Assembly (NCBI GenBank): GCA_002781185.1
Contig: PEUU01000011.1
Coordinates: 1 to 33,498, forward strand
Source of the DNA: Candidatus Jorgensenbacteria bacterium CG03_land_8_20_14_0_80_38_39
GTDB taxonomy: Bacteria; Patescibacteriota; Minisyncoccia; UBA6257; GWB1-50-10
DNA: 33,498 nt
Direction: 5' to 3'
Part shown: piece after piece, positions 1 through 33,498 of the stretch
Position numbering within the stretch: position 1 is the first letter of the stretch
Layout: the number at the start of each line of letters is the position of its first letter
The notes under the pieces: model-generated
Databases searched by the model: none
Told to the model about the DNA's origin: nothing
The model's input: only the letters and a program-made list of their open reading frames with translations
Translations under genes and position numbers: made by a program

Positions 1-55
1 TGGAAAGACCGTATACCGCAAGGTATCGCGAGTTCGAATCTCGCCCCTTCCGCCA
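1..55 (+). tRNA. tRNA-Ser(GGA), 5'-truncated by window edge
   Basis: Anticodon loop tGGAaa, long variable arm (ATACC-GCAA-GGTAT), T-arm GCGAG-TTCGAAT-CTCGC, discriminator G and encoded CCA ending at 55. Confidence 0.92.
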
Positions 56-80
56 ATTTATACACGACGAGTTTTCTGTT

Positions 81-123
81 TCGTCCCGCCTCTGGCGGGG
101 CGAGGCAATCCCGCTTAGCGGGA
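81..123. repeat. Two GC-rich hairpins downstream of tRNA (REP-like or terminator)
   Basis: TCGTCCCGCC-TCT-GGCGGGGCGA and TCCCGC-TTA-GCGGGA. Confidence 0.6.
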
Positions 124-241
124 CCCAAAATCCTAATTCTGAAAAATGGCGGTGCCTTTGGCGGAAATGGTTGTTTAGCTATGAGGATAAAATTATTGTA
201 TAATTAAACAAAGGTCGAGTAATTAAAACTTGGGTTGTTTT

Positions 242-1018
242 ATGAAAAAGATTGCTGTTTCTTTAATTGTTTTGGCAATGATGGCATTTGGGACAGTTGG
301 TTTATTAGCGGCGCAGAAGCCGACTATTTTGCCTGTTAAGCCTGGACAGAATATTTTAGATGAGGTTAAGCAAAAAGCCGGAATGACAAAAGAGGAATTT
401 GGGGCTAAAAGAGCAGAATTAAAAAATTTAATGGAACAGAAACAGACCGAATTGCGCAGTCAGATTGAAACCAAGAGAGAACAGTTGAAATCTCAAATTG
501 AGGCCAAAAGAGCAGAATTAAAAACTCGTTTGGCAAAAATTAAAGATGAGAATAAAAGGCAGATTGTTGAAAGAATTCATAATCAGGTTATTGAGTTGAA
601 TAAACGAATGACCGACCACTTTTTAAATGTTCTGGAAAAATTAGAGAAAATTTTGGAAAGAATTTCCAGCCGGACTGCTAAAGCTGAAGCCAATGGCCAA
701 GATATTAACGCGGTAAAAGCCGCGATTACTGAAGCCACTAATGCTATTGTTGCTAGCAGGACCGCGATTCAGAACCAAGCCACTAAAATCTATGTGCCAA
801 CTATTAATACTGAAAATACCTTAAAGACCGATGTGGGGAAAATTCGACAAGCGCTTTATAATGATTTAATGGCGGTTCAAAAAACCGTCAAAGCTGTTCA
901 AGAGGCAGTTAGAAAAGCGGCGACGACTTTGGCTCAGATTCCGAAAGTTGATGAATTAGAAATTGCCACTTCAACAGCGCCGGCCTCAGAAGGAACAACG
1001 ACCCAGCCAATCCAATAA
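242..1018 (+). CDS. Secreted coiled-coil protein, function unknown
   Basis: ATG at 242 gives a signal-peptide-like start (MKKIAVSLIVLAMMAF...), followed by a long helical K/E/Q-rich body; TATAAT at 199-204. Confidence 0.8.
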   Translation: MKKIAVSLIVLAMMAFGTVGLLAAQKPTILPVKPGQNILDEVKQKAGMTKEEFGAKRAELKNLMEQKQTELRSQIETKREQLKSQIEAKRAELKTRLAKIKDENKRQIVERIHNQVIELNKRMTDHFLNVLEKLEKILERISSRTAKAEANGQDINAVKAAITEATNAIVASRTAIQNQATKIYVPTINTENTLKTDVGKIRQALYNDLMAVQKTVKAVQEAVRKAATTLAQIPKVDELEIATSTAPASEGTTTQPIQ

Positions 1019-1024
1019 TAAAAT

Positions 1025-1345
1025 ATGGATCAAAACATTGAACCAAAAATTGAACCAGAGAAAAAAATTAATACAAAAAATATCATTATTTCAGTTATTG
1101 TTGGCCTGATAGTTATTTTGATTCTTTTGGGCATTTGGTATTGGTTGAGTCAGAGGAGTGTTGCTCCGGTCGTAGCGCCAATTTTTCAGCCAACGAAAAC
1201 ACCAGTCCAGCCGCCAGCGGCTGTTCAGCCAATTTCACCAAAAGAGGATTCTGTTTCCGCGATTAATCAGGAATTGAATAGTATTGATACTGGTAATTTA
1301 GACCAAGAATTTCAAGCCATTAATGCTGATTTGAATTCTCTGTAA
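1025..1345 (+). CDS. Small single-pass membrane protein
   Basis: One hydrophobic helix, Pro-rich linker, acidic C-terminal helix; 6 bp after the upstream stop. Confidence 0.8.
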   Translation: MDQNIEPKIEPEKKINTKNIIISVIVGLIVILILLGIWYWLSQRSVAPVVAPIFQPTKTPVQPPAAVQPISPKEDSVSAINQELNSIDTGNLDQEFQAINADLNSL

Positions 1346-1367
1346 ACGGCATTGCGATTGTGAAAAA

Positions 1368-1398
1368 TAGAAAAGCCCCAGGAATTGGGGCTTTTCTA
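1368..1398. terminator. Intrinsic terminator (possibly bidirectional)
   Basis: TAGAAAAGCCCCA-GGAAT-TGGGGCTTTTCTA 13-bp stem just after the 1345 stop. Confidence 0.75.
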
Positions 1399-1455
1399 AA
1401 ACCGGTTTTTGATATACGCTTGTTTATGAAGGGATGATAATAAATAAAGATAATT

Positions 1456-2013
1456 ATGCGAAAATTAAAACCCGTTAGAAGTAATCCAGCCGAGGTGAAT
1501 GCCGGTCTACAAGCAGACCGGACTTCTAACGGGTTAAATCGGGAAGAATTTGAGAAAATTGTCGTGGAAGGAATAGAAGCGATTCCGAAAAAGTTTTTGC
1601 GGAAATTGGATAATGTGGCGATTGTTATTGAGGATAAACCGACGCCAGTCCAAAAAAAGAAACTAAACCCCTACACCAATACCATTGGTGTGGGGGTAAA
1701 CATTCATCCGGGCTGGACGCTTTTCGGTTTATACGAAGGCGTGCCGCAGTTGGAACGGGGAGCGAACTACAGCGCGGCGCTTTCAGACAAAATAACTATC
1801 TTCCAAAAGCCGATTGAGGAAGAAGCGGCTAATGAAAAAGATTTGAAAGAAATAGTAAAAAATACCATCTGGCACGAAATTGCCCACCATTTCGGGATGG
1901 ACGAAGCCCGGGTGCGTCAGGCCGAAATCAAAAGGCGGAAAATTTTGCGGCAACGGGAGAAAATCATCCACCGCGACCCGAAGGAGACTGAGGTAAAATC
2001 CATTGTTTTCTGA
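1456..2013 (+). CDS. Zincin-like metallopeptidase (Zincin_1/DUF1025 type) carrying two in-frame palindromic insertions
   Basis: LFGLYEGVP, DKITIFQKPI and HEIAHHFG (HExxH) motifs. Confidence 0.88.
   Translation: MRKLKPVRSNPAEVNAGLQADRTSNGLNREEFEKIVVEGIEAIPKKFLRKLDNVAIVIEDKPTPVQKKKLNPYTNTIGVGVNIHPGWTLFGLYEGVPQLERGANYSAALSDKITIFQKPIEEEAANEKDLKEIVKNTIWHEIAHHFGMDEARVRQAEIKRRKILRQREKIIHRDPKETEVKSIVF
1470..1534. mobile_element. 65-bp palindromic mini-element flanked by TAAA
   Basis: Perfect 13-bp terminal inverted repeats ACCCGTTAGAAGT/ACTTCTAACGGGT; TAAA at 1466-69 and 1535-38; inner hairpin CCGGTCT/AGACCGG. Confidence 0.75.
1668..1696. mobile_element. 29-bp palindromic mini-element flanked by TAAA
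   Basis: CCCCTACACCAAT-ACC-ATTGGTGTGGGGG; TAAA at 1664-67 and 1697-1700. Confidence 0.72.
1971..1987 (+). repeat. Dispersed direct repeat A, copy 1 (CCGCGACCCGAAGGAGA)
   Basis: Identical 17-mer at 1971, 3227 and 5435. Confidence 0.9.
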
Positions 2014-2051
2014 TATAATCATTTAAAGGTTGCCTAATAAAAAATATCAAT

Positions 2052-2603
2052 ATGGGAAATAATAAAATTCTTTACGTTGTCATTGTGCTCTTAATTGCTG
2101 TGATTGTCGGCGGTGGAATCTATTTTATTTTGAATAAACAAGGGGCAAAAACAGAACCTACAAGTCAGCCGCCAACAGCTCCTGCTCCACAGCCGCCAGT
2201 TGCCGGTCAAACGCCGGTCGCGCCAATAAACCAAACCCTTTCAGAGCAACCGAATCAGGCAAAATTTAACGAGTATCTGACTAAAGCCAACTTGGGGAAA
2301 CTTCCGGCAAACGAGAAATTTAATCCTTTTAAAGTCGTAGCGACAACGGTGTTTACGAGCGCTGACCAATTCTGTACCTCGCTGGAGATAAAAAAGACAA
2401 TACCTTCTGGTAGTTTTAGCGTGGCTATCTATGATACTGTTAAAAAAGATTATCTTCAGTCTAAAACTGTTTTTCCGGTAGAGTTGAAAAAAGGAGGTAG
2501 TACTGGTTGTAGCGGCGTCGTAGATCAACCGGCGGGAAAATACGAATACAAAATTTACATTGACGATGTTTTGGCTGTAGTTTTGCCGTACGAGATAAAA
2601 TAG
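2052..2603 (+). CDS. Membrane-anchored hypothetical protein
   Basis: N-terminal TM helix, Pro/Gln linker, beta-rich C-terminal domain with 2 Cys; TGaTATAAT at 2011-19. Confidence 0.8.
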   Translation: MGNNKILYVVIVLLIAVIVGGGIYFILNKQGAKTEPTSQPPTAPAPQPPVAGQTPVAPINQTLSEQPNQAKFNEYLTKANLGKLPANEKFNPFKVVATTVFTSADQFCTSLEIKKTIPSGSFSVAIYDTVKKDYLQSKTVFPVELKKGGSTGCSGVVDQPAGKYEYKIYIDDVLAVVLPYEIK

Positions 2604-2650
2604 CAACAAGACCAGGTTCTTTAAACCCGTCTCTCTGTGTTTAGGAATTC

Positions 2651-2680
2651 AAACAGCCGCGCCAAATCGGCTGTTTTTTG
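2651..2680 (+). terminator. Intrinsic terminator
   Basis: AAACAGCCG/CGGCTGTTT stem followed by a T run. Confidence 0.7.
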
Positions 2681-2775
2681 CGGAAAAATTTCGATTGGTT
2701 AACTTTGGCGGGATTTTTATTCGTCAAAGCCGTTAAAAAAAGATAATGGAGGTATAAAATGTGGGGTTGATATAT

Positions 2776-2800
2776 GTCAACCATTGACTTATTGGTTGAC
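2776..2800. promoter_or_regulatory. Palindrome GTCAAC-N13-GTTGAC, upstream copy
   Basis: GTCAACCATTGACTTATTGGTTGAC; a twin of the same length lies at 3090-3114. Confidence 0.65.
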
Positions 2801-2829
2801 GAAAATTATCATTTAAATATATTAAATGT

Positions 2830-3084
2830 ATGGATAAAAAGTTTCTTTCTACAACTGAGGTGGCGTTGCTCTTGGGCATCAGCCGGCAGGCAGTTTTCAA
2901 AAAAATAAAGTCCGGCCAAATTAAAGCCCGAAAATCTGGCCGCCATTTTGCAATTAGCAGAAAAGATTTGGCCGAAACCTTAAGCGGTACCATAGCCAAG
3001 GCCATGAAAAAGGAAATGGAAAGAGCTGCTTTGAGGGTGGTAGAAAAATATAGCGATATCGTAAAATCATTAGGAGAAGAATAA
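2830..3084 (+). CDS. Excisionase-type (HTH_17) small DNA-binding protein
   Basis: FLSTTEVALLLGISRQAVFKKIKSGQIKARKSGRHFAI fits the MerR/Xis-like winged HTH pattern. Confidence 0.85.
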   Translation: MDKKFLSTTEVALLLGISRQAVFKKIKSGQIKARKSGRHFAISRKDLAETLSGTIAKAMKKEMERAALRVVEKYSDIVKSLGEE

Positions 3085-3089
3085 CTCTC

Positions 3090-3114
3090 GTCAACTATTT
3101 TAAATTTGGTTGAC
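3090..3114. promoter_or_regulatory. Palindrome GTCAAC-N13-GTTGAC, downstream copy
   Basis: GTCAACTATTTTAAATTTGGTTGAC, 5 bp after the HTH stop. Confidence 0.65.
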
Positions 3115-3226
3115 AAGAAAAAAACAAGGGAGAGAAGAAAAATAGATTAAATAGTTATGACGAAAATCAAAGATTTACTATCCCACCGGAAAGTGAAACA
3201 ATGGATGGAAATAAATCGGCTACCCC

Positions 3227-3247
3227 CCGCGACCCGAAGGAGATTTT
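3227..3247 (+). repeat. Dispersed direct repeat A, copy 2
   Basis: CCGCGACCCGAAGGAGATTTT, 21 bp identical to copy 3. Confidence 0.9.
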
Positions 3248-3357
3248 GAAGGGGATTCAAATAAAAAATGAAAAAATCGGCTAATTTCTTTATTTTTTGG
3301 CTATTTTCCTCAGCCTTTGGGTTGAGGATTTTTTGTGGTAGGATTATAATATAGAAT

Positions 3358-4578
3358 ATGCCAATTACAAAAATAGCCACATTCGTAGCACCACAAATTA
3401 AAATCTCTAAACCCTTTGAAACATCTCTTAATGGCGTTGATTTATCTTTTGCAAATATTAAGGAATACGAACGAACAAAACATGTTCACAGATTACATCC
3501 TTATCTTGGGAAATTTATTCCTCAATTGGTAGAAGTATTTTTACGCAGTTATTTTAAAAAAGGCGATTCAATTCTTGACCCCTTTATGGGGTCGGGGACA
3601 ACTTTAATTGAGGCAAATGTGTTGGGCATGCATTCTGCCGGCGTTGAAATTTCGCTATTTAATTGTTTAATAGCTGATATTAAAACCAAAAAATATGATA
3701 TACCCTTAGTTGAAAAAGAAATAAAAGATATTCTTTTTAAGACAAAGGAATATAGTAATTGGTTGGCACAGGGGCAAAAACAGGCCACTTTTTTGCAAAA
3801 ATCTTTTAAAAAATATAAAACTGACAGCGAATATCTTAATAAATGGTTATCAAACAGAGCCTTACAGGAAATATTATTTTATAATGGTCAGATTGAAAAT
3901 TATCAGAATCAAGACATTCTTAAAATTATTTTAAGTCGGGCAACAAGGAGTGCTCGTTTAATACCGCATTATGATCTGGCTAGACCATCAAAGCCGGTTC
4001 GCGGGAAATATTATTGCATAAAACACAGACGGTACTGCGAGCCAATTAATGAAGCAATAAAATTTATAAATAGATATAGTTGGGATACCATCAGAAGAAT
4101 TAAAGAATTTGAAAACATAAGGACAAATGCTCATATAAAAATAATTCAGGGAGATTCGAGAGAGATTGATTTTAACAGGATCGAAGGGTACAAAGGCGGG
4201 AAATTTGATGGGATTTTTACCTCACCGCCGTATGTTGGCCTGATAGATTATCACGACCAACATCGCTATGCTTACGAACTTTTTGGATTTAATGACAACG
4301 GCCTTAAAGAAATCGGCCCAGCTTCAAGAGGTAGAAGTCGTGAAGCCAAAAAAGAATATAAAAATGACATTATTGCCGTATTTCAAAATATGAACCGGTT
4401 TTTAAAACCGAAAGCAAAAATTTTTGTTGTAGTTAACGATAGAGATAATCTTTATCCGGAAGTTGCCTCAGCCTGCGGTTATGAAATTGAAAAAGTTTTT
4501 CACAGGCCCGTTTTAATGAGAACAGAACGTGATAACACGCGTTTTTCAGAAAGTATTTATTATTTTATAAAACGATAA
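3358..4578 (+). CDS. Type II amino-DNA methyltransferase (probably m4C)
   Basis: SAM-binding DPFMGSGTT and catalytic TSPPY motifs; adjacent to an endonuclease gene. Confidence 0.92.
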   Translation: MPITKIATFVAPQIKISKPFETSLNGVDLSFANIKEYERTKHVHRLHPYLGKFIPQLVEVFLRSYFKKGDSILDPFMGSGTTLIEANVLGMHSAGVEISLFNCLIADIKTKKYDIPLVEKEIKDILFKTKEYSNWLAQGQKQATFLQKSFKKYKTDSEYLNKWLSNRALQEILFYNGQIENYQNQDILKIILSRATRSARLIPHYDLARPSKPVRGKYYCIKHRRYCEPINEAIKFINRYSWDTIRRIKEFENIRTNAHIKIIQGDSREIDFNRIEGYKGGKFDGIFTSPPYVGLIDYHDQHRYAYELFGFNDNGLKEIGPASRGRSREAKKEYKNDIIAVFQNMNRFLKPKAKIFVVVNDRDNLYPEVASACGYEIEKVFHRPVLMRTERDNTRFSESIYYFIKR

Positions 4579-4579
4579 T

Positions 4580-5362
4580 ATGGCATTATCTTTAAAAACA
4601 AAAAATGAAATTAGCCAGCTCCTTATCGAAGCAGTTGAGAATAAATTAAAAGAGTACAAACCAGAAACTGCTTATGCTCCTTTTCACCATCGATTACTTG
4701 GTAAAGACAGATATGCCATGTTTTCTTTTATTCAATCAATGAATACTACTTTCGGAATGTCTATTTGGGAGCAGGTTGCAGTGATATTATCCAGGGGAGC
4801 TAATTATAAAGCCGATAGACAATATAAATTACTCGGTGAAATAGATAATGATACTGACGCATTTATTAGAGATACTCATCATAAATTAAGAGAAGGGAAA
4901 ATAACGGTCAATAAAGAAAAAGAAATTGAGCAAATTAGAAAAAGAATAAAGAAAGGCAAAGCAAATGAAGATCCCGATTCAATTGTGGATTTATTTATAA
5001 ATATTAAAGGCGTAGAGAATTACTTCGATATTACCAGTGTTAAATCCAACATAAAAGAATTTGTCGCATTGAAGCTTAAATTACTAAGATGGACTGCATT
5101 AAGATTGAGTCAAGATAATAATGCCACTGTCTTTACTAGACTTGCAATAGCATATAACCCTTATTATCCCGAACCATATGAACGTTGGACATTAAAAGGA
5201 TTATATGACTTAGCAAGAGGAGAAATTTTGGTAGGCGAGGAATTTTGGAATTTTGTTGCTGGCGATGATATTTATAAAGATTTGCTTGATGTTTTTCAGG
5301 AAGCGGGTGAAAAATTAAGGCCGAAAATTGATAAAAGATTTACCAAGTTCAGAAAAGTTTAG
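4580..5362 (+). CDS. Type II restriction endonuclease, TdeIII-like family
   Basis: PFHHRLLG...FSFIQSMNTTFG and IAYNPY segments recalled as typical of RE_TdeIII; starts 1 bp after the methyltransferase stop. Confidence 0.8.
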   Translation: MALSLKTKNEISQLLIEAVENKLKEYKPETAYAPFHHRLLGKDRYAMFSFIQSMNTTFGMSIWEQVAVILSRGANYKADRQYKLLGEIDNDTDAFIRDTHHKLREGKITVNKEKEIEQIRKRIKKGKANEDPDSIVDLFINIKGVENYFDITSVKSNIKEFVALKLKLLRWTALRLSQDNNATVFTRLAIAYNPYYPEPYERWTLKGLYDLARGEILVGEEFWNFVAGDDIYKDLLDVFQEAGEKLRPKIDKRFTKFRKV

Positions 5363-5434
5363 TTTTTTATTTTTAAAATTTCTCCGCAGACTGCCGGAGG
5401 AAATAAAAATTGTGAAAGATAAAAAAACCACCCT

Positions 5435-5455
5435 CCGCGACCCGAAGGAGATTTT
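5435..5455 (+). repeat. Dispersed direct repeat A, copy 3
   Basis: CCGCGACCCGAAGGAGATTTT. Confidence 0.9.
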
Positions 5456-5479
5456 ATAAATTTCAAAATATTTTAAAAA

Positions 5480-5842
5480 ATGACTAATACTATCAAAGAT
5501 GGTCCATTTTGTGTAGATTGTAGAGCAAGAAAAGAATCTAGATTTTGTGTGAATTGTCAAAAGGAGACATCTAATTTATTTCAAGTTCAGATAATAGAGA
5601 CCATGAGGGCCCGAGAATCTATTGGAATAAAACAAAAGCGCCAAGGGTTTAAAGGTTTTATTAAGAAAATTTTTCAAGGATTTAAACCAAGTGGCGATCC
5701 ACAACTATCCCAAGGCGTTGATGTTCAAATGATAGTTGATAAAGAAAAAAATGAATATCACCACATAGTTAAAAATAATTTAACAGGTAAAATATTACAC
5801 GAAGAACACGAAAAGCTGACCGAACATAAACCTAAAAAATAG
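5480..5842 (+). CDS. Hypothetical basic protein with N-terminal zinc ribbon
   Basis: CVDC...CVNC motif; His-rich C-terminus. Confidence 0.7.
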   Translation: MTNTIKDGPFCVDCRARKESRFCVNCQKETSNLFQVQIIETMRARESIGIKQKRQGFKGFIKKIFQGFKPSGDPQLSQGVDVQMIVDKEKNEYHHIVKNNLTGKILHEEHEKLTEHKPKK

Positions 5843-5850
5843 AAACTACG

Positions 5851-5880
5851 ACTTAGCCAACAAAAAATTAGGCCGATAAA
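5851..5880 (+). repeat. Dispersed direct repeat B, copy 1 (GCCAmCAAAAAATTAGGC)
   Basis: Matches copies at 6252-6281 and 8850-8884. Confidence 0.88.
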
Positions 5881-5882
5881 TA

Positions 5883-5916
5883 AACATTCCAACATTCTAT
5901 AGAATGTTAGAATGTT
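5883..5916. repeat. Palindrome P, copy 1 (ACATTCTAACATTCTA|TAGAATGTTAGAATGT type)
   Basis: 34-bp near-perfect palindrome; further copies at 6209-6239 and 7825-7856. Confidence 0.92.
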
Positions 5917-5951
5917 GTAATATGATACGGAAAGGATTATAATTTTTTAAC

Positions 5952-6218
5952 GTGAAAACACCAAAACAGTTAGAACGATATTTTAAGGGTGCGGCAAATC
6001 ATTGGCGAATCGCCATTTTACTTGCCGTTGAGAAAAACGAAGGAATCACAGTAGAAGGGATTGCCGAGGAACTTGATGCCGACTTTAAAAATATTTCTCA
6101 GCACACTCGCCGACTGGTTCAAGCCGGTCTTTTGAATAAAAAGTACCGAGGCCGCCAGGTAGCCCACTCTCTTTCACCCTACGGCAAATCCTTCCTCAGG
6201 TTCATGAGAACATTCTAA
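5952..6218 (+). CDS. ArsR-like winged-helix transcriptional regulator
   Basis: FKGAANHWRIAILL...TVEGIAEEL...NISQHTRRLVQAGLL pattern; GTG start; TATAAT at 5938-43. Confidence 0.85.
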   Translation: MKTPKQLERYFKGAANHWRIAILLAVEKNEGITVEGIAEELDADFKNISQHTRRLVQAGLLNKKYRGRQVAHSLSPYGKSFLRFMRTF

Positions 6219-6239
6219 CATTCTATAGAATGTTAGAAT
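6209..6239. repeat. Palindrome P, copy 2 (contains the ArsR stop codon)
   Basis: AACATTCTAACATTCTATAGAATGTTAGAAT; TAA at 6216-18. Confidence 0.92.
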
Positions 6240-6251
6240 ATATATGAGGTG

Positions 6252-6281
6252 GCCAACAAAAAATTAGGCGAATAAATTTAT
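6252..6281 (+). repeat. Dispersed direct repeat B, copy 2
   Basis: GCCAACAAAAAATTAGGCGAATAAATTTAT. Confidence 0.88.
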
Positions 6282-6290
6282 GACTATTTT

Positions 6291-7796
6291 ATGACTCAGG
6301 AAGAAGCATTAGAAATATTGAAAGCCGGGCACAATGTGTATTTGACCGGAGCAGCGGGAACAGGGAAAACATATTTGCTTAACGAGTATATCCAATTTTT
6401 AAAAGCAGAAAAAATCGGCGTGGCTGTAACCGCTTCTACCGGCATTGCTGCAACTCATCTGGCTGGACTTACGATTCATTCTTGGGCAGGGATCGGAGTT
6501 GAACGTTTTGCCTCGGACGTGGATATAAAAATGATGGCTGCTAATCGCAGAGTGGCTAAGCGATTTGCAGAAACCGATGTGCTTATTATCGATGAAATTT
6601 CCATGCTTGACGCCGACCGCCTAAATTTAGTTGAAAGGGTAGCGAGGATAGCTAAAGGAAATTGGAAACCTTTTGGCGGGATACAAATAGTGCTCTGCGG
6701 AGATTTTTTTCAACTTCCACCGGTGGCTAAGGAAGGCGAGCCTCCGCCGCGGTTTGCCTATCATTCCTCGGCTTGGAAAGAATTAGATTTAAAAATTTGT
6801 TATTTACATGAACAGTATCGGCAAGGGGACCAAAAATTTTTCAATATTCTCAATGCAATTAGGCAAGCCAGAGTAGATAATTTTGTGATATCAAACCTTC
6901 AGGCGCGACGGAATGCAAAACTCGCCAATAAGGAAGTCACCAAACTTTACTCGCACAATGTGGATGTGGATGCAGAGAATATCAAAGAACTTAACCGACT
7001 TCCCGGAAAAGAAATGCATTATAAAATGGAAGCATCAGGCGTTCCCGCAATTGTAAAATTACTTAAAGGCGGATGTCTGGCGCCGGAAATTTTAACGGTT
7101 AAAAAAGGCGCTAAAGTAATGTTTGTAAAAAATAATTTTGAGAAGGGATATGTGAATGGAACACTCGGCAGCGTAGTCGGTTTTAATGATTGGGGATATC
7201 CAATAGTCGCTACCTTTAATGGCCAAGAGATTAGCGCTTCGCCGGAGACATGGAATGTTGAGGAAAACGGCAAGGTGCTTGCCAAAATTACCCAAGTCCC
7301 TTTGAGACTTGCCTGGGCTATTACTATTCACAAAAGCCAGGGGATGACGCTTGACGCGGCAGAAATCAATCTCGCGGAGGCGTTTGAAAAAGGCATGGGA
7401 TATGTGGCTCTTTCGCGGGTCCGCTCCCTTAATGGCATAAAATTGATTGACTTTAATGAAATGGCGTTGCAAGTGCATCCGGAAATTTTAGCCTACGATA
7501 AAGAATTGCAACAGCGTTCAGAGGAAGCGAGACTAAAGTTTTATTCTTTACCAAGTAAGTACAAAAAATTCAAAACAGAAGGAAATGTAAAGGCCTACTC
7601 TGTGAATGAAATCAGAAAATTCTACCCAGCGGCTTATCAGAAATGGTCCTTAGAAGAAGAGAGAAATCTTGTTGATAGTTTTAAAGAAGGTGCGAAGATA
7701 AAAGTAATTGCTAAGAATCTGGGGAGAAAAAGCGGCGCTATCCGCTCGCGTCTAAAAAAGTTGGGATTAATAAAAAATCAGCGGTTCGAAAAATAA
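6291..7796 (+). CDS. Pif1-family SF1B DNA helicase with C-terminal HTH/Myb-like domain
   Basis: GAAGTGKT, TIHSWAGIG, IIDEISM, GDFFQLPPV, AWAITIHKSQGMTL and YVALSRVR motifs. Confidence 0.92.
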   Translation: MTQEEALEILKAGHNVYLTGAAGTGKTYLLNEYIQFLKAEKIGVAVTASTGIAATHLAGLTIHSWAGIGVERFASDVDIKMMAANRRVAKRFAETDVLIIDEISMLDADRLNLVERVARIAKGNWKPFGGIQIVLCGDFFQLPPVAKEGEPPPRFAYHSSAWKELDLKICYLHEQYRQGDQKFFNILNAIRQARVDNFVISNLQARRNAKLANKEVTKLYSHNVDVDAENIKELNRLPGKEMHYKMEASGVPAIVKLLKGGCLAPEILTVKKGAKVMFVKNNFEKGYVNGTLGSVVGFNDWGYPIVATFNGQEISASPETWNVEENGKVLAKITQVPLRLAWAITIHKSQGMTLDAAEINLAEAFEKGMGYVALSRVRSLNGIKLIDFNEMALQVHPEILAYDKELQQRSEEARLKFYSLPSKYKKFKTEGNVKAYSVNEIRKFYPAAYQKWSLEEERNLVDSFKEGAKIKVIAKNLGRKSGAIRSRLKKLGLIKNQRFEK

Positions 7797-7824
7797 AACA
7801 TCTAACACCTTTAATATTTAATAA

Positions 7825-7856
7825 ACATTCTAACATTCTATAGAATGTTAGAATGT
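7825..7856. repeat. Palindrome P, copy 3
   Basis: Perfect 32-bp palindrome ACATTCTAACATTCTATAGAATGTTAGAATGT. Confidence 0.92.
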
Positions 7857-7871
7857 CATTGTAAGAAAATT

Positions 7872-8849
7872 ATGGCAAAGAAAAAGTTGATTAGAATTAA
7901 AGCAACCTATCTCAGTAAAGACCTTCAGCAAATATTAGGAAAAAAGAAAGAGGTATTTCAAGTTCCCCAAGGTTTTAGATCGGGTGATTTTTTTGATTTT
8001 CTTCAAGAACGCTATCAGGAGATATTTAAAAAGTTTGGCCCGGGTTATTTGGGATTTGTTTTAAATGGACAAAAGCCTCATGTTCTTACTTTATTAAAAG
8101 ATGGCGATCATTATAAGTTTATTACCTGGACCGCTAAAGAAATTTTAGAAGATGAATTTGCTAAACATCTTAAAGAAAAAGGGGCGATTATAGAACTGCC
8201 AAAAGGAAAATTTAAAATGCCGAAGTGGATGGGATGTACTTGGCGCCGGGTTGCTTGTGGTAAAGACGATTGTCTAATCTGTGGCCGGATTAAGAGAGAT
8301 CGACAAAAACATATTGAGCAAGGAGAAGACCCTGATGATATGAAATCGGTTTTTGAGGATGTAGATAGAAATTTTAAAGAAGTTTTAAAAATGATAAAGA
8401 AGGATTGTGAAACTTATGGAATTGAATTAACTAATATTGAAAATATTAAAGAGCCGCCAGAACCAGAAGAATTTCCTCTTTATAGAGAAATTGACGATTG
8501 GCGTGATAAAGTGATAGCGTTATTGGGGGAGGCGTATGAAACTGAAGAACTTTGGGTAGAAACCGAAGCGGCGGCTGATTTATCTTGGTATAAAGATACG
8601 ATAGCCGCCAAAATCTATAGACAACTTATCAATAAATGGCATATCGAGCAGGGAGATGAATACGGCGACTTTGATTATAAATACACAAAATATGTTCTTG
8701 GCGAATGTTTAAAAATTCTAAAAAAATCTCTCAATGAATTGATTTTGCTTCAATCTCTTCAAAAAGCGGATTTAATAGTGACTTTAGCGCGTCTTTTAGA
8801 AATTGAGAAAAAGATTTTAAAGACATTAGATAGCCAAAATTTAGGCTGA
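7872..8849 (+). CDS. Hypothetical protein: MoaD/ThiS-like N-terminal domain, Cys4 motif, helical C-terminus
   Basis: ATG at 7872 (the 7845 ATG lies inside palindrome P); ...FVLNG...TLLKDGD; CTWRRVACGKDDCLIC. Confidence 0.72.
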   Translation: MAKKKLIRIKATYLSKDLQQILGKKKEVFQVPQGFRSGDFFDFLQERYQEIFKKFGPGYLGFVLNGQKPHVLTLLKDGDHYKFITWTAKEILEDEFAKHLKEKGAIIELPKGKFKMPKWMGCTWRRVACGKDDCLICGRIKRDRQKHIEQGEDPDDMKSVFEDVDRNFKEVLKMIKKDCETYGIELTNIENIKEPPEPEEFPLYREIDDWRDKVIALLGEAYETEELWVETEAAADLSWYKDTIAAKIYRQLINKWHIEQGDEYGDFDYKYTKYVLGECLKILKKSLNELILLQSLQKADLIVTLARLLEIEKKILKTLDSQNLG

Positions 8850-8884
8850 ACTTAGCCACCAAAAAATTAGGCGATTAAATTTAT
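8850..8884 (+). repeat. Dispersed direct repeat B, copy 3
   Basis: ACTTAGCCACCAAAAAATTAGGCGATTAAATTTAT; degenerate extra copy TAGCCAAAATTTAGGC at 8831-46. Confidence 0.88.
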
Positions 8885-8936
8885 AAGTCAAAAAAGAGTT
8901 TTTATAATTCACGGTTGGGGCGGTTTTCTTGACGAG
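8883..8936 (+). pseudogene. 5' remnant of a YdeN/RBBP9-family alpha/beta hydrolase
   Basis: Reads (ATA)-SQKRVFIIHGWGGFLDE, resembling the family's N-terminus; no start codon and no continuation. Confidence 0.55.
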
Positions 8937-8946
8937 CCTTTACAAT

Positions 8947-9177
8947 ATGAAAATTTTTATCAAGGCGAAACCGAATTCTAAAAAAGGATTTGTGGTAAAA
9001 GTCAGTGAGACGAATTTAATAGTCGCGGTAAAAGAACCGCCGGTCAAGGGCCGCGCTAATGCCGCTATTCAAAAAGCGTTAGCGGAATATTTTAAAGTTT
9101 CGTTATCGCGGATTGTTCTTGTTTCTGGATTTTCTTCAAAAAATAAAATATTTGAAATTAAAGAAATTAAAGAATAA
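8947..9177 (+). CDS. DUF167 (YggU-like) protein
   Basis: MKIFIKAKPNS...VKEPPVKGRANAAI...SGFSSKNK. Confidence 0.9.
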   Translation: MKIFIKAKPNSKKGFVVKVSETNLIVAVKEPPVKGRANAAIQKALAEYFKVSLSRIVLVSGFSSKNKIFEIKEIKE

Positions 9178-9186
9178 AATAAAAAA

Positions 9187-9957
9187 ATGAATATTTTCCA
9201 AAAAATCATCATATTTATTATTGGATTTTCCGGGGTTTTTTATTTTGTACGGACGAGCGATTATTATAATAGTAAAATCCTGCTTGCGGATTTAGGCGGA
9301 ATACCGTGGCTTTATTCCACCATCGGCGTGATTTTTTCAATTATTGCCGCCTTTGCAATTCAGAAAGAATGGGACAATTGGAATAATCTTGTTGAGGCGG
9401 TTAAAAATGAAGTTGATTCGCTGGAAGAACTTTGGATTTGGGCAGAACGTCTGCCGGAAAATATCGGCAAAAAAATAAAAGAATTAATTATTGAGTATAT
9501 TAAAGTTGTCATAAACGAAGGATGGCAGAAAAGCGAGAGGGGGGAAAGAAGCGAAGCGGCTGAGCGAACAATTTTATCACTCCGTTATACCTTTCTTGAT
9601 GTTTCACAAAGTAATTCCCAGCTGCTTCGCGGTTCTTCATTACCTCTCGCCGGTCTTTTAAGATGCAGGAAGAGACGTCTTCATTTCAGCGCTCGTTATA
9701 TGCCGAATATTTTGCGATATACTTTGGTTTTTTCAATGTGTCTTCTTATTTTTCTTTCGCTTCTTGTCGGCATCAAAAATATATGGCTTGATTATATCTT
9801 TACCTTGAGCATCGCAATGCTTGTTTATATCATTTATACAGTCGTCATTGATCTTAACTATCCTCTTCGGCCCGGCGGATGGCACCTTACCACCAAAGAT
9901 TATAAAGAATTATTAAAGAGAACTGAAAAGTTTGCGTCACGCCACTATGAAAATTAA
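9187..9957 (+). CDS. Integral membrane protein, DUF4239/bestrophin-like
   Basis: YSTIGVIFSIIAAFAI...EVDSL and IDLNYPL segments; about 4 TM helices. Confidence 0.72.
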   Translation: MNIFQKIIIFIIGFSGVFYFVRTSDYYNSKILLADLGGIPWLYSTIGVIFSIIAAFAIQKEWDNWNNLVEAVKNEVDSLEELWIWAERLPENIGKKIKELIIEYIKVVINEGWQKSERGERSEAAERTILSLRYTFLDVSQSNSQLLRGSSLPLAGLLRCRKRRLHFSARYMPNILRYTLVFSMCLLIFLSLLVGIKNIWLDYIFTLSIAMLVYIIYTVVIDLNYPLRPGGWHLTTKDYKELLKRTEKFASRHYEN

Positions 9958-10225
9958 AAATCAATTTGAAAAAATTGAAAAAGAATCGGAGAAAATAAAA
10001 ACGGAAGCCAAGCAAAGAACGACCGGATATATTATGGCGGCTTTTGGTTTGGTGGCCGGTTTGGCATGGAACGAGGCGATTAAATCTCTGATAGAATATA
10101 TTTTTCCCTTAAGTCGCAATACCCTCTTGTTAAAATTCGTTTATGCTATTTTAATAACTTTAATTTTGGTTTTTATCTCAATTTATTTGGTGAAATTATT
10201 AAAAGCTGAAGAAAAAAATAAATAA
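9947..10225 (+). CDS. DUF5654-family small membrane protein
   Basis: AAFGLVAGLAWNEAIKSLI motif; ATG at 9947. Confidence 0.85.
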   Translation: MKIKNQFEKIEKESEKIKTEAKQRTTGYIMAAFGLVAGLAWNEAIKSLIEYIFPLSRNTLLLKFVYAILITLILVFISIYLVKLLKAEEKNK

Positions 10226-10246
10226 AAGAAATTTTTACACGCTTTA

Positions 10247-11458
10247 TTATTTCATTGCTTCCCAAAGTAGGGGGTCTTGGTCGCCGTCCCATTTAAAAAA
10301 GACGACGCCGTGTAAGCCAAATTTTTTAGCCAGCGCTATCTTTTGTTTAGCTGATTCCGCGTCACTGAAAGAGACAAAGCGCGTTACTCCGTTGTTTAGA
10401 GTTGTAGAAGCAAGTGTTGAAGGAAGAGTTGAAGAAGCAGTCCAGGTAAGATTAGGCGATATATTGTCAACTGCTGTGCTTGTTGCGTAAATAAAACTGA
10501 GTTCGCCGGCGCTGTTCCGGCTCGGCGCCACACCAACGGAATCCGCTCGGTTCATTGCCTGAAAAAAGGTGTGGCTTCGCAAACGTTTATAAGTTGTTAA
10601 GCTGCTTGCCCAGGCAACCTCGTATTCATAGCCGTAGGTTGGGACGCCAAGCATTATTTTTTTAGGGCTTATTGATTTTAACGTTTCTTTTAAAATTTTT
10701 TTAACCCAGTCAGGGTCAGCGACCGGCGCGTACAATTCGCCGTTTCCTTTTTGGCTGTTAAGTTTTATATCAATTAATCCCTGGTCATAAGCCAATATTC
10801 GTACTTCATCACAATATTTATTCAAAACTTTATAGTCGTTTGCGTAGGCAATCTCAGAAGAATCTGGCAGCTTTATATATTTTGAAGAAAGGGAAGTGCG
10901 CGGCTCAATTGTGCAGGATAAAGTTTTACCTAAGGGATGAAGCCGTATCGCCAGACCTTTGATGAAAAGTGAAAAATACGAATTGGTCTCGGCCAATTTC
11001 GCTTCGTAGTCAATGTCAATGCCGTCAAATTTATTATCCTTAACGAGTTTTGCAATTGTGTCTTCGTGGTCGAGGCGTTTCTCTTTATCGGAAAGCAAAG
11101 CGTGAATCGCCGGACCGTCAAACCAGGCAATGGTGGGGATAATTTTTATTTTCATGTCCCGCACGGCGGAAAGCCAGACGGGCCAAAATCCCTCGGTGAT
11201 TTTCAATATGTCCACGAGTGTTCCGTCCGGCTTTACTTCGTAAGAGAATGGACTAATCTCGTGAAATTTCTCTAAGTTTAAAGAAATGTCTTGGCTACCG
11301 GATTGTTTTTTCCAAAAAGGAAACCAGCCGGCGTAATAAAATGGCGTCTTCGCTCTTTTCACTTTTTTCGCGGCAGCCAAACTCTGAACTGGCAGAAAAA
11401 TATTGAGGACAAGTCCGATAAGAATAAACCCAGAAATGAATTTCGGTATTTTTTTCAT
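10247..11458 (-). CDS. Secreted glycoside hydrolase family 18 protein
   Basis: Catalytic DGIDIDYE (DxxDxDxE), ILAYD and KIMLGVPTYG; signal peptide from MKKIPK at 11458. Confidence 0.9.
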   Translation of the reverse strand: MKKIPKFISGFILIGLVLNIFLPVQSLAAAKKVKRAKTPFYYAGWFPFWKKQSGSQDISLNLEKFHEISPFSYEVKPDGTLVDILKITEGFWPVWLSAVRDMKIKIIPTIAWFDGPAIHALLSDKEKRLDHEDTIAKLVKDNKFDGIDIDYEAKLAETNSYFSLFIKGLAIRLHPLGKTLSCTIEPRTSLSSKYIKLPDSSEIAYANDYKVLNKYCDEVRILAYDQGLIDIKLNSQKGNGELYAPVADPDWVKKILKETLKSISPKKIMLGVPTYGYEYEVAWASSLTTYKRLRSHTFFQAMNRADSVGVAPSRNSAGELSFIYATSTAVDNISPNLTWTASSTLPSTLASTTLNNGVTRFVSFSDAESAKQKIALAKKFGLHGVVFFKWDGDQDPLLWEAMK

Positions 11459-11604
11459 ATCTATCGCATTATTCGCTTCTTGCGCTGAAAAATCAAGAGG
11501 AATGAGGAATGACGCCAATATTTGCAGTAAATCAGAAGCCCGGCCCGCCGGCTGGTGCGAGGAAATTTTAAAGGAAAGTCAATCTTGGTACTGGGTAAGA
11601 AAAG

Positions 11605-11705
11605 TTAATGGTTCGACCTCGCTCACCATTAATCTTGAGCGCAGTCGAAGGATTAATGGTTCAACCTCGCTCACCATTAATCCTGAGCGCAGTCGAAGGA
11701 TTAAT
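11605..11705. repeat. Tandem pair of 48-bp REP-like palindromic units
   Basis: TTAATGGTTCRACCTCGCTCACCATTAATCYTGAGCGCAGTCGAAGGA x2, two differences. Confidence 0.9.
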
Positions 11706-11756
11706 TTTTAACCTCTTGACATTTGTGTTATACTAAAAAGAAATTCTTTTTGATTT

Positions 11757-12695
11757 ATGATTTACGATGTTATTATTGTTGGTTTGGGACCAGCTGGTGT
11801 GGCCGCGGGGATATATGCTAGCCGAAAAAAATTAAACACCTTAATAGTGGGCGAAGAATTTGGCGGTCAATCAGTTGTTTCGGCCGATATCCAAAATTGG
11901 ATTGGCACTTCTTCTCTTTCCGGCGTGGAAATGGCGGAACGACTTGAAAAGCATTTAAAAGCCGGAGAAAATATAAAAATCGTTTCGGGAGAAAAGATTG
12001 AAGTCATTGAAAAAGTTAAGGTTGATGCCGGTTTTTTCTTTCGTTTAAAAAGCAATAAAAATAATATTTTTGAAGCCAAAACTTTGCTGATAGCCAGCGG
12101 CAGCCGGCGCCGGCCTTTAAATGTGCCCGGCGAAAAAGAATTTAGCGGCAAGGGAGTTTTTTATTGCTCAATTTGCGATGCCCCCTTAATGAAAGATAAA
12201 AAAGTCGCGGTCATTGGCGGCGGCAATGCCGGTTTGGAAGCAGTTGGTGATCTTTTGCCTTACGCTTCCTTTATTTATCTTTTGGAATTTACTAAAATTC
12301 TTCGCGCCGACCCTCTTACTCAAGAAAGATTTTTAAAAAATGAAAAAGTAAAAGTTATTTTTAATGTTCAAGTCAAGGAAGTTTTCGGCGAGCAATTTGT
12401 TCAGGGACTTACTTATGAAGATTTGAATACCGGCGAAGAAAAAAAATTGGAACTCAGCGGTATTTTCGTGGAAATTGGTTCTCTGCCTAACAGCGAATTT
12501 GTAAAAAATTTAGTTCAGATAGATAAAACTGAGGTGATTATTGTTGAACCATTGAGCGGGAAAACCAGTCAAGAGGGGATTTGGGCGGCCGGCGATGTCA
12601 CTAACTTGCCCTACAAACAAAATAATATTGCTATGGGTGACGCCATTCGGGCAATTTTAAATATTTACGACTATTTAAATCAAAAGAATTCATAA
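11757..12695 (+). CDS. trxB: Thioredoxin-disulfide reductase (TrxB/AhpF-like)
   Basis: GLGPAG (FAD), CSIC redox motif, GGGNAG (NAD(P)H), WAAGDV; TGtTATACT at 11726-34. Confidence 0.88.
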   Translation: MIYDVIIVGLGPAGVAAGIYASRKKLNTLIVGEEFGGQSVVSADIQNWIGTSSLSGVEMAERLEKHLKAGENIKIVSGEKIEVIEKVKVDAGFFFRLKSNKNNIFEAKTLLIASGSRRRPLNVPGEKEFSGKGVFYCSICDAPLMKDKKVAVIGGGNAGLEAVGDLLPYASFIYLLEFTKILRADPLTQERFLKNEKVKVIFNVQVKEVFGEQFVQGLTYEDLNTGEEKKLELSGIFVEIGSLPNSEFVKNLVQIDKTEVIIVEPLSGKTSQEGIWAAGDVTNLPYKQNNIAMGDAIRAILNIYDYLNQKNS

Positions 12696-12722
12696 AAAAA
12701 TTTATTTTTTTATTTTTTAAAG

Positions 12723-12759
12723 TTATCCACAGGTAAAATGATTGGCAATATGATATAAT
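12723..12759 (+). promoter_or_regulatory. DnaA-box consensus plus extended -10 promoter
   Basis: TTATCCACA at 12723-31; TGaTATAAT at 12751-59. Confidence 0.6.
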
Positions 12760-12854
12760 TAAAGTAAGAAAAAATTAAAAGGCCATAGAAGATAGGTTTA
12801 AAAAAAAGAAAAGGCCGGCTATCTCAAATGGTCAAAAATTAAATAAGAAAACAA

Positions 12855-12890
12855 ATGGCTAAGAAAAAAGGAAAGGGTAAGAAGAAATAA
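12855..12890 (+). CDS. Putative 11-aa Lys-rich micropeptide MAKKKGKGKKK
   Basis: ATG...TAA lying between a promoter and a terminator. Confidence 0.45.
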   Translation: MAKKKGKGKKK

Positions 12891-12898
12891 CCCTTAAG

Positions 12899-12927
12899 TG
12901 TTCCCGCTCCAGCGGGAACATTTTTTT
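12899..12927 (+). terminator. Intrinsic terminator
   Basis: TGTTCCCGCT-CC-AGCGGGAACA followed by T7. Confidence 0.8.
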
Positions 12928-13004
12928 CAATCAAAAAGTTAGAAAAATCCTTTTTTTTGGAGCTTTTTTAATTTTTTTTGAGTGCTATACTAAAAAAGAA
13001 TCTT

Positions 13005-13367
13005 ATGGGAGTAAATAAATTTACAGCCGCTGAAATTCTTCTGGGCTCATGTTTGACGCTCCTCGTTGAATTTGCAAATTGGTTGTTAGACCTTATTGGT
13101 GTAGGGTTTGTTATTATGCCCGTACTTAAAGCAATGGTTTGGATTATGTTTACAATGTGGTTTATAGCCAAGGGAGATAAATTTATTACTAAACCTGCTC
13201 GGGCAATAACCAGCTATGTCAGTCAAGCCTTGCCTATAGTGCCCGCCCTTTTATTAGCTTTTTTGATTAATGTTTATATGCATAATCATCCAAAAATTGC
13301 TAAAATGGCCGGAGGTCTAGGAAAAGGAACGGTCAGCGGCGCCGTTACTAAAACCGCCATTAAGTAA
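13005..13367 (+). CDS. Small multi-pass membrane protein
   Basis: About 3 hydrophobic segments; ATG at 13005 after TGcTATACT (12983-91). Confidence 0.75.
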   Translation: MGVNKFTAAEILLGSCLTLLVEFANWLLDLIGVGFVIMPVLKAMVWIMFTMWFIAKGDKFITKPARAITSYVSQALPIVPALLLAFLINVYMHNHPKIAKMAGGLGKGTVSGAVTKTAIK

Positions 13368-13376
13368 TAAAATTTT

Positions 13377-15074
13377 ATGAGCAAAGAAGTTGAACGCATT
13401 AAAGAAAAATTAGACATTGTTGATTTTATTAGCTCTTATCTTCCGCTTCAAAAAGCGGGCAAGAATTTTAAAGCCCTTTGTCCTTTTCATCAGGAAAAAA
13501 CCCCTTCTTTTGTTGTTTCGCCGGAAAGACAAATGTGGTATTGCTTTGGAGCCTGCGGCGAAGGCGGGGACATTATTAAGTTTTTGATGAAATATGAAAA
13601 TCTGGAATTTTATGAAGCTTTAAAGTTTTTAGCCGAAAGAGCCGGCATTGAATTGGCGGCTTTGAACCCCGCTGCCCAAAGAGAAATCGGAGGACTTTAC
13701 GATATTCATGAAAAAGCTAAAGAATTTTTCCGGAAAGAGTTATTTCAAAATCCGGCGGCTTTGGAATATTTAAAAAATCGGGGGCTGGGAGAACAAACAA
13801 TTGAAGAATTTGAACTAGGTTTTTCTCCGGGCGGGGAAACACTTACCCTCCATCTTTTAAATATGGGTTATGACATTGATGACTTGGTTAAAAGCGGTTT
13901 GGTTTTTAAAAGTCAAAAAGGAATGCATCGCGATAAATTTGAGAAGAGAATCATTTTCCCAATTTATAATCATTTAGGAAAGGTAGTGGCTTTTACCGGT
14001 CGCCTTTTTTTAGATGAATCAAATGTTTTAGATTTGCCGAAGTATTTAAACAGTCCGGAAACGCCGATTTTTAACAAATCAAAAATTTTATACGGTTTTC
14101 ATAAATCAAAAAATAGCATTGCTCAATCAAAAAGCGTTCTTTTAGTTGAGGGGCAGATGGATTTTTTAATGGGCTGGCAGGCCGGCATTAAAAATATCGC
14201 GGCTGTTTCCGGCACGGCTTTAAGTCAAGCTCATTTAGAAACCTTAAGGCGATTAGCCGACACGGTAATTATTAGTTTTGATAATGATGAGGCCGGCTTA
14301 AAAGCTTTGGAGAGAAGTTTGGATGTTTTTGGTAATTTTGATTTTTTCTTAAAGGCTTTAAATCTTTCCGGTTTTAAAGACCCGGCCGAAGCCATTTTAA
14401 AAAATCAAGAATATTTTTTGGAAGCCGTTAATAATGCTCAACCGGTATTTTCTTACCTTTTTAAACATTATTTGCCCACCTTAGGTGGTTTGGATAATAT
14501 TTCCAAAAAACGAGCGCTGCGACACCTGCTTTCAAAAATTAAAAAAATTCCCAGCGCGGTGGAAAGAGATTCTTGGATTAAAGAACTGGTTGGCTATTCA
14601 GGGGTCTCCGAGGTTTCTTTAAATCTTGAAATGGCTGCTTTAGAATCGCTGCCGAAAAAAGAAAATCAAACCGTCACGGATGACTTTATTAAAGCCAGCC
14701 GGCTAGATTTAATTTCCCAACGTTTAATTACTTTAATCTTTGCCCGGGAAGATTTGTTGCCTCATTTACATCAGTATCGTCAATATTTGCCCTTAACTTT
14801 TCAGGAAATCCTTGATAATTTAAATAGTGAAAAAGCCGCCTTTTTTAAAATGAGAGCCAGTTATGAATTTGACGACCTTAAAGCCGAAGTTTTGGAAAAA
14901 GAATTTCAAGATTTAATTAAAAACTTGCAAATTGAATTTTTAAAGCAGGAAGGTTTAAGATTAAAGAAAGAAATTAAAGAAGCCGAAAAAAGAAATGATA
15001 ACGAAGAATTAGATGAAAAGAGCTCAACTTTTTCTCGCCTAAGCCAAGAACTTCACAGGCTTCTGAAAATTTAA
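13377..15074 (+). CDS. dnaG: DNA primase
   Basis: [11 protein letters not shown] zinc finger, [13 protein letters not shown] and FDNDEAG TOPRIM motifs. Confidence 0.97.
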
Positions 15075-15093
15075 AAAAATTACTATTTATAAG

Positions 15094-16287
15094 ATGAAGA
15101 AAAAAAATAAAAAAAATCTTAAAGGAAAGAAGAAATTAAGCAAAAAGAAATTCACCCCCCGTTTTAGAAAGAAAAAACATCCGCTTAAACTTTCCCCTCA
15201 CCGCGAAGAACATTTGGAAATTTTAGGAGATTTGGTTCGCCGCGGCCGCAGTCGGGGGTTTGTGACCGAGGCGGAAATTTTGAATTATTTCCCATATTTG
15301 GAAAAAGATTTGCCTTTCTTGGAAAAAATTTATAGCCGTTTGGAAAAAGAAGGCATTGCTGTTCATGAATCCGGTTCTTTAATAAAATCAGCCGGCAATC
15401 TTGACTTGGAAGAAATTAGTCCCGATGAATTAAAACGAGCGACCAGTATTGAACAGGGCTTGCCGGATGCCGTTCAGATGTATCTAAAGGAAATCGGCAA
15501 AACTCCGCTTTTGGTATTTAAGGAAGAAAAAGAACTGGCCAAGAAAATTGAAAAGGGCGACGAAGCGGCAAGGAAGAAATTAATCCTTTCTAATTTGCGG
15601 CTGGTGGTTTCTTTAGCTAAACGGTATGTTAATCGCACTCCCCATTTGGGCATTTTGGATTTAATTCAGGAGGGCAATATCGGTCTTTCCCGGGCCGTGG
15701 AAAAATTTGATTATCGCCGGGGGTTTAAGTTTTCCACCTATGCCACTTGGTGGATTCGGCAAGCCGTAAGTCGGGCTTTGGCTGATTATTCACGGACCAT
15801 CCGCATCCCCGTTCATATGGTTGAAATTCTTACTAAATATTCTCAAACTAAACGCCGCCTGATGCAGGAATTAGGCAGAGAACCTTTGGCCGAAGAAATT
15901 GCCGGCGAGATGGGGGTGAATGTTGAAAAAATCCGTTATCTTCAAAAAATTTCCCAAGAAGTTATTTCTTTAGAAGCGCCCATTGGCGATGACAGCGATG
16001 ATTCTACCCTTTCCGATTTTATAAAAGATGAGCAAAGCCTTTCGCCTGACCAGTTGGCCAACCAAGCTTTGCTTAAAGACCAAATCAGGGAAATTTTGGT
16101 TGATTTAAGCGAGCGAGAGCAGAAAATTCTTTCCATGCGATTCGGTTTGGAAGACAATATTTTCCATACTTTGGAAGAAGTGGGCAGAGTTTTTGGAGTA
16201 ACCCGGGAAAGAATCAGGCAAATTGAAGCCAAAGCGTTGGAAAAAATCAGAAAGCACAAAAAATCAAAATTTTTGGAAGGGTATTAA
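15094..16287 (+). CDS. rpoD: Primary sigma factor
   Basis: [49 protein letters not shown]; follows dnaG. Confidence 0.96.
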
Positions 16288-16289
16288 AA

Positions 16290-18095
16290 ATGGCGCCCGG
16301 TCAACTTCGTAAAAATTTTTTTGATTTTTTTGAAAAACGAGAACACCAAATTGTGCCGTTTTCTTCTTTAATTCCCGACGACCCTTCGGTTCTTTTTACC
16401 ACGGCCGGCATGCAGCAATTTAAGCTTTATTATTTGGGTTTGGCCGATGCTTTTAAAACCGTTCATCCGGCATTAGGAAGAGCCATCGGTTCGCAAAGAG
16501 CAACTTCCATTCAGAAATGTTTAAGAACTTCTGATATTGACGAAGTAGGCGATGAAACTCATCTGACTTTTTTTGAGATGTTGGGTCATTTTTCTTTCGG
16601 GCCAAGAGGAAAAGATGAGCCGGATGATTTTGGCGTCGGCGGTTATTTTAAAAAGGCTTCAATTTATTGGGGTTATGAATTCATCAAAGAGGTTTTGGGT
16701 TTAAAAATTGATTATGTTTCAATTTTTGGCGGAGAAGATAATTTGTTGACTGATGAGGAATCGGAAAAATTTTGGCAGGAAATTAAAAAGAAAAAAGGCG
16801 AAAATTTTGAGATTAAAAAATTCGGCAAGAAAGATAATTTTTGGGGACCGGCTGGCGAAAGCGGTCCTTGCGGTCCCAACACGGAAATTTATGTGAAAGG
16901 CGTGGAAATTTGGAATGCGGTTTTTAATCAATACGAGCAAAAAAAGGACGGTTCTTTAGTTTTGTTGAAAAACCCGGGAGTGGATATGGGCGCGGGTTTT
17001 GAAAGAATTTTAGCGGTTTTAAAAGGAACGACCGATGTTTATCAAACCGATGTTTTTAAGCCGATTCTTGATATTTTGCCTGATTTTAATCTTCGGGACC
17101 GCCGGATTATTGCCGACCATTTAAAAGCCTCGGTTTTTTTAATCGCCGAAGGCATTTTACCTTCAAATCTTGAAAGGGGTTATGTTTTAAGAAGGCTGTT
17201 AAGGAGGGCAATACTGAAAATTAAGCGATTTGATTTAGATGACGAGATTTACCATCAATTAATCAGCCGCATCATTGAAATTTATAAAGATGTTTATCCG
17301 GAAATTAATCATCAAGAAGTGATTTTAAATGTTATTAATGAGGAGAAAATCAAATTTTTTTCCACTCTTAATAAAGGGCTGAAACAAATAGAAAAGTTGA
17401 AAACCATTAACGGCAAATTGGCTTTTGATATTTTTCAAAGTTTTGGTTTTCCTTTGGAATTAATTATTGAAGAAACCAAAAATTATTTTTCATTAACCGA
17501 TGAGCAAAAGAAAAAAATCACCGAAGAATTTGAAGAAGAATTAAAAAAGCACAAAGAAATTTCCCGAGCCGGGGCGGAAAAGAAATTTGGCGGCCACGGG
17601 CTTATTTTAAATACCGGCGAAATTAAAGCCGCCAGCCAAGAAGAAATCCAAAAGGTCATCCGTCTTCATACAGCCACCCATTTGCTTCAGCAAGCCCTCC
17701 GGGATGTTTTGGGCAACGAAGTAGAACAGCGCGGTTCGGATATTACTGTTGAAAGAACGCGTTTTGATTTTTCCTTTTCTCGAAAAATGACAGTTGAAGA
17801 AATTAAAAAGGCGGAAGATATTGTCAATCAAAAAATTAAAGAGGATTTGCCAATAAATTTCCAAGAAATGTCCGAGTCCGAAGCGGAAAAAACCGGCGCT
17901 TTGTATTTCTTTAAAGCAAAATATCCGGGAATCGTAAAGGTTTATTATATTGGAAGTTCGTTGGCGAGCGCTTACAGCAAGGAGTTTTGCGCCGGGCCGC
18001 ATGTCAAACACACAGGCGAAATAGGGAAATTTAAAATTTTAAAAGAAGAAGCCGTGGCTCTTGGCATTCGCCGGATTCGGGCAAAGGTAGAATAA
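16290..18095 (+). CDS. alaS: Alanine--tRNA ligase, compact form
   Basis: LFTTAGMQQFK, HLTFFEMLG, DMGAGFER, editing HTATHLL and FCAGPHV. Confidence 0.96.
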   Translation: MAPGQLRKNFFDFFEKREHQIVPFSSLIPDDPSVLFTTAGMQQFKLYYLGLADAFKTVHPALGRAIGSQRATSIQKCLRTSDIDEVGDETHLTFFEMLGHFSFGPRGKDEPDDFGVGGYFKKASIYWGYEFIKEVLGLKIDYVSIFGGEDNLLTDEESEKFWQEIKKKKGENFEIKKFGKKDNFWGPAGESGPCGPNTEIYVKGVEIWNAVFNQYEQKKDGSLVLLKNPGVDMGAGFERILAVLKGTTDVYQTDVFKPILDILPDFNLRDRRIIADHLKASVFLIAEGILPSNLERGYVLRRLLRRAILKIKRFDLDDEIYHQLISRIIEIYKDVYPEINHQEVILNVINEEKIKFFSTLNKGLKQIEKLKTINGKLAFDIFQSFGFPLELIIEETKNYFSLTDEQKKKITEEFEEELKKHKEISRAGAEKKFGGHGLILNTGEIKAASQEEIQKVIRLHTATHLLQQALRDVLGNEVEQRGSDITVERTRFDFSFSRKMTVEEIKKAEDIVNQKIKEDLPINFQEMSESEAEKTGALYFFKAKYPGIVKVYYIGSSLASAYSKEFCAGPHVKHTGEIGKFKILKEEAVALGIRRIRAKVE

Positions 18096-18099
18096 TAAA

Positions 18100-18236
18100 C
18101 CCCGTAATACAACGGCGATTGCAATTTCTGGCTGACTCGTAGTTAGATTCATACTTCTTTAATTTTATTATGATTCTAAATGATTCTTCTTTGCGTGGAG
18201 AAATTGAGTCAGACCTATTGCAGTTGTTATACGGGG
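18100..18236. mobile_element. 137-bp MITE-like element flanked by TAAA
   Basis: Ends CCCCGTAATACAAC / GTTGTTATACGGGG, inner pairings TGCAAT/ATTGCA and CTGACTC/GAGTCAG; TAAA at 18096-99 and 18237-40. Confidence 0.65.
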
Positions 18237-18253
18237 TAAACCCCATTTCTAAT

Positions 18254-18650
18254 TTAGTCACGTTTCTAGCGATCGCAGTTTACGCGACCTTTTCCATTAG
18301 TCATATTTTCTACGATCGCAGAAAAGATAAAAGATGACTATTGAGGTTCAACCTCAATAGAAAATTGCTGCCTCAGATATCCCACATATGTGGAACATCT
18401 GAGGACTCGGAAATTAGAAAATTAGAAAGATGTTCTTGAATTGAAATAATGAAAATAATGAATTTGAATTAAAATTGAGTTGAAACAATGAACTAGCTTT
18501 TATCAGCGATAGCAAATAAAAGCTAGTTTCAATAGTTCCAATAAGAAGCCCAGTGTCAGAGGATATAAAGGATGAAGAAAAAAATTTCTTACGAGGCTTA
18601 TAAAGTCGTATTAGTCATGTTTTCAGCGATCGCAGAATACGTGACTTTTT
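18254..18650. repeat. Four ~40-bp hairpin repeats centred on (G)CGATCGC
   Basis: Copies at 18254-93, 18297-340, 18491-528 (GCGATAGC) and 18611-50; copies 1 and 4 match at 33/40. Confidence 0.8.
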
Positions 18651-18705
18651 AGGTAGACTTAGACACTAATTTCTTTTATATTTTCTCTGGGGTATAATAA
18701 AGACG

Positions 18706-19863
18706 GTGGCAGATAAAATAGCAACTTATTTTCAAAATTGGTTGGGAAGAAGGGGGAAAAATCGTTATCTTATAATTGAAAGCTTGGGTAAAAAAATTCA
18801 AGTTGCCCTGGCTGATATCAATTTTGGAGAAAAACAAATTAAGGTTTTAAGATATTATATTGTTGAAAAAATTCAGCAAGTAAGACGGACTCCGTTTCTT
18901 AATACCTTAATTTTGGCTTTAAATTCCGAGGAAGCCACTACTGTTGAAAGTGTTATTCATTTAAAGCGAGTCCAACCACAGGCGATAATTACTGAAAGCG
19001 AATTAGATGATTTGGCCTTTCGGGCATTGTGGGAATTTTTAAACCTCTATCGCAGTTGGGCAGCCAAGAAAATGTATGTTACCGATTTAAATTTGGTTTT
19101 AGTTGGCATTGAGGCAAAAGATATCTGGTTGGGGCCGCATAAAGTTTTTAATCCTTTGGGGTTTAAAGGGGAAAATTTTTCTCTTAAGCTTAAAGGAACA
19201 TTCATTCCTCAATTTTTAGCGCCAACAATTAAAAATTTTAAAAGTTGGACTAAAAATTTGGTTATTGTTGAATCTTCAAGTATTTTAACTTCCGCTTTGG
19301 ACCAGCGTTTCCATTTGGTTGTCCATTCAACCGATGAACAAACAATAGTTTTTTCTTTAAGCAAAAATGAATTGGTTTATTTCAAACAATTTTCTTGGGG
19401 CAAAAATAACTTAATAGCCATCTTAAGGAAACTCTTATTAATTGATGAAGAAACTGCTAAAATTATCTTTGACCGCTACCAGAATAATCAAGTTTCAGAC
19501 ACTTTTAAAAAACTTATTAATAAGTTAATGCTTCAAGAATTGAATATTTTTAAAGGGAAGTTTAATTTGCTTCTCAAAAATTACAAGGAATTAAACAAAG
19601 CCGCTCCGGCTTTTGATTTTCGGTTTGCCTTCCCCGATTTTTTTCCTTGGCCTAAATATTTTCAAGGGAAATTGTTTGATTTTAATGATTGGTTAAAAAA
19701 ACAAGGTTTTAAAGTTTATTTTCCCGGGCAAGAAGGAAGTTCTCTTTCAGGCATTCAAAGCAGTCTTTTGGCTTTAGCAGTTCATTCTTATCTTAGCCCC
19801 TCTTACAAAATCCTTAACCAATTTTTGCGGCGTCGCGCTAAATGGTTGATTTCCACTTTATGA
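18706..19863 (+). CDS. Hypothetical protein, possibly a degenerate FtsA/actin-like fold
   Basis: Long ORF after TATAAT (18693-98); VFNPLGFKG and FSWGKNNLIAILRKLLLIDEETAKII resemble FtsA-like proteins; no intact ATP motifs. Confidence 0.6.
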   Translation: MADKIATYFQNWLGRRGKNRYLIIESLGKKIQVALADINFGEKQIKVLRYYIVEKIQQVRRTPFLNTLILALNSEEATTVESVIHLKRVQPQAIITESELDDLAFRALWEFLNLYRSWAAKKMYVTDLNLVLVGIEAKDIWLGPHKVFNPLGFKGENFSLKLKGTFIPQFLAPTIKNFKSWTKNLVIVESSSILTSALDQRFHLVVHSTDEQTIVFSLSKNELVYFKQFSWGKNNLIAILRKLLLIDEETAKIIFDRYQNNQVSDTFKKLINKLMLQELNIFKGKFNLLLKNYKELNKAAPAFDFRFAFPDFFPWPKYFQGKLFDFNDWLKKQGFKVYFPGQEGSSLSGIQSSLLALAVHSYLSPSYKILNQFLRRRAKWLISTL

Positions 19864-21473
19864 TTTTTTCAAGCCAAGAAAAAAAGATTTCTCTTAATAA
19901 GAATGACAGATTGGCCAATGTCATTGAATGTTTAGTCGGCGTCAAGGCCAAGAAGGTTATTTTAGAAGTTCCCCAAAATTCAAAACTCGGCTTAAATATT
20001 GAAAATTTTGAAATTTTAAAAAAAGAAGCTAACACTAAGAAATTAGAATTAGTCATTGAGTCGGCAGACGACCGTATTCTTGAACTGGCAACTTCAGCCG
20101 GCCTTAAGGCTTATCACCCTATTTTTGGAACTCAAGAAAAAGTTGTCGTTGATATTCTTCCCCGACAACCCTTTCCCTTAAAAAGGGCCGAGGGAAAAGA
20201 AATAAAATTAAAAGAAGAAAAGAAAGAAGAAAAAAAGATAAAGAAAGAAGTGGGGGAAAAAGAAAAACCAGTCGCCCTAGAACGTTTAGAAGCAAAAAAA
20301 GAAAGACCAAAACAGCGTCTCCGCTTTAAATGGCGCTGGCTTTTAATTATTGTCAGCATTGCTGGTTTGATTTTTTGGGGATATGAATTGGTGGTTAATA
20401 TTTTACCGAAAGTAAATATTACTCTTCAATTTCAAAAGACGCCAGTGGATTTTGAAAAAAATATTACTGTGGCTAGCCAATTTTTTAAAATCAATGTGGC
20501 CGGCGCCGACATTGAGGTTCCGGGAGAACTCCTTATTTTTAAACAAAATACTCAATTAACCCAGCCGGCTAGCGGTAAAGAAGAAGTGGTTGTTAAAGCC
20601 AGCGGTCGCTTGGTAATTTTTAACGCTTACAGTTCTCAGCCGCAGGTTTTGGTCGCCGGCACCAGATTTCAATCGCCGGAGGGCAAAATTTTTAAATTGA
20701 CTGACCGGATGACAATTCCCGGGGCAGAAATTATAAATGGTGAAATTAAGCCTTCGCAAATTGAAGTTTCGGTCATCGCTGACCAGGCCGGCGCTGATTA
20801 TAATTTATCACCAACTTCTTGGCGTATCATTGGTTTTAAAGGAACACCCAAGTATGAAAAAATTTATGCTCAGTCAACAAAATCAATGAGTGGCGGCTTT
20901 ACTGGCGAAAAACCAGTCCCAACTTCGGCGGATATTGATAAAATCAAAACTAATCTTGAAGAAACGTTAAAGACCAGCCTCCAAAATCAAATGATTATGA
21001 CTTCCGCTGACAAATTTAAAATTCTTGAAGGAGCGAGTGATTTTAAGATGCCTAAAGAAGAAGTCAGCTCTCAAGCGGATGAGCAGGGCAATTTCAGTAT
21101 TTTCGGTGAAGCCCAGCAACGTTATTTGGTTTTTGAAGAGTCAACTTTGAAAGAAGCTTTGGTTCAAAAAATAAAAAGCGAAAATATAAACGGTATTGAT
21201 GTCAAAATATTAGAATTTAATTTTGACTACCGGGAGATAAAAGCCGATTTTGAGCAAAAGAAAATGGATTTTAAAGTGAAGGGTCGAATTGTTTTTGCCC
21301 CGGTTTTTGAACCGCAAATTTTTAAGAACCAAATCGCTAATTTAGACGAAAAATCTTTAAGAAGCCTTTTATCTTCCTTGTCTCAATTGGAAAATGCTAA
21401 AATTTCCTTTTGGCCTTTTTGGGTTAATCACGTTCCCCAAAATTCCGGAAATATTGAGATTAATGTTGAATAA
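19860..21473 (+). CDS. Membrane-anchored protein with baseplate J-like extracytoplasmic domain
   Basis: ATGA overlap with the upstream gene; one TM helix; ASGRLVIFN...LVAGTRF...VIADQAGADYNL. Confidence 0.72.
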   Translation: MIFSSQEKKISLNKNDRLANVIECLVGVKAKKVILEVPQNSKLGLNIENFEILKKEANTKKLELVIESADDRILELATSAGLKAYHPIFGTQEKVVVDILPRQPFPLKRAEGKEIKLKEEKKEEKKIKKEVGEKEKPVALERLEAKKERPKQRLRFKWRWLLIIVSIAGLIFWGYELVVNILPKVNITLQFQKTPVDFEKNITVASQFFKINVAGADIEVPGELLIFKQNTQLTQPASGKEEVVVKASGRLVIFNAYSSQPQVLVAGTRFQSPEGKIFKLTDRMTIPGAEIINGEIKPSQIEVSVIADQAGADYNLSPTSWRIIGFKGTPKYEKIYAQSTKSMSGGFTGEKPVPTSADIDKIKTNLEETLKTSLQNQMIMTSADKFKILEGASDFKMPKEEVSSQADEQGNFSIFGEAQQRYLVFEESTLKEALVQKIKSENINGIDVKILEFNFDYREIKADFEQKKMDFKVKGRIVFAPVFEPQIFKNQIANLDEKSLRSLLSSLSQLENAKISFWPFWVNHVPQNSGNIEINVE

Positions 21474-21546
21474 ACAAAAGCAATTTTATTTCCTTAGAAG
21501 CTCTTCTTAAGAAGATAGCTGTTTTAATTATTTAATTAATAAATTT

Positions 21547-22664
21547 ATGCCAGAGAAATTTGAGTTTCAGAATTTCAAAGAATCTTTAGAAAAAAAGGGA
21601 ACTTTGGAAATAGAAAAAAAGAGAGATATGATAACTGATAAACAAAGAACAGAAAGTAAAAAAAGAGAGAAGTGATAACTGATAAACAAAGAACAGAAAG
21701 TAAAAAAAGAGAGAAGATACTGAAAGGATACCAGAGAATTGTGGCCGAAGAATTGAAAAAAAATCCCATTGAATTATTACCACTCTTTCCGAGCATAACT
21801 ATTCAGGAGTTAAAAGAACAGTTTCCGGATAAAAGAAGGATAATTGCCTGCGATTTTTATATTGAAAATATTGAATTAGGGAAAGAAAATGTTGGGGGAT
21901 ATAGCGTTGAAAATGTAATCCAGATTGATCATCATGCTCCTACACTCAGAATGCTGAAACCAATTTCCAGCACGAATTTAGCAATGGCATATGTTAAGGA
22001 GGAGGGAATAGCATCACCAGCAGATTGTGTGGTCATTAATCATACTGATTGTGATAGTGTTCTTTCTAGCGCAATTATACGCGGCATATTACCTCCGGAA
22101 AAAAGATTTGGAGATGCCGCCATTGCCGCTGATCATACCGGTGAAAAAAATGAAATAGCAGATTTATTGACGGCCCTTGAAGAAGAAAGAAATCTTGAAT
22201 ATTCTTTAATTCATTTAAAATTATTATTGGACCATAAAGATTTATTGGACCATAAAGATTTAGATGAAAAAGCAAAAATTCTTTTAGAAAGGTGGCTTAA
22301 TGAACGAAAACGCGCTGAAGAATTGACGCGGTCAGTTGAAGGCGGTTTTAAACAGACGGGAAATGTTTGGTATGCGAAAGTAGATAAAAAAATAGAAAGT
22401 GTTTTTTTCCCTGCGTTTTTGCCAGAGACAATGGTAATAATTATTGCTAGTCCTTTAAAAAACTCTGATAAACTTGATATTAAAGTTCGTTTAGGAATAA
22501 AGGCTCCTGAGGGGTTGATGCTAAATAAATTAGATCTTCCTGATTTTGGCGGGCGTTGGAATGCGGGAAGTACAAAAAGACACGCCGGCACAAGTATACC
22601 GCTGGAAGAATACGCTCGTATTGTAAACGATAAAATAAAACAATATTTAGCCAAGAAGAATTAA
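21547..22664 (+). CDS. DHH-like phosphoesterase, split near its 5' end by a 44-bp duplication (main ORF 21672-22664)
   Basis: IDHH, NHTDCDS and ADHTG motifs; ATG 21547 frame stops at 21675; GTG 21672 continues. Confidence 0.65.
21629..21716 (+). repeat. Exact 44-bp tandem duplication
   Basis: TGATAACTGATAAACAAAGAACAGAAAGTAAAAAAAGAGAGAAG x2. Confidence 0.95.
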
Positions 22665-22782
22665 ATGAAAAAAAAGAGATTCGCCTCAAAAATCCGTCCT
22701 TCTGTAACAAGGCGGGACAAAACCTTAAAAGGTGCGGTGTTGACTTTTTTAAAATGATGGTTAAAATAAGTTTATTAACTAA

Positions 22783-23001
22783 ATGGCATTGAATCTTCGG
22801 CCGATTATTGTGGAAGGAATGATTGAGGAAACCTTGCCGGGATTGTTGTTTCGGGTAAGACTGGAAAATCAAAAACAGGTTTTGGCTCATTTGGCCGGCA
22901 AGATGAAATTAAACCGAATTAGGGTTATTGCCGGCGACCGAGTTTTGGTGGAAATGTCTTCCTTGGAAGAAAAGAGAGGCCGGATAGTGAGGAGATTATA
23001 A
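22783..23001 (+). CDS. infA: Translation initiation factor IF-1
   Basis: ETLPGLLFRVRLEN...AHLAGKMK...GDRVLVEMS...GRIVRR. Confidence 0.95.
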   Translation: MALNLRPIIVEGMIEETLPGLLFRVRLENQKQVLAHLAGKMKLNRIRVIAGDRVLVEMSSLEEKRGRIVRRL

Positions 23002-23106
23002 AATCTCTAATCAATCGCGAATATTATCTCTAGTAATCTCCAATTAAAAAATAAAAATTTGAGATAATTCGGGATAGAATTAGAGAATGATTAGCGATTA
23101 TTATTT

Positions 23107-23220
23107 ATGAAGGTTCGCTCTTCGGTTAAAAAAATTTGTAAAAGTTGTAAAACCGTCCGTCGCCAAGGACGGCTTTATGTGGTTTGTAAAAATCCGAAGC
23201 ACAAACAAAGACAAGGGTAA
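23107..23220 (+). CDS. rpmJ: 50S ribosomal protein L36 (not in ORF track)
   Basis: Translates to [37 protein letters not shown]. Confidence 0.97.
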
Positions 23221-23231
23221 ATTGAGAATAC

Positions 23232-23299
23232 AGGATTTAGAATATAGAATTTAGGGATTAATTTTCCTAAATCCTAAATCCTAAATCCTAAATCCTAAA
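23232..23299. repeat. Heptamer tandem repeat (TCCTAAA)x5 with a degenerate inverted arm
   Basis: 23265-23299 abuts the rpsM ATG; AGGATTTAGAATATAGAATTTAGGG lies upstream. Confidence 0.85.
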
Positions 23300-23683
23300 A
23301 TGAGACTTATAGGCATAAATATCCCCGATAATAAGCGTATTGAAATTGCGCTGGGTTATATTTACGGAATTGGCCAAAGCTCGGCCGGCAAAATTTTAAA
23401 AGAAGCCAGCATTGATGTTAATAAGCGAACTCGGGATTTAAACGCCGAGGAGGTTAATAAAATTCAGTCTATCTTAGAACGTACTTATAAAGTTGAAGGG
23501 GAACTAAGGCAGAAAATCAGACAAAATATCAATAGGTTGAAAGAAATAAAATGTTACCGCGGTCTTCGGCATCTTAGGCGCTTGCCGGTTAGAGGTCAAA
23601 GAACCAGGACTAATTCTCGGACGGTACGCGGTAATGTCCGAAAAACCATTGGCAGCGGTCGAAGAAAGGTCGGGCTGAAATAA
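23300..23683 (+). CDS. rpsM: 30S ribosomal protein S13
   Basis: IYGIG, YRGLRH, LPVRGQRTRTNSRT. Confidence 0.97.
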   Translation: MRLIGINIPDNKRIEIALGYIYGIGQSSAGKILKEASIDVNKRTRDLNAEEVNKIQSILERTYKVEGELRQKIRQNINRLKEIKCYRGLRHLRRLPVRGQRTRTNSRTVRGNVRKTIGSGRRKVGLK

Positions 23684-23686
23684 AAT

Positions 23687-24139
23687 ATGGGCAAGAAAAA
23701 AGTTGTTCAAAAAACCAAAGAGGAGCTTTTGAAAGAAACTGAATCCATTGAAAGTACCCTAGTTAAAAAAGCCGTTCAATCAACCAAGCAAAAAATTGAG
23801 CAAGGCCGGATTTACATTAATGTCTCTTATAATAATACGGTTATTACCGTGACTGACCTCAAAGGGAATGTTATTGTTTGGATGTCTGCTGGCTCTTTGG
23901 GTTTTTCCGGACCCAAGAAAGCAACGCCTTTTGCGGCGTCTAAAGTGGCGGAAACAGTATTTGAAAAAATCCAAAAATCCGGTCCGACCAGCGTTGAGGT
24001 GTTGGTAAAAGGCGTCGGCGGCGGCCGGGACGCGGCTATTAGAGCCTTGGTGGCTAAAGGGTTAAATATTCTTTCTTTAAAAGATATCACTCCCATTCCT
24101 CATAACGGTCCCCGGCCTAAAAAAGTGAGAAGAGTTTAA
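23687..24139 (+). CDS. rpsK: 30S ribosomal protein S11
   Basis: SYNNT, KKATPFAA, DITPIPHNGPRP. Confidence 0.97.
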   Translation: MGKKKVVQKTKEELLKETESIESTLVKKAVQSTKQKIEQGRIYINVSYNNTVITVTDLKGNVIVWMSAGSLGFSGPKKATPFAASKVAETVFEKIQKSGPTSVEVLVKGVGGGRDAAIRALVAKGLNILSLKDITPIPHNGPRPKKVRRV

Positions 24140-24143
24140 AAAA

Positions 24144-24752
24144 ATGGTAAAAATTAAAGCCATTGAAAAAAAGGAAAGAGCTTTGGGCGCTAAATTATTT
24201 TTAAAAGCCGAACGTTGCAATTCGCCTAAATGCGTTATGGTCCGTCGGGCTTATAAACCGGGAATTCACGGTAGAAAATCTCACTCTTCTTTAAGCGATT
24301 ACGGCCGTCAATTACAGGAAAAACAAAAACTGCAAATAATTTACGGTTTAAACAATCGTCAAATGAATAATCTTTTTAAGAAAGAATCTCATGATAAAAT
24401 CAGGGTTATTTTAGAACAGCGTTTGGATAGGGTAATTTCTCTTTTGGGGTTGGCGGCTTCAACAAGAATTGCCCGCCAACTTGTTTCTCATGGTCATATT
24501 TTGGTTGATGGTCACAAAGTAACAATCTCCTCCTATCAAGTTAAAAAAGGTGATATAATAATAGTTAAGCCTTCATCCAAGGCTTTAAAAATATTTGAGG
24601 ATGTTCCTTTGAGATTAAAGAATTACTTGCCGCCTCCGTGGTTAAAATTAGAAGTGGAAGAACTGAAAGGCGAGTGTTTAAGGGAACCGACTACCAAAGA
24701 AATAAAAATGCCCATTGATATAAATTTAGTCGCTGAATTTTATTCAAGATAA
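24144..24752 (+). CDS. rpsD: 30S ribosomal protein S4
   Basis: SDYGRQLQEKQK, LEQRLD, ARQLVSHGHI, VAEFYSR. Confidence 0.96.
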   Translation: MVKIKAIEKKERALGAKLFLKAERCNSPKCVMVRRAYKPGIHGRKSHSSLSDYGRQLQEKQKLQIIYGLNNRQMNNLFKKESHDKIRVILEQRLDRVISLLGLAASTRIARQLVSHGHILVDGHKVTISSYQVKKGDIIIVKPSSKALKIFEDVPLRLKNYLPPPWLKLEVEELKGECLREPTTKEIKMPIDINLVAEFYSR

Positions 24753-24754
24753 TT

Positions 24755-25534
24755 ATGAAATACTCTCATTTAAGCGAAACGGTTAAAATTAAAAAAATTT
24801 CTGAAAAAGACAATGTTGGTCTTTTTTATGTGGAAGGTCTTTACACCGGCTACGGCGTTACTTTAGGTAATGCCTTGCGCCGGACTCTTCTTTCTTCTTT
24901 GCCCGGAGCCGCCATCACTCAAGTTAAAATTAAGGGTATCAGCCATGAGTTTTCTACTTTGCCCGGAATAGTTGAAGACATCATTGAACTTACTTTAAAT
25001 TTAAAAAAAGTCCGTTTTCATTTTTTTGCCGAAGAGCCCCAAATTTTAAAATTGCACGTTAAAGGAGAAAAAGAAATGACTGCCGCTGATATTGAATCTA
25101 CAACTTTTGTCCAAGTGGTCAATCCTTCCCTTCATTTAGCCACTTTAACCAAAAAGCAATCAGAATTGGAAATGGAATTAATAGTAGAAAAGGGACTGGG
25201 TTATCTGACGGTTGAGGCTAAACACTTGGAACGGCTTTCCATCGGCACCATTGTTTTGGATGCCATTTTTTCGCCGATAGTCCGGGTAGAATTTAAAGTT
25301 GAAAACATGCGGGTTGGAGAAAGAACAGATTATAACCGTCTGATTATAGAAGTTGAGACCGATGGCTCAATAACGCCTTCCGAGGCTTTGCACAAAACCG
25401 CCAATATTTTAAAAGACCACTTTGATAAATTTTCGGCTCTGGAAATTATCAAAACCGTCGTTGCTCCGTTGAAAATTTCCAAAGAAGTTAAAAAGAAAGG
25501 AGGTCAAGGGAGTCGAAAGAAAAAGGCAAAGTAA
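24755..25534 (+). CDS. rpoA: RNA polymerase alpha subunit, short (no recognisable alphaCTD)
   Basis: GYGVTLGNALRRTLLSSLPG, HEFSTLPG, VENMRVGERTDYNRL. Confidence 0.95.
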   Translation: MKYSHLSETVKIKKISEKDNVGLFYVEGLYTGYGVTLGNALRRTLLSSLPGAAITQVKIKGISHEFSTLPGIVEDIIELTLNLKKVRFHFFAEEPQILKLHVKGEKEMTAADIESTTFVQVVNPSLHLATLTKKQSELEMELIVEKGLGYLTVEAKHLERLSIGTIVLDAIFSPIVRVEFKVENMRVGERTDYNRLIIEVETDGSITPSEALHKTANILKDHFDKFSALEIIKTVVAPLKISKEVKKKGGQGSRKKKAK

Positions 25535-25536
25535 AT

Positions 25537-25887
25537 ATGAGGCATTTAAAAAAGGGCAGGAAATTGAGCCGAAAAAGAGGTCAGCGCCGGGCTCTTTTAA
25601 AAATCTTAGCCGGTCAACTCGTTGAAAAAGAGAAAATAATTACTACCGAGGCCAAAGCTAAAGAGCTTCGGTCTTTTGTGGAACGGTTAATTAGTTGTGG
25701 CAAAAAACAAAATTTAGCCGCTTTGCGGCTTCTTCTTCGGCGCTTGCCCAAATTAGCCGCTTATAAGATTTTTCACGAACTGTCGCCGCGCTATCTCTCG
25801 CGAAAAGGCGGTTATCTTCAAATTATTAAACAAACCAAAAGGCGTAAGCACGACGCCTCAAAAATGGCGATGATTAAATTTGTTTAA
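25537..25887 (+). CDS. rplQ: 50S ribosomal protein L17
   Basis: MRHLKKGRKLSR, ITTEAKAKELR. Confidence 0.96.
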   Translation: MRHLKKGRKLSRKRGQRRALLKILAGQLVEKEKIITTEAKAKELRSFVERLISCGKKQNLAALRLLLRRLPKLAAYKIFHELSPRYLSRKGGYLQIIKQTKRRKHDASKMAMIKFV

Positions 25888-25893
25888 CCCTTT

Positions 25894-26235
25894 ATGGATT
25901 ATGTAATTGATGCTAAAAATAAGAATTTAGGCAGACTAGCTTCGGAAATTGCCGTCATTCTTCAAGGTAAAAAAAGCCCCAAATACGAGCCGAGATTAAA
26001 AGGTAGCGACAAAGTAATAGTTAGAAATTTAAGTCAAATGAAAATCAGCGGCAAAAAATATTTTCAAAAAGTTTATTACAAACATACCGGTCCCTTGGGG
26101 CATTTAAAAACCAGAAAATATCGGGAAGTTTTTTCTAAAAACCCGGTTTGGATTTTGCGTCATGCGGTTAATTTAATGCTTCCGAAAAACAAACTTCGAG
26201 CTAAAAGAATAAAAAATTTAATTATTGAAAAATAA
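25894..26235 (+). CDS. rplM: 50S ribosomal protein L13
   Basis: IDAKNKNLGRLAS, YYKHTG, MLPKNKL. Confidence 0.95.
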   Translation: MDYVIDAKNKNLGRLASEIAVILQGKKSPKYEPRLKGSDKVIVRNLSQMKISGKKYFQKVYYKHTGPLGHLKTRKYREVFSKNPVWILRHAVNLMLPKNKLRAKRIKNLIIEK

Positions 26236-26321
26236 ATGAACCTGTTGAATTATTCAACAGTCCCATCCCGAGCATCAGCGAGGGATAAGATTGTTGAGCA
26301 GTTATTAAACACTTTAAAAAT

Positions 26322-26816
26322 ATGAAGGAAAAAGTAAAAAAGATAAAAAAAACCAAAAAAGAAACTCCGAAGGTGGTTAAAAAGAAATCAAAAAAAATAG
26401 AAGCAGTTGAAAAGAAGAGAGAAAAATACATTGAAGCTTTGGGTCGGCGCAAAACTGCCGTTGCCAGGGTAAGGATTTTTCCGGTTTCTCAATCAGCCAA
26501 AGCCAGGCCCATTATTGTTAACGGGAAAAATTGGCCGGATTATTTTCTCACTCCCCAGCAAAAGAAAATTGTTGTTTCTCCTTTTGAAACAGTTTCTTCC
26601 TGGTGGGAAACCTCAATTAAGGTTAGGGGCGGCGGATTGCAAGCTCAAGCCGAAGCTGTGCGTTTGGGTCTGTCCCGCGCTTTGGTTTTAATTAACCTAA
26701 ATTGGCGAAAAGTTCTTAAAGCTAAAGGCTTTTTAAAACGCGACCCTCGAATGGTAGAGAGAAAAAAATTCGGTCTTCGCAAAGCTCGTCGAGCTCAACA
26801 ATGGCGGAAGAGATAG
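26322..26816 (+). CDS. rpsI: 30S ribosomal protein S9 with Lys-rich N-terminal extension
   Basis: GRRKTAVARV, GGGLQAQAEA, ERKKFGLRKARRAQQWRKR. Confidence 0.96.
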   Translation: MKEKVKKIKKTKKETPKVVKKKSKKIEAVEKKREKYIEALGRRKTAVARVRIFPVSQSAKARPIIVNGKNWPDYFLTPQQKKIVVSPFETVSSWWETSIKVRGGGLQAQAEAVRLGLSRALVLINLNWRKVLKAKGFLKRDPRMVERKKFGLRKARRAQQWRKR

Positions 26817-26849
26817 TGATTTATTGGTTTTATTTTGTTTTCTCCATCT

Positions 26850-27095
26850 TCTTTTGACTTACTTCTTTTGACTTCTTTTGACTTACTTCTTTTTCTTTTG
26901 ACTTATTTTTCACTTGACTTATTTTTCACTTGACTTATTTTTCACTTATTTTTCTTTATTTTTTCCCTTCCTCAATCTTGTATCATATGATACAAGATTG
27001 AGGACTTGAGGTTTCTTTATAAAAACTCTTTCTTTACAATTTTCTCTTTATAGAAATTTTCCTTTATAGAAATCTTCCTTTATAAAAATTTTCTC
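26850..27095. repeat. Pyrimidine-rich tandem repeats around a perfect 36-bp palindrome
   Basis: TTTTGACTT and ACTTATTTTTCACTTG units; TCCTCAATCTTGTATCAT|ATGATACAAGATTGAGGA at 26969-27004; TTATAGAAATYTTCCT units. Confidence 0.85.
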
Positions 27096-27100
27096 ATCTC

Positions 27101-28465
27101 TTAAAAGAAAATTTCATTTCCTTGTAAAAATTTACCTTCTTCCTTTAAGAGATAAATTTTGCCGTCAGCAAAACTATATTTTTTAACGCCGCTCTCTAAA
27201 ACTTGCCAATTAAGAGGCGGTCGGGGGTCGGTTTCGCTGACAATTAATTTGTTATCCGCCAAAATCAAGAAATTGTTAGGATAGTCGGACAGCCAATTAA
27301 ATTGACCGAAGGTTTGTTCTTGGAGGAAATCAATCGTTAAAATATCACCAGCTGAATTTTTATAATTATCAGTTTCATAATTATCCAGGTAGAAAATAAA
27401 TGTTTTATTATTCAAAGAAATTAAAAAGACTCTTTTTCCTTCGGGAGAAAAGTAAAAATCCTTAATTTCTTTAGTCAAACTTTTTAATTCGTTATTCAGC
27501 CGGTTAAAAATTAAAAATTCTCCCTCGGAAGTCAAAAATCCAATTTCCGTTCCGTCAGGAGCAATTTTAAGAAAGCTGATATTCTGTAAATGAAGCGCTT
27601 TAATGTCGGCAGTTTTAAGAACAAGGTTAAAGATATTCAAATCTCCTTTCTTATTGATAAAAAAGAGCTCGCTGGAGGAAATTGAAGCAGTTTTAAATTG
27701 GGCCGCGCGGGTTAAAAATTCCAACTTAATTTTTTCAACGTCAAGGGCGTAGAAAGCATTAGTCGTAGCAATGATAATTTTAGTCGGGCTAAAAGGATGA
27801 AAATAGGTTTTTTTGATAAGCGAGGAGTCAGCGCTCTTTAATTGTTCTCTGAGGGATGTGAAAAGCTCGTTAAAATTAATGGCGGTGGCCGGCTTTTCTA
27901 AATTGGTCAAAAAATAATTGTCAAAAGTATCGGCGGTAATTATTAATTTAGATTGAGAACTGCTTAAAATAACTTTATTTCCTTTAAGATAAAACTGGTT
28001 GAATTTTAACTCATCTTTTTTTGTTTGATAAACCAATCCTTCCCCGGTCAGCCAAAAATCTTTAATTTTTTCGGATAAAGGCGATTGCCAAGAAGGAGAA
28101 GAAGTGAAAAGTCTAATATGGGTGGCGCTGGTTACTTCCGCGGGTTTAACTTTTAAAGTTTTTTGCCAGGATTGATAACCTTCCTTAACAATTTCTATTT
28201 GGTAATCGCCGGGAGTTAATTTAGAAATAAGAATGTCACCCGGGAAAAGACCCCTGTTGACATGGTAAGGTTTTTGGTTAATTTTTATTTGGGCCTCAGC
28301 CGGAGAAAATTTAAGAGCAATATCGCCGGTCTTGGTAATTGATAAATGAGGCCAATTTTTCCAGTTTACCACCAAGCCGCTGGCAGTTAAAAAAAGGTAG
28401 GCGCCAACTACCACAAAAATAACTGTTAAAACAAACAAGAAGAGTTTTCTAAGTTTTTTAGGCAT
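27101..28465 (-). CDS. PEGA-domain membrane-anchored protein with beta-propeller-like C-terminus
   Basis: N-terminal TM; LTPGDYQIEIVKEGYQSWQKTLKV (PEGA); APDG and FSPEG blade motifs. Confidence 0.82.
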   Translation of the reverse strand: MPKKLRKLFLFVLTVIFVVVGAYLFLTASGLVVNWKNWPHLSITKTGDIALKFSPAEAQIKINQKPYHVNRGLFPGDILISKLTPGDYQIEIVKEGYQSWQKTLKVKPAEVTSATHIRLFTSSPSWQSPLSEKIKDFWLTGEGLVYQTKKDELKFNQFYLKGNKVILSSSQSKLIITADTFDNYFLTNLEKPATAINFNELFTSLREQLKSADSSLIKKTYFHPFSPTKIIIATTNAFYALDVEKIKLEFLTRAAQFKTASISSSELFFINKKGDLNIFNLVLKTADIKALHLQNISFLKIAPDGTEIGFLTSEGEFLIFNRLNNELKSLTKEIKDFYFSPEGKRVFLISLNNKTFIFYLDNYETDNYKNSAGDILTIDFLQEQTFGQFNWLSDYPNNFLILADNKLIVSETDPRPPLNWQVLESGVKKYSFADGKIYLLKEEGKFLQGNEIFF

Positions 28466-28473
28466 TTTATTGC

Positions 28474-28576
28474 ATAGGAATTTCTAAATTCCTATACGCG
28501 GAATAACGCTGACTCAACGCTGATTGACGCAGAAATTTTTCTGCGTAGTTCTGCGTCTTTTCCGCGTTAGTCTGCG
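28474..28576. repeat. Hairpin plus inverted ~10-mer repeat array (ACGCnGA.../...TCnGCGT)
   Basis: ATAGGAATTT-CT-AAATTCCTAT; four ACGCnGA units followed by four TCyGCG units. Confidence 0.8.
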
Positions 28577-28682
28577 ATAGTGCGCGAGCGGAGAGAGCGC
28601 CTATATACTGGGCTAGACCAAAGACTTTTAAAATTATATGATTACTTTAGGAATAAAGGAAGCCCGATAACATTTTAAATTT

Positions 28683-30053
28683 ATGAAAATTAAAAATAGT
28701 TCGGTTAAAGCAAAAACTGCCAACTTAAAAAATCCTTCAATCACTCAAAGGGGAAAATTTATTGTTCAAGGAGGTCAGCCCTTGGCCGGGGAAATTCAGT
28801 TAGCCGGTTCCAAGAATGCCGCCACTAAAATGCTGGTTGCTTCGCTTTTAACCGAGGAAGAATGCGTTTTAGAAAATTTTCCCGAAATCGGCGATACCGA
28901 AACTGTTAAAGAACTTTGTCGGTCTTTAGGCAGCCAAATCAATGAAAAAGGTTCGTTTTTAAAAATTAAAACTCCCAAAATTGAAAATGTGGAAAGTTTT
29001 GCCCTTCGGTACCGAAATCGAATTCCCATTTTGACTTTAGGACCGCTTTTAGCCAGAGTGGGAGAGGCGAAAGTGCCGATTGTCGGCGGCGATAAAATTG
29101 GCTCCCGACCGGTTGACTTCCACTTAAAAGCTTTAGAATCATTAGGAGCAGTTATCACCATTGAAAAAGATTATTACCGAGCTACTGCTCCTTACGGCCT
29201 TCACGGCGCCAATATTATTTTTGCTTATCCCAGCGTTGGCGCCACGGAAAATGCCGTCCTCGCCGCGGTTTTAGCCAAAGGAAAGACTTTTATCCGGGGA
29301 GCGGCGGTTGAACCGGAACTCATTGATTTAATAAAAATGCTCCAAAAAATGGGGGCTATTATTGAACTGGGAGCCAACCGTCAAATTTATATTTCCGGAG
29401 TGGAAAAGCTTTCCGGCGTTCATCATTGGGTTATTCCCGACCGGAATGAAGCCGTTTCTTTTGCCTGCTTGGCTTTAGCCAGCGGTGGCAATATCTTGAT
29501 AAAAGACGCAATCCAAGATCACTTAATTACTTTTTTAAATGCGGTAAGACGTTGCGGCGGCAATTATGAAGTTAAGGAAGAAGGGATTAGATTTTGGCGT
29601 TCAAAGGAACTTGCGGGTTTGGAATTGGAAACTGATACTCATCCCGGATTTATGACTGACTGGCAGCAGCCGATGACAATTGTTTTAACTCAAGCTCAAG
29701 GAATTTCGGTAATTCACGAAACGGTTTACGAAGACCGCTTTGGCTATACCAAGGACTTGAATTTAATGGGCGCGAGGATTACAGTATTTTCAAAGTGTCT
29801 GGGAGAATTGCCCTGCCGTTTTAAAAATCGCGGTTTTCCTCACAGCGCGGTTGTTGACGGAAAAACGCCGCTTAAAGGAACAAAAATCAAGGTGCCTGAT
29901 TTGCGAGCCGGCATCGCCCATCTCATTGCCGCCTTGATAGCTGAAGGCGAGTCAATCATTGAAGGCATTGAGGAAATTGACCGGGGCTACGAAAAAATTG
30001 ATGAGAGATTAAAAAATTTAGGGGCGGACATTTTAAGAATAAAGGGAAATTAG
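28683..30053 (+). CDS. murA: UDP-N-acetylglucosamine 1-carboxyvinyltransferase
   Basis: GSKNAA, PSVGATEN, HPGFMTDWQ, DLRAG, IDRGYE. Confidence 0.96.
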   Translation: MKIKNSSVKAKTANLKNPSITQRGKFIVQGGQPLAGEIQLAGSKNAATKMLVASLLTEEECVLENFPEIGDTETVKELCRSLGSQINEKGSFLKIKTPKIENVESFALRYRNRIPILTLGPLLARVGEAKVPIVGGDKIGSRPVDFHLKALESLGAVITIEKDYYRATAPYGLHGANIIFAYPSVGATENAVLAAVLAKGKTFIRGAAVEPELIDLIKMLQKMGAIIELGANRQIYISGVEKLSGVHHWVIPDRNEAVSFACLALASGGNILIKDAIQDHLITFLNAVRRCGGNYEVKEEGIRFWRSKELAGLELETDTHPGFMTDWQQPMTIVLTQAQGISVIHETVYEDRFGYTKDLNLMGARITVFSKCLGELPCRFKNRGFPHSAVVDGKTPLKGTKIKVPDLRAGIAHLIAALIAEGESIIEGIEEIDRGYEKIDERLKNLGADILRIKGN

Positions 30054-30120
30054 TAATTAGTAATTAGTAATTAGTAATTAGAAGTTAGAAGTTAGAAGTT
30101 AGAAATTAGAAATTAGAAAT
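30048..30120 (+). repeat. Heptamer tandem repeat ArTTAGw x10
   Basis: (AATTAGT)4 AATTAGA (AGTTAGA)3 (AATTAGA)2; includes the murA stop. Confidence 0.9.
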
Positions 30121-30130
30121 TTTTTTAACT

Positions 30131-31132
30131 ATGTTTATTCGTAAAATCGGCATTGACTTGGGAACGACCAATACTTTGGTTTTTTTGCCTGACAAGGGAA
30201 TTGTTATTAATGAACCAACGGCCGTGGCTATTCGCCGGCCGGACAATACGGTTTTAGCTGTTGGCGCCGAAGCCAAAGAAATGGTTGGTCGAACGCCGGA
30301 TAACATTGTTACTTACAAACCATTAAAAGACGGCGTCATTGCCGAATATTACATTACTCAAATGATGCTTCGTTATTTTATTTCCAAAGCCGTCGGACCT
30401 TTTAATTTATTTAAGCCAGAAGTTGTCATTTCTATACCGGCGGGCATTACTTCTACCGAATACCGGGCAGTTTATAAGGCGGCCAAGGAAGCCGGAGCCA
30501 AGGAAGTTTATCTGGTTCGGGAGCCAATTTTGGCGGCTTTGGGAGCCGGCATTCCCATTCATTCGGCAGAAGGCAATATGGTTGTTAATATTGGCGGCGG
30601 CACCACGGAAGTGGCAGTGATTTCTTTAGGAGGGATTGTCACTTGGTCAAGTTTGCGGGTAGCGGGTAATCGTTTTGACCAATCAATTGCCGATTACATT
30701 AAGAAGAAATACGCTTTAGCCATTGGCGAAGCAACGGCTGAAAATATTAAAATTACCATTGGTTCGGCAATTTCTAATAAAAATAAAATGGAAATGAAAA
30801 TCCGGGGTCGGGATTTAATTTCCGGCCTGCCCAAAGATTTAATCGTTAATTCCAATGAAGTCGTTGAAGCTGTCAATACTCATTTAATTGATATTATGAA
30901 TGCCACCCAAGCAGTTTTTAACGTCACGCCGCCGGAACTGGCCGCTGATATTATGAGTAAAGGAATAATTTTATCCGGCGGCAGCGCTCAACTTCGGGAT
31001 ATTGATGAGTTTTTTAAACGTTCATTGGGCGTTACCTCTTATGTGGCTGAAGAACCGATTTTTTGTGTGGCTAAAGGAACAGCCATTATTTTAAACCACT
31101 TGGATGTCTATAAACGGACTCTTTTAAAATAA
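30131..31132 (+). CDS. mreB: Rod shape-determining protein MreB
   Basis: GIDLGTTNT, PLKDGVIA, NIGGGTTEVAVISLGG, TPPELAADI. Confidence 0.96.
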   Translation: MFIRKIGIDLGTTNTLVFLPDKGIVINEPTAVAIRRPDNTVLAVGAEAKEMVGRTPDNIVTYKPLKDGVIAEYYITQMMLRYFISKAVGPFNLFKPEVVISIPAGITSTEYRAVYKAAKEAGAKEVYLVREPILAALGAGIPIHSAEGNMVVNIGGGTTEVAVISLGGIVTWSSLRVAGNRFDQSIADYIKKKYALAIGEATAENIKITIGSAISNKNKMEMKIRGRDLISGLPKDLIVNSNEVVEAVNTHLIDIMNATQAVFNVTPPELAADIMSKGIILSGGSAQLRDIDEFFKRSLGVTSYVAEEPIFCVAKGTAIILNHLDVYKRTLLK

Positions 31133-31135
31133 TTA

Positions 31136-31897
31136 ATGTTTTTCGGCAACGAACATCTGGTGAAAATTTTTAAAAACTTAGCCGCCAATAACGAACTCGG
31201 CCAAGCTTACCTTTTTTTTGGCGACGCTCAAATAGGTAAATTTCTTTTTACTCAACATTTGGCTTATTTTTTGGAATATAACGAGTGGCAAATTCTGCCC
31301 CGTCTTTTAATTGATGCTCAAATTATTTTACCTGACGAAAAGGGAATTATCGGCATTGATACGGCTATTGCCATAAGACAATTTCTTTTTCAAAAACCCC
31401 TGCGTTCAAAAAGAAGATTGGCGGTTATCAATGAAGCCGCTCAACTAACACCCGAAGCCCAAGCTAGTTTGCTGAAAATTGTTGAAGAGCCGCCGACTCA
31501 AGCCCTCTTAATTTTTATTATTCAAGAACCTTCTCTTCTTCTGCCGCCGCTCTTATCAAGATTAACCAAAGTTTATTTTTCTCGTTTATCTCAAAAAACC
31601 ATTGAGGAAATTCTTCAAAAACATTACCATTTGAATGAATCGCGAGTTCAAAAAATAGCGGAAAAGTCTTTTGGCCGAATAGGCCGGGCTTTGGCATTAT
31701 TGTCGGAAACAGAAAATCAAACCGGCAATTTAAGTCAAGAAGTAGAAGAAAAAATTTTGTTTTTCTGGGAAAATAAGTTTAAAAATTATAAAATTTTAAA
31801 AGAACTTTTAGAAAGAAATTCCTTAATTAAACGCTATAATCTTAATGAAAATCTTCAAAGAAAAGCCATTGAATATCTTCTTAAAAAAAGCCCTTAA
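31136..31897 (+). CDS. holB: DNA polymerase III delta-prime subunit (short)
   Basis: AYLFFGDAQIGK, INEAAQLTPEAQASLLKIVEEPP, PLLSR. Confidence 0.85.
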   Translation: MFFGNEHLVKIFKNLAANNELGQAYLFFGDAQIGKFLFTQHLAYFLEYNEWQILPRLLIDAQIILPDEKGIIGIDTAIAIRQFLFQKPLRSKRRLAVINEAAQLTPEAQASLLKIVEEPPTQALLIFIIQEPSLLLPPLLSRLTKVYFSRLSQKTIEEILQKHYHLNESRVQKIAEKSFGRIGRALALLSETENQTGNLSQEVEEKILFFWENKFKNYKILKELLERNSLIKRYNLNENLQRKAIEYLLKKSP

Positions 31898-31905
31898 CTT
31901 TTGTT

Positions 31906-32463
31906 ATGAACGAGAAAGAATTTTTAGATAATTTAGGAAAGCAGTTTGACGAATTCATCGGCCTTTTAAAAAATGAATTTAACGTCATTCGCGTCAATAG
32001 GCCAAGCCCGGCATTGGTGGAAAACATTAAAGTTGATTGTTACGGACAAAGTTTGACCATTAAGCAGTTGGGGAGTATTAATACTTTTCTGCCCCGAGAA
32101 ATAAGAATTCAACTTTGGGATAAGGAAATTATCAAAAATGTCTTAAAATCCTTAGAAACGAGCAAACGGGGATTTTCTGCCAGCGCCGAAGGGAATTTAA
32201 TAAAAGTATTTTTGCCGGAACTAAGTCAGGAACGGCGCCAGGAATTGAAAAAAATCGTTAAACGAATCAGCGAAGATTTTAAAATTAAGATTCGTCATCT
32301 GCGAGACGAAGCTAATAAACGCATTCAGGATTTTTTTGAAAAAAATGAAATAAGCGAAGACCAAAAATTTAAGTTAAAAGAAAAAATTCAAAAGAAAGTT
32401 GAGGAAGTAAATAAAGATTTAGATGAACTTTTAAACTCTAAAATCAAAGAAATTGATGTTTAA
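31906..32463 (+). CDS. frr: Ribosome recycling factor
   Basis: RPSPALVENIKVDCYG, PELSQERRQEL, IRHLRDEA, ISEDQ. Confidence 0.93.
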   Translation: MNEKEFLDNLGKQFDEFIGLLKNEFNVIRVNRPSPALVENIKVDCYGQSLTIKQLGSINTFLPREIRIQLWDKEIIKNVLKSLETSKRGFSASAEGNLIKVFLPELSQERRQELKKIVKRISEDFKIKIRHLRDEANKRIQDFFEKNEISEDQKFKLKEKIQKKVEEVNKDLDELLNSKIKEIDV

Positions 32464-32509
32464 TTGTTTCTAAAAATGAAACTGTTGAATTATTCAACAC
32501 TTTAAAAGT

Positions 32510-33498
32510 ATGGTCTTTTTGATTATCATTTTCCTTGCGTTTTTGATTTTAATCCATGAACTTGGTCATTTTTTGATGGCTAAGCTTTTTGGCGTCCGGG
32601 TGGAAGAGTTTGGTTTTGGTTTCCCGCCGCGCCTTTTGGCTAAAAAATTCGGAAAAACCGTTTACAGTTTTAATATTTTGCCTTTCGGCGGGTTTGTCAG
32701 GATTTTCGGTTTGGAAAAAGAACCGGAAAAACTTGGTGATAAACTAAATCCGCCGAAAGACAGCTTTTTGGCTCAGCCGGTTTGGCGGCGCTCCTTAATC
32801 CTTTTGGCCGGTATCTCAATGAATGTCTTTTTGGGCTGGCTGCTCTTTAGTTTTATTTTTATGCTCGGCAATCCTTATCGGCTGCTAATTTCGGAAGTGT
32901 TTCTCAATTCGCCGGCAAAAATTGCCGACCTAAAGCCGGGCGATGCCGTTTTAAAAATCAATCGGGGCGAGCAGACTCTTCAAGCGCCTCTCACCGCCGA
33001 AGAATTTTCTAAATTTATTCAGGAGGACCCCGGCGGCATCTTTGATTTGACTATTAAGCGTCAGGAAAAAGTTCTTAATTTTCAAATTCAAGGCCGAAGC
33101 AAACCGCCGGCTGGGCAAGGACCTATGGGCATTGCTTTAGCTGACGTGGGTTCAGCCAAACAACCATTTTTTCAAGCTTTTTTAAAAGGGGGAGCAATGA
33201 CATTTTCGGTTCTTAAAGAAGTGGCAGTCGGACTTTTTAAATTTTTTAGTCAAGTTTTTGTTAATTCCGAAATTTTAAAAAGCGTGGCCGGGCCAGTGGG
33301 AATTTTTTCTTTGGCTTTTCAATTCGGCAGTTTTGGCTTGTTTTATTTTTTGCAGTTCATTGCCATTCTTTCCCTTAATTTGGCGGTCTTAAATATTTTG
33401 CCTTTCCCGGCTTTAGATGGCGGTCAAATTATATTTTTCTTAATTGAAAAAATTAAAGGTTCGCCAGTTTCCTTTCGGGTTCAAAAATTAATTAATGG
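32510..33498 (+). CDS. rseP: RseP-like M50 site-2 protease with PDZ domain, 3'-truncated by window edge
   Basis: MVFLIIIFLAFLILIHELGHF, EEFGFGFPP, LPFGGFV, NLAVLNILPFPALDGG; no stop seen before the window end. Confidence 0.92.
   Translation, partial: MVFLIIIFLAFLILIHELGHFLMAKLFGVRVEEFGFGFPPRLLAKKFGKTVYSFNILPFGGFVRIFGLEKEPEKLGDKLNPPKDSFLAQPVWRRSLILLAGISMNVFLGWLLFSFIFMLGNPYRLLISEVFLNSPAKIADLKPGDAVLKINRGEQTLQAPLTAEEFSKFIQEDPGGIFDLTIKRQEKVLNFQIQGRSKPPAGQGPMGIALADVGSAKQPFFQAFLKGGAMTFSVLKEVAVGLFKFFSQVFVNSEILKSVAGPVGIFSLAFQFGSFGLFYFLQFIAILSLNLAVLNILPFPALDGGQIIFFLIEKIKGSPVSFRVQKLIN

What the first reader, a model, noticed from the sequence alone, without database searches (positions are those of the whole stretch)
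1466..1700. Two TAAA-flanked palindromic mini-elements inserted in frame in one protein gene
Seen: 1470-1534 (65 bp) and 1668-1696 (29 bp) are hairpins with (A/C)CCC...GGG(T/G) ends, each flanked on both sides by TAAA. Element plus one TAAA is 69 and 33 bp, both multiples of 3. Removing them gives MRKLNREEFEKIV and QKKKLNIHPGWTLFGLYEG, which read as ordinary zincin sequence. Knowledge: Rickettsia palindromic elements add peptide segments to proteins in a similar way. Inference: a family of tiny non-autonomous elements with shared ends, variable cores and a TAAA target is adding peptides to proteins in this lineage. No mobilising enzyme is visible in the window.
Basis: partly seen in the sequence, partly recalled or inferred. 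Interest (0 to 1): 0.8.

Follow-up and report, generated by a model that had tools for sequence, protein, structure and literature searches.

The report
Tiny hairpin transposons inside a protease gene
Two tiny hairpin-shaped mobile DNA elements have jumped into a small protease gene of an ultra-small groundwater bacterium without breaking it, and relatives carry about 275-base versions with the same ends that encode only a small DNA-cutting enzyme, the likely driver of the jumps.

Summary
Window 1470-1534 (65 nt) and 1668-1696 (29 nt) are strong hairpins, each flanked by TAAA on both sides. They add 69 and 33 nt in frame to a Zincin_1 gene (1456-2013).

Most orthologues lack both inserts and have a single TAAA at those sites. 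Near-identical metagenome alleles exist filled and empty. At the same codon a relative with TGAA duplicated TGAA, so the flanking repeat is a true target-site duplication.

The two elements belong to two different hairpin families:
- CCCGTTAGA...TCTAACGGG: 32 of 201 genomes of the order.
- CCCCCACACC...GGTGTGGGGG: 25 of 201 genomes.

The duplication is 4 bp and mostly TNNA; TAAA is only one variant. It is exact in 43 of 72 family-1 copies, against 0-3 of 72 in shifted controls. Of 18 copies deep inside genes, 16 have element plus duplication equal to 3n.

A candidate driver exists outside this genome. About 275-bp cassettes with the same CCCGTTAGA ends and a 4-bp duplication encode only an 84-93 aa GIY-YIG nuclease. 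They occur in 49 of 401 genomes, with 99.6-100% identical copies at different sites.

The closest published system is the Ssn nuclease and its hairpin repeats (2025). That paper's main text mentions neither a target duplication nor this phylum, and says its repeats are rarely inside genes. Verdict: real, and a new variant of a known kind.

The parts
1456..2013 (+). Host gene: Zincin_1 metallopeptidase-family protein, 185 aa, with the HEIAHH motif intact. It carries both inserts and a C-terminal tail that most orthologues lack.
   Evidence: ORF list. Pfam PF06262, E 3.9e-23. Alignment A1 with 20 relatives. AF2 model: core pLDDT about 70-88, but below 50 at residues 1-24, 74-87 and 177-185.
1466..1469 (.). 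Left copy of the 4-bp target duplication (TAAA) of element 1
   Evidence: Sequence. The empty orthologous site has one TAAA, e.g. L002 ATGCGGAAGTTAAATCGG.
1470..1534 (.). Element 1: a 65-nt hairpin element of the CCCGTTAGA...TCTAACGGG family. It has a 13-bp terminal stem and an inner hairpin (CCGGTCT-ACAAGC-AGACCGG). It is read in frame as the peptide KPVRSNPAEVNAGLQADRTSNGL, which includes the codons that span the duplicated TAAA.
   Evidence: Fold z -6.5. Family found in 32 of 201 genomes of the order, reversed-pattern control 0. The same kind of peptide sits at the same site in P0003, and at site 2 in P0004, P0009, P0034 and P0087.
1535..1538 (.). Right copy of the TAAA duplication of element 1
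   Evidence: Sequence.
1664..1667 (.). Left copy of the TAAA duplication of element 2
   Evidence: Sequence. The empty site AAAAAGAAACTAAACATTCAC is seen in L002 and L010.
1668..1696 (.). Element 2: a 29-nt hairpin element of the CCCCCACACC...GGTGTGGGGG family. This copy has one C-to-T change, giving a T-G pair on the + strand. It is read in frame as NPYTNTIGVGV.
   Evidence: Fold z -4.5. Family found in 25 of 201 genomes, control 0, with up to 9 copies in G014 of the same family-level taxon. 11 of 26 copies and 8 of 12 copies have an exact 4-bp flanking duplication. Contigs of relatives about 90% identical skip exactly 1664-1696, 33 nt, in 3 of 4 runs.
1697..1700 (.). Right copy of the TAAA duplication of element 2
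   Evidence: Sequence.
18100..18236 (.). Third TAAA-flanked CCCC...GGGG element in the window: a 137-nt intergenic inverted-repeat element of a separate family, with conserved arms of about 35 nt and a variable core.
   Evidence: There are 5 complete copies in the genome, 4 of 5 flanked TAAA/TAAA, plus 7 single arms.

Best explanation
What it is. The two hairpins are ORF-less, MITE-like transposable elements from two related families that are widespread in this order of Patescibacteria. Each element is essentially one long terminal inverted repeat with CCC...GGG tips.

How it inserts. Insertion duplicates a 4-bp target, mostly TNNA and here TAAA. That pattern implies cuts on the two strands staggered by 4 nt, followed by fill-in.

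Why the gene survives. Insertions inside genes persist only when element plus duplication is a multiple of 3 and the reading frame has no stop. Two of the three frames are open and give PVR..SNG or PLE..LTG. The gene then gains a short peptide. In this zincin the AF2 model scores both stretches with low confidence, at the N-terminus and in the stretch between helix 64-70 and strand 91-94, so they are probably flexible. The same loop codon has been hit at least three separate times in different lineages.

What moves it (inferred). Family 1 is mobilised in trans by about 275-bp cassettes that have the same ends and the same 4-bp duplication. Their only gene is an 84-93 aa single-domain GIY-YIG nuclease that resembles UPF0213, SLX1 and Ssn proteins. 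I propose that this nuclease recognises the hairpin or cruciform formed by the ends and cuts at its base and at the target, and that host repair and ligation complete the move.

Status in this genome. No cassette with CCCGTTAGA ends was found here, so the two window copies are probably stranded or rarely moving.

Shown: the insertions, the duplication, empty and filled alleles, the 3n filter, and shared ends between short elements and cassettes.
Inferred: that the nuclease is the mobilising enzyme, and the chemistry of the move.
For: Insertion and empty sites:
- Most orthologues lack both inserts.
- None of 39 parsed genome loci carries an insert, and close ones have one TAAA at the site.
- Contigs of relatives skip exactly 33 nt in 3 of 4 runs.
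- L290 (filled) and L314/L315 (empty) have flanks 98.5-99.5% identical.
- L279 duplicated TGAA where its 95.6-97.5% identical relative L302 has a single TGAA.

Duplication:
- 43 of 72 family-1 copies have exact 4-bp repeats, against 0-3 of 72 in six shifted controls. Position 1 is T in 39 of 43 and position 4 is A in 38 of 43.
- Copies with the same 48-nt core in G100 carry different repeats: TCCA and TGCA.
- Family 2: 11 of 26 and 8 of 12 exact.

Frame filter:
- After cutting out element plus one repeat in silico, 16 of 18 exact-repeat copies deep in ORFs are 3n. Binomial p 1.7e-6.
- The 46-nt subfamily (element plus repeat 52 nt) lies in short open frames of 81-140 aa.

Candidate driver:
- The long pattern with the same ends occurs in 49 of 401 genomes, control 0.
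- My script extracted a GIY-YIG-like ORF of 84-104 aa from 27 of 30 fetched cassettes, one of them cut short at 62 aa. 16 of 30 have exact 4-bp repeats, and 14 of those are TGAA in ORF orientation.
- Three G226 copies are 99.6-100% identical at three different sites, each with the repeat.
- Active-site columns are invariant in 19 ORFs. Pfam GIY-YIG, E 2e-16 to 1.8e-17.
- Nearest solved structures are UPF0213 proteins (8e-12) and SLX1 (4e-4).
- Short elements and cassettes occur together: 13 genomes with both, 19 and 11 with one only, 157 with neither. Fisher p 3e-6.
- Genomes rich in short elements hold 2-12 matches to the cassette-ORF profile, most of them small open frames.

Published support: Ssn GIY-YIG proteins cut ssDNA next to the hairpin repeats that flank their own genes (PMC11893778, sections 10 and 12 read).

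Structure: both inserts fall in stretches of the AF2 model with pLDDT below 50.
Against: - No experiment shows that a single-domain, hydrolytic GIY-YIG nuclease can carry out transposition. A 4-bp duplication is the classic signature of DDE transposases.
- For family 2, which includes element 2, no ORF-bearing version was found. The long pattern matched 1 of 401 genomes, and that match carries tRNA genes.
- G000 has no CCCGTTAGA cassette. Its two intact small GIY-YIG genes have other ends.
- Only 16 of 30 cassettes have exact repeats. In the others the 3' TGAA is kept while the left flank differs, so part of that repeat may be kept by selection as the stop codon.
- 19 of 32 genomes with short elements lack an exact-ended cassette, and the genomes compared are related, so the Fisher test overstates the case.
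- Four of five genomes rich in short elements lack an exact long-pattern match.
- Only six transposase families were looked for. rve and DDE_3 each hit one genome, G055.
- 2 of 18 deep intragenic copies are not 3n.
- 29 of 72 family-1 copies have no exact repeat.
Confidence: 0.6

Rival explanations
1. These are classical MITEs moved by a conventional DDE transposase that is encoded elsewhere, is rare, or is now lost. The small GIY-YIG gene would then be only a passenger, or a separate selfish gene sitting between the same ends, as the tRNA genes do.
For: - Terminal inverted repeats plus a 4-bp duplication are the usual DDE signature (established knowledge).
- tRNA genes also occur between the same ends, so the ends can carry cargo.
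- Family 2 has no ORF-bearing version.
- rve and DDE_3 each hit one genome, G055.
Against: - DDE_Tnp_1: 0 of 5 genomes. DDE_Tnp_1_4: 0 of 5. TnpB-type: 0 of 5.
- rve and DDE_3 hit only 1 of 5 genomes rich in elements.
- G000 has no multi-copy transposase-like ORF.
- The script extracted the GIY-YIG ORF from 27 of 30 fetched long elements, one of them cut short. Its catalytic columns are invariant, it reads into the right end, and near-identical copies sit at different sites.
Confidence: 0.22
2. The hairpins are REP-like or PATE-like elements moved as single strands by a Y1 (HUH) transposase of the IS200/IS605 or RAYT kind. The flanking repeat would then be the enzyme's cleavage tetranucleotide, not a duplication.
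For: - Y1_Tnp-like genes of 165-256 aa (ORFs from the first ATG, one cut by a contig end) occur in 4 of 5 relatives searched.
- The elements are whole hairpins, as REPs are.
Against: - No Y1_Tnp match in G000.
- In four of the five fetched loci the Y1 genes have one or more hairpins of another kind next to them, at both ends in three; one locus shows a hairpin on one side only. None has CCC...GGG tips of the two families.
- Copies with the same core carry different flanking 4-mers.
- The repeat follows the local target: TGAA or TAAA at the same codon. HUH transposition makes no duplication (established knowledge).
Confidence: 0.08
3. They are not mobile. They would be lineage-specific protein loops or functional RNA or DNA hairpins (regulatory, or stabilising the mRNA) that evolved in place.
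For: - The hairpins are strong on both strands.
- Element 2 has a T-G pair that keeps pairing only on the + strand.
Against: - Empty and filled alleles exist with flanks 98.5-99.5% identical.
- Orthologues have precise empty sites.
- The same ends occur at dozens of unrelated loci with a flanking duplication.
- No Rfam family matches in the window.
- The family consensus of element 2 is a perfect palindrome, so the T-G pair is a single substitution.
Confidence: 0.03

Closest known systems
Ssn nucleases and their SRM/NTS hairpin repeats (Chenal et al., Nat Commun 2025, PMC11893778; abstract, sections 10 and 12 and searched passages read)
   Same: - A small single-domain GIY-YIG protein whose gene lies between hairpin-forming inverted repeats, with the repeat also scattered through the genome in many ORF-less copies.
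- The authors themselves say that the repeat-gene-repeat layout looks like an insertion sequence.
- In the same Patescibacteria genomes, other GIY-YIG ORFs are flanked by TGTCATTCCCGCGAAGGCGGGAATC, which fits the NTS consensus printed in that paper.
- Such an ORF matches the cassette profile: hhalign probability 98%, 33% identity over 67 columns.
   Different: - Here the repeats are the two arms of one long hairpin that encloses the ORF.
- A 4-bp target duplication and empty/filled alleles show transposition.
[quoted passage not shown]
- The end sequences differ.
- The paper's main text contains none of 'Patescibacteria', 'candidate phyla', 'target site' or 'duplication'. Its supplements could not be read.
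- Whether the cassette protein falls in cd10448 could not be tested.
Rickettsia palindromic elements (RPEs); recalled, only listed in search results
   Same: Short palindromic repeats inserted in frame into protein-coding genes. They add peptide segments without destroying the gene, and no transposase is encoded in the element.
   Different: - A different phylum and different sequences.
- Here the 4-bp duplication, the empty/filled alleles and a candidate enzyme are documented.
- Homology to RPEs was not tested.
- The Ssn paper lists Rickettsia among the species richest in its repeats, which hints at a link but was not checked here.
Bacterial MITEs such as Correia, RUP and Nezha (review PMC10969869, seen only in a search listing)
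   Same: Small, no ORF, terminal inverted repeats, target duplication, multiple copies, and a longer partner with the same ends.
   Different: - The partner encodes a GIY-YIG nuclease of about 87 aa rather than a DDE transposase.
- The whole partner is about 275 bp.
- The short elements can be as small as 27-30 nt.
REP/REPIN elements with RAYT transposases, and IS200/IS605 derivatives
   Same: Short hairpin repeats whose spread is tied to a small nuclease that recognises hairpins.
   Different: - Those systems make no target duplication.
- The RAYT-like genes present in relatives sit next to other hairpins.
- G000 has no Y1_Tnp match.
Uncharacterised GIY-YIG-bearing and short ORF-less insertions in rRNA genes of CPR bacteria (PMC11270868, J Bacteriol 2024; searched passages read)
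   Same: The same phylum. [quoted passage not shown]
   Different: - That study covers rRNA genes.
- The passages I saw describe no inverted repeats (0 occurrences of 'inverted repeat' or 'palindrom').
- Identity with the families described here was not tested.

Membership tests
MITE (miniature inverted-repeat transposable element) | Small size and no coding capacity of its own | tested here: met
   Elements of 65 and 29 nt. Family-1 cores run from 27 to 101 nt.
MITE (miniature inverted-repeat transposable element) | Terminal inverted repeats | tested here: met
   Terminal stems of 13 and 13-14 bp. The ends are conserved across genomes.
MITE (miniature inverted-repeat transposable element) | Target-site duplication, with empty sites carrying one copy | tested here: met
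   43 of 72 exact against 0-3 of 72 in controls. Empty sites. The repeat follows the local target.
MITE (miniature inverted-repeat transposable element) | Multiple copies at unrelated loci | tested here: met
   Up to 14 copies (G100) and 21 (G436) for family 1, and 9 (G014) for family 2. Copy number in G000 itself is low.
MITE (miniature inverted-repeat transposable element) | A longer autonomous partner with the same ends that encodes a transposase | tested here: inconclusive
   Family 1 has a partner with the same ends and the same duplication, but it encodes a GIY-YIG nuclease, which is not a recognised transposase. Family 2 has none: 1 of 401 genomes, and that match carries tRNA genes.
Ssn / SRM system (cd10448 GIY-YIG ssDNA nucleases) | Single-domain GIY-YIG protein of about 100 aa or less | tested here: met
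   84-93 aa in the 19 aligned ORFs. Pfam GIY-YIG spans nearly the whole protein. Catalytic columns are invariant.
Ssn / SRM system (cd10448 GIY-YIG ssDNA nucleases) | Gene flanked on both sides by hairpin-forming inverted repeats that also occur elsewhere in the genome | tested here: met
Ssn / SRM system (cd10448 GIY-YIG ssDNA nucleases) | Assignment to CDD family cd10448, or to the Ssn clade | not testable with these tools
   No CDD library or SsnA sequence was at hand. The nearest solved structures are UPF0213 and SLX1. hhalign probability to an NTS-flanked ORF is 98%.
Ssn / SRM system (cd10448 GIY-YIG ssDNA nucleases) | Site-specific cutting of single-stranded DNA next to the repeat | not testable with these tools
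   This needs a biochemical assay.
Rickettsia palindromic elements | Palindromic repeat inserted in frame in protein genes | tested here: met
   This is a likeness in behaviour only.
Rickettsia palindromic elements | Sequence relationship to the RPE families of Rickettsia | not tested
   No RPE sequence was fetched.
REP / RAYT (and IS200/IS605 derivatives) | A Y1 transposase gene flanked by the same hairpins | tested here: not met
   Y1_Tnp: 0 matches in G000 and matches in 4 of 5 relatives searched. The hairpins found next to those genes are of another kind.
REP / RAYT (and IS200/IS605 derivatives) | No target duplication; a fixed cleavage tetranucleotide | tested here: not met
   The duplicated 4-mers vary, even between copies with the same core.

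The most novel reading that the evidence does not exclude
The roughly 275-bp cassettes would be the smallest autonomous DNA transposons known. In this reading one 84-93 aa hydrolytic GIY-YIG nuclease, together with a hairpin made of its own ends, is enough to move DNA with a 4-bp duplication, using host repair and ligation. That would be a transposition chemistry outside the DDE, HUH, serine and tyrosine classes. Their ORF-less derivatives would be a general source of new loop peptides, and of mobile tRNA cassettes, across Patescibacteria. The same mechanism might also lie behind Ssn-associated repeats and Rickettsia palindromic elements.
Probability: 0.3. Interest if true: 0.9.

Novelty: new variant of a known kind. 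Interest (0 to 1): 0.68.

Why it matters
Ultra-small Patescibacteria have streamlined genomes of about 0.5-1 Mb, yet they carry up to a dozen copies of a nuclease-only mini-cassette and dozens of its hairpin derivatives.

- Protein evolution. These elements insert in frame into genes, repeatedly at the same loop. That is a concrete and testable route by which proteins of this poorly understood phylum gain new surface segments. It also explains some odd low-complexity peptides, such as PVRS..SNGV, in their predicted proteins.
- The Ssn question. The 2025 Ssn paper left open whether the repeat-gene-repeat unit is mobile. Here the target duplication, the empty/filled alleles and the near-identical copies at different sites show that such units and their short derivatives have moved recently.
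- Mechanism. If the nuclease is the driver, this is a new and extremely compact transposition system, with possible use as a small tool for targeting hairpins in DNA.
- Annotation. These insertions inflate and distort gene predictions in genomes assembled from metagenomes.

Tried and rejected
Searches and tests that gave nothing:
- Rfam on the whole window: 0 matches. ARAGORN on the window: 0 tRNAs.
- RNA evidence: no RNA holder was listed. All 24 runs are DNA contigs of groundwater or aquifer metagenomes, so whether the hairpins stay in the mRNA could not be examined.
- A generic scan of G000 for GC-rich hairpins with any adjacent 4-bp repeat gave 25 hits against 13-14 in shifted controls. 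It is too noisy to serve as a catalogue, so I used family-specific patterns instead.
- A self-BLAST of G000 ORFs found no multi-copy transposase.
- NCBIfam gave only a weak, below-cutoff hit to group I intron endonuclease.
- The long-spacer pattern for family 2 found no ORF-bearing version.
- The exact long pattern missed four of five genomes rich in short elements. The cassette-ORF profile finds matches in all five, so the exact pattern is too strict to count cassettes.

Ideas considered and dropped:
- RNA-level excision, like an intron. The 3n and stop-free filter on intragenic copies argues that the inserts are translated.
- Palindromes arising by local repair. The ends are conserved and unrelated to the flanks.
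- The interior of element 1 being a remnant of a tRNA. This was an impression only and was not tested.

Not run: complex prediction, because no binding claim is made. A fold of the nuclease was also not run.

Literature. Eight full-text searches found no description of in-frame hairpin elements in Patescibacteria, nor of a target duplication for GIY-YIG cassettes. The searchable library lacks most subscription journals. Supplements of PMC11893778 and PMC11270868 could not be read and may list Patescibacteria homologues or repeats.

Counts copied by hand. The two handle lists used were typed from the tables. The first list agrees with the tally of 32. The second was not re-checked.

Rows dropped before counts:
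- 41 of 80 loci did not match my motif regex.
- 10 of 80 loci were not parsed.
- copies within 200 nt of a locus end, and duplicates, were removed before the 72.
Full report
THE OBSERVATION

The window is contig C31 of a 550-kb, 37-contig, 38% G+C genome. Its zincin orthologues come from Patescibacteria assemblies.

ORF 1456-2013 (+) encodes a 185-aa protein that matches Pfam Zincin_1 (E 3.9e-23). Inside it, 1470-1534 (65 nt) and 1668-1696 (29 nt) are hairpins, each with TAAA directly on both sides.

- Element 1 has a 13-bp terminal stem (ACCCGTTAGAAGT / ACTTCTAACGGGT) and an inner hairpin. It folds at -32.7 kcal/mol (z -6.5, 0 of 200 shuffles as good).
- Element 2 folds at -23.7 kcal/mol (z -4.5, 1 of 200).

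Element plus one TAAA is 69 and 33 nt.

THEY ARE INSERTIONS

Protein level. A search found 7,918 relatives among the 8,000 candidates scored, and most of the best 120 are 126-135 aa. In an alignment of 20 of them (A1) most read MxKL|NR... and KKKL|NIHP... with nothing in between.

A minority carry inserts at exactly these two positions:
- Site 1: P0003 has NPVRSNPPRVNASLQAGRTSNGV.
- Site 2: P0002 and P0005 have NPHTNxIGVGV, like the window.
- Site 2: P0004, P0009, P0034 and P0087 have NPVRS...GLQADxTSNGV, which is the kind of element 1.
- Site 2: P0010 and P0025 have other cores between NPVRG and SNGV.

DNA level, genome collection. Of 80 orthologous loci, 39 could be parsed and none has an insert. 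Close relatives have a single TAAA at the site, for example L002 AAAAAGAAACTAAACATTCAC and ATGCGGAAGTTAAATCGG.

DNA level, sequencing runs. Contigs from 3 of 4 groundwater runs, about 90% identical to the window, join 1663 to 1697 and so skip exactly 33 nt.

DNA level, metagenome collection. Of 80 loci, 70 were parsed and 2 have site-2 inserts.
- L290 carries TAAA-C-[63-nt CCCGTTAGAAGT...ACTTCTAACGGG]-G-TAAA. L314 and L315 have flanks 98.5-99.5% identical to it and a single TAAA. These are filled and empty alleles of nearly the same sequence.
- L279 carries a 30-nt core flanked TGAA/TGAA. In that lineage the leucine codon is CTG, and the 95.6-97.5% identical L302 has a single TGAA.

The duplicated 4-mer therefore follows the local target, so it is a true target-site duplication. 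Site 2 has been hit at least three separate times: by family 2 in the window, and by family 1 in L290 and in L279.

TWO FAMILIES, WIDESPREAD

Family 1. The pattern CCCGTTAGA-N(10-40)-TCTAACGGG occurs in 32 of 201 sampled genomes of the same order, with up to 14 copies (G100). The reversed pattern, used as control, occurs in none. In a phylum-wide sample it occurs in 6 of 121 genomes, with up to 21 copies.

Family 2. The type of element 2, CCCCNACACC-N(3-33)-GGTGTNGGGG, occurs in 25 of 201 genomes with control 0. There are up to 9 copies in G014, which shares the family-level taxon with G000. The consensus is a perfect palindrome, so the T-G pair in the window copy is a single substitution.

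In G000 itself copies are few:
- A further TAAA-flanked 56-nt element lies on C19.

THE DUPLICATION IS 4 BP AND MOSTLY TNNA

Family 1. I collected 72 distinct copies with at least 200 nt of flank (loci). Of these, 43 have identical 4-mers flanking [N-CCCGTTAGA...TCTAACGGG-N'], against 0-3 of 72 in six shifted controls.

| 4-mer | copies |
|---|---|
| TTGA | 8 |
| TAAA | 8 |
| TTTA | 8 |
| TCAA | 5 |
| CTTG, TTCA, TGAA, TCCA | 2 each |
| six others | 1 each |

Position 1 is T in 39 of 43 and position 4 is A in 38 of 43. Copies with the same 48-nt core in G100 carry TCCA and TGCA. That excludes a fixed tetranucleotide carried by the element.

Family 2. 11 of 26 copies and 8 of 12 copies have exact 4-mers directly next to CCCC...GGGG: TATA, TAAA, TTTA, TCAA, CAAG and CTTG.

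THE FRAME FILTER

To avoid circularity I first cut out element plus one repeat in silico. Only then did I ask whether a long open frame spans the junction.

- Among exact-repeat copies lying in a restored frame of at least 150 aa, with at least 25 aa on each side, 16 of 18 have element plus repeat equal to 3n. The exceptions are L152 and L161. Binomial p against one third is 1.7e-6.
- The 46-nt subfamily (52 nt with its ends and repeat) lies in short open frames of 81-140 aa.
- The ends read PVR...SNG or PLE...LTG in two frames and hit TAG or TAA in the third. This explains the recurring peptides.

Intragenic copies are therefore translated and filtered by selection. RNA-level removal is not needed to explain them.

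An AF2 model of the window protein (mean pLDDT 65) has pLDDT below 50 at residues 1-24, 74-87 and 177-185, while the core is about 70-88. The low-confidence stretches are the two inserts and a C-terminal tail. The inserts sit at the N-terminus and between a helix and a strand.

A CANDIDATE DRIVER

What was not found:
- G000 has no multi-copy transposase-like ORF.
- Across five genomes per search: DDE_Tnp_1 0 of 5, DDE_Tnp_1_4 0 of 5, TnpB-type 0 of 5, rve 1 of 5, DDE_3 1 of 5.

Y1_Tnp hits 4 of 5 genomes, but not G000. Those RAYT-like genes of 165-256 aa (one cut by a contig end) sit next to hairpins of another kind, such as ACCAATCTAAGGAAGTCCGACTTCCTTAGATTGGT.

What was found: small GIY-YIG ORFs are multi-copy. 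Each of the five genomes has 3-8 Pfam matches, most of them open frames of 74-142 aa. Many lie between long inverted repeats.

The pattern CCCGTTAGA-N(235-265)-TCTAACGGG occurs in 49 of 401 genomes of the order, with control 0. Thirty such elements were fetched:
- My script extracted a GIY-YIG-like ORF of 84-104 aa from 27 of them, one cut short at 62 aa. The ORF's C-terminus (...RFLSLTG) reads into the right end.
- 16 of 30 have exact 4-bp repeats. Fourteen of these are TGAA in ORF orientation, which supplies the TGA stop codon.
- Their flanks differ, so they lie at different sites.

G226 holds three copies that are 99.6-100% identical, at three loci with different flanks, each with the repeat. 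G069 holds two copies that are 99.6% identical.

Nineteen of the ORFs were aligned:
- Y4, Y6, Y17, G19, R27, H31 and E63 are invariant.
- Pfam GIY-YIG scores E 2e-16 to 1.8e-17.
- A profile search of the PDB finds UPF0213 proteins (1zg2 at 8e-12, 1ywl at 8.5e-7) and SLX1 (4e-4).

Among G001-G200, short elements and cassettes occur together: 13 genomes have both, 19 have short elements only, 11 have cassettes only and 157 have neither. Fisher p is 3e-6, but the genomes are related, so this overstates the case.

Five genomes rich in short elements hold 2-12 matches to the cassette-ORF profile, most of them small open frames. Only one of the five matches the exact long pattern.

Weak points:
- Family 2 has no ORF-bearing version. 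The long pattern matched 1 of 401 genomes, and that match carries tRNA genes.
- G000 has no CCCGTTAGA cassette.
- Nothing here shows catalysis.

MECHANISM

Shown: insertion with a 4-bp duplication, precise empty sites, recent movement, and shared ends between short and ORF-bearing forms.

Inferred: the nuclease recognises the hairpin or cruciform made by the ends and cuts at its base. It also makes cuts 4 nt apart at TNNA, whose outer bases are complementary, as expected for a symmetric site. Host repair and ligation would finish the move. SLX1-type GIY-YIG enzymes cut branched DNA (established knowledge). Ssn proteins cut ssDNA next to the hairpin repeats that flank their own genes (PMC11893778, sections 10 and 12).

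COMPARISON WITH WHAT IS KNOWN

The closest published system is Ssn/SRM (Chenal et al. 2025).
- It describes single-domain GIY-YIG genes flanked by hairpin repeats that are scattered in hundreds of copies. The authors remark that the layout resembles an insertion sequence and compare it with RAYT/REP.
- Other GIY-YIG ORFs in these same genomes are flanked by TGTCATTCCCGCGAAGGCGGGAATC, which fits the printed NTS consensus.
- Such an ORF matches the cassette profile at hhalign probability 98%.
- Assignment to cd10448 could not be tested.

A study of CPR rRNA genes reported GIY-YIG ORFs in non-intron insertions, and many short ORF-less insertions, and left them uncharacterised (PMC11270868, passages).

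Rickettsia palindromic elements behave alike by inserting in frame (recalled). Homology to them was not tested.

VERDICT

What is new is threefold: two Patescibacteria hairpin families with a documented 4-bp duplication, repeated in-frame insertion into genes, and a nuclease-only partner of about 275 bp. I class it as a new variant of a known kind. The bolder reading, a new nuclease-driven transposition system, remains open.

Noticed in passing
G000 contigs C19:8020-8127, C36:9714-9830, C37:3578-3680 (not in the window): Three of the 32 tRNA genes of this genome (Thr-tgt, Leu-cag, Arg-tcg) sit inside 13-14-bp stems with CCC...GGG tips. Two of the stems have the same CCCGTTAGA ends as element 1. 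tRNA genes between such ends also occur in relatives (G118:C19:76160-76427, G278:C26:511-775). They may be mobile tRNA cassettes or processing stems.
   Followed up: partly
window 18100-18236: A 137-nt intergenic inverted-repeat element flanked TAAA/TAAA, just after a stop codon. It belongs to a family with conserved arms of about 35 nt and a variable core. The genome holds 5 complete copies and 7 single arms.
   Followed up: partly
loci L113 and L117 (G055, G100): Other small GIY-YIG ORFs, one of them 103 aa, are flanked by TGTCATTCCCGCGAAGGCGGGAATC-type repeats. These fit the Neisseria NTS consensus printed in PMC11893778, so Ssn-type pairs occur in Patescibacteria.
   Followed up: partly
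loci L248-L252 (G226, G055, G100, G014): RAYT-like Y1_Tnp genes of 165-256 aa (one cut by a contig end), with hairpins of another kind next to most of them, at both ends in three loci. This would be a second, separate hairpin-repeat system in the same genomes. It is absent from G000 by this search.
   Followed up: partly
G000 C4:27314-27565 and C19:5493-5594; C20:4456-4768; C25:26127-26359: G000's own small GIY-YIG genes lie between other inverted repeats (CCCCGCCCTCTAAGCA..., CCCCGTAGTGAAATTTC...). An ORF-less 102-bp version of the first lies on C19. A third GIY-YIG gene, on C25, looks split between two frames.
   Followed up: partly
loci L173-L202: The cassette ORF has no stop codon of its own. 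It reads through the right inverted repeat (...SLTG) and stops at the TGA of the duplicated TGAA. In 9 of 30 cassettes an A before the left TGAA creates an ATG, giving an MNPVR... start.
   Followed up: partly
locus L228 (G258:C1:57696-57966); loose ends at window 1665 and 1700: Family-2 hairpins lie between and beside tRNA genes in a relative. Contigs from the groundwater runs show the 29-nt hairpin at other loci, one of them next to a tRNA-like sequence.
   Followed up: no
G000 C3:15272-15291, C26:1467-1486, C30:6752-6771, C36:18269-18288: Four identical copies of the 20-nt palindrome CCCTAGGTTTAAACCTAGGG, each extended by TTG...CAA. Its role is unknown; it might be a terminator or another repeat family.
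   Followed up: no
window 1950-2013 (residues about 165-185 of the zincin): The window protein has a C-terminal tail of about 20 aa that most aligned orthologues lack. The tail has low model confidence.
   Followed up: no
loci L240 and L241 (G014): Two family-2 copies are flanked by a displaced 7-nt direct repeat (GCTGATT) instead of a 4-bp duplication. This may be a nested insertion or a duplicated host segment.
   Followed up: no

Follow-up and report, generated by a model that had tools for sequence, protein, structure and literature searches.

The stretch of DNA analyzed here, in the following called the window, comprises 33,498 nt and belongs to a Candidatus Jorgensenbacteria genome of 550,298 nt in 37 contigs, which is rated 100% complete and has a mean GC content of 38.4%. 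Between positions 1456 and 8849 it carries a series of accessory genes, all encoded on the + strand and in the order given in an earlier note on this DNA. Gene content differs among relatives, and the variable, co-oriented region described in that note is borne out. The first gene encodes a Zincin_1 metallopeptidase (1456-2013; Pfam PF06262, 3.9e-23). Its homology to relatives stops near 1942, the relatives matching amino acids 27-163 only, and its tail reads through the first copy of a repeated motif, denominated A, which is absent from the C-termini of relatives. As these relatives end before A, a native Zincin_1 C-terminus was ruled out as the origin of this motif. There follow a membrane-anchored ORF of 183 aa without a family match (2052-2603) and a gene for an excisionase-family HTH protein (2830-3084; HTH_17 2.7e-10, TIGR01764 7.6e-10, and a weak match to MAD1), with a GTCAAC..GTTGAC inverted repeat on either side (2776-2805 and 3090-3119). 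These repeats are possibly the HTH gene's own operators, or the gene might be a controller for the restriction-modification pair that comes next.

This pair consists of an N6_N4 methyltransferase gene (3358-4578; PF01555 1.2e-16, PADLOC MTase_II 3e-118, GC 33.7%) and a TdeIII-family restriction endonuclease gene (4580-5362; PF09520 RE_TdeIII 3e-59, GC 32.3%); judged by their adjacency and matching families, the two are a predicted type II restriction-modification (R-M) system of the TdeIII family. Next comes an ORF of 120 aa with a CxxC..CxxC Zn-ribbon (5480-5842; GC 32.0%), followed by a winged-helix regulator of the ArsR family with 88 aa (5952-6218), which matches HTH_5 (PF01022) above the cut-off at 2.6e-6 and NF033788 at 8.1e-11 with 41.6 bits, under the curated cut-off of 55. 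A Pif1/RecD-like SF1B helicase (6291-7796; PF05970 1.5e-41) and an ORF of 325 aa, labelled Ubl-like in the earlier note, to which profile searches assigned no family (7872-8849) complete the intact genes. For the latter, the fetched loci contained no homologs save one weak N-terminal match in L116, and the ESM Atlas gave no usable lead for it or for the 5480-5842 ORF beyond a weak Zn-ribbon label. Finally, a serine hydrolase gene has left a relic of its first ~21 codons at 8883-8946 on the + strand. The hydrolase remnant of the earlier note is thus real: positions 8855-8925 are 86% identical over 71 nt to positions 6105-6175 of the metagenome locus L081, where they comprise a second motif, B, and the start of an intact serine hydrolase gene of 194 aa. 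In the window the start codon of this gene has become ATA through decay, and a DUF167 gene (8947-9177) follows immediately on the relic. Searches of phage and plasmid collections yielded only one match, 208 nt at 69% identity inside the helicase gene, and at the Rfam gathering score the window matched no family.

Three motifs recur between these genes. Motif A, CGCGACCCGAAGGAGA, is present in three copies starting at about 1972, 3228 and 5436 (A1, core about 1971-1987; A2, 3211-3247 with the core at about 3227-3243; A3, 5419-5455 with the core at about 5435-5451). Motif B, GCCAMCAAAAAATTAGGC, occurs three times at 5856, 6252 and 8855 (B1, 5847-5881, core 5856-5873; B2, 6243-6281, core 6252-6269; B3, 8846-8884, core 8855-8872). 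Motif P, AACATTCTATAGAATGTT, is the core of a palindrome of 33-37 nt, with copies at 5891, 6217 and 7832; the palindromes, which have no strand, extend over 5884-5916 (P1), 6210-6242 (P2) and 7824-7856 (P3). B2 lies 12 nt past P2 and ~20 nt before the start of the helicase gene, and P3 is located between the helicase gene and the following ORF. Every directional copy in the window is on the + strand, and all nine copies fall between 1971 and 8880. The statement that almost every junction of the co-oriented genes carries such a motif agrees with our count of seven out of nine junctions in the accessory stretch, and for none of the three motifs did any of 100 dinucleotide shuffles reach three matches. 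The note had also not seen the motifs in the housekeeping part of the window, and in a scan of all 37 contigs A and B are restricted to their three places in the window, and P has, in addition to its three window copies, a single variant with two mismatches inside mnmA (C21:797-814).

In a metagenome-assembled genome such repeats might have given a chimeric or mis-ordered contig, and the P copies of 33-37 nt do exceed the 31-mer of the Logan contigs, which break at P. We nevertheless regard an assembly artefact as highly improbable, as contigs from run X1, which may be the source sample, span A1, A2, A3 together with B1, B2, and B3 without any difference and at an even depth of ~23-30, and contigs from X17 span A2 (one difference), B2 (one difference) and B3 (none). 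Among the pieces listed for X22 and X24, one from each run crosses B3 and one from X24 crosses A1, the others lying between the motifs. Moreover, the order arsR, Pif1, P recurs in the genomes G169, G312 and G151. Contigs from four groundwater runs contain other joints (5453>5878, 6283>7823, 6278>8854 and 5907>6253) with sides of at most 30 nt and no shared letters; most likely they stem from related organisms in which the motifs are combined differently, and they do not testify to excision.

The palindrome P is linked to the regulator gene. It has a 16-2-16 architecture with two tandem half-sites per arm, P1 abuts the -35 element of an arsR promoter (TTGTAA-17-TATAAT, 5915-5943), and the left arm of P2 contains the arsR stop codon. 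Homologs of arsR were found in 83 of the 301 genomes of the order, and the palindrome is present at 30 of 30 fetched arsR loci. At the 29 foreign loci among them, it lies upstream of the start in all 29, with its center 34-127 nt before the start, and downstream in 24, its center being exactly 8 nt past the stop codon in 16 of the 29. The arms are conserved and the central dinucleotide is variable; -10 boxes come after the upstream copy, and in many relatives a T-run follows the downstream copy, giving it a terminator-like appearance. These positions suggest that P is the operator of an ArsR-family repressor, which would bind P and repress its own gene from the copy at the -35 element; the copy over the arsR stop codon might also control or insulate the next gene. 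The regulator, an 88-aa protein, contains no cysteine and is therefore probably not a metal sensor.

The linked genes recur as well. The distance between arsR and Pif1 is at most 3.5 kb in nine foreign genomes, Pif1 is followed by P also in G008, G169 and G151, and G169, which belongs to another family, shows the order P-arsR-P-Pif1-P-ORF (241 aa)-hydrolase. In addition, Zincin_1 has arsR as its immediate upstream neighbor in G058 and in five out of 80 loci from metagenomes. The earlier note had treated P as one of the sites at which cassettes are exchanged. This did not stand: because P is tied to arsR, in 29 out of 29 foreign loci, and because the order of arsR, Pif1, P, variable gene and hydrolase recurs in another family, the segment 5880-8946 is better read as a regulon cluster than as a series of free cassettes. 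About a quarter of the sampled genomes of the order encode an ArsR-family regulator whose putative operator of 34 nt is very regular, with a candidate regulon (Pif1 helicase, Zincin_1 peptidase and hydrolase) that is testable in organisms not culturable alone. A literature search found no paper on an ArsR-associated palindrome in Patescibacteria.

Motifs A and B, each a linear, non-palindromic motif of ~20-25 nt, are found next to each other and next to P in other genomes. In L183, a Wolfebacteria MAG, a stretch of ~110 nt holds a terminator and a -10 box, followed by A and B with 11 nt between them and, 9 nt further on, by a P-like palindrome; in L073, A is followed by B within 15 nt; and L062 shows the order B-P-arsR. 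When the L183 leader is aligned to the window, its left part corresponds to A3 and its right part to B1-P1, with the Zn-ribbon gene between them, i.e. this gene sits exactly between two motifs that are contiguous in L183 and L073. As tblastn found no arsR in the L183 genome or in three other A-bearing genomes, A and B can occur where the regulator is absent, and what resembles P in L183 may be a relic. A has three copies here and one in each of four other CPR genomes and in L073; the genomes with a single A belong to other genera and show no synteny with the window in the flanks of A. RNA folds around A revealed no shared structure on either strand: z ranged from -1.7 to +1.0 for the + strand, and one of the five regions was notable on the - strand (A3, z -2.8). 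Neither a protein nor an RNA structure could be assigned to A.

Other origins of these motifs were considered. A type I hsdM gene of G018 contains a 23-mer of A that is read in frame as HRDPKEIL, which would make A a relic of an hsdM 3' end; similarity past these 23 nt is weak and the genome contains no other hsdM relic, so that this remains a lead. Most matches to A with at most one mismatch across the order lie in coding sequence (CCA-adding enzyme, PGK-like) and are therefore attributed to chance, and 12 matches to the A 17-mer in viral contigs were all in GC-rich coding or ribosome-binding-site contexts, with no attP-like partner. A general ribosome-binding site was ruled out for B, as most genomes of the order have 0-1 matches, like the reversed control, versus 10 in G008.

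Several breakpoints of gene content coincide with A or B. A2 and A3, with an identity of 96% across 26 nt or of 84% when 37 nt are compared, bracket the 2.2-kb R-M pair, whose GC content of 32-34% compares with the genome mean of 38.4%. In G008, which represents a sister genus, 10 of the 11 B copies are located in two arrays, where B flanks GC-rich genes (57-61% versus 45-48% locally); a perfect repeat of 83 nt flanks an HD gene together with Zincin_1, and a unit of 420 nt that extends from B to the ATG of the next gene is duplicated, the copies being 91% identical. An SNase gene in L081 is flanked by B and the same gene relic of 17 codons, and B3 of the window stands before the decayed hydrolase start. 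In other copies B is followed by a terminator and not by a gene (G008 and G323), for which reason B cannot simply be a 5' leader. In L092, the upstream neighbors are present at 83% and 68% identity in a different order. A Zincin_1 scan of metagenome contigs recovered no contig of the same species, the best identity being 75%, so that every insertion is deduced from comparisons across genera. The proposal that gene gains and losses break at the motifs is thus supported in part, by presence/absence breakpoints at A and B (at the Zn-ribbon gene, at B3 and in G008, as compared across genera), and not for P with its tie to arsR.

One way to account for these observations is a purely regulatory one, in which all three motifs would act in cis as expression signals of co-regulated genes (an operator, the site of a second factor or a 5'-UTR element, and an A-rich ribosome-binding leader) without a role in gene gain or loss. 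All copies are intergenic and upstream of + strand genes, a -10 box precedes A in L181 and L183, Shine-Dalgarno-like AAGGAG and AGGAG sequences occur in A and B, B of G008 ends in AGGAG, 9-11 nt and ATG before Pif1, Zincin_1 and TfoX, and the arrangement P-N12/14-B is common to this genome and G008, with P-N12-B conserved between the two. Yet B reads AGGCG in the window and is correctly spaced to a live start in one of its three copies, several B copies lead into terminators or dead gene starts, and the number of B matches is close to that of the reversed-pattern control in most genomes of the order; the perfect 83-nt and 91%-identical 420-nt repeats, moreover, point to recent duplication and not to convergent selection. 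A and B may be leader or ribosome-binding elements, but expression signals as the whole explanation appear rather unlikely to us.

The explanation that we favor, with a confidence slightly better than even, is that of a fluid accessory region in which a conserved A-B-P leader was copied and broken up as genes inserted into it and duplicated their target, P being the operator of the ArsR-family regulator. According to this explanation, A and B would originate from the same leader as P, which they adjoin elsewhere in the forms A-B-P, A-B and B-P-arsR. A third P copy stands before the next gene, and arsR, Pif1, the variable gene and the hydrolase would form a conserved regulon cluster. Three modules would have been added (the membrane gene with the HTH gene, the type II R-M pair, and the Zn-ribbon gene), and with each of them a part of the leader would have been duplicated directly, either through insertion with target duplication or through a RecA-dependent single-crossover integration at a leader copy; RecA is present in the genome.

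The alternative put forward originally was that A and/or B are sites of an undescribed site-specific recombination of 1-2-gene cassettes, in other words an integron analogue that lacks an integrase or has one encoded in trans. The co-orientation of the motifs, their position at junctions and their limitation to the locus are what such a system would produce, as are the coincidence of breakpoints with A and B, the compositionally foreign genes in the G008 arrays, and the location of B mostly 0-35 nt past a stop codon, the same place as that of attC in integron cassettes; the genome also encodes one large serine recombinase. The noted absence of an integrase at the locus holds for the whole 550-kb genome, in which PF00589 found no match while the control matched in 14 out of 14 known genomes; in a genome rated 100% complete, the lack of a tyrosine recombinase argues against the integron analogue itself. 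The note had suggested a search for a recombinase near the motifs; the sole one in the genome, that of the large serine type, is on a separate contig (C1:308-1852), and A and B were not found outside the contig of the window. Furthermore, the flanking duplicates differ in length (26, 30, 75 and 83 nt), unlike a fixed core site, A is single-copy in four other genomes, P is accounted for by arsR, and no excision product was seen in the assembled contigs. Of the postulated cassette exchange, the breakpoints at A and B are thus retained, and evidence for site-specific recombination or excision did not emerge, which makes a dedicated recombination system distinctly unlikely.

How CPR bacteria gain accessory and defense genes is poorly understood because of their tiny genomes and few recognizable mobile-element genes. 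That pieces of the leader coincide with presence/absence breakpoints in several genera would, if insertion targets them, represent a simple integrase-free means of gene acquisition. A bolder possibility, which we put forward as a doubtful one, is that the A-B-P leader is a portable CPR insertion platform, where genes from outside would enter at A or B, or next to them, and duplicate the leader piece in doing so, by RecA single crossover or nicking and without a dedicated integrase, and where the resulting co-oriented arrays would come under an ArsR-type repressor, making it an integrase-free functional counterpart of the integron. Literature on integrons and attC in the Candidate Phyla Radiation contained, as far as titles and abstract openings tell, nothing on motif-targeted insertion.

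With regard to known systems, a tRNA-targeted genomic island adjoins a tRNA with a 3'-end repeat and has an integrase, whereas ARAGORN detected zero tRNA genes in the window, contrary to the tRNA-proximal location assumed earlier, and there is no integrase. ArsR/SmtB proteins are autoregulated repressors with inverted-repeat operators of the 12-2-12 type. The regulator described here resembles them as a small winged-helix protein with a palindrome at its own promoter and more copies before neighboring genes, and differs in that the putative operator is longer (16-2-16, two tandem half-sites per arm), that one copy regularly holds the gene's own stop codon, and that it is linked to genes for Pif1 helicase, Zincin_1 and hydrolase and not to metal-efflux genes. 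In R-M systems with a controller (C-protein), a small HTH gene likewise stands directly upstream of the methyltransferase and endonuclease genes and has inverted repeats around it; C-proteins, however, possess an Xre-type HTH, whereas the present one is of the excisionase/MerR-like HTH_17 type, and between it and the methyltransferase gene there are A2, a hairpin resembling a terminator and a promoter-like site.

Integrons and CALINs, the latter being attC arrays from which IntI may be absent, resemble this locus in that co-oriented 1-2-gene units have a short conserved element just past the stop codon in most cases, that some genes are compositionally foreign, and that an integrase is absent from the vicinity. 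Here, however, IntI is absent from the entire genome, most units have their own promoter-like or terminator-like sequences, and one of the three motifs is a probable repressor operator. In addition, attC sites are imperfect palindromes, which measure roughly 60-140 nt and fold as single strands, whereas A and B are linear motifs of 17-35 nt that neither are imperfect palindromes nor fold, and P is a perfect palindrome but tied to arsR; the absence of intI and of canonical attC sites had been stated in the earlier note.

A further comparison is offered by the insertion of R-M genes with long target duplication described by Furuta, Abe and Kobayashi in 2010 (PMC2853133). In that paper, the criteria are R and M genes in an insert of <20 kb without a mobility gene, a flanking direct repeat of >30 bp, and a related genome that has the undisrupted target once. 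As in those insertions, a low-GC type II pair without a mobility gene, well within 20 kb (3248-5418), is found here between direct repeats, one of which touches the 3' end of a gene; outside this locus the genome has no further copy of them. Set against the same criteria, the repeat of 26-37 nt is borderline for the >30-bp rule, the target has been reused three times, and the motif is conserved across genera.

The window is the entire 33.5-kb contig C31 of a 550-kb genome (37 contigs, rated 100% complete) whose best-matching relatives carry the label Patescibacteria/CPR. Between 1971 and 8880 it holds three motif families in three copies each, namely A (CGCGACCCGAAGGAGA; 1972, 3228, 5436), B (GCCAMCAAAAAATTAGGC; 5856, 6252, 8855) and P, a perfect palindrome of 33–37 nt with the core AACATTCTATAGAATGTT (5891, 6217, 7832); for each of them three matches were reached in 0 of 100 shuffles. 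A whole-genome search found A and B nowhere beyond these sites, and P only once more, with 2 mismatches, in the mnmA gene of contig 21. The genes are those listed by an earlier note, all on the + strand: Zincin_1 peptidase, membrane ORF, an excisionase-type HTH gene with a GTCAAC..GTTGAC inverted repeat on either side, N6_N4 MTase, TdeIII-family REase, Zn-ribbon ORF, ArsR-family regulator, Pif1 helicase, 325-aa ORF, hydrolase relic and DUF167. A motif is present at 7 of the 9 gene junctions, confirming the note's observation of locus-restricted motifs between accessory genes. Its statement that an integrase is missing also holds, as a tyrosine recombinase is absent from the whole genome, which encodes one large serine recombinase (contig 1) and RecA (contig 18). 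The supposed tRNA proximity was not borne out, since the window contains no tRNA gene; an Rfam search of the window gave no match.

Several other features of this genome were recorded. The mnmA palindrome (C21:790-826) is a double palindrome of the full P type and falls at aa 324-336, in the part coding for the Pfam C-terminal barrel domain; three tandem repeats of 42 nt form the end of the gene. The Zincin_1 ORF contains two strong hairpins, unique in the genome and without counterpart in homologs: one of ~67 nt (1469-1535, dG -32.7) within a 27-aa N-terminal extension, the other a 33-nt in-frame palindrome (1667-1698, dG -24.1). Between A2 and the MTase promoter there is a candidate small hydrophobic ORF of 28 codons (3268-3354, MKKSANFFIFWLF...), which a terminator-like hairpin (3307-3328) overlaps. 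Immediately before the Pif1 start, an 11-nt tandem duplication (6271-6301, TTTATGACTAT / TTTATGACTCA) creates, when compared with the sister genus, an additional, dead-end ATG ahead of the genuine one. Elsewhere, one tandem repeat has a unit of 48 nt and another a unit of 44 nt, each present twice, and short CTTTTGACTTA-type repeats form a cluster (11605-11700, 21614-21701, 26824-26958).

The 88-aa ArsR-family regulator has homologs in 83 of the 301 genomes sampled in the order, and ACATTCT-NN-AGAATGT was found with at most 2 mismatches in all 30 arsR loci fetched, 29 of them foreign. After orientation, every foreign locus has an upstream P copy, mostly 34–57 nt ahead of the arsR start and followed by a -10 box, and 24 of 29 have a downstream copy, often followed by a T-run. 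In 16 of the 29 the downstream centre lies exactly 8 nt beyond the arsR stop, so that the stop codon falls within the left arm, as it does in the window. The full site reads AACATTCyAACATTCT-NN-AGAATGTTrGAATGTT, with the arms kept and the central dinucleotide variable. Judged from these sequences, the pattern is that of an autoregulated dimeric winged-helix repressor with its operator, to which we infer that it binds. In four of the 29 foreign loci (L031, L033, L037, L055) the downstream palindrome is split centrally by an insert of ~10-55 nt, leaving a longer hairpin with unchanged arms.

When the A 21-mer CCGCGAYCCGAAGGAGATTTT was scanned against 185,579 species genomes, 6 matches were obtained, of which 4 were in CPR genomes with one copy each; tblastn found no arsR in these four. 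In a Wolfebacteria MAG (L183) a single intergenic stretch of ~110 nt comprises a terminator, a -10 box, A, 11 nt, B, 9 nt, a P-like palindrome and then a small gene. Its left part aligns with window A3 and its right part with B1-P1, and the Zn-ribbon gene (5480-5842, GC 32.0%) sits exactly between the two. In addition, metagenome locus L073 has A, 15 nt and B, with an exact P 3.7 kb further along, locus L062 has B-P-arsR as well as B-ATG-Zincin_1, and the arrangement arsR-P-N12/14-B is common to the window and the sister genus. These arrangements indicate that A and B, which share no fold, are parts of the same leader.

Breakpoints at the motifs are seen in the window and in relatives. A2 and A3, with 96% identity over 26 nt and 84% when 37 nt are compared, flank the 2.2-kb R-M pair. 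This pair has a GC content of 32-34%, whereas the genome averages 38.4% and the 5th percentile of its 1-kb windows is 33.3%. After B3 come ATA and ~21 codons matching the beginning of a 194-aa hydrolase that is intact in locus L081, where it stands downstream of B and upstream of Zincin_1 and DUF167; the same locus has an SNase gene with B and the same 17-codon gene relic on both flanks. In the sister-genus genome G008, of the window's family (ArsR 83% and Pif1 69% identical), 10 of the 11 B-type matches fall within two arrays, at the arsR/Pif1 locus and around Zincin_1, each made up of small accessory genes in one orientation. Some genes in its B-bounded segments have 57-61% GC in loci of 45-48%, and an HD gene with Zincin_1 is flanked by an 83-nt perfect repeat. 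A 420-nt unit occurs there twice with 91% identity (L056 15330-15760 and 12047-12465), before two genes unrelated to each other. Starting exactly at B, it continues with a GC-rich broken small ORF, a terminator, a promoter and an SD sequence and ends at the ATG, which belongs to a different gene in each copy. At B-array edges, translations show long proteins whose N-terminal DNA-binding region is LexA-like (L057 6298-7824 in G008; L081 1219-3036), the latter apparently fused to an N6 MTase-like part.

Across the order, the B core has 0–1 matches in most genomes, with exceptions including G008 (10) and another genome, G128 (4). B is therefore lineage-restricted. That B is a general ribosome-binding site was rejected, because most genomes of the order match the reversed-pattern control (0–1).

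Pif1 homologs (E <= 1e-60) were found in 51 of 301 genomes, and arsR and Pif1 homologs lie at most 3.5 kb apart in 9 foreign genomes. The window order P-arsR-P-B-Pif1-P-ORF325-B-hydrolase relic can be compared with P-arsR-P-Pif1-P-241 aa ORF-serine hydrolase in G169 (another family), P-arsR-P-119 aa ORF-Pif1-P in G151 and arsR-P-Pif1 in G312; Zincin_1 directly follows arsR in 5 of 80 metagenome loci and in G058. Since gene order is shared with relatives, 5880-8946 is one regulon cluster whose middle gene varies, and not a set of four independent cassettes. Of the earlier proposal of 1-2-gene cassettes, the breakpoints at the motifs are supported.

No same-species relative was found in the collections searched: the genome is placed alone in its genus, and the closest metagenome match to the window Zincin_1 is 75% identical. 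The stretch is present in 24 groundwater or aquifer runs, in all as assembled contigs. Run X1, which may be the source sample, has difference-free contigs of even depth across every A and B copy; X17 contigs also cross A2, B2 and B3, and among the pieces listed X22 and X24 cross B3, and X24 additionally A1. These crossings in four runs, together with the gene order conserved in relatives, argue against a mis-assembly of the stretch. Run contigs also contain joints with sides of at most 30 nt, including one from A3 to the flank of P1 that omits the Zn-ribbon gene and B1 (X17, X24). Probably these stem from related organisms with the motifs in other combinations; known from contigs only, they agree with a modular arrangement without demonstrating excision. 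Within the C-terminal half of the REase gene (4820-5378) a second allele of ~92% identity (44 differences in 559 nt) is present in all four runs compared, at comparable depth in three; for X24 only the variant contig was counted.

The most likely explanation of the locus is that an ArsR-controlled gene cluster had a conserved A-B-P leader, which gene insertions multiplied and split.

With regard to known systems, the locus is not an integron or CALIN, because IntI is missing and no attC-like structure is present in A or B; the earlier interpretation is supported in part, in its breakpoints at the motifs but in neither integron likeness nor tRNA proximity. The A2/R-M/A3 arrangement is similar to the 'insertion with long target duplication' of Furuta et al. 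2010 (PMC2853133) in its low-GC insert and otherwise genome-unique repeat, although the length of that repeat is borderline, and the genomes available for comparison, all of other genera, offer no empty site. A candidate controller is the HTH gene, which lies upstream of the R-M pair and has an inverted repeat on each side. The P/arsR part belongs to the same kind as ArsR/SmtB repressor-operator pairs, but its putative operator is unusually long and overlaps the stop codon, and its regulator is without cysteine.
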